Of a DNA stretch of 31,193 nt, positions 1 through 31,193 are shown one piece after another (within the stretch, counting starts at the first letter, position 1; each line of letters starts with the position of its first letter). The stretch is from an archaeon (GTDB lineage Archaea; Methanobacteriota_B; Thermococci; Methanofastidiosales; NM3): the NCBI GenBank assembly GCA_004212155.1, contig RXIG01000018.1, positions 1 through 31,193 of the forward strand. Reading direction: 5' to 3'. Position numbers and translations under genes: made by a program. Below the pieces are notes generated by a model. That model worked only from the letters and a program-made list of their open reading frames with translations. It ran no database searches and was not told the DNA's origin.

Positions 1-1164
1 CCAATCGATGACCCCCCCAACGCTTGCGTGGTAGAGGTACCCATCGGCCAGATAGAAATAGTACTCCATGGGCGTCCCGCCGGCGGCCCATGACGCACCG
101 CCCGTGATGGAGCCGCTCTTGGGACTTACCACGGCATTGACCGTGGTATCGTCGATATACTCGGTCATCGTGCCGCCGGTGTTGACGAGATGGAGGTCGA
201 ACGACTTCATGACGCTTGTCGGCGACGAGACGCTCGTGCTCTTCACGAGGGCTCCTGTCTCGAGATTCAACACGTACATCCTCGAGTTGGTGCAGACCAC
301 TGCCGTGCTTTCCCCCGCCGACTGGCTGTAGCCCAACACCGGCGTGGTCACGGCATGTGATGGAAGGGAGTATGTCCATATGGGCGATCCGGACGTGACA
401 TCGATGATCGCCACCTTATCGCCGGCGCAGTAGAGTTTGTTGTCAAAAAATATTGGGTCGACGGTCGGACATGATATGTCCCCGTAATGCCAGATGATCG
501 TGCCATCGGATGCATCGAGGCAGAAGACGCCTTCCGTCGTGTTCACATAGGCCCTGTTGTTGAAGACGACTGGCGTGTGGTAGTTGTCTCCCCCGACAGA
601 CTGCTGCCAGCGCACGACGCCGGTGTCCCTGTCGATGCACGAGAATATGCCCGTGTCGGCATAGATGTAGACATACCCATGCGCCACGGCAGGCTCTGAG
701 AGAGCACTGTCGGACCCGCCGAGGTCGTGGCTCCACAGGAGCGACGGCGCTGCATCGACATCGTTGGGCGTGGCGAAGGTGCGGTGGAACATGTATCCTG
801 ACATGATGTAGTCCTCCGTGGTGATCGGCTCAAGCGGCGGAGGTGATGTGGGTGCAGGAGTGGTAGGTGACGCTGTCGTTGGAGGGGCAGTTTGTGAAGG
901 TGACGCAGTTGGAGCTGCGGTCGTAGGGGGCGGTGTCGTGGCCTGGACAGGACATCCGTCGTTCTCAACAGGCCCGAACAGGAAAGGGCACTTATCATAC
1001 TTGTCAACGATCGTGTCACCGTCCGAGTCCTTTACCTCCGCCCCGTAGGAAACGGAGAGTGACCCGCCGGTAAACGATATGGCAAGGAGACCCTCGTTAT
1101 ATTGGTAAAACAAAAAAGCAGCTATTACGATTAATATCAATAAGAAAAACCATTTCTTACCCAT
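1..1164 (-). CDS. Membrane-anchored PQQ-like (BamB-type) beta-propeller protein, 3' end outside the window
   Basis: Missing from the ORF track because it has no stop in the window. Manual translation from ATG 1164 gives MGKKWFFLLILIVIAAFLFYQY (signal/TM), then DSDGDTIVDKYDKCP..GPVENDGCP, a Pro/Thr linker, and repeated blades (LLWSHDL, CIDRDTGVVRWQ, CLDASDGTIIWHY, IIDVTSGSPIWTY). The frame is open to base 1. Confidence 0.85.
   Translation of the reverse strand, partial: MGKKWFFLLILIVIAAFLFYQYNEGLLAISFTGGSLSVSYGAEVKDSDGDTIVDKYDKCPFLFGPVENDGCPVQATTPPPTTAAPTASPSQTAPPTTASPTTPAPTSPPPLEPITTEDYIMSGYMFHRTFATPNDVDAAPSLLWSHDLGGSDSALSEPAVAHGYVYIYADTGIFSCIDRDTGVVRWQQSVGGDNYHTPVVFNNRAYVNTTEGVFCLDASDGTIIWHYGDISCPTVDPIFFDNKLYCAGDKVAIIDVTSGSPIWTYSLPSHAVTTPVLGYSQSAGESTAVVCTNSRMYVLNLETGALVKSTSVSSPTSVMKSFDLHLVNTGGTMTEYIDDTTVNAVVSPKSGSITGGASWAAGGTPMEYYFYLADGYLYHASVGGVIDW
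835..942 (-). repeat. Pro/Thr-rich low-complexity linker
   Basis: Translates ATTPPPTTAAPTASPSQTAPPTTASPTTPAPTSPPP. Confidence 0.8.
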
Positions 1165-1338
1165 AATGATAAAGTGAAGGAATCATATATATTGTTTTCC
1201 TTTATCTTGGCCTATGCGAGAATCCTTGTAGTATCAAGCAATGATGCTTTTTTCTTTATTTTTGTAGGTACAATGATGCCCATTCAGTGACATATTAACA
1301 GATATGTTTTTATTTTTGGTCTCAGAAGGGAGGATTCC

Positions 1339-2753
1339 ATGAACAATAAAGCGATACTTCTACTATGCATGCTGCTTTTTACCTCGCTCATCACAGGATG
1401 TATCTCGTCCGATTCTGACACCGATACCACCCCGGCACCGACCACCTCAGCTCCAACGACGACGGCGCCTCCGGAAACGACGCAGGCCCCCACCACCACT
1501 CAGGCCCCGACGACAACAAGCCCTCCTACGACCTCGCCACCGGCGTTTCAGGGGATGGATCACGCCTGGCCCATGGCCAGACACGGTCCCTCCTCCGATG
1601 CCCAGACGGGTATGGACCTTCCCGCATCTCCATCGCTCGCGTGGTCGAACACCCTGCTTGCCGATACGCCTGTCGTGGAGTATGGCAACGTCTACGCGTT
1701 CGTGCGGGTCCTGGGCGACGAGCGCATATTCTCGCTGAGCTGTTTCGACCTCGAAGACGGTTCGCTCGTCTGGAGCACGCCCATAACGGGACGTCACAGA
1801 ACATGTCGTTTTACAGTGCCCCGGCCGTGGGCGACGGCAAGGTGCTCATCGTACGCGAGGGCACCGAAGCGGTCCACCTTACCGCTTACGATGCCATGAC
1901 GGGAGAAGGCGTCTGGAACTACGAGCTTTCCCCTACCTACAAGCACTATTTATCCCCCGTCATCGTCGATGACGCCGTTTATATGGCGCAAGGACCGTTT
2001 GAGAGAGATGGCGAGGTCGTGACGCACTGTACCGTCATACGCCTCGACCTCGCAACGGGGGAGGAAGTATGGACCCGGACGCTCGATGAGCCTGCGGCGT
2101 CCCATGCAGCGTATGCAAACGATATGCTCTTCGTGACAAGGATACACATGTATGATGGCAGGACCTACATCTCGGCGCTTGATGCCGATACGGGTAATGT
2201 GGTATGGTCGGAAAACATCGCCAGCGAGGCCTACGACATGTCGTGCCCGGTGATCATCGACGGCAACGTCTACGTCGCCGTTGGCGCCAACAACGCAGAG
2301 TACAGCTATATCACGCGCATCATCTGCTACGACGCCGAGACGGGCGACCATATCTGGGCCACGACCCAGGACGATAGCTACCACGTAGGATGGCATGTGT
2401 TTGCTGCCGGGGGAGACTTCATGATCCCCACCGTCATGAGCGAGGAGACGACGTTTACGGCCTACGATGCAGCGACAGGCGATGTCACGTGGAGCCATAC
2501 GTTTGGCGATGTCATCGAAGGGACCTCGAGCACCGATGATACGATAGTCTGCACGTGGACGTCGAATCCGTTCGCGGGTACCGAGGACTACGACATGCAC
2601 ATCGGGCTCTTCGACATCGCGACACGGCGGTTCGTGGAGACGTATACCGAGAGCATGCCAGGCTCGGACTACTGGGTCAGCTCATGGATGCCCGCGCTTG
2701 CCGGCGACTCGATCGTCGTCTGTCTCGGTGCTAAGCTCATGTGCTACAACTAG
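1339..2753 (+). pseudogene. Lipoprotein PQQ-like beta-propeller split by a 1-nt frameshift near 1788-1791 (pseudogene or assembly error)
   Basis: ORF 1339..1899 gives a lipobox signal (LITG-C), a Pro/Thr linker and the first blade (CFDLEDGSLVWST). ORF 1641..2753 continues the blades (AYDAMTGEGVWNY, LDLATGEEVWT, ALDADTGNVVWS, CYDAETGDHIWA). One extra G in GGG 1788-1790 fuses them into about 471 aa. SD GGAGG lies upstream. Confidence 0.85.
1426..1545 (+). repeat. Pro/Thr-rich tandem linker (about 6-aa units such as TTTQAP)
   Basis: TTPAPTTSAPTTTAPPETTQAPTTTQAPTTTSPPTTSPPA. Confidence 0.85.
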
Positions 2754-2779
2754 GGGATATACCCCTTTTTCTTTTCTTT
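2752..2779 (+). terminator. Hairpin plus T-tract terminator
   Basis: AGGGG-ATATA-CCCCT followed by TTTTCTTTTCTTT, directly at the stop codon and between convergent genes. Confidence 0.7.
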
Positions 2780-2801
2780 CAATTACCACCGGTTTTTCCT
2801 A

Positions 2802-3518
2802 TCATTCCGATAGTACGCTAAGCATGTCGAGCGGCACATAGAATCGTTGATACTGTCCCTTGCACGATGCATCCGGCACCACCGTCGCACGCTTCGTGAT
2901 CCGTGTGATCGTGCCGGTGAACATGGCCCCCCGATGTTCGAATCTGACGCGTGTTCCGACCGAGAGGTCGCGGGTCCCACCGTTCCGACCATCGGTCCGT
3001 AGCGTGTGCTTTGTATCGGTGTGGCCAAATATGGCTCGAGCGAGCGTCTTGAACCGACGCTTGCCACATGACGAACGACCGTAGAGCTCGAACTCGAGGA
3101 TATGCACGAGCTCGTGCTCCATGATGCACATCATGGCCTCGATGCTGGATGTGACACGTATGCCATTGACGAGATAGTGGTGTCCTTTCTCGATGAAGGG
3201 ACGCATGATAAGCGAACGCGACAGCACCAACTCGTAGGTCTTCTTACGTCTGTCGTACTTGACGCGCCCCCCCGTCCTCGTCATCCTGGTTGAGAAGCGA
3301 TATGTTATCCGTCCCGCTATGCGTTGATATACATGGCCGTCGAAAAAGAACTCGTCATAGAGGTGAAGCATTTTCTCGATGTCAGCTTCATCGAGGTCCA
3401 CTGACGTGGGCGTGGTACACTGAGAGTGACCCGCTTCCATGCGTCTTCGTATGATTTCACGCCGCGTCTCTATGGTAGGAGCGTCGTTGCATCGTGATGC
3501 GCATTCTGCAAGGGACAT
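2802..3518 (-). CDS. SprT-like zinc metalloprotease family protein with a C-terminal SH3/KOW-like domain
   Basis: HELVH zincin motif, RMTRTGG, and LYDEFFFDG. The start is placed at ATG 3518 (MSLAE) behind SD GGTGA, not at 3620. Confidence 0.8.
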   Translation of the reverse strand: MSLAECASRCNDAPTIETRREIIRRRMEAGHSQCTTPTSVDLDEADIEKMLHLYDEFFFDGHVYQRIAGRITYRFSTRMTRTGGRVKYDRRKKTYELVLSRSLIMRPFIEKGHHYLVNGIRVTSSIEAMMCIMEHELVHILEFELYGRSSCGKRRFKTLARAIFGHTDTKHTLRTDGRNGGTRDLSVGTRVRFEHRGAMFTGTITRITKRATVVPDASCKGQYQRFYVPLDMLSVLSE

Positions 3519-3574
3519 GGTATCACCATTCTGGGAAAATGCAGATAAAATGATTTGCATGCAGATGACGATAT

Positions 3575-3584
3575 GTTTATAAAC
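3575..3584. promoter_or_regulatory. Archaeal TATA box (palindromic GTTTATAAAC)
   Basis: TTTATAAA ends about 22 nt before ATG 3605, in a divergent intergenic region. Confidence 0.55.
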
Positions 3585-3604
3585 GACGGATGAGACCGTG
3601 ACCG

Positions 3605-4963
3605 ATGGATACCATGTCACAGAACGTTGTCGTCATCGGTGCGGGCATAAGCGGCCTGCTCTCGGCGCTCGCGCTCGCAAAGGAGGGACATCACGTGACG
3701 GTCGTCGAGCGAGAGAGCGAGGTGGGCGGCGTCTGCAGGAGCTATCGCGTGGGACCCTACAAGGTCGATACGGGTCCGCATATCATCACGCGACTGAACG
3801 GCGGGCCGTTGCGCAGACTTATCGACGACTACTTCGACACCGTGCCCGTCTTCGTGCCCCATGGCGAGTACTATGTGCGCTCAAGCGACAAGATGCGCCC
3901 GTTCCCCTGGACGCTCAAGAAGTTCGCCCTCTTCGATCCCATCCCCAAGTCCGACCGCATCGAGCTCATCCAGACCATCACCTCGGTCTTTTCCCAGCGC
4001 GCGCTGCGCATGCTCAATGATGACGTGTCGGTGCAAGACGTCATCCACAATGCCACGCTGAGTCCACAAACGCTAAGCTTCATCGATACCATGTGTAGAT
4101 TCATGACGGGAACAGGGATGGAACGTACCCCCCTCACGCGATTCTTCGACTCACAGGATTACAAGAACAAGAACAAGAAGGAGGTGCAAGACCCGCTCGA
4201 TTATCTCAACGGCATCAAGAACGCCATCACGAAGAAGGGCGCCCTGGACCAGTACTATCCGAAGGGGGGCGTGCAGACGCTCATCAACGCGATCATGTCC
4301 TCGATGCCCTACGACCTGGTCGAGATCCGAACGTCTCACGAGATGACGGGTATCGAGACGCGCGACGGCGCGGTCACGGGTGTCACGACAAAGAGTGGCA
4401 CGATACCCGCCGACATGGTGATCTACTCGCCGCTTGTCTCCGAGCTCCCCACGTATCTGGACGGCCTGCCCGGAGACTATGTGGATGAGCTGACGTCGCT
4501 CGAGACGGTCCGTGCCCTGACGTTGTGGCTTGGGCTCGACGAACCGTTCTTTGCCACCGACGGGAGCGAGATATGGATCGACAGCGACCCGCCGTGCTGG
4601 GTCGTGCCGACGACCAACTACGATGCGGCGCTTGCCCCCCGCGGCCATCAGCTCGTGGGCATTGCGACGAATCTGCGCCCTGATATGGACATCGAAACAG
4701 TAAAGCGCGACCTCCTTGCAGCGATTAAGGATCGGTTGCCAGGCATCGAGGACCATATAATGATGGAGCACTGGCAGGTGCTCGTGCCCGAGAAGGCTGC
4801 CTGGGTCGTCGGCAGGAGGATGCCTGCATGCGAGACGCCGGTAGGGGGCCTCTACCTCGTCGGGACCGACACGATGTGCAAGTCCATGGGTGTGACACGT
4901 GCGTCGTACTCGGTGCTAGAACTGCTCGATACACTCAAGAGGAAGGGCATCATCTCGTCGTAA
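3605..4963 (+). CDS. NAD(P)/FAD-dependent oxidoreductase, phytoene desaturase-like superfamily
   Basis: VVVIGAGISGL...E...GG...DTGPH FAD-binding N-terminus, YYPKGG, and C-terminal TPVGGLYLVG. The start could be 3614. Substrate unknown. Confidence 0.85.
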   Translation: MDTMSQNVVVIGAGISGLLSALALAKEGHHVTVVERESEVGGVCRSYRVGPYKVDTGPHIITRLNGGPLRRLIDDYFDTVPVFVPHGEYYVRSSDKMRPFPWTLKKFALFDPIPKSDRIELIQTITSVFSQRALRMLNDDVSVQDVIHNATLSPQTLSFIDTMCRFMTGTGMERTPLTRFFDSQDYKNKNKKEVQDPLDYLNGIKNAITKKGALDQYYPKGGVQTLINAIMSSMPYDLVEIRTSHEMTGIETRDGAVTGVTTKSGTIPADMVIYSPLVSELPTYLDGLPGDYVDELTSLETVRALTLWLGLDEPFFATDGSEIWIDSDPPCWVVPTTNYDAALAPRGHQLVGIATNLRPDMDIETVKRDLLAAIKDRLPGIEDHIMMEHWQVLVPEKAAWVVGRRMPACETPVGGLYLVGTDTMCKSMGVTRASYSVLELLDTLKRKGIISS

Positions 4964-5413
4964 CTACTTCTTTTCATCCTTGATCAGGCGCTTGCCCAGC
5001 ACTGTGACATCATCACGTGCGTATCCCCTGTTGGCATAATACGTGATCACATCCTCGTTCGATGTCCGTACCATGAGATTGATCTTGGCACACCCTCGCT
5101 CGAACAATTCCCGTTCGGCACACTCCATGAGCCGTGATGCGATGCCCTGCTGCTGGAACGCGGGCAGCACGGCAAGATAGTATATCCAACCACGATGGCC
5201 GTCATAGCCCGCCATGCACGTGCCGACGAGTCGCGATCCAACGGCAGCCACAAAAAAGAGTGACGGGTCCTCTGCCATCTTTCCTCCTATGTCGCGGCGT
5301 GGGTCATTTTGCGGCACTGTGAGCCCGCACGTTTTCCACACGTGGACGACGTCGTCCGTGTCGTTATGTTGAAAAGTGCGAAAGCATGTCGCTTCGTTCA
5401 TGGGCTCACTCAT
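4964..5413 (-). CDS. GNAT acetyltransferase, YpeA-like
   Basis: VGTCMAGYDGHRGWIYYLAV..FQQQGIA and KINLMVRTSN. ATGA overlap with the upstream gene. Confidence 0.88.
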   Translation of the reverse strand: MSEPMNEATCFRTFQHNDTDDVVHVWKTCGLTVPQNDPRRDIGGKMAEDPSLFFVAAVGSRLVGTCMAGYDGHRGWIYYLAVLPAFQQQGIASRLMECAERELFERGCAKINLMVRTSNEDVITYYANRGYARDDVTVLGKRLIKDEKK

Positions 5414-5784
5414 TTGTTCATGAATGGTGTAGTGACAAGCTCATCGTGGTTCGGTGACCGGCCAAGGCGTTCAAGTATCGCATCGCGTGCAGTAAGGCGA
5501 GCAACAAAGAACCGTGCAGGCGCACAACACATCAGGATATCCCGGAAGTCGGCAAGCTCTGTATCGACAAGGCGCATGAGCGCATCCTCGATGGCACCGA
5601 CATCCGAAAAGGAATATGGCTCCATCTTCATGAGGCGTGCTATCTCCCCTAGCGTCACCGATTCCTCGCTCTTGTAGACAAGCATCTCGAGCACTATGAG
5701 CTCAAGTGTGTCATCATCGATGGAATCAGCATCGATACCGGGCCATGGCGGTGGTCGGATTGGTTTGCGCGTTTCAAGTGCCAT
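5410..5784 (-). CDS. Hypothetical 124-aa protein, possible winged-helix fold
   Basis: Likely true start ATG 5784 (MALETRK), because the longer ORF is antisense to the flavoprotein gene. Pattern IVLEMLV..ESVTLGEIARLM...IEDALMRLVDTEL. A TATA box lies about 23 nt upstream. Confidence 0.65.
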   Translation of the reverse strand: MALETRKPIRPPPWPGIDADSIDDDTLELIVLEMLVYKSEESVTLGEIARLMKMEPYSFSDVGAIEDALMRLVDTELADFRDILMCCAPARFFVARLTARDAILERLGRSPNHDELVTTPFMNK

Positions 5785-5806
5785 TGGAATTGATACGAAA
5801 CGGTAC

Positions 5807-5815
5807 TTTATATAA
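5807..5815. promoter_or_regulatory. Probable bidirectional TATA box
   Basis: TTTATATAA between divergent starts 5784(-) and 5854(+). Confidence 0.5.
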
Positions 5816-5853
5816 TATGTCCTCCGAGATAGGTCGTAGACAAAGGTGATATT

Positions 5854-6438
5854 ATGAAGGTAGTAGCGTTCAACACGAGCCCGCACGAGCATGGCAACAC
5901 GTACCATCTCCTGAAGCGGGTGCTCTCCGTCCTCGAGGATGAGGGCATCGAGACCGAGCTCGTCTTCATCGGCGGCGAGGCCATAAGCGGCTGCACCGCC
6001 TGCCTGGAATGCAGGAAGAACAAGGACGGGCACTGCGCCATCGATACCGACTGCATCAACGACTGCATCGACAAGATGGTGGCAGCTGACGGCATCATCA
6101 TCGGCACGCCGACGCACTTTGCCGACCTCACGCCAGCCGCCAAGGCGCTCGTCGACCGGAGCGGATACGTCACGCTCGGCAACGGCGGCCTTCTCGCACG
6201 AAAGGTGGGTGCGGCTGTCGTCGCGGTCAGACGGGCCGGCGCCATCCATGCGTACGACTCGATCAATCACCTCTTTGGCATATGCAACATGATGACCGTT
6301 GGCGCCTCGTACTGGAATCTCGGGATCGGTTTGAAAAGCAACGATGTCGAGTCGGACGACGAGGGCATGCGCACCATGGACAATCTTGGGCGCAACATGG
6401 CATGGCTCCTCAAGGTCATCAACACATACGAGGGATAA
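5854..6438 (+). CDS. Iron-sulfur flavoprotein / multimeric flavodoxin (Isf/WrbA-like)
   Basis: MKVVAFNTSP..GNT, CTACLEC...HC cysteine cluster, ADGIIIGTP, and KVGAAVVAVRRAG. SD AGGTGA. Confidence 0.9.
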   Translation: MKVVAFNTSPHEHGNTYHLLKRVLSVLEDEGIETELVFIGGEAISGCTACLECRKNKDGHCAIDTDCINDCIDKMVAADGIIIGTPTHFADLTPAAKALVDRSGYVTLGNGGLLARKVGAAVVAVRRAGAIHAYDSINHLFGICNMMTVGASYWNLGIGLKSNDVESDDEGMRTMDNLGRNMAWLLKVINTYEG

Positions 6439-6440
6439 GA

Positions 6441-6881
6441 TCACAGGCGGCACGCCATGAAGACGAGCGTCTCATCACTTTCGAATCCGTGCCGCTGGTA
6501 GAATCGCTCGGCAGGCGTGGCACGTTTCGTGAGAAGCGTTATCGTCGACACGTCCTCGGCAGTTAGCTCTCGTTTCACATGGTCGAGCAGTGCCGAGCCT
6601 AGTCCCTCACCCTGGCGGGTTGGCGACACGAAGAATTCCACGATGAAACATTCGGTGCCCTCCCACCAGGAACGCAGGTGGCCAAGTGATGCGCCTATGA
6701 CCTCGTTACCGTCGCACACCACATGGCCTCGAAAGGTGGGGATGGCAATAGTCTCCGAGAGATACGTACGCACATGTTCGCGCGATGGCCATTTTTCGTT
6801 CCACGGCTCGGCCGAGAACGCTTCAAGGAACACATCGACCACTGCCTCGAGGTCGTCCTCATCATACTGTCTGTAGTCCAT
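6441..6881 (-). CDS. GNAT acetyltransferase
   Basis: AFSAEPWNEKW, EFFVSPTRQGEGLGS acetyl-CoA motif, and FYQRHGF. Confidence 0.88.
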   Translation of the reverse strand: MDYRQYDEDDLEAVVDVFLEAFSAEPWNEKWPSREHVRTYLSETIAIPTFRGHVVCDGNEVIGASLGHLRSWWEGTECFIVEFFVSPTRQGEGLGSALLDHVKRELTAEDVSTITLLTKRATPAERFYQRHGFESDETLVFMACRL

Positions 6882-6923
6882 ACGATAACGGCGTCATTCG
6901 ACTATATTAACCATTCTTTCACG

Positions 6924-9900
6924 TCACGGACATGTCACGCCGAGGATGACAGCGACGTCCTGGGTGCTCCCGTATGATATGGTGAGATGGTCGTACGCAC
7001 TAAGCATGTCCTCGAGGCTCGTCACATGCACCATGTGCTCGCTTACCGTCGCAAGGTGTGAGATCGCCTCGTCGTCCCAGTAGGTGCCCATCGACTGCCG
7101 TATGCAGGCATAAAATGAGTTGATGTCGTCGAGCCGCTCGAGGAGCAGCGTCGAGACGAGCGTTGCAGAGATCGAAAGCTGTGGCGAATCGGCCTGCCCA
7201 GAGCTCACATCGGCTAGCGTTATCGCGTCCTGACCGGCCACTATGCAACTGAATGTCGCACTGCCTTGTGTCATGCCACGGTAGAGGTACGTCATGGTCG
7301 CACTGGAGCCTGCCGCGACATCGACTGACGCGGGCGTCGGCCCCTGGTGCTTTGTGATGTGTTCTGCCCCATCGACATCCCAGGTGGTAACGGATACTCC
7401 TGTAGCGGCGGTCTGACCCGTATTGGTCACCGTGACGACGACTGAGGCCGTCTCACCAGTGGATATGGATGTGTCGTCAAGGCTCACCTCCACCTCGAGA
7501 TGGGCGGGCGTTGGAACAGCTAGCGACGCTGTCGACGTGTTCGACGTCACCGGCCCGCCGGTGGAGCTGCCGGTCGCATGGCCTGAAAACGAGAGCGATC
7601 CGCCGTGCGGCCCCGGGTCGAGCTGAAGCGACCAGACAAACGCCGTGCTGCCCGACCCGGGGAGTGACGCAGGCACGTTGGACGGGCCTGCGGTCATCGT
7701 GAAGTCGGCCGTACCGGTCAACGTATAGGTGACGTGGGGCTGTACCGATGTGATCGTCGTCGTGCCGCCGTTTACCACATGGAGCGTTACTGTGCACGTG
7801 GTGCCGGTGCGTACGGCTGAAAGCGTCGATATGAGCCGTGCGAGGGGATTGACCATTACCGCCGACGTGGAACATGTCGTTGAGAGCGATGCCGATGTGG
7901 CGCTATCGACACCTTTGACGGTGGCATTGAAGCTTACCGAGCCGCCGGACGCGCCACAGCCGAGCTGCACCGTCCATGTGAACTGGGTCGACTGGCCCGG
8001 AAGCAGATTGGCAACAAACGGCGTCCCCGATATCACCGAGGCGGTGGCAGAGCCGCCCGTCACGAACGAGAGGGGTTGTGGCGTGACGCCCGTTGCCAGT
8101 GACCCGCCCGTGTTCACCACGTTGAGGCGCACCTGCACCTGCTGGCCGGACGTTACCGAGGGGACCGAGACCTGCATGGAACATGCAAGCGATGCGGGGG
8201 CCGCGGGTCCCCCGAGCGTGAGCGACGGGTCGCCATAGAGATTGAAGTCCATGATGTTTTGCCAGCCAAACGCCTTCCAGCCGTAGAGGTCGGTGAGGGC
8301 ATGCTTTGCCTCGTAGAGCGCCTCGCCTGCCGAGACGCCCATCGAGATGAGCCTGTCGACATACTCATGGCCGATGTCGGTGTTGGTGCGCGCCCCCTTC
8401 ATCGTCCACATGCCAGGCGCATAGTAGCTGATGCGCGATGCGCTCACCGTTGTCATCGCGCCGTTGAAGAGGGCCACGTAACCGATATTGTTTGCTACCT
8501 CGGGCGTGCCGTTGTTGCACGCGCACATGAAGACGAACGTGTCAGTGGACATCTGCATCGATGAGAAGTCGGCCGATGTGATGAACGCGGGATAGAGTAT
8601 CTCGTTGTGCTCGGGGATGCCGTCGCCGTCGTCGCTGTTCCATATCTTTCGCACGGCCCCCTGTGCGTAGCCATGACCCCACCAGAACACGACGCCATAG
8701 TCGTTGACCCACTGGCCGATGACATTTGCGCGCGTGAGCGGACCGTCATATTCATAGGCACTCGTGGGGACCGCAGAGAGGCCGCCTGTCTCGTACATGA
8801 CGAAGTTGGAAAATCCGTTGGGATTGGCAACCGTAGTGATCGCCTCGCGGGGCATGTCAAGCCCGTCGGTACGCGCACCGAACGTCGAGAGGTCCGAGCG
8901 CACCTCGCCGCCGAAGTTGGAGATGGCCGCGGGGATCATGATGCTGCTGTTCGCCCCGTTGTAGTTCATCGCACGCTGCAGCAGCGCGTTGAGCTCGGTG
9001 ATGGAGTTCATATAGACGGGAAGGCGGCCCACATAGAGTTCGGGCCCGAAGTCGACACCAACCGTCGTCTCGGTGCCGTCGGGGCCGAACTCGCCGAAGT
9101 ACCCGTCCCCGTCGACGTCCCACGAACCGGTGAGGTCGGCGTAGAAGTGGTCGGTGGGGATGCCCGCGGCGGACGTGCCCTGGGGCCAGCACATGAGCAT
9201 GGGCACGTCACCGAATGCGTCTCCAGTCGAGGGGTCATCAGGGTCGGGATTGCCAATGAGCAGCACGTAACGCAGCTGCTTGGGATGCTGATTGGCAATG
9301 AGCCAACTACGGATATTGATCGCTCGTTGCTGGCCACCAGCATATCCGTAGTCATCCTCAGTTATGACATAGACCGTAAAGCCCCTCGACTGGAGCCAGT
9401 TACGAAAGAGCGGAAGGACGGACGACGAGTTCTTGACGTAGTTCGTCGTGACGATGACGTATCCCTTGTATGACGAGGGCGGCGGCGCTCCCTTCACCTG
9501 GTAGACCATCGACTGCCAGCGCACCTCCACGGAAACGGAGAGGTGAAGCGTGAGGGAACGTTCGATGGGGTGGTAGCTCATGGCGGTAAAGACAAGGTGT
9601 ACCTCGGTGGTCTCACCCGATGTCGTGACGCGAGCGATGCGCACCGGTTCCTCTGGATAGCTGTATGGGGCGCCATAGACCGACGGGTCCTTGCCGTCGA
9701 TGAATCCCATCTCCACCGATTCCTCAACGGTCGTCGGCTGGGGAGCGGGACCGATCGAGAACGGGCCGCCGATGGGTACCGAGACGATGTCAGTGAAATG
9801 CAGGGAGACGTTTTGCGGGGAGACGATCCCAGGGAGCTCGACCACCCTCGTCTGTGTAGGAAGCAGGGGCGTGCCCATCTGTCCCGCAGTGAAAAATCCC

Positions 9901-10073
9901 TCCATCTCGATGGTGTCATACGGCGTGCCCTCGATGATCGAGAACTCGTTGGCACTAAAGAAGACATCGATGGATTCTGCCGCCTCGGACGGCGGCATGA
10001 AGGACAAGGGCACCAAAAGCAACAGGCCCACTAACAGGGGCCCGTACATGCATTTCAACAGACCCCTCCTCAT
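6924..10073 (-). CDS. Secreted C25-family (gingipain-like) cysteine peptidase with propeptide, three Ig/CARDB-like domains and a helical C-terminal domain
   Basis: Signal peptide; propeptide GQMGTPLLP; YVLLIG, PTDHFYADL, ELYVGRLP; catalytic His in WWGHG and Cys in MCACNNG; FNLYGDPSL. Confidence 0.88.
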   Translation of the reverse strand: MRRGLLKCMYGPLLVGLLLLVPLSFMPPSEAAESIDVFFSANEFSIIEGTPYDTIEMEGFFTAGQMGTPLLPTQTRVVELPGIVSPQNVSLHFTDIVSVPIGGPFSIGPAPQPTTVEESVEMGFIDGKDPSVYGAPYSYPEEPVRIARVTTSGETTEVHLVFTAMSYHPIERSLTLHLSVSVEVRWQSMVYQVKGAPPPSSYKGYVIVTTNYVKNSSSVLPLFRNWLQSRGFTVYVITEDDYGYAGGQQRAINIRSWLIANQHPKQLRYVLLIGNPDPDDPSTGDAFGDVPMLMCWPQGTSAAGIPTDHFYADLTGSWDVDGDGYFGEFGPDGTETTVGVDFGPELYVGRLPVYMNSITELNALLQRAMNYNGANSSIMIPAAISNFGGEVRSDLSTFGARTDGLDMPREAITTVANPNGFSNFVMYETGGLSAVPTSAYEYDGPLTRANVIGQWVNDYGVVFWWGHGYAQGAVRKIWNSDDGDGIPEHNEILYPAFITSADFSSMQMSTDTFVFMCACNNGTPEVANNIGYVALFNGAMTTVSASRISYYAPGMWTMKGARTNTDIGHEYVDRLISMGVSAGEALYEAKHALTDLYGWKAFGWQNIMDFNLYGDPSLTLGGPAAPASLACSMQVSVPSVTSGQQVQVRLNVVNTGGSLATGVTPQPLSFVTGGSATASVISGTPFVANLLPGQSTQFTWTVQLGCGASGGSVSFNATVKGVDSATSASLSTTCSTSAVMVNPLARLISTLSAVRTGTTCTVTLHVVNGGTTTITSVQPHVTYTLTGTADFTMTAGPSNVPASLPGSGSTAFVWSLQLDPGPHGGSLSFSGHATGSSTGGPVTSNTSTASLAVPTPAHLEVEVSLDDTSISTGETASVVVTVTNTGQTAATGVSVTTWDVDGAEHITKHQGPTPASVDVAAGSSATMTYLYRGMTQGSATFSCIVAGQDAITLADVSSGQADSPQLSISATLVSTLLLERLDDINSFYACIRQSMGTYWDDEAISHLATVSEHMVHVTSLEDMLSAYDHLTISYGSTQDVAVILGVTCP
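7160..8195 (-). repeat. Three tandem Ig/CARDB-like repeats (about 115 aa each) within the C25 protein
   Basis: Recurring V-x-L/V-x-V-x-N-x-G (VRLNVVNTGG, VTLHVVNGGT, VVVTVTNTGQ) followed by G-x-S-x-x-F/M-x-W/Y. Boundaries are approximate. Confidence 0.7.
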
Positions 10074-10239
10074 ACACTATACTATATGTACGCTTCTTAC
10101 ATTTATATTTATCTTTAAATCGAAGTAAACAAACGACTACTTGTGTTCTTTAAAATAACAACAGGAAAAAAATAGCGTATAATTGAAATAAAAATTAAAT
10201 CTATAACAAAGATGTAAAGAAGAACAATAATGGGAATAT

Positions 10240-10270
10240 AAAAAAATATATAGAAATGGATTCGTTTCTA
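10240..10270 (-). terminator. Hairpin plus T-tract terminator
   Basis: Minus strand TAGAAA-CGAATCCA-TTTCTA then TATATTTTTTT, 2 nt after the stop at 10273. Confidence 0.6.
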
Positions 10271-10272
10271 CC

Positions 10273-11088
10273 CTAACCGATGAGCGTAGAGAGCTCATCC
10301 ATGGCAGCTTGGGCGTGTGCGAGTTGACCCAACGCATACATCGCGTTCGTGAGACCTGATGCATGTTGCATATGTGTCTGTATTCGTTCGATGAGCATGA
10401 CCATCTCTTCAATAGGCTCTTGTGGGAGCTGCATTGATAGATCGTTCCAAACAATAAGGGCATTTTTAAGTTGCGTATGGGCTAGCGGCATCATCGATAC
10501 CGGCGACCAACGTATGGGGTCTGTAACGTCTACTCTAAATATCCATTTACTGTAAGAGTACATCCACTGTTGATTCAGGGCCGTTCGATACAAATAGCGT
10601 TTATTCTCTATGTCATAATCGTCCCAAAATCCAAGAGCGATGTGCAATGTATTACCAGCATCGAACACGTATGGATAGGTGAAGACGAGGAAGAACGGTC
10701 CATGTCCAAGCTCGACATCGGCTGGGATGGTCGTCCAATCAGCAGATGATGTATATAGCGAGGATGTGAACGAGAGCTGATCGGATATGGGCGTTCCAGG
10801 AATGAACATGGGGCCCCCTGGGTTTGGATTCACTACTGCAGAGTAGAACTGAAAGTGGAATTCATTTGACACATACGATATATACCTGACAGACACGGCC
10901 GTAGCCTTCCCCTGATGCGGCATTTCAAAGAGAACTGCCGCTTCCCACCACGCACCATGCTCCCCGTACGTGACAGCATAATTATACGTTCCATCATCGT
11001 ATTTGAGCGTCATCGCCGCCAGAGAAGAGGGCAAAGCAAGAAGGAGTATAAGAATAAAAGATAATAGGCATGTTCGAACTGTTCGCAT
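10273..11088 (-). CDS. Secreted hypothetical protein (LKYDDG beta domain plus helical C-terminal domain)
   Basis: Sec signal peptide ending SLA-A, an aromatic-rich beta-type domain and an amphipathic helical tail. Visibly lower GC than its neighbours. Confidence 0.8.
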   Translation of the reverse strand: MRTVRTCLLSFILILLLALPSSLAAMTLKYDDGTYNYAVTYGEHGAWWEAAVLFEMPHQGKATAVSVRYISYVSNEFHFQFYSAVVNPNPGGPMFIPGTPISDQLSFTSSLYTSSADWTTIPADVELGHGPFFLVFTYPYVFDAGNTLHIALGFWDDYDIENKRYLYRTALNQQWMYSYSKWIFRVDVTDPIRWSPVSMMPLAHTQLKNALIVWNDLSMQLPQEPIEEMVMLIERIQTHMQHASGLTNAMYALGQLAHAQAAMDELSTLIG

Positions 11089-11392
11089 GGATTATATCGC
11101 CGTTGACCCCATATAAATATTTCTTTTTAATAGGGGATGGTAATCATCGCTTTTTAAACTAAATATGTGTTAAATGGAACGAGAGGCTGTAGGCACCCCA
11201 TGGTATCCTCGCACGTTATGGCCATCCACCCTATGCGGCAACACGTTGAATGAAGCTGTAATCGTGGAGGCGTTCCCCTGTGCAACAGGTGCGACGACAC
11301 ATCAATAGCGTCATCACCAAAGTATGCAAAGATATATGTAATTGTAATCAGTTTGATATTCAAGGAGATAACAGATACGAGGGGATATTACT

Positions 11393-11710
11393 ATGTTCAT
11401 CGCATCGTTCGAGGATGAACCCGCCTTTCCTCCAGAGAGGCGGGATAAACACGTTCTCTATGAGGACGAAACGCTCACCATGCGCCTTGTCGACCTTGGA
11501 GAAGGTGACGAGATACCCCACTGTCAGATGAGGGAATCGGTGTTGTTTTATGTTCTGGAGGGCATAGTCACGATCACGGTCGATGATACGGATGCAACGC
11601 TCAGGAAAGGACAGTGCCTTATCACCCGTCCTGCTACCCTCTCGATGAGGGCACACGAGCGTACCCGTATCATGGGCGTCCAGGTCCCGGCACCGGAGGA
11701 TGCTACATGA
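11393..11710 (+). CDS. Cupin domain protein
   Basis: GDEIPHC...FYVLEG...TLRKGQCL cupin pattern. ATGA overlap with the next gene. Confidence 0.8.
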   Translation: MFIASFEDEPAFPPERRDKHVLYEDETLTMRLVDLGEGDEIPHCQMRESVLFYVLEGIVTITVDDTDATLRKGQCLITRPATLSMRAHERTRIMGVQVPAPEDAT

Positions 11711-12660
11711 GTAACGACCACCTGGCACTCGAGGCGTCCCACCTTACGAAGTTGTTTGGGACATTAAAAGCGGTCGATGACGTGACATTTTCAGTGCAAC
11801 GTGGTGAGATATTCGGATTCCTCGGTCCAAATGGCGCTGGAAAGACCACCACCATACGCATGCTTACCGGACTGCTCACGCCAAACGAGGGAAGGGTCAT
11901 CGTGAACGGTATCGACCTTCACGACCACATGATCAAGGCAAAGATGCAGATGGGCGTCATCCCGGAGGTGGGAACGACCTATGTCGACCTGACAGCTGAA
12001 CAGAACCTTGCGCTCACAGGGAAGTATTACGGGCTTTCCCGCGAGCGTATCCGGGAGCGTACGAAGGAGCTCCTCGGCGCCCTTGGCCTCTATGAACGAA
12101 GGGGCGACCCCGTGCGCACCTACTCCAAGGGCATGCGCCAACGTCTGAGCTTCGCCTGTGCCATCATACACGAGCCCAATGTGCTGTTCCTTGACGAGCC
12201 CACAGAGGGGCTCGATGTCCAGAGCAGGCGGCTGCTCGTCGACATGATACTCGAGCTCAACATGAAGGGATGCACGATCTTTCTTACCACGCATAACATC
12301 GAGGAGGCAAACGCGCTGTGCCAGCGCGTCGCCATCATAAACAAAGGACGGCTCGTAGCTCTCGACAGACCTGAAGCACTGCGTTCCTCCTTCGAGAAGA
12401 CGCAGTCGCTTGAGGTCTCATTTGACCCGCGAATCGCCACTGACACCCTGTGCTTCGGCCACGTCTCCAAGATCGAGACGAGCGGAGATAAGATGATCCT
12501 CTACACGGACGACCCTCACGCGACTATCAAGCAGGTGGTCGACGTTGCGCAGCAGGAGCATGCCCGGATCCTCTCGCTTCGCACGCGAGGACCGAGCCTC
12601 GAAGAGGCATTTATCATGCTCACCGACGATAAACGCCCAGGATGTGAGATCGTTGATTGA
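11707..12660 (+). CDS. ABC transporter ATP-binding protein (drug-exporter type)
   Basis: Walker A GPNGAGKT, signature YSKGM, Walker B LFLDEPT, H-loop TTH. The start is placed at ATG 11707. Confidence 0.93.
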   Translation: MSNDHLALEASHLTKLFGTLKAVDDVTFSVQRGEIFGFLGPNGAGKTTTIRMLTGLLTPNEGRVIVNGIDLHDHMIKAKMQMGVIPEVGTTYVDLTAEQNLALTGKYYGLSRERIRERTKELLGALGLYERRGDPVRTYSKGMRQRLSFACAIIHEPNVLFLDEPTEGLDVQSRRLLVDMILELNMKGCTIFLTTHNIEEANALCQRVAIINKGRLVALDRPEALRSSFEKTQSLEVSFDPRIATDTLCFGHVSKIETSGDKMILYTDDPHATIKQVVDVAQQEHARILSLRTRGPSLEEAFIMLTDDKRPGCEIVD

Positions 12661-13399
12661 TACGTATTTTCTGCGCGGCATCGCGGTCACCGCTGAAAAG
12701 AACATGCGCATCTACTACAGGAAGGCTCCTGTCGTCATCTTCGGACTACTCTTCCCCCTCTTCATGTTCGTTGCGTTCTTTATCGGTAGGGAGCTAGAGA
12801 TCGATCTCTTCTTTCCCGCCTTCCTGGCGATGACGCTCTTTTTCACCTCATCGTCTGTCGGCCCGCTCATCACGCCGTGGGAAAAGCAAGCGCGTACATT
12901 CGAACGGCTCCTTTCATACCCGCTCACGGTCGGTACGCTCATACTCGGAGACATGGCGGCGGGCATGTTGTTTGGGGCCGGCATATCGGTGCTCGTCCTC
13001 CTCCTCGGTGTGGCCTTTGTCGGCATAGGCATCTCATCGGTCGTCTTGTTCCTGGTGGCATTGCTTTTGGGTGCCATTTGCTTCGCATCGATGGGTGTGC
13101 TGCTTGCAGCACCCGCCTCCAGCTCCCCTTCAAACATCATGATGCTCTCAAGCCTCATCAGATTCCCGCTCATCTTCATCAGCGGCATCTTCATACCGCT
13201 TGGCGAGCTGGAAGGTCTTCGTCTGGCCGTCTCATATGCATCGCCCCTCACCTATCTGGTCGATGCGATGAATCATGCGGCCGGTGGCCCGACGAGCATG
13301 CACGTGGCAGTTGACATCGTGGTGCTCATCGTCGTCAGTGCGATATTCCTCATAGCGGCCACTGCCATCCAGAAGCGCTCGCTCACGAAGGGACTTTGA
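12653..13399 (+). CDS. ABC-2 type permease
   Basis: About 6 hydrophobic segments, EKQARTFERLLSYP, FISGIFIP, SPLTY. Start uncertain (TTG 12653 or GTG 12644). Confidence 0.88.
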   Translation: MIDTYFLRGIAVTAEKNMRIYYRKAPVVIFGLLFPLFMFVAFFIGRELEIDLFFPAFLAMTLFFTSSSVGPLITPWEKQARTFERLLSYPLTVGTLILGDMAAGMLFGAGISVLVLLLGVAFVGIGISSVVLFLVALLLGAICFASMGVLLAAPASSSPSNIMMLSSLIRFPLIFISGIFIPLGELEGLRLAVSYASPLTYLVDAMNHAAGGPTSMHVAVDIVVLIVVSAIFLIAATAIQKRSLTKGL

Positions 13400-13402
13400 C
13401 GA

Positions 13403-14173
13403 TCAAAGCGGCATCGTCCCCGTGACGGCGAGGAGGATGGAAAAGAGCATGGGCTGATGGAGCAGGTAGATGAAAAGCGACCGCCTTCCCATCACTGATA
13501 GCGCGCGTATCGGGGCCACGTCGCCCCATGAGGGGACGTCCACGATGCGTTCGCCGCCCGGGTAGGCGATGCGTCCCACGCCTATGCCGAGAAGCACGAC
13601 GCCCCACCACGGCAGCAGCGGGAAGTAGTCGGCCGTCGCCACGCCCCATGTCTTGAGAAGGGGCCAGAGGTAGATGGGAAGCTCGTAATGCTGATGCCAT
13701 ACCGCCACGCCCACGGCGATCACGCAGGCGCCGACAAGCAGGCTTGTGCGCGTGCGCTCGAGGAAGGGTCCCGATATGATGATCGAGACGCCGATGAGGT
13801 GGAGTATCCCAAAGAAGATGGGCATGTCGGGGATGACGAGCACGGTGAAAAGCGAGAGCAGCAAGCCCCATCCGAAGATACGCGCGCCGCGCCGCACCTG
13901 GTGGGAGAGCGCATTGCTCCGTTGTTTCCTGCGCATATGGCTGATGGCAAGCGATATGCCGGCGACGAATAGAAACGATGTGGCGATGACCGATGCAAAG
14001 AGCAACCACCATCCTGCGATGGGGTCGATGTCTATCAGGTCAAAGTAGTTGAGGTCATACGAGGCATGGTAGATGACCATCAAGACGATAGCGACGCCGC
14101 GTCCGGCATCAATCTCCCAGAACCGTGTGGATGGTGACTGTTGTTTAATTAAATTACCACCTTTATGTGTCAT
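13403..14173 (-). CDS. DUF1624 / heparan-alpha-glucosaminide N-acetyltransferase-like membrane protein
   Basis: RFWEIDAGRGVAIVLMVIYH, FFGILHLIG, DYFPLLPW, GRRSLFIYLLHQP. Start uncertain. Confidence 0.88.
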   Translation of the reverse strand: MTHKGGNLIKQQSPSTRFWEIDAGRGVAIVLMVIYHASYDLNYFDLIDIDPIAGWWLLFASVIATSFLFVAGISLAISHMRRKQRSNALSHQVRRGARIFGWGLLLSLFTVLVIPDMPIFFGILHLIGVSIIISGPFLERTRTSLLVGACVIAVGVAVWHQHYELPIYLWPLLKTWGVATADYFPLLPWWGVVLLGIGVGRIAYPGGERIVDVPSWGDVAPIRALSVMGRRSLFIYLLHQPMLFSILLAVTGTMPL

Positions 14174-17100
14174 CCGAATCGGGCATGGCTCGGCGAAGCG
14201 TGATGACAAACACACCCCCTGGGTCGTTGTCATGCACACAGATGGCGCCACCATAGCGCCTGATGACCTCGGATACTATGAAGAGTCCCAGGCCCGTGCG
14301 TGCTTGGGGTCCGTAGGAGAACTCCTCATCAAAGATTTTGTCCTTAATGCTGGCAGGTATGCCAACGCCGTTATCGGCTACTATGATGTCACACCATGTG
14401 CCTCGGGGCCGTATGGTGATGTCGACCCGGTCAGCGCCGCCATGCACCTGGGCATTGCTTATTAGGTTGTCCATCACGGAAGAGAGGCTATCATCAGCAT
14501 AGACGATGCATTCGCCCTCGATGCAGACATCGATGTCACCATAAGAGGAGGCGACTCCCCGTATCGTCTCTTCAAGCGATACCGGTGTGAGGTCATCAGA
14601 TGATAAATAGGTCTCGAATCCTTTCATACGGCGGATGAGATCGATGCTGCGTCTAGTAGAGCGCATAGCCCGCTCCAATGCCTCGCTATCGCCTGTTTTC
14701 ATGTAAATGTCTATTGTACCGTTGATGATGGAGAGGTCGTTTGATATGTCGTGGCGCAGGATCTTGTTTACTATACGAAGTGTCTCGATAAGCTTTTCGG
14801 CACGCTCCGTGGCCAATCGCTCCTCGGTCACATCGATGCCTATTGCCACGATGAACTGCCCCGATTCACCCACAAGCGATACGTTGTTCCAAAGAACGAG
14901 GCGTTCACCCTTGGACGTGAGCACCGGATTGGTATACTCGGTATGACCGTACTGAAACGTCTTGTCCATGATCGTATACACCTCATCGCGAAATGAAGAG
15001 GGGATGAACTCCTCGACCCAGTTGTGCCCAATGACGCTATCTCTGCTAAGGCCAAGCATTTCCTCGCATTTCTTGTTGAAGAGGAATATTTCACCTTTCA
15101 TGTCCAAGCCTATTATAAACGAGTTTGCCGTTTCTATGACTGAATCTAGGAATCGTTTCTCCCGTTCTAGCCGTTGCTCCATCTGCTTACGTTCTGTGAT
15201 GTCGCGCGCTATGCTCAATATGGCTTTTCTACCATCAAACTCGATGAGCCTGCTGCTCAGCTCGGTGGGAATTCTGCGACCGCCCTTTGTCACATGAACA
15301 GTCTCAAAAAACATGCTGCCACGGTCCATCAATTCTTCGATCTTTTCTCTTAGCTGTGCTTTGTATTCGGGTGCATCGATATCTGTAGGCGTCATGGTCA
15401 TGAGCTCTTCAAAAGAATAACCCAGTCGGCGGCGTGCCGTTTCATTTACTTCTAGAAAGGACCCGTTGAGATCGTGGATGAAAAGGGCGTCGTTTGCCGT
15501 ATCAAACAGGGTCCGAAATCGATGTTCGCTACGTTCGAGCTTTTCAAGGTAGCGGCTGTTTGCCAGCGCCACGGCAATCAGGTCTGCAAACGTGGAGGCA
15601 AGTCGGGCATCGTTGTCGGTAAATCCGCCTTCCTTGTTCGAAAGACCCATGAGCCCGACGGTTGCCCCTTCGATGGAAAGGGGTGCGAACAGGACATTAT
15701 CGAGCGGTGAATGCCCCTCGGGAAGTAATGACGTCCACGCACTATGAGAAAAATCATTGTCATACATAGCTTTTCCGGTGCGGTAGACCTCGCCACGGAA
15801 TCCGCGGATCGGCATGGGCAGGGTAGGGTCGACGGTGCATCCAGTGTTGCCTGATTCGAGGAACAACACCTCGTTGTTCGTCCCATCCTCGCTCAGTAGG
15901 GCGATATATCCTGCCGTGGCGCCGATGAGCTCACGTGCATGGTCGAATATGGTGCGGGCAGTGTGTTCGAAGTCCCGATGGCGTTCATAATCCATGACGG
16001 CGTGTGCCGCCTCGAGAAGCGCGGAGACCTCGTTTTCTCGTTTTCTGGAACGTTCAAGCGCATCAGAAAGATATGCCTCCGGCACCGATTTGCTAAAATG
16101 CGCTTCGACCGCCATGCACAGGCCGTCACCGAAGCCTTGCGACACAGGGAGCCTCTTAAGTGTAACATGGAACGAAGCGGCCTTTCCATCGAATCGCCGC
16201 AAATACGCATCACCACTCCATAAACCGTCGCAGCGTGCAGAAGAGATCGAATCGTGTGCCACATGCGGATCTTCCCAAAGCTCACAGATATCCATATTGT
16301 ACAGCTCACGACCGTGATGACCGCCCATCAATTCGGAGAATGCGCGATTGGCAAAAGATATGGTTCCTTTTTCATCCGTAACAGCTATGGCCTGGGGCAA
16401 CGAGTCAAGGCCAGCTTCAAGCCTAGTACAAATCACTTCCTTTTCGCAGTCTTTTGTGATGTCGCGTAGAAACCCGCCGATTACGTCGTTCCCATCCGCC
16501 TGCTCAAGGAGGAACTTGCGCGTTTCGTATGTCCTGTCGCCTGCTACCCTAGTGCGAGGACCTGACTTTCCGTGTATGAGTGCCTGCCTGTCACCCTCAA
16601 CACATTGGCAGGCCAGGGGGTCGGACAACAGGTCTTCGGCCGTTTTGCCGAGTATGTCCGCCCGTTGCCTCCCAAGGAACGCGCAGTATGCCTCGTTGAC
16701 GAACAGGTAGCGCAGGTCTGCTCCCTTGATGAACGCGGGATAGGGAAGTTCGTTGAGAAACGTTTCGAACCACTGCTCCTTTTCCTGTAGTTTCTGTAAT
16801 GTCTCTATCCTGTCTGTGATGTCGATCCCCGAACAGATGTATCCGATTATGGAACCGTCATCCTTGCGGATGGTAGAGTTACGCCATAAGATGGTGCGCT
16901 TCTCGCCATCCTTGGTAACGACGACGTTCTCGTTCGTGATCACGGTGTCTGGCCCGCTGTTGCGCAAATGCTCAAAGACGGCCCACACGCTCTCTCTCAC
17001 GTGGTCGGGGTGAATGCACCCAACAAACGGTTCGCCCTCTAAATCATCGAGTGAATATCCAAGCACATGCTGGCCGGCGCGGTTGATATGTGTAAGCCTG

Positions 17101-17612
17101 CCGTCAGCATCGAATGCTATTACGATGACATCGACCAGAGAGAAATAGGTGCGAGTAAATTCCTTCTCCTCATGGAGCTTCGATTCGAAATCTGCTCGCG
17201 TGCACCCTTCCTCGAAGAATCTAATCTGTGTGAGGATGGCGTTGTAGATGCGGTCGTATGATGCGAACTCACTGTCCTTGGGAAAGTAATCGTTTGCCCC
17301 GGACTTGAAGGCCTCGCGTGCAATGCCCTCGTCGCCTTGCCCAGTGAGCATGATGAAGGGGAGAAATGAGTGACGGGTACGAAAGAAACGCAAAAGGTCT
17401 AGACCGTTGCCGTCAGGCAATTGATAGTCGCAAAGCACACAGTCGTAATCATTTTGGACGAGGCGCTCTCTCGCCTCGGTGATGGTCCAGGCAACATCGA
17501 AGCGAATAGGTATGTCGCCGTACTTTTGTGCTTGACGGGCCATCTGGAATTGAAACATCTCGGCATAATCAGGATCGTCCTCTACATGAAGAAGACGAAT
17601 ATAGTTCTCCAT
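14163..17612 (-). CDS. Cytoplasmic hybrid sensor histidine kinase (REC, multiple PAS, GAF, HisKA, HATPase)
   Basis: Receiver VEDD/LCDYQLP/LTG/FPK; PAS-PAC ends DITDR, DITKD, DITER, DVTEE; GAF with NKEGGFTDND; H-box RHDISN; N-box NLISNA; DNGVGI and TGLGL. Confidence 0.92.
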   Translation of the reverse strand: MENYIRLLHVEDDPDYAEMFQFQMARQAQKYGDIPIRFDVAWTITEARERLVQNDYDCVLCDYQLPDGNGLDLLRFFRTRHSFLPFIMLTGQGDEGIAREAFKSGANDYFPKDSEFASYDRIYNAILTQIRFFEEGCTRADFESKLHEEKEFTRTYFSLVDVIVIAFDADGRLTHINRAGQHVLGYSLDDLEGEPFVGCIHPDHVRESVWAVFEHLRNSGPDTVITNENVVVTKDGEKRTILWRNSTIRKDDGSIIGYICSGIDITDRIETLQKLQEKEQWFETFLNELPYPAFIKGADLRYLFVNEAYCAFLGRQRADILGKTAEDLLSDPLACQCVEGDRQALIHGKSGPRTRVAGDRTYETRKFLLEQADGNDVIGGFLRDITKDCEKEVICTRLEAGLDSLPQAIAVTDEKGTISFANRAFSELMGGHHGRELYNMDICELWEDPHVAHDSISSARCDGLWSGDAYLRRFDGKAASFHVTLKRLPVSQGFGDGLCMAVEAHFSKSVPEAYLSDALERSRKRENEVSALLEAAHAVMDYERHRDFEHTARTIFDHARELIGATAGYIALLSEDGTNNEVLFLESGNTGCTVDPTLPMPIRGFRGEVYRTGKAMYDNDFSHSAWTSLLPEGHSPLDNVLFAPLSIEGATVGLMGLSNKEGGFTDNDARLASTFADLIAVALANSRYLEKLERSEHRFRTLFDTANDALFIHDLNGSFLEVNETARRRLGYSFEELMTMTPTDIDAPEYKAQLREKIEELMDRGSMFFETVHVTKGGRRIPTELSSRLIEFDGRKAILSIARDITERKQMEQRLEREKRFLDSVIETANSFIIGLDMKGEIFLFNKKCEEMLGLSRDSVIGHNWVEEFIPSSFRDEVYTIMDKTFQYGHTEYTNPVLTSKGERLVLWNNVSLVGESGQFIVAIGIDVTEERLATERAEKLIETLRIVNKILRHDISNDLSIINGTIDIYMKTGDSEALERAMRSTRRSIDLIRRMKGFETYLSSDDLTPVSLEETIRGVASSYGDIDVCIEGECIVYADDSLSSVMDNLISNAQVHGGADRVDITIRPRGTWCDIIVADNGVGIPASIKDKIFDEEFSYGPQARTGLGLFIVSEVIRRYGGAICVHDNDPGGVFVITLRRAMPDSDDT

Positions 17613-17725
17613 GCATTAAATTTTGTACACCGTTCTATTTAAGTATTGTTTTCATCGTTCGAGGTATAACATGCCAAAAAACATGGAACCTGGGGTGCCT
17701 TAAAGCCACCACAATCACTAACGGT

Positions 17726-18646
17726 TCACAATCGGTCGAATCGATCGAGGGCGAGCAGGGCCTCAAGTGTCAGGACGCCCGTCCACAGCGTCTTGGCCCG
17801 CTTCCAGTGCTCCTCGTACTGGCCCCACGACCACGTTGGCTCGACCTTGCCGTATCGCTCGAGCGTGTCGACGAGGAAGTCGAGATTCTCGTCGACGAGG
17901 TCGTCGGCGATGCCGAAATGTGGCCCGTCCGGATCGTGTACGAACTTGAGCGGTGTCGGCACGTAGTGGAGCTCCCACGCCTCCCTGTCGGTGTTGACGA
18001 GCTGTGTGGCCGCACGTGTGATCGGCTCCTCGAGATTCGTGGCCACCGACTCGGGAATGAGATGATAGAGCCGTATGAAACAGTAGACCTCATGCTCTGA
18101 CCTGTACTCCTCCTTTTCGGTGAAGTAGTCGATGGCGTCGTTGAGGAGATGTTCCACATGCAGCGTCGTGACCATGTCCCAGTAGCGGTAGAGGTAGCCA
18201 ATGAGCTCGGCGGTGGGATTGCCCCACGACCTGTCGATGACGGTCTGGCCTTCCTCCTCGTCGTAGTGCCACCAGGGCGCATGCGGATGGTCGTTGACGG
18301 TCGGGGGCACGGCATACCACCCGTTTCGTTCAGGTACGAACGTGCGCTCAAGGTATGAGACGGCCCGGCGCACCATGAGCTGAGCCTGTTCCTCCTTGTC
18401 GACACTCGCCAGGTGCCGGAGCCCAACCGAGGTCGCCATCGGCGATGAGTGGGGGAGCGTGAAGTCGAGTTCGATGCCGCCCCCGAAACCGCCGTCGTCG
18501 TTCTGGAACTTCTGGAGCTCCCGTAGCACGGCGCACGGGGACCCCTCGTCAAAATGCATCTCGGCCAGCTTGACATCGAACGGACGTGCGTTGTTGTCGA
18601 TGAATTGTCTGGCCGCGAGGTAGGAGCTACGCTGGAGGAACTTCAT
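17726..18646 (-). CDS. Conserved hypothetical protein, prenyltransferase/terpenoid-cyclase-like helical repeat fold
   Basis: QW-like motif FQNDDGGFG, HPHAPWW, and NPTAEL. The start is placed at MKFLQ behind SD GGTGA. Confidence 0.7.
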   Translation of the reverse strand: MKFLQRSSYLAARQFIDNNARPFDVKLAEMHFDEGSPCAVLRELQKFQNDDGGFGGGIELDFTLPHSSPMATSVGLRHLASVDKEEQAQLMVRRAVSYLERTFVPERNGWYAVPPTVNDHPHAPWWHYDEEEGQTVIDRSWGNPTAELIGYLYRYWDMVTTLHVEHLLNDAIDYFTEKEEYRSEHEVYCFIRLYHLIPESVATNLEEPITRAATQLVNTDREAWELHYVPTPLKFVHDPDGPHFGIADDLVDENLDFLVDTLERYGKVEPTWSWGQYEEHWKRAKTLWTGVLTLEALLALDRFDRL

Positions 18647-18724
18647 GATGTCACCATGCATACTAGACAATATATGGTTAAATATTTGTCGTCATGCATT
18701 GCGCAGCCGTGCAATCGTGTCTTA

Positions 18725-19492
18725 TCACCTGTTTCGTGCCATCACTGCCCCCGTTGATAGTTCACCGATGCACGAGCCGAGCGCCCCGGCCGCATCGCCC
18801 CCCTGTTCCTCGATGCACCGTACCAACGCGCTGCCCACGATGACGCCATCCGCACCTGTTGCCAGCACCTCCTCCACGTGCAGGGGTGTCGATATGCCAA
18901 ACCCCACGGCAAGCGGCCTCGAGCATACCGACCGGGCACGGGAGACGAACGTCCCCAGGTCGCCTGACACGTCATGTGACACACCGGTCGTGCCGAATCG
19001 TGAGACGAGATAGACATAGCCTGTCGTAGCCGCGTCGATGCGTGCAAGGCGTTCATCCGGCGTGTTGGGCGCTGCGAGGAACACGGTCTCGACGCCATGG
19101 TCCTCGCATGCGGCACATAAAGCGGACGATTCCTCGATGGGAAGGTCGACCGAGAGCAGTCCGGTGACGCCAGCCTCACGCGCATCGCCGACGAATCGCT
19201 CGATGCCGCGCCGATAGATGATGTTGTGGTAGGTCATCACCACGACCGGTGTGTCGTCGACGTCGGTGAAGCGGCGTATCGTCTCGAACACGCCATCGAC
19301 TGTCGCCCCTCCCTCGAGCGCACGGGCGTGGGACGCCTGTATCACGGGGCCGTCGGCGATGGGGTCGCTAAACGGCATGCCCATCTCGATGACGTCGGCA
19401 TGGGGGGAGAGCGCGTGCATGAACTCGAGCGTCGCGTCCATATGGGGGTCGCCTGCCGTGATATACGGTATCAATGAACGTCTCAACCGCAT
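18725..19492 (-). CDS. trpA: Tryptophan synthase alpha chain
   Basis: [44 protein letters not shown]. Confidence 0.97.
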
Positions 19493-20646
19493 CCGAGCGC
19501 CTCCATCACGATCTCGAGGTCCTTATCGCCTCGTCCCGAAAGATTCACCACGATCACGTCGTCGCGCGACATCTCGGGGGCCATGCGCATGGCCTGGGCG
19601 AGCGCGTGTGACGACTCGAGGGCGGGGATGATGCCCTCTGTCCGTGACAATGCCTTGAACGCAGCAAGCGTCTCCTCGTCGGTGCTATGGACGTAGCGAG
19701 CACGTCCGATATCGGCAAGATGCGCATGTTCGGGCCCCACGCCCGGATAGTCGAGGCCTGCCGAGATGCTGTGCGTGCCCCTGATCTGGCCGTCGTTGTC
19801 CTGCAGGACATACGAGTGCATACCATGGAAGACGCCCCGCTCACCGCGGGATATCGTGGCGCAGTGCTCGAGCGTGTCGACCCCCTTGCCCGCAGCCTCG
19901 ACGCCGACGAGGTCGACATCGTCATCGATGAAGGGGTAGAAGATGCCCATGGCGTTGCTGCCGCCACCGACGCATGCGACGACCGCATCGGGGAGCGAGC
20001 CCGTCTGCCCGATCGCCTGCTCGCGCGCCTCGCGTCCGATGACGCTCTGAAGGTCGCGCACCATGGCGGGGAACGGGTGGGGCCCCATGACCGACCCGAT
20101 GAGGTAGTGTGTCGTGGTAAACGACCCGGCCCAGTCGCGCAGGGCCTCGTTTATGGCATCCTTCAATGTCCGCGTGCCCGTCCGGACCGGCACGACCGTT
20201 GCACCGAGCAGCTGCATGCGAAACACGTTGGCACGCTGGCGCACCGTGTCCTTCTCGCCCATGTAGACGAGGGTCTCCATGCCAAGCAGCGCGCCCGCCA
20301 TGGCGGTGGCGACGCCGTGCTGGCCGGCACCCGTCTCGGCGATGAGGCGACGCTTCCCCAGGTGGTGGGCAAGGAGCGCCTGTCCGACGGTATTGTTTAT
20401 CTTGTGCGCCCCGCCGTGGAGCAGATCCTCCCGCTTGAGATATATCTGGGCACCCCCAAGCAGCGTGGAGAGATTCTCGGCGTGATAGAGCAGGGTGGGG
20501 CGTCCGCAATAGGTGCGCAGATAGCGGCCAAGCCGCTCCTGGAACGGTGCGGACGGCATCACCTCCTCATACGCTGCTTCGAGCTCCTCGAGCGGCGGCA
20601 TAAGCACCTCGGGGACGAACCGTCCCCCGTATGAACCAAACTTCAT
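19483..20646 (-). CDS. trpB: Tryptophan synthase beta chain (TrpB1 type)
   Basis: [15 protein letters not shown] (PLP lysine), [38 protein letters not shown]. Confidence 0.98.
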
Positions 20647-21287
20647 AATGATACCTCCTTTCGTAACGCGCCCCTGGCGTTGGCGGCATACCGTGCCACG
20701 AGACGTTCATCCTTCGAGCCGTTGTGCTCGGTCCCCGACGATGCATCGACCCCGTACGGGTCGACGTATGCGACCGCCTCGGCGACCGTATCGGGCCCAA
20801 GGCCCCCGGCCAGTACTATGTCATGGTCGCGTGCGACAAGCCTGCTCACGCGCAGGTCGTGTACGCGTCCTGTCCCCCGTCCCGTGTCAAGCAGCGACAT
20901 GTCGGCATCGTATCGGTCGATGTCACGCGATATGCGCGCTGCCTCAATGCGAGGGTCGCTTGAGCGGGAAGGCACGGAGTACGCCTTCATGATGGAGACG
21001 TCGTGGCGCGAGCGGATGCGCTCCAGCTCTGACGGGCCGATCTCGTCGGTGTGGACCTGGATGTGCGTGGCACCGGTCCGCTCGATAAGTACGTCCCACT
21101 CATCGGCCGACGCGCAGGTCGAGACGAGATAGGTGGGGATACGGGCTGCCATGATGAGCGAGCGGGCCCGTACGAGCGTGACGCTGCGATGCGACGCACT
21201 GGCAACGACGACGCCGGTGGCATCGGCATGGCGGGCCACAGTGTCGTGTTCGCCGCGTGTCCTCACGCCGCATACCTTGACATGCAT
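20643..21287 (-). CDS. trpF: Phosphoribosylanthranilate isomerase
   Basis: [40 protein letters not shown] overlap with trpG. Confidence 0.95.
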
Positions 21288-21862
21288 CACACCACCCCGC
21301 ACATGGTAAGGAAGTTGCGCACGATGGCCCTGCCCTCGTCGGCGCGCTCGCCAGTGAGCACGCTCTCGGGGTGGAACTGCACGCCCTCGATACGGCGTTC
21401 AAGCGAACGTATGCCCATGATGGTGCCGTCCGACGCCGTCGCGCTTACCTCGAATCCGGGCGGGCAACGGGTCACGGCGAGCGAATGGTAGCGTCCTGCG
21501 CGAAACGGCGATGCGATGCCGTCAAAGATCGTGCGCGCATCGTGGAAGATGTCGCTTGCCTTTCCATGCATCGGCGCCACGCGCGAGACCGTGCCTCCAA
21601 ACACATGCCCGATCACCTGATGTCCCAGACAAACACCAAGGACGGGCACGAGCGCATGGGTGACGATCGTCGGCACGTTGCCGACATACCGTCGCTTCTC
21701 GGGCGCGCCCGGTCCCGGGGAGATGATGATGCCGTCTGGCGCCAGCGCATGCAGGTCGCGGGGGGAAATCGTGTTGGGGACGACCTCGACCTCGTCGTGA
21801 AGCGAGACGTAGTCGGCGAGATTCCACACGAACGAGTCCCTGTTGTCGATGAGCGCGATCAT
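21287..21862 (-). CDS. trpG: Anthranilate synthase component II
   Basis: IDNRDSF, ISPGPG, GVCLGHQ, RYHSL, QFHPES. Confidence 0.96.
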   Translation of the reverse strand: MIALIDNRDSFVWNLADYVSLHDEVEVVPNTISPRDLHALAPDGIIISPGPGAPEKRRYVGNVPTIVTHALVPVLGVCLGHQVIGHVFGGTVSRVAPMHGKASDIFHDARTIFDGIASPFRAGRYHSLAVTRCPPGFEVSATASDGTIMGIRSLERRIEGVQFHPESVLTGERADEGRAIVRNFLTMCGVV

Positions 21863-23175
21863 ATGCCACCCTCCACGTTGAGTGCCGAGAGCACGGCAGA
21901 CATCTTTTTTTCCGTCTCATCGAACTCCGTCGAAGGGACCGAATCGGCGACGATCCCTGCCCCCGCACGCACGCGACACGCTTTGTCGAACTGTATCATG
22001 CGTATCGCTATGGCGGTGTCGGCGGTCCCGTTGAGCGAGAAGTATCCGGCGCATCCGCCATATGCGCGCCTGGGGGAGCGTTCTAACTCGGAGATGACCT
22101 CCATGGCACGGACCTTCGGGGCGCCCGAGAGCGTCCCAGCGGGGAATGCGGCCGCCAGGGCGTCATACATCGTCGCGTCGGGGCGGAGCTTCGCCACCAC
22201 CTCGCTTTCGATGTGCTGCACGCGCGCATACGGCACGACCTCCATATAGGTGGGGACGTGAACGGACCCGGGCAGTGCCACCTTGCGCGCATCGTTTCTG
22301 GCAAGGTCGACAAGCATCACGTGCTCGGCCCGTTCCTTCTCGTCCTGCAGGAGCCGTGTGGCCAGCGCCCCGTCCTCCGCATGTGATGCGCCGCGTGTTG
22401 TGGTGCCTGCGATGGGATTGATATGGAGCGTGTCGCCTTCCACGCGCACCATCGTCTCGGGAGAGGACCCGGCGACCTTCATTCGTTCGAACTCGATGAG
22501 GAAGAGGTACGGGCTCGGATTCGCCCCCCTGAGGCGCAGATAGGCCTCGAAGGGCGACATCGGCGTAGATACCTCGTACTCACGTGAGAGCACGACCTGG
22601 AAGACGTCGCCGGCAAAGACATAGTCCCTGGCACGCTCGACCATGTCCTCGTAGCAGGCCCTGTCCGCATCGGTCCTCCGGATCGACGACGGGTTCTGGC
22701 ACAGCCCCACCTCCATGGTACGTGCCTCGGCGACGATGCCGTCGACATCGTGCCCCTCGTGTCCGGGAAGGCAGCGATAGGTAAGCGTATCATGGACATG
22801 GTCGTAGACGAAGGCACCAGGATAGAAGCCAAAGCACGAGGGCTCGGCAATGTGGCCACCCACGTCCGCATGGACCGAGTCGTATGCCGCATAGCCCACG
22901 AAGCCGCCCACGAATCCCTCGCCGTCGACATGACACTCGTGAAGCGACTTGAGCGCCCTGAACGGGTTGCGTTCGGACGAGAGGTACGAACCGTCGACAC
23001 GGGTGCCCCCAGACCCTATCTCAACGGTGTATGCTGGATTCGAGGATATGTAGGTGTATCTGGCATGAGAACCCTCCTTCGTGCGCGACTCGAGCATGAA
23101 CGGATCGCGCCCCTCCCTGCGAACGGCGCCGTAGAGGGCAAGGGGATCGACGTGCTCAAGCCTTCGGATATGCAT
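21859..23175 (-). CDS. trpE: Anthranilate synthase component I
   Basis: FMLES, GDVFQVVLS, NPSPY, SSPE, PIAGT, KERAEHVMLVDLARND, PAGTLSGAPK, AGAGIVADS. Confidence 0.96.
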   Translation of the reverse strand: MHIRRLEHVDPLALYGAVRREGRDPFMLESRTKEGSHARYTYISSNPAYTVEIGSGGTRVDGSYLSSERNPFRALKSLHECHVDGEGFVGGFVGYAAYDSVHADVGGHIAEPSCFGFYPGAFVYDHVHDTLTYRCLPGHEGHDVDGIVAEARTMEVGLCQNPSSIRRTDADRACYEDMVERARDYVFAGDVFQVVLSREYEVSTPMSPFEAYLRLRGANPSPYLFLIEFERMKVAGSSPETMVRVEGDTLHINPIAGTTTRGASHAEDGALATRLLQDEKERAEHVMLVDLARNDARKVALPGSVHVPTYMEVVPYARVQHIESEVVAKLRPDATMYDALAAAFPAGTLSGAPKVRAMEVISELERSPRRAYGGCAGYFSLNGTADTAIAIRMIQFDKACRVRAGAGIVADSVPSTEFDETEKKMSAVLSALNVEGGI

Positions 23176-24127
23176 TGCGTATCACCTTCAGTTGTCGATA
23201 GGCATCGCCCATGAGCGTCTCACGCGCGATGTCGGCACACTCGTCGTAATCGCGCCCCGTTGCGACATGCAGCGCCAGTGCGCCGTTGAGCGTGAGGAGC
23301 ACCCTGTCCTCGCAGATCCCGTCACCGCGCAGCACTGCCTCGATGCGGCGTGCGCTCTCCTCGGGTGACGAGACGGGAAGGATGGGGGCAGAGCGTATGC
23401 CACACTCCTTGGGCGTGATGGTGGAGGCAGAGACCTCGTCACCGCATACCTCGAGCAACGTCGTCGTGGAGCAGGGATGCGCCTCGTCGAGCCCGTCGCC
23501 ATGGACGACGAGCGCACGCGTGACGTCCATATGGCACAACGCCTCGGCCACGATGGGAAGGAGGTCGCGATCGGAGACGCCGATGAGCTGGTAGCGTGGC
23601 GATGCGGGATTAGCGAGCGGGCCAAGGATGTTGAAGACGGTGCGGATGCCAAGCATTCTCCGTACGGGCATGATGCGCTGGAGCGCGGGATGATAGAGGG
23701 GTGCATGCAGGTAGGAGAATGAGCAAGCATCCATGCCGTCGTGCACCGTGTCGGGTGCGGCCACCACATTTATACCCAGCGCAGAGAGCACGTCCGAGGA
23801 GCCGCTCTGCGACGTGATGGAACTGTTGCCGTGCTTGGCCACCCGCGCATGACACGAGAGCATGAGCGCCACAGCGGTGCTCACGTTGATCGTGCACGCC
23901 CTGTCGCCGCCGGTGCCGCACGTGTCACACGTCATGCCAAGGTCGACCCTGAGCGCATGCTCGCGCATGGCCATGGCAAGGCCTGCAAGCTCGGCGCCGC
24001 CGTATCCCTTCGCCTGCATCGCTGCGAGATATGCTGCCATGCGCACCTCGCTCTCGTCAAGGAGGCATGTGAAGAGCTCGTGTGCCTCATCGAAGTCGAG
24101 ATGGCGCGAGACGACGGCCTCTAGCAT
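23156..24127 (-). CDS. trpD: Anthranilate phosphoribosyltransferase
   Basis: DTCGTGGD, TINVST, AKHGN, SGSSD, RTVFNILGPLANP, GLDE. Confidence 0.96.
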   Translation of the reverse strand: MLEAVVSRHLDFDEAHELFTCLLDESEVRMAAYLAAMQAKGYGGAELAGLAMAMREHALRVDLGMTCDTCGTGGDRACTINVSTAVALMLSCHARVAKHGNSSITSQSGSSDVLSALGINVVAAPDTVHDGMDACSFSYLHAPLYHPALQRIMPVRRMLGIRTVFNILGPLANPASPRYQLIGVSDRDLLPIVAEALCHMDVTRALVVHGDGLDEAHPCSTTTLLEVCGDEVSASTITPKECGIRSAPILPVSSPEESARRIEAVLRGDGICEDRVLLTLNGALALHVATGRDYDECADIARETLMGDAYRQLKVIRNAYPKA

Positions 24128-24819
24128 GGACCCACCCCCATGAACTCCTCGAACTTCTGCTCGATGGACGGCGCGCGCATGAGCGACGTACCGATGAGCG
24201 CCGCGTTCGTATGGGCAAGCGCCCGTGCGAGGTCGGATGCGGTGTCGATGCCGCTCTCGCTGACAAGCAGCTCGTCCGTATCGATGAGACAGGCGATGGA
24301 TTCGGTGACCGAGACGGTGCCGCCATCCCGTTCGAACGCGGTGATATCCCTGTTGTTGATGCCGATCATCGTCGTGTTCGATGAGATGGCATGAGGAATG
24401 TCCTCAGAGTTGTGCACCTCGACGAGCGTGTCGAGACCAAGCGAGCGTGCCACGTCGACGAGCTCCGCCGTGCCTTCCCCAAGCGTTCGCGCTATGAGGA
24501 GCACTGCCGAAGCGCCTGCTGACGCCGTCTCCTCGAGCTGCTCGCACGACGTGACGAAATCCTTCCTCAATACGGGAAGGTCGGTCATGTCGCATATGGA
24601 ACGAAGCACCCCGAGCGAGCCGCGAAACATATCTGCGGTAATGTAGGATATACCGACGGCACCGCATGTCTCGTATGCCGAGACGATGTCCTCGATGCGA
24701 CGGTCGCCCCTCAGGTCACCCAGAAGGGGAGAATAGCACTTCACTTCCGCTATGATGGCCGGAAGCGAGCGTGAGTTCTGCGATGTGATGGCCCGGGACA
24801 GGCCAAAATACACCACCAC
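24121..24819 (-). CDS. trpC: Indole-3-glycerol-phosphate synthase
   Basis: IIAEVKCYSP, PVLRKDF, LVEVH, IGINNRD, VSESGI. Begins with GTG GTG GTG, so the exact start is uncertain. Confidence 0.96.
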   Translation of the reverse strand: MVVYFGLSRAITSQNSRSLPAIIAEVKCYSPLLGDLRGDRRIEDIVSAYETCGAVGISYITADMFRGSLGVLRSICDMTDLPVLRKDFVTSCEQLEETASAGASAVLLIARTLGEGTAELVDVARSLGLDTLVEVHNSEDIPHAISSNTTMIGINNRDITAFERDGGTVSVTESIACLIDTDELLVSESGIDTASDLARALAHTNAALIGTSLMRAPSIEQKFEEFMGVGPC

Positions 24820-24853
24820 GTGTTGAATGCATACGCCAACACACTGCGTATAG

Positions 24854-24868
24854 TTTATAAATTTATCT
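24854..24868 (-). promoter_or_regulatory. Candidate BRE/TATA of the trp operon
   Basis: Minus strand AGATAAA-TTTATAAA, 35 nt upstream of the trpC start. Confidence 0.6.
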
Positions 24869-24875
24869 GAAAAAA

Positions 24876-24911
24876 TGTAGTAATTAATACACTGATGTAC
24901 AAAACTGTAGA
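24876..24911. promoter_or_regulatory. Array of TRP-box-like hexamers (TGTACA consensus) at 10-bp period
   Basis: TGTAGT 24876, AATACA 24886, TGTACA 24896 and TGTAGA 24906, each separated by 4 bp. Confidence 0.6.
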
Positions 24912-24958
24912 CATATTGGTGTGAAACGAAGTAAATGATGTATATTCTTTTATGTTTC

Positions 24959-25726
24959 CTAGCGAGTCATATACCCCCTGTTCGAATGCACGATACGGTG
25001 CGCGACATACGCCGCCCCAAACCCGTTGTCGATGTTGACGACGCTGATGCCGGGCGCGCAGCTGTTGAGCATGGCAAGGAGCGCCGAGAGTCCCTCGAAC
25101 GAGGCACCGTAGCCCACGCTCGTGGGAACAGCGATGACAGGCGCATCGACCAATCCCCCGACCACGCTCGGCAGGGCGCCGTCCATGCCCGCGACGACGA
25201 TGACCGCACCGGCGCCCCGTATCATGTCGAGATGACCGATGAGGCGATGGATGCCCGCGACGCCGACATCGCCGATGAGCGAAACATCGTCGCCGAGCAT
25301 ACGCGCCGTCTCGGCGGCCTCCTCGGCCACAGGAAGGTCTGACGTGCCTGCGGTAAGGATCACGACCGGTGCGGTGCTGGATGAGGGTGCCGGCTCGCCG
25401 ACGGTGATGACCCTGCCCAGCTCGTTGTAGTGCGCATCGGGATGGTCGCTTCTCACCACCTCATAGACCTCTGACGTTGCACGCGTGGCGATGACGGGCA
25501 CGCCGTGGGTGCGCATGGTGGAAATGATCCGTGCCACCTGTGCAGGGGTCTTTCCCTCGCAGAGTATCGCCTCGGGTCCGCCCGTACGGGCCCCCCTACC
25601 CGTATCGAGCTTCACATCACCCATGTCGACGTAGGTCGACGTGGAAAGGCGCCTGAGCGCCTCGTCTATCGAGATGGTCCCCTCGCTGATAGCCTCGAGT
25701 ATCGCGCGTACGTCGTCAGTCCTCAT
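24959..25726 (-). CDS. larB: Nickel-pincer cofactor biosynthesis protein LarB
   Basis: PEAILCEGKT, AGTSDLPVAEEA, DVGVAGIHRL, VAGMDGALPSVVGGL, PTSVGYGA, LNSCAPG, VNIDNGFGAA. Confidence 0.95.
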   Translation of the reverse strand: MRTDDVRAILEAISEGTISIDEALRRLSTSTYVDMGDVKLDTGRGARTGGPEAILCEGKTPAQVARIISTMRTHGVPVIATRATSEVYEVVRSDHPDAHYNELGRVITVGEPAPSSSTAPVVILTAGTSDLPVAEEAAETARMLGDDVSLIGDVGVAGIHRLIGHLDMIRGAGAVIVVAGMDGALPSVVGGLVDAPVIAVPTSVGYGASFEGLSALLAMLNSCAPGISVVNIDNGFGAAYVAHRIVHSNRGYMTR

Positions 25727-26078
25727 CGCCGTGCACCTTCTCAAGGTAGTCCTTGAGCACCACCGCATTATTTCGTTCCCTGTCCTTGACGGCATAGAGG
25801 AGCGTGACGATGTCGTGCTCGTCCATGATGCTCAAAAGCTCTTGTACATCATCATCACGTTCCTCGAGCTCCTTGACGTACGCCTTCTTGAACCCATCCC
25901 AGTCGCCATCCCCCTTGTGATACCACGTGCGCAGCTCGTTGCTGGGGGCAACGCTTTTTTTCCATGCGTCAAGCTGGGCTCGTTCCTTAGAGACGCCTCG
26001 CGGCCACAAACGGTCGACAAGCACACGGTAGCCGTCGTCGTCCGAGACGTCATCATAGATCCGTTTAATTCGTAGCAT
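25716..26078 (-). CDS. DUF488 (YeaO-like) family protein
   Basis: IKRIYD..DDGYRVLVDRLWPRGVSKE, APSNELRTWY, VTLLYA...NNAVVL. Confidence 0.92.
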   Translation of the reverse strand: MLRIKRIYDDVSDDDGYRVLVDRLWPRGVSKERAQLDAWKKSVAPSNELRTWYHKGDGDWDGFKKAYVKELEERDDDVQELLSIMDEHDIVTLLYAVKDRERNNAVVLKDYLEKVHGDED

Positions 26079-26082
26079 GATG

Positions 26083-26110
26083 CTACCATATGGTAGAGGT
26101 CGTTAATTAA
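26083..26110 (-). promoter_or_regulatory. Candidate internal promoter (TTAATTAA) with a 14-bp palindromic operator
   Basis: Minus strand TTAATTAA-CGACCT-CTACCATATGGTAG-CATC-ATG. Confidence 0.45.
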
Positions 26111-26920
26111 TCATGTGGGCTCATCGTCGAACGAACCATGCTGGTACCCTTTGAGGTCGAGTGCCACATGGCCGAATCCGAGGCGTCGAAACACCTCGTC
26201 GACATCGTCCATGACGGATCCTGAGAAGAAGAGATGGCGCTCCTCGGGCGCCACCTCGATGCGTGCGACGTCACCATGCACGCGAACACGCACCTTCGAA
26301 ACGCCGACCGTTTCACGCATGTAGAGCTCTGCTTCCTCGAGGCGTGCGAGCATCTCATCGTCGACGGGCGTGTCGTAGGGCAGCCTCGTGAGGAGGCATG
26401 GCGACGAGGGCACGGCAGCGACCTCCGGTGCGAGTCGGCGAGCAAGATAGCGAACGTCTTGCTTTCCCAACCCCGCTTCCGCCAGGGGGCTTTTGACATC
26501 TGCCTCCTCGAGGGCGCGAAGCCCGGGCCGGTACTCCTCGAGCTCATCGGCGTTCGTCCCGTCCACGAGGGTGCACCCGCGCGCCGTGGCGACATTGTGC
26601 ATGGCACGCACCATGTCGCGCTTGCAGAGGTAGCAACGATCATACGGATTCTGACGGACATCGGGAGGAAAGTCGCGGACGATGACGTCATGGGATATGT
26701 GGCGCAGCGATGTGAAGTATACGGCACGGTCGACGCACTCCTGCTGTACGTAGGGGTACGCGATGGTGATGGCGTGCACATCGCCCTCGAGCACCTCGTG
26801 GGCGGCCTGGAGGAGGACCGAACTGTCGACACCCCCCGAGAACGCGACCAAAACGCTACCGAAGGGGCGCAGCGTGTTAGCAAGCCGCTGGTATGCGTCA
26901 CTCGCTCGAACATCCGTCAA
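26111..26920 (-). CDS. larE: ATP-dependent sulfur transferase LarE
   Basis: PP-loop AFSGGVDS, DRCYLCK, DGTNAD..YRPG, SSPCLLTRLPY, VRVRVHGDVARIEV. The start is tentatively TTG 26920 behind GAGGAGGTG. Confidence 0.93.
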   Translation of the reverse strand: MTDVRASDAYQRLANTLRPFGSVLVAFSGGVDSSVLLQAAHEVLEGDVHAITIAYPYVQQECVDRAVYFTSLRHISHDVIVRDFPPDVRQNPYDRCYLCKRDMVRAMHNVATARGCTLVDGTNADELEEYRPGLRALEEADVKSPLAEAGLGKQDVRYLARRLAPEVAAVPSSPCLLTRLPYDTPVDDEMLARLEEAELYMRETVGVSKVRVRVHGDVARIEVAPEERHLFFSGSVMDDVDEVFRRLGFGHVALDLKGYQHGSFDDEPT

Positions 26921-28082
26921 AGGAACGGTACACCTCCTCATAGATCCGTTGCAGCGAGACACCGTGCTCCTGGGCCCGCTGCCTGCACTGCTCGTACTCG
27001 GGCTTCATGTGGACGCATTCGCTTCCCAAGAACGCGATCTTGACCGTGATGTCGCCAAACGGCGTATGGACGGTGCCATATGTGCGATTGAGCATGTGCT
27101 TCGTGACAGGATGGGTGCGGATGCCAAGGGTCGTCGACTCCTTGAAGACGACGGAGAGGATATCGTGCTCGAGGTCACGCTCGTAGAGCACGCCCACCTT
27201 CGTCGCAGGACGGCCCTTCTTCATGATGATGGGGGTGTAGAAGACATCGGAGGCGCCTGCCTCGAACAGCTTGTCGCTTAGATGCTCGTACTGTTCTGGA
27301 TTCATATCGTCGATGTTGCACTCGGCCATCATGGCATGGCCCGTAGCCCAGATGCCGCCCGTGGTGTCATCATGGCAGAGGCACGCCCGCAGCAAGTTTG
27401 GTATCTCGAGGTCCTTGGTCCCGAGACCGTAGCCGATGGCATCGATGGTAAGGTCGAACGAATCGGTGAACTCGTCAACGATCGAAGCGAGGATCGCAGC
27501 TCCTGTGGGTGTGGTCGTCTCAGACTGCACGGCGCCGCCTCGAACGGGGATGCCCGTGAGAAGCTCGGCCGTGGCGGGCGCCGGTACGGGGAACGTACCA
27601 TGGGCACAGCGCACCATGCCGCCGCCCACCTGGACAGGGGATGATATCACCTTGTCAACGTCGAGGTATTCGAAGCAGAGCGCCGCACCAACGACGTCGA
27701 CTATAGAGTCAAGCGCTCCCACCTCGTGGAAGTGCACCTCCTCGAGCGTGGTGCCGTGCACGCCGGCCTCGGCACGGCCCAATCGTGTGAAGATGTCGAT
27801 GCTTCGTTCCTTGACGCGTTCAGGAAGCGAGCTCTTTGTGATGAGCGCCACGATATCGGTATAGGTGCGCGAATGGTGCGAATCGGGGGCGATGACATCG
27901 ACCTTCGTGCCCGTGATGCCCTTTCGGGCTTCGCGTCTCACCCCGAGGCGAACGTCCTCACCGAGGCCGAGCGCACGAATGCCTTCTTCCAGATAGTCGA
28001 CGTCGACGCCCAGCTCGATCATCGCGGCAAGATTCATGTCGCCGCTGATGCCGGAGAAGCAGTCATAGTAGAGCACCTTCAC
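26898..28082 (-). CDS. larC: Nickel insertion protein LarC (single uninterrupted ORF)
   Basis: DCFSGISGDM, HFHEVGALDSIVD, CAHG..PVPAPAT, TTPTGA, NIDD, MKKGRP, KPEYE. GTG start. Confidence 0.95.
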   Translation of the reverse strand: MKVLYYDCFSGISGDMNLAAMIELGVDVDYLEEGIRALGLGEDVRLGVRREARKGITGTKVDVIAPDSHHSRTYTDIVALITKSSLPERVKERSIDIFTRLGRAEAGVHGTTLEEVHFHEVGALDSIVDVVGAALCFEYLDVDKVISSPVQVGGGMVRCAHGTFPVPAPATAELLTGIPVRGGAVQSETTTPTGAAILASIVDEFTDSFDLTIDAIGYGLGTKDLEIPNLLRACLCHDDTTGGIWATGHAMMAECNIDDMNPEQYEHLSDKLFEAGASDVFYTPIIMKKGRPATKVGVLYERDLEHDILSVVFKESTTLGIRTHPVTKHMLNRTYGTVHTPFGDITVKIAFLGSECVHMKPEYEQCRQRAQEHGVSLQRIYEEVYRSFDGCSSE

Positions 28083-28101
28083 ATCGCCACCCCCTTTAAC
28101 A

Positions 28102-29343
28102 TCATGTCCGTTCGCGCTCCATCTTTCGTGCGGCGCGCAGTGCCCGCCACCGCTTGTATCTCAGATAGCGCTTGACGAACCAAGAGATGAGGCGTGTGCT
28201 GGGGCCCTCGAACTCGCGTTCGACATCATCGAGGAGGCGTGGGATGTCGAGCTCCTGCGGGCAGTGGTCGAGGCATTGGCCGCAGTTGGTACAAAGCGAC
28301 GGCTTCGACGACTTCCCGTTCGTGATGCCCTCGAGCCACACGATGTAGGCGCGCAACGCGCCCATGTTGTCGCCGAACATGTGCTTCATGTTGTAGACCT
28401 CAAAACACGCCGGGATGTCGACGCCCTGGGGGCAGGGCATGCAGTACTGGCATCCCGTGCAGCCGATGGCGGTGAGCTCGCGGTATTTCTGGCGCACACG
28501 ATCGATGATCTCGCGCTCCTCCTCGGAAAGCGAGTTGGGCTTCGCCTCGTCGGCCACGCGCATGTTCTCCTTGATATGGTCCTCGTCGTTCATGCCCGAG
28601 AGGAGGAGTGCGACCTCGGGGTGGTCCCAGACCCACCGCAGCGCCCATTCGGCAGGGCTGCGCTTCACTGGTGCCGAGTCCCATATCTCCTGTACCGAAG
28701 GGGGAACATTGCCGGCAAGGGCGCCACCGCGAAGCGGCTCCATCACCATGATGCCAAGGCCCTTTCTGGCCGCGTACTTGAGGCCCTCGGTACCTGCCTG
28801 ATACTCGGTATCGAGGAAGTTGTACTGAAGGAGGCAGCAGTCCCAGTCGTAGGCGTCGACGATCTCCTTGAGGACGTCGCGCTGGCCATGGAACGAGAAT
28901 CCCGCATGGCGGATGCGGCCATCAGCCTTTGCTGCGTCGAGGAACTCGAGCACGCCGAGCGTGCTCATCTTGTCCCAGTTCTCCCTGTTGAGGTTGTGTA
29001 CCAGGTAATAATCGATATGTTCGGTCTTGAGCTTTGCAAGCTGCGTGTTGAGGAGCTTGTCCATGTCGTCCCTCGTCTCGGTGGACCAGGGTGGCAGCTT
29101 GGTGGCAAGGAAGACCTTCTCGCGGTATCCATCGGCGAGCGCCTTGCCAAGGAACGTCTCGCTCATGCCCATGTGGTACGGCATGGCGGTGTCGATGTAG
29201 TTGACGCCGTTGTCGATGGCATACCGTATCTGTCGCATGGCACGAGGCTCATCGATGACCGCCCCCTTCGTCGGGAGGCGCATGGCGCCGAATCCGAGGA
29301 CGGAGACCGTGTCGCCCGTCTTCTCAATGGTGCGATATTGCAT
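28102..29343 (-). CDS. Aldo/keto reductase with C-terminal 2x[4Fe-4S]-type motifs
   Basis: LGFGAMRLP, IDTAMPY, ATKLP, YLVH, GFSFH, MEPLRGG; CTGCQYCMPCP and CTNCGQCLDHCP. Start is 29343 or 29352. Confidence 0.93.
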   Translation of the reverse strand: MQYRTIEKTGDTVSVLGFGAMRLPTKGAVIDEPRAMRQIRYAIDNGVNYIDTAMPYHMGMSETFLGKALADGYREKVFLATKLPPWSTETRDDMDKLLNTQLAKLKTEHIDYYLVHNLNRENWDKMSTLGVLEFLDAAKADGRIRHAGFSFHGQRDVLKEIVDAYDWDCCLLQYNFLDTEYQAGTEGLKYAARKGLGIMVMEPLRGGALAGNVPPSVQEIWDSAPVKRSPAEWALRWVWDHPEVALLLSGMNDEDHIKENMRVADEAKPNSLSEEEREIIDRVRQKYRELTAIGCTGCQYCMPCPQGVDIPACFEVYNMKHMFGDNMGALRAYIVWLEGITNGKSSKPSLCTNCGQCLDHCPQELDIPRLLDDVEREFEGPSTRLISWFVKRYLRYKRWRALRAARKMERERT

Positions 29344-29477
29344 ACTATCCATTAGACTAAGGCATTTTAATAAGTTGTGCGCTGCATGGTATTGATGGAC
29401 GTGTTATGACCCTATGAGCATATAAAGGCAGGATACAGGTACTATTTTCATTTACTTGTAATTGCATAGTAGTACCC

Positions 29478-29810
29478 ATGGAACAATCCATAGGTATTTG
29501 CAGCATCAACTGTGCGGAGTGTGAAGCATACATCCTCACGCGGAATGCAGATGCGGCCGGTCTCGAAGCACTGGCGAAGAAGGGGTCAGAAGGATTTCGG
29601 CCACTTGGGAAGGAGGGCGTCATGTGCGATGGATGTGCCTCGAAAGCAGGTCCTTTTTTTGTGTTCTGTGAAGAATGCGAAGCAAGACAGTGCTGCCGTG
29701 GAGGAGGTCATGCGACCAGTGCTGAATACGACGACTTTCCATGCTCGAAGCTAGAAGCGATATACGAGATGTGCCCCGAGGCGAAGGAAAATCTCGGGCG
29801 GTTGAGATAA
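29478..29810 (+). CDS. DUF3795-like Cys-rich protein
   Basis: CSINCAECEAY, CDGC, CEECEARQCC, FPC, EAKENL. Confidence 0.78.
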   Translation: MEQSIGICSINCAECEAYILTRNADAAGLEALAKKGSEGFRPLGKEGVMCDGCASKAGPFFVFCEECEARQCCRGGGHATSAEYDDFPCSKLEAIYEMCPEAKENLGRLR

Positions 29811-29818
29811 TAGGTAGG

Positions 29819-30028
29819 CTATTCGGTCGCAATGATGACGTTTGACGCCTTTATGACGGCATGTACCTCTTTTCCCTTCTTGAGCCCAAGGCGTTCTGCA
29901 GATCCCTTGGTGATGACCGAAACGATCGTCTCACCGCCGGGGAGCTTCACGACCACCTCGGCATCGACCATGCCCTCGGTGACCGATTCGACAGTGCCCT
30001 TGAGCACGTTTCGTGCACTCAGTTCCAT
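29819..30028 (-). CDS. TOBE-domain molybdate/tungstate-binding protein (molbindin, Mop-like)
   Basis: SARNVLKGTV, IVSVITKGSAERLGL, AVIKASNV. SD GGTGA before ATG 30028. Confidence 0.93.
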   Translation of the reverse strand: MELSARNVLKGTVESVTEGMVDAEVVVKLPGGETIVSVITKGSAERLGLKKGKEVHAVIKASNVIIATE

Positions 30029-30132
30029 GATATCACCCGGTGCCACACTATGCGTTCCATCTATTTATTTATTGTCATGTGCATTTTTACCAGTGGGGAT
30101 ATTCTTTTAACGTCCCCTTCGGAGTATGACCC

Positions 30133-31193
30133 ATGGGAGAGGAAATGATCAAGACGACATGCCTTCGCTGCCTGGCAGGATGCGGCATGTACGTCCGTCT
30201 CAGTGACGGAGTGCCGGTCTCCGTCGAGGGCGACCCTGACAGTGTCACGGGACAGGGCATCCTCTGCATACGCGGTAAGGCAACGCTGGAATATGTCTAT
30301 AATGAGAACCGATTGAGGGTACCGCTCATCCGCGAGGGCGAGCGTGGCTCAGGCAGATGGCGCGAAGCAACATGGGGCGAGGCGCTCGACCTCATCGCGT
30401 CTACGTTTACGCAGCTGCGCGACGACCATGGGGCCGAATCGGTGGCGTTCATCGAGGGCGGTTCCAAGGGTTATCTTGACGCATGGCTCTCACGGTTTTC
30501 CAACAAGTTCGGTTCGCCAAACGTCACGAAAGCCGCCCAGCACTGCTTCCTCCCCACGTTCTTTGGTTCTAAGTTCACCTACGGGGCCCTGACGCGACCC
30601 GACTTCGAGCATCCCCCTGAATGTCTCGTCGTATGGGGGGCAAACAAGCACGAGACGGCGCTGCCGGAGGGAAAACGCAAGGACATGGCGCTTGAAAATG
30701 GCAAGACGCTCATTGTCATCGACCCTGCGCCCACTGCGCTTGCCCGCAAGGCCACCGAATGGGTGTGCCTTCGCCCAGGCTCGGACCTGGCCCTGGCACT
30801 CGCATTCATCAACGTCATCATACGCGAGGGACTCTATGACAGCGGGTTCGTCGATGCCTGGTGCGAGGGATTCGATGAGCTCACGGAACATGTGGCAGCA
30901 TGCACGGCCGAGTGGGCCGAGACAAAAACCGGTGTGCCGGCCGAACAGATCACACGCATCGCCCGCACCTATGCCACGACGAAGCCTGCGGCCATCTGCT
31001 CGGGCAACGGGCTGGAACACTATCCCACGAACCTCCAGATGGGTCGGGCGCTTGCCATACTCCGTTCAATCACCGGCAATCTCGGTATCCATGGCGGCGA
31101 CATATTCTGGGCGCGCCCGCCGCTGCGCCACAACGGCGACCCCGACCTCGTCGCGCACGACGAGCTGCCCGGGGACGTCATGAGCGTCAACTA
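30133..31193 (+). CDS. Mo/W-bis-pyranopterin oxidoreductase (DMSO reductase superfamily, acetylene hydratase-like group), 3' end outside the window
   Basis: Missing from the ORF track. Manual translation: MGEEMIKTTCLRCLAGCG...LCIRG...NRLRVPLIR...WGEALD...FGSPN...QHCFLP...VWGAN...VIDP...LRPGSDLAL...ITGNL. Confidence 0.92.
   Translation, partial: MGEEMIKTTCLRCLAGCGMYVRLSDGVPVSVEGDPDSVTGQGILCIRGKATLEYVYNENRLRVPLIREGERGSGRWREATWGEALDLIASTFTQLRDDHGAESVAFIEGGSKGYLDAWLSRFSNKFGSPNVTKAAQHCFLPTFFGSKFTYGALTRPDFEHPPECLVVWGANKHETALPEGKRKDMALENGKTLIVIDPAPTALARKATEWVCLRPGSDLALALAFINVIIREGLYDSGFVDAWCEGFDELTEHVAACTAEWAETKTGVPAEQITRIARTYATTKPAAICSGNGLEHYPTNLQMGRALAILRSITGNLGIHGGDIFWARPPLRHNGDPDLVAHDELPGDVMSVN

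Follow-up and report, generated by a model that had tools for sequence, protein, structure and literature searches.

Do two neighbouring genes for otherwise different secreted proteins carry one and the same C-terminal domain, and what could such a domain do? The question is raised by a stretch of 31,193 nucleotides, here called the window (contig RXIG01000018.1 of assembly GCA_004212155.1), from an archaeon of Methanofastidiosales, an order of methyl-reducing methanogens without cultured members. Both genes lie on the reverse strand and were read from their ORFs and translations, stop codons being counted in. The gene at 6924-10073 codes for P0001, a secreted C25-family cysteine peptidase of 1049 amino acids ending in ...VILGVTCP. 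By its sequence it is a member of peptidase family C25: the Peptidase_C25 match (PF01364) reached 102.2 bits, above the curated cut-off of 23, and covered model positions 1-374 of 374. The catalytic domain spans residues 205-620 (8214-9461); a separate profile search put it in the same place. It is preceded by a signal-peptide-like N-terminus (about residues 1-32; 9978-10073), recognised by eye from a basic start, a hydrophobic run and ...SEA/AES. Three Ig-like repeats (CARDB/DUF11/NPCBM_assoc; Pfam, residues 641-719 and 858-960; 7194-8153) lead to the tail, residues 970-1049 (6927-7166). The gene at 10273-11088 codes for P0002, a secreted protein of 271 amino acids ending in ...LSTLIG. It has a signal-peptide-like N-terminus, again a by-eye reading (about residues 1-25, MRTVRTCLLSFILILLLALPSSLAA; 11014-11088), and a tail at residues 192-271 (10276-10515). 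At E≤1 neither Pfam nor NCBIfam had a family for P0002; its entire length is homologous to the first 280 residues of another protein, P0141 (E 2e-14).

An earlier, sequence-only reading had paired the two tails without gaps over 72 residues. The translations bear this out, with 10 of 72 positions identical (14%) including the pattern E-x10-HMxH-x3-L-x5-A-x3-L-x14-G, and the feature proved wider than noted. Pfam and BLASTP also agree with its statement that the two proteins are otherwise unrelated. The BLOSUM62 sum of the pairing was +30 compared to -56.1 ± 16.9 for shuffles of one tail; +30 was reached by 0 of 20,000 shuffles and 10 identities by 327 of 20,000, a test which overstates the similarity because the register was fixed in advance and shuffling breaks helical periodicity. 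Could the resemblance be a chance likeness between two amphipathic helical segments, with the C25 tail outside any family? The low identity would agree with this, as would the direct searches. BLASTP of P0001 against P0002 yielded no tail-to-tail alignment (best E 6.0, elsewhere in the proteins), and phmmer with the C25 tail retrieved across the genome the self-match alone. The first family HMM scored the C25 tail at E 0.48 only, and helical segments inflate profile scores. The pair is undetectable on its own; adding relatives made the similarity significant. When tails of C25 orthologues (n=3) were aligned by hhalign with 47 family tails, a set which contains no C25 tail, the probability was 97.5% (E 6.3e-12); the 74 aligned columns contain no gap, keep step with the C-terminus and reproduce the register of the original pairing. 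An HMM of the 47 tails ranked the C25 ORF as the top non-member among 12,432 ORFs (E 8.6e-4, 19.0 bits), so HMMER alone was borderline. The tail of the C25 orthologue in the congener G002 was found at E 7.5e-7 (per genome), and of 15 weak matches of the C25 tail in relatives 14 fell on family members. P0183, a protein with C25 and CARDB domains, links the two forms: it has a canonical tail, its CARDB repeats align with the Ig-like region of P0001, and the BLASTP alignment continues through the tail. Finally, the C25 tail occupies both positions of a covarying cysteine pair discussed below, at model column 28 and in a C-terminal extension. A chance likeness is, on these grounds, scarcely credible. 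We conclude that both window tails are diverged copies of one domain of about 77 residues. P0002 carries a canonical copy, recognised through its paralogues, jackhmmer and AF2; the C25 tail is a diverged member which lacks N60, A55, N54, P13 and P34 and retains only a minority of the signature polar residues.

The domain is abundant in its host. The converged jackhmmer set, which includes the P0002 tail, comprised 13 members of about 77 residues each among the 12,432 ORFs of the 1.49 Mb genome; the P0002 tail matched paralogues of its own genome at E 1.5e-27 to 1.2e-6. By HMM search, genomes of the same family have 7-18 copies each, and Methanofastidiosum-type genomes mostly 1-3. A search of 1.84 billion representative proteins gave 193 matches. 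All of the occurrences found belong to the window's own order, the relatives being labelled Methanofastidiosia or Methanofastidiosum. That a tail HMM would find many matches, always C-terminal and on signal-peptide proteins with varied N-terminal domains, had been anticipated, and this was borne out with a small reservation on 'always'. In the fetched loci 71 of 71 matches end 0-7 residues from the ORF end (duplicates included, three cut by the locus end), and of the 150 best library matches 146 stop no more than 10 residues short of the C-terminus. An internal copy followed by a chagasin I42 domain occurs in two of the 150 library proteins, thus a free C-terminus is not obligatory. A signal-peptide-like start was seen by eye in 11 of 14 copies of this genome; one of the others is cut by the contig end and two have none. 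Proteins shorter than 130 residues made up 31 of 148 library matches, some of which may be fragments; they have room for little besides a signal peptide and the domain. In one member of this genome the signal peptide is joined directly to the domain with nothing between.

The cargo is varied. Among 117 representatives Pfam identified Beta_helix (33), NosD (16) and Chlam_PMP (11), further PKD, DUF11, lectin, cadherin and five peptidase families; tail-bearing peptidases are of the C25, C1, C11, C14, S8 and InhA-like types, a metalloprotease being among the cargo. The domain forms the extreme C-terminus of proteins with Sec-type signal peptides and very different extracellular N-terminal parts. 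In 6 of 11 scanned members of this genome the cargo is a choice-of-anchor Q protein (NF041518; 36-47 bits, cut-off 25), and choice-of-anchor Q ends 4-9 residues before the tail, in the place expected beside a C-terminal anchor. Of the 117 representatives, 47 have a choice-of-anchor Q domain immediately in front of the tail, 2 have choice-of-anchor L and 2 have J; the NCBIfam scan of P0001 and P0002 found none in either. According to a preprint, 'choice-of-anchor' denotes domains of surface proteins which carry one of several alternative anchors (bioRxiv 10.1101/2023.03.06.531300). The C25 paralogues of the order end in different ways: in the tail (L101, L118, weakly L119; P0180, P0183), in a TM helix with a basic end (L098, L108, L109, L114), and the remaining ones in another repeat or in nothing.

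The tail domain is predicted to be an up-down-up three-helix bundle. AF2 modelled three helices with confidence for both the P0002 tail (pLDDT 89.7) and the C25 tail (pLDDT 87.5), as the sequence-only reading had supposed; the C25 model is no independent evidence because it used the family alignment. Most conserved are N60 (96%), A55 (92%), Q49 (77%), N54 (74%), H51 (73%) and Y63 (69%), and an entry segment W-S-P-V-S-x-M-P-L is conserved with P13 at 87%. In the P0002 model this N-terminal motif lies within helix 1, and the conserved pole of the bundle sits where the cargo linker enters; conservation of the pole could be structural. Helix 3 has more hydrophobic positions than a simple core requires. 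The domain comes in two forms, a cysteine-free one which ends at the last helix, as in P0002, versus one which has a helix-1 cysteine and is prolonged by a short LG-x-x-C segment, as in the C25 peptidase (Cys990, 7104-7106; Cys1048, 6930-6932). Across 182 non-redundant tails, related sequences and hence not independent counts, both cysteines were present in 78, neither in 100, and only 4 were discordant; for a second pair the numbers were 23 both, 151 neither and 8 discordant. Judged by covariation and helix geometry, the covarying cysteines would form a disulfide.

Is the domain already known under another name? With 47 tails, no Pfam model for it emerged among the 25 most-hit of 63 Pfam families (E≤1); no NCBIfam model was found either, and structure comparison gave no solved relative. 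A match to a characterised family, which would have told against the earlier reading, did not appear within this range. Generic fold matches (3rgu, 4k12, 7s0r) had Z-scores of 7.5-8.5, the noise range for helical bundles. Among the listed Pfam families that match more than one tail, the lowest single E-value belonged to DUF5667, an uncharacterised helical family for which the searched literature had no mention. It was rejected as the identity of the tail: 4 of 47 tails matched (best E 2.1e-4), and the single match in the own genome scored 17.1 bits, below the cut-off of 27. The same literature yielded nothing on the tail domain and little on the Methanofastidiosales cell envelope.

Several known systems resemble the arrangement. 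Dockerins, cellulosomal and related, are helical modules of about 70 residues, usually C-terminal, which dock cargo non-covalently on a common scaffold. Like them, the tail is a small helical C-terminal module which recurs many times in a genome, on secreted proteins whose catalytic or binding parts are unrelated. Unlike them, it displays no duplicated calcium-binding loop motif in the alignment, and no Dockerin match appeared at E≤1 in the complete lists for P0001 and P0002 or among the 25 most-hit of 63 families for the 47 tails; a dockerin identity was rejected on both counts. SLH and CWB2 of Gram-positive bacteria are folded non-covalent retention modules on many surface proteins, SLH being largely helical. 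They come in threes, and the wall polymers which they bind are not known from archaea. SLH was not among the 25 most-hit of 63 Pfam families listed for the 47 tails. The CTD of type IX secretion shares with the tail a folded C-terminal domain of similar size and a cargo including C25 peptidases and choice-of-anchor proteins. The type IX CTD of Bacteroidota is a beta-sandwich, and this archaeon is not known to have an outer membrane; the identity was rejected because both tails are all-helical in AF2. PGF-CTERM is likewise an archaeal C-terminal tag common to many surface proteins, in which a short motif is followed by a TM helix and a basic end. Both window tails lack a hydrophobic run and a basic end, in line with the earlier reading and confirmed from the translations, and so do not look like archaeosortase substrates of this kind; TIGR04126 had no match in this genome. 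Archaeosortase PF09721 was not found in this genome, which is 89.8% complete; it was detected in 19 of the order's 31 genomes and, within the same family, in 3 of 6, the congener G002 among them, hence its absence here is no argument for a replacement.

What remains of the first interpretation, a modular three-helix domain for docking or export, is the module; for the function the argument is positional, as is that for surface anchoring altogether. Export targeting is less likely than anchoring, since these proteins have a Sec-type signal peptide anyway. Choice-of-anchor Q in front of the tail, and a membrane anchor in its place in C25 paralogues, favour a folded, non-covalent module for surface retention or docking of diverse cargo, a prediction to which we give an even chance. 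After Sec export the domain would hold its cargo on one common envelope component, perhaps an S-layer protein, a scaffold or a glycan. The conserved pole at the helix 2-helix 3 turn (Q-x-H-M-x-N-A ... N-P-I-Y-A-x-G-E-L-x-K-A) may be the binding site, and the disulfide would act as a staple between helix 1 and the C-terminus. The C25 copy, with fold and staple kept and most signature residues lost, may bind more weakly or to another target. The analysis turned up no binding partner, no receptor and no S-layer protein for the tail. The member composed of signal peptide and domain alone, and the short proteins, are odd for a pure anchor.

The other functional readings must be weighed against retention. 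Were the tail a sorting signal, it would be recognised after Sec export and cleaved, for example near W-S-P-V-S-x-M-P-L, and the cargo passed to a covalent anchor, C25 serving as a sortase-like signal peptidase much as PorU acts on the type IX CTD. PorU belongs to family C25. The modular C-terminal place after choice-of-anchor domains and the conserved entry segment are in keeping with this, and in the window the C25 peptidase is itself tailed and adjoins a tail protein. However, Peptidase_C25 does not track the domain. PF01364 was found in 10 of the order's 31 genomes, distributed differently from the domain: none in G003 with its 18 tails, none in G006, none in the four genomes of genus g8 nor in the 14 of f3 (9 of them with the domain), yet three f4 genomes, in which the domain is rare, have 7-12 matches. 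A C25-type signal peptidase co-occurring with its cargo is thus not supported. Co-occurring genes had been proposed as a source of machinery; the 13 family genes are scattered among housekeeping genes without a common neighbour, and no processing step, cleavage or machinery was found for the tail. A confidently predicted folded domain, a putative cleavage motif modelled inside helix 1 and two internal copies are further points against cleavage, which we regard as quite unlikely.

Alternatively, the bundles may bind each other or the small domain-only proteins and so join different cargo into surface complexes of several proteins that have no receptor of their own in the envelope. The many short proteins, the numerous paralogues per genome and the surplus of hydrophobic positions in helix 3 would suit such assembly. 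Against it, cysteine-free and cysteine forms show no fixed pairing across genomes, and the 1-3 copies of most Methanofastidiosum-type genomes leave little to assemble with; this is unlikely. Still less probable, in our view, is an accessory domain with a job of its own, be it adhesion to an external ligand or surface or protection of the exported protein, which does not retain it at the cell. In bacteria, surface proteins often use small three-helix bundles to bind host or matrix ligands. Chains of this type were among the generic fold matches and the conserved polar residues could form a ligand site, but those matches lie in the noise range. The strict C-terminal place beside choice-of-anchor domains and the exchange with TM anchors suit retention better. 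A more specific version of retention, which we propose tentatively and with rather less than even confidence, is that Methanofastidiosales possess a display system of their own: the bundle, in some copies stapled by a disulfide, would fit enzymes and adhesins exported by Sec into an envelope receptor dedicated to this task, and the small proteins would be regulators or competitors. Such a system would be the archaeal equivalent of cohesin-dockerin or SLH display, without sequence relation to either.

As Pfam and NCBIfam leave the region blank, the domain is usable as a new family for annotation. In the window's family each genome has 7-18 surface proteins marked by it, which makes the surface proteome easy to trace by sequence, and it is a candidate tag for protein display on Methanofastidiosales cells. 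With it the known archaeal repertoire, dominated by TM-type signals, gains a C-terminal module that is helical but not of the membrane type. Two minor observations may be added. Another protein of this genome (contig C2, 3191-4411) combines a weak CWB2 match with a weak tail-like stretch. Near-identical copies of the window stretch are present in oil-field, crude-oil and sediment sequencing runs.

The two tails are encoded by adjoining genes on the reverse strand. The C25 peptidase gene (6924-10073, 1049 aa) specifies a Peptidase_C25 domain at residues 205-620 (Pfam, 102.2 bits against a cut-off of 23) and Ig-like CARDB/DUF11/NPCBM_assoc repeats (Pfam). The open reading frame (ORF) of the 271-aa secreted protein, here P0002 (10273-11088), lies some 200 bases upstream of it, also on the reverse strand, and matched nothing in Pfam or NCBIfam at E ≤ 1. 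Both translations have a signal-peptide-like start. The tail itself, a C-terminal domain of about 77 residues, occupies 6927..7166 (-) in the C25 gene and 10276..10515 (-) in the P0002 gene. Nothing unusual surrounds the pair: the neighbouring genes encode GNAT acetyltransferases, an ABC ATPase and a PAS histidine kinase and include a trp operon. The genome spans 1.49 Mb in 28 contigs at 89.8% completeness and has genes for McrA and MtaB. Within the C25 gene, contigs from a single metatranscriptomic library cover 7322-8384 and 8717-9361; contigs of that library also cover 10166-10407 and 10912-11150, including the last 44 codons of P0002; because DNA is possible in such libraries, this is a weak hint of transcription. 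Two PQQ/BamB-like beta-propeller proteins are encoded at the start of the window (1-1164 (-) and 1641-2750 (+)), with no family HMM match reported there.

The sequence-only reading had taken the two tails for a shared domain and a candidate sorting or anchoring signal. The two 72-residue strings were as first written, and their ungapped alignment reproduced the 10 identities and the motif E-x10-HMxH-x3-L-x5-A-x3-L-x14-G. BLASTP of the C25 protein against P0002 produced no tail-tail alignment (best E 6.0, located elsewhere), and phmmer with the C25 tail returned the self match alone from the window's genome. The ungapped BLOSUM62 sum of +30 exceeded all 20,000 shuffles (mean -56.1, s.d. 16.9), in a test with the register fixed in advance and helical periodicity removed by the shuffling. 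Taken alone, the similarity of the pair is weak.

With the P0002 tail as query, its own genome yielded 10 further places, of which nine scored between E 1.5e-27 and 1.2e-6, and jackhmmer converged on 13 of 12,432 stop-to-stop ORFs. As had been anticipated, these 13 members carry the domain at their very ends, behind N-terminal parts that vary from right-handed beta-helix, PKD and InhA-like MAM metalloprotease to nothing recognisable; a 741-aa beta-helix protein (G000:C9) has a canonical tail. A signal-peptide-like start, expected of all, was seen by eye in 11 of 14 copies (C25 protein counted); one copy is cut by a contig end and two on contig 10 are without an N-terminus. On contig 10, head-to-head ORFs about 150 bases apart (G000:C10:33517-34386 (-) and 34539-35303 (+); loci L009, L010 and L086) each consist of a partial beta-helix, a choice-of-anchor Q domain and the tail, with no signal peptide. 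Both could have arisen by truncation or be pseudogenes, and the inverted repeats between them reflect paralogue similarity only. A separate signal-peptide protein with a weak CWB2 match (G000:C2:3191-4411, L021) contains a stretch that weakly resembles the tail (E 0.008-0.018); the stretch is non-terminal, with a Gly/Asn/Pro-rich end after it. The genome averages 55.2% G+C; the P0002 gene (47.7%) and the other 12 tail genes (38-54%) are poorer in G+C than that, and the C25 gene is at 61.1%.

The position of the C25 tail was resolved by profiles. A first HMM from the 13 tails matched the C25 ORF at E 0.48 (15.5 bits for the tail scored alone), in exactly the register of the sequence-only reading. 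With an HMM of 47 tails from this genome and relatives, no C25 tail included, the C25 ORF was the first non-member (E 8.6e-4, 19.0 bits). Profile-profile comparison, proposed earlier as a check, was significant: hhalign of three C25-orthologue tails (from the window's genome and relatives G001 and G002) against the 47 tails gave a probability of 97.5% and E 6.3e-12 over 74 gapless columns up to the C-terminal Cys. Used as query on 31 related genomes, the C25 tail recovered two orthologues, at E 3e-46 and 1e-11; of its 15 weak matches, 14 coincide with independent matches of the family profile; the tail of the G002 orthologue reached E 7.5e-7 with the 47-tail profile. A library protein of 1177 aa (P0183) combines C25 and CARDB repeats, as in the window's C25 protein, with a canonical tail (E 2.4e-28), and BLASTP aligned the two across the full Ig-like region and on through the tail (segment E 2e-57). 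By these sequence comparisons the C25 tail is a diverged family member. The shared tail domain is real and modular.

AlphaFold2 returned the proposed three helices for both tails, at 13-36, 44-62 and 66-87 of 88 residues in P0002 (pLDDT 89.7) and at 9-33, 40-56 and 62-83 in the C25 tail (pLDDT 87.5), the latter model not being independent because the family alignment was used in it. Conservation is highest at P13, L19, L33-P34, Q49, H51, N54, A55, N60, I62, Y63, A64, L68, A71 and L82, and the conserved polar residues cluster near the turn between helices 2 and 3. The C25 tail is without N60, A55, N54, P13 and P34. Among 182 non-redundant tails, a Cys in helix 1 (model column 28) and a partner in a short C-terminal extension (e.g. 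LGITCPL, LGCGC, LGCEC) were both present in 78, both absent in 100 and discordant in 4; for a second pair, column 25 with column 74 or 75, the numbers were 23, 151 and 8, and kinship among the tails inflates any covariation statistic on these counts. Helices 1 and 3 are parallel and end at one pole, and therefore we infer that the helix-1 and C-terminal cysteines would form a disulfide staple. P0002 has the cysteine-free form, the C25 protein the cysteine form (YACIRQ ... LGVTCP). Homodimer prediction for the P0002 tail scored 0.01. A PDB sequence search with the tail gave designed or TPR-like helices at best (E 0.019), Foldseek of the tail model against PDB gave none at E ≤ 1e-3, and the top Z of 10.5 (4fzo) in a wide VIA-align fold search is within the tool's common range for helical bundles. 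These searches returned generic helical bundles only and no fold relative is claimed; an ESM Atlas search gave no usable match.

In a sample of 133 genomes of the phylum, 25 matched the tail profile (window's genome counted), all in the window's own order. Matches occurred in 6/6 genomes of the window's family (f1), 6/6 of f2, 11/17 of f3, 1/4 of f4, 0/2 of f5 and 0/97 of f6. The single genus in f3 we equate with Methanofastidiosum from its lectin/Ig-like cargo and protein record names. The many copies foreseen are present, 7-18 per f1 genome. Copy number is high in f2 as well, 0-3 in genomes of the Methanofastidiosum type and close to zero in f4; the sample included 35 genomes of the order. 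Of 1.84 billion representative proteins, 193 matched at E ≤ 1e-3 and 152 at E ≤ 1e-10. The strictly C-terminal position held for 146 of the best 150 matches, which stop no more than 10 residues short of the C-terminus, and failed for four: two are unrelated repeat proteins in which one motif is mimicked, and two continue past the tail into a chagasin I42 domain. In the latter (P0135, P0141) this domain belongs to the chagasin-family I42 cysteine-peptidase inhibitors; the whole of P0002 is homologous to the first 280 residues of P0141 (E 2e-14), and P0002 adjoins a cysteine peptidase in the window. The repeat proteins (P0075, P0139; about 1000 aa) have 6-9 tandem repeats of about 40 residues with IANTIYALGELAKA, which resemble the helix 2-helix 3 turn in an unrelated architecture. 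With an 8-tail alignment, the closest relatives of the tail came from public records named Candidatus Methanofastidiosia archaeon, Methanomicrobia archaeon or uncultured Thermococci archaeon.

No known family was found to match the tail: neither Pfam nor NCBIfam covered it in 117 representatives, the precomputed Pfam lists had no family over it, and none of the Pfam matches listed for the 47 tails at E ≤ 1 covers it. The nearest hint, DUF5667, scored below its cut-off. A literature search gave no description of the domain, including in the portions available of PMC6393860, PMC11878542 and 10.1101/2023.03.06.531300. As far as the libraries searched show, the domain is undescribed.

The best-supported inference from position and cargo is that the tail acts as a surface-retention or docking module, a reading to which we give an even chance. 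Surface retention is favored because of three positional facts. The cargo is a typical repertoire of displayed or secreted proteins. A choice-of-anchor Q domain (NCBIfam) directly precedes the tail in 6 of 11 scanned members of this genome and in 47 of the 117 representatives (choice-of-anchor L and J: two each); in the available text of a preprint (10.1101/2023.03.06.531300) 'choice-of-anchor' denotes surface proteins with one of several alternative C-terminal anchoring signals. Finally, the C-terminus is interchangeable within the C25 family of the window's order: C25 proteins end in the tail (L101; L118, E 1.5e-6 in a 43-sequence set; L119 weakly), in a TM helix with a basic end (L098, L108, L109, L114), in another repeat (L100, L120) or without an extra module (L096, L097, L115). 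A rough survey by a home-made heuristic of 229 signal-peptide-like ORFs in the window's genome counted 10 with the tail, 20 with a C-terminal TM and basic end, 108 with an internal TM-like segment and 91 others.

The main rivals to retention are a sorting signal that would be cleaved off and a module of assembly. Anchoring is weakened or limited by proteins too short for much beyond the domain, by the copies at internal positions and by archaeosortase-like genes in relatives rich in tails; with these genes present, a tail replacing archaeosortase was dropped. As for a processing enzyme, a PorU-like role of the C25 peptidase was rejected on its phyletic pattern against the tail: the C25 family does not co-occur with it. 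No binding partner was found, and Pfam on 111 ORFs around members in the window's genome revealed no conserved neighbor, only scattered housekeeping genes. ABC ATPases adjoin three tail genes, with differing transporter types.

Single in-frame TAG codons interrupt tail ORFs at L027 (G002:C32:12524-15739), where the TAG stands at the position of a Q in paralogues, and at three places in relatives. Pyrrolysine was rejected as an explanation, as the 33 tRNAs found in the window's genome include neither a suppressor nor a Pyl tRNA. Metagenome runs from oil fields, crude oil and sediment contain near-identical copies of 6900-11150: among 24 entries listed, 20, from 16 studies, have the region whole or in part, and many of them may be the source of the assembly.
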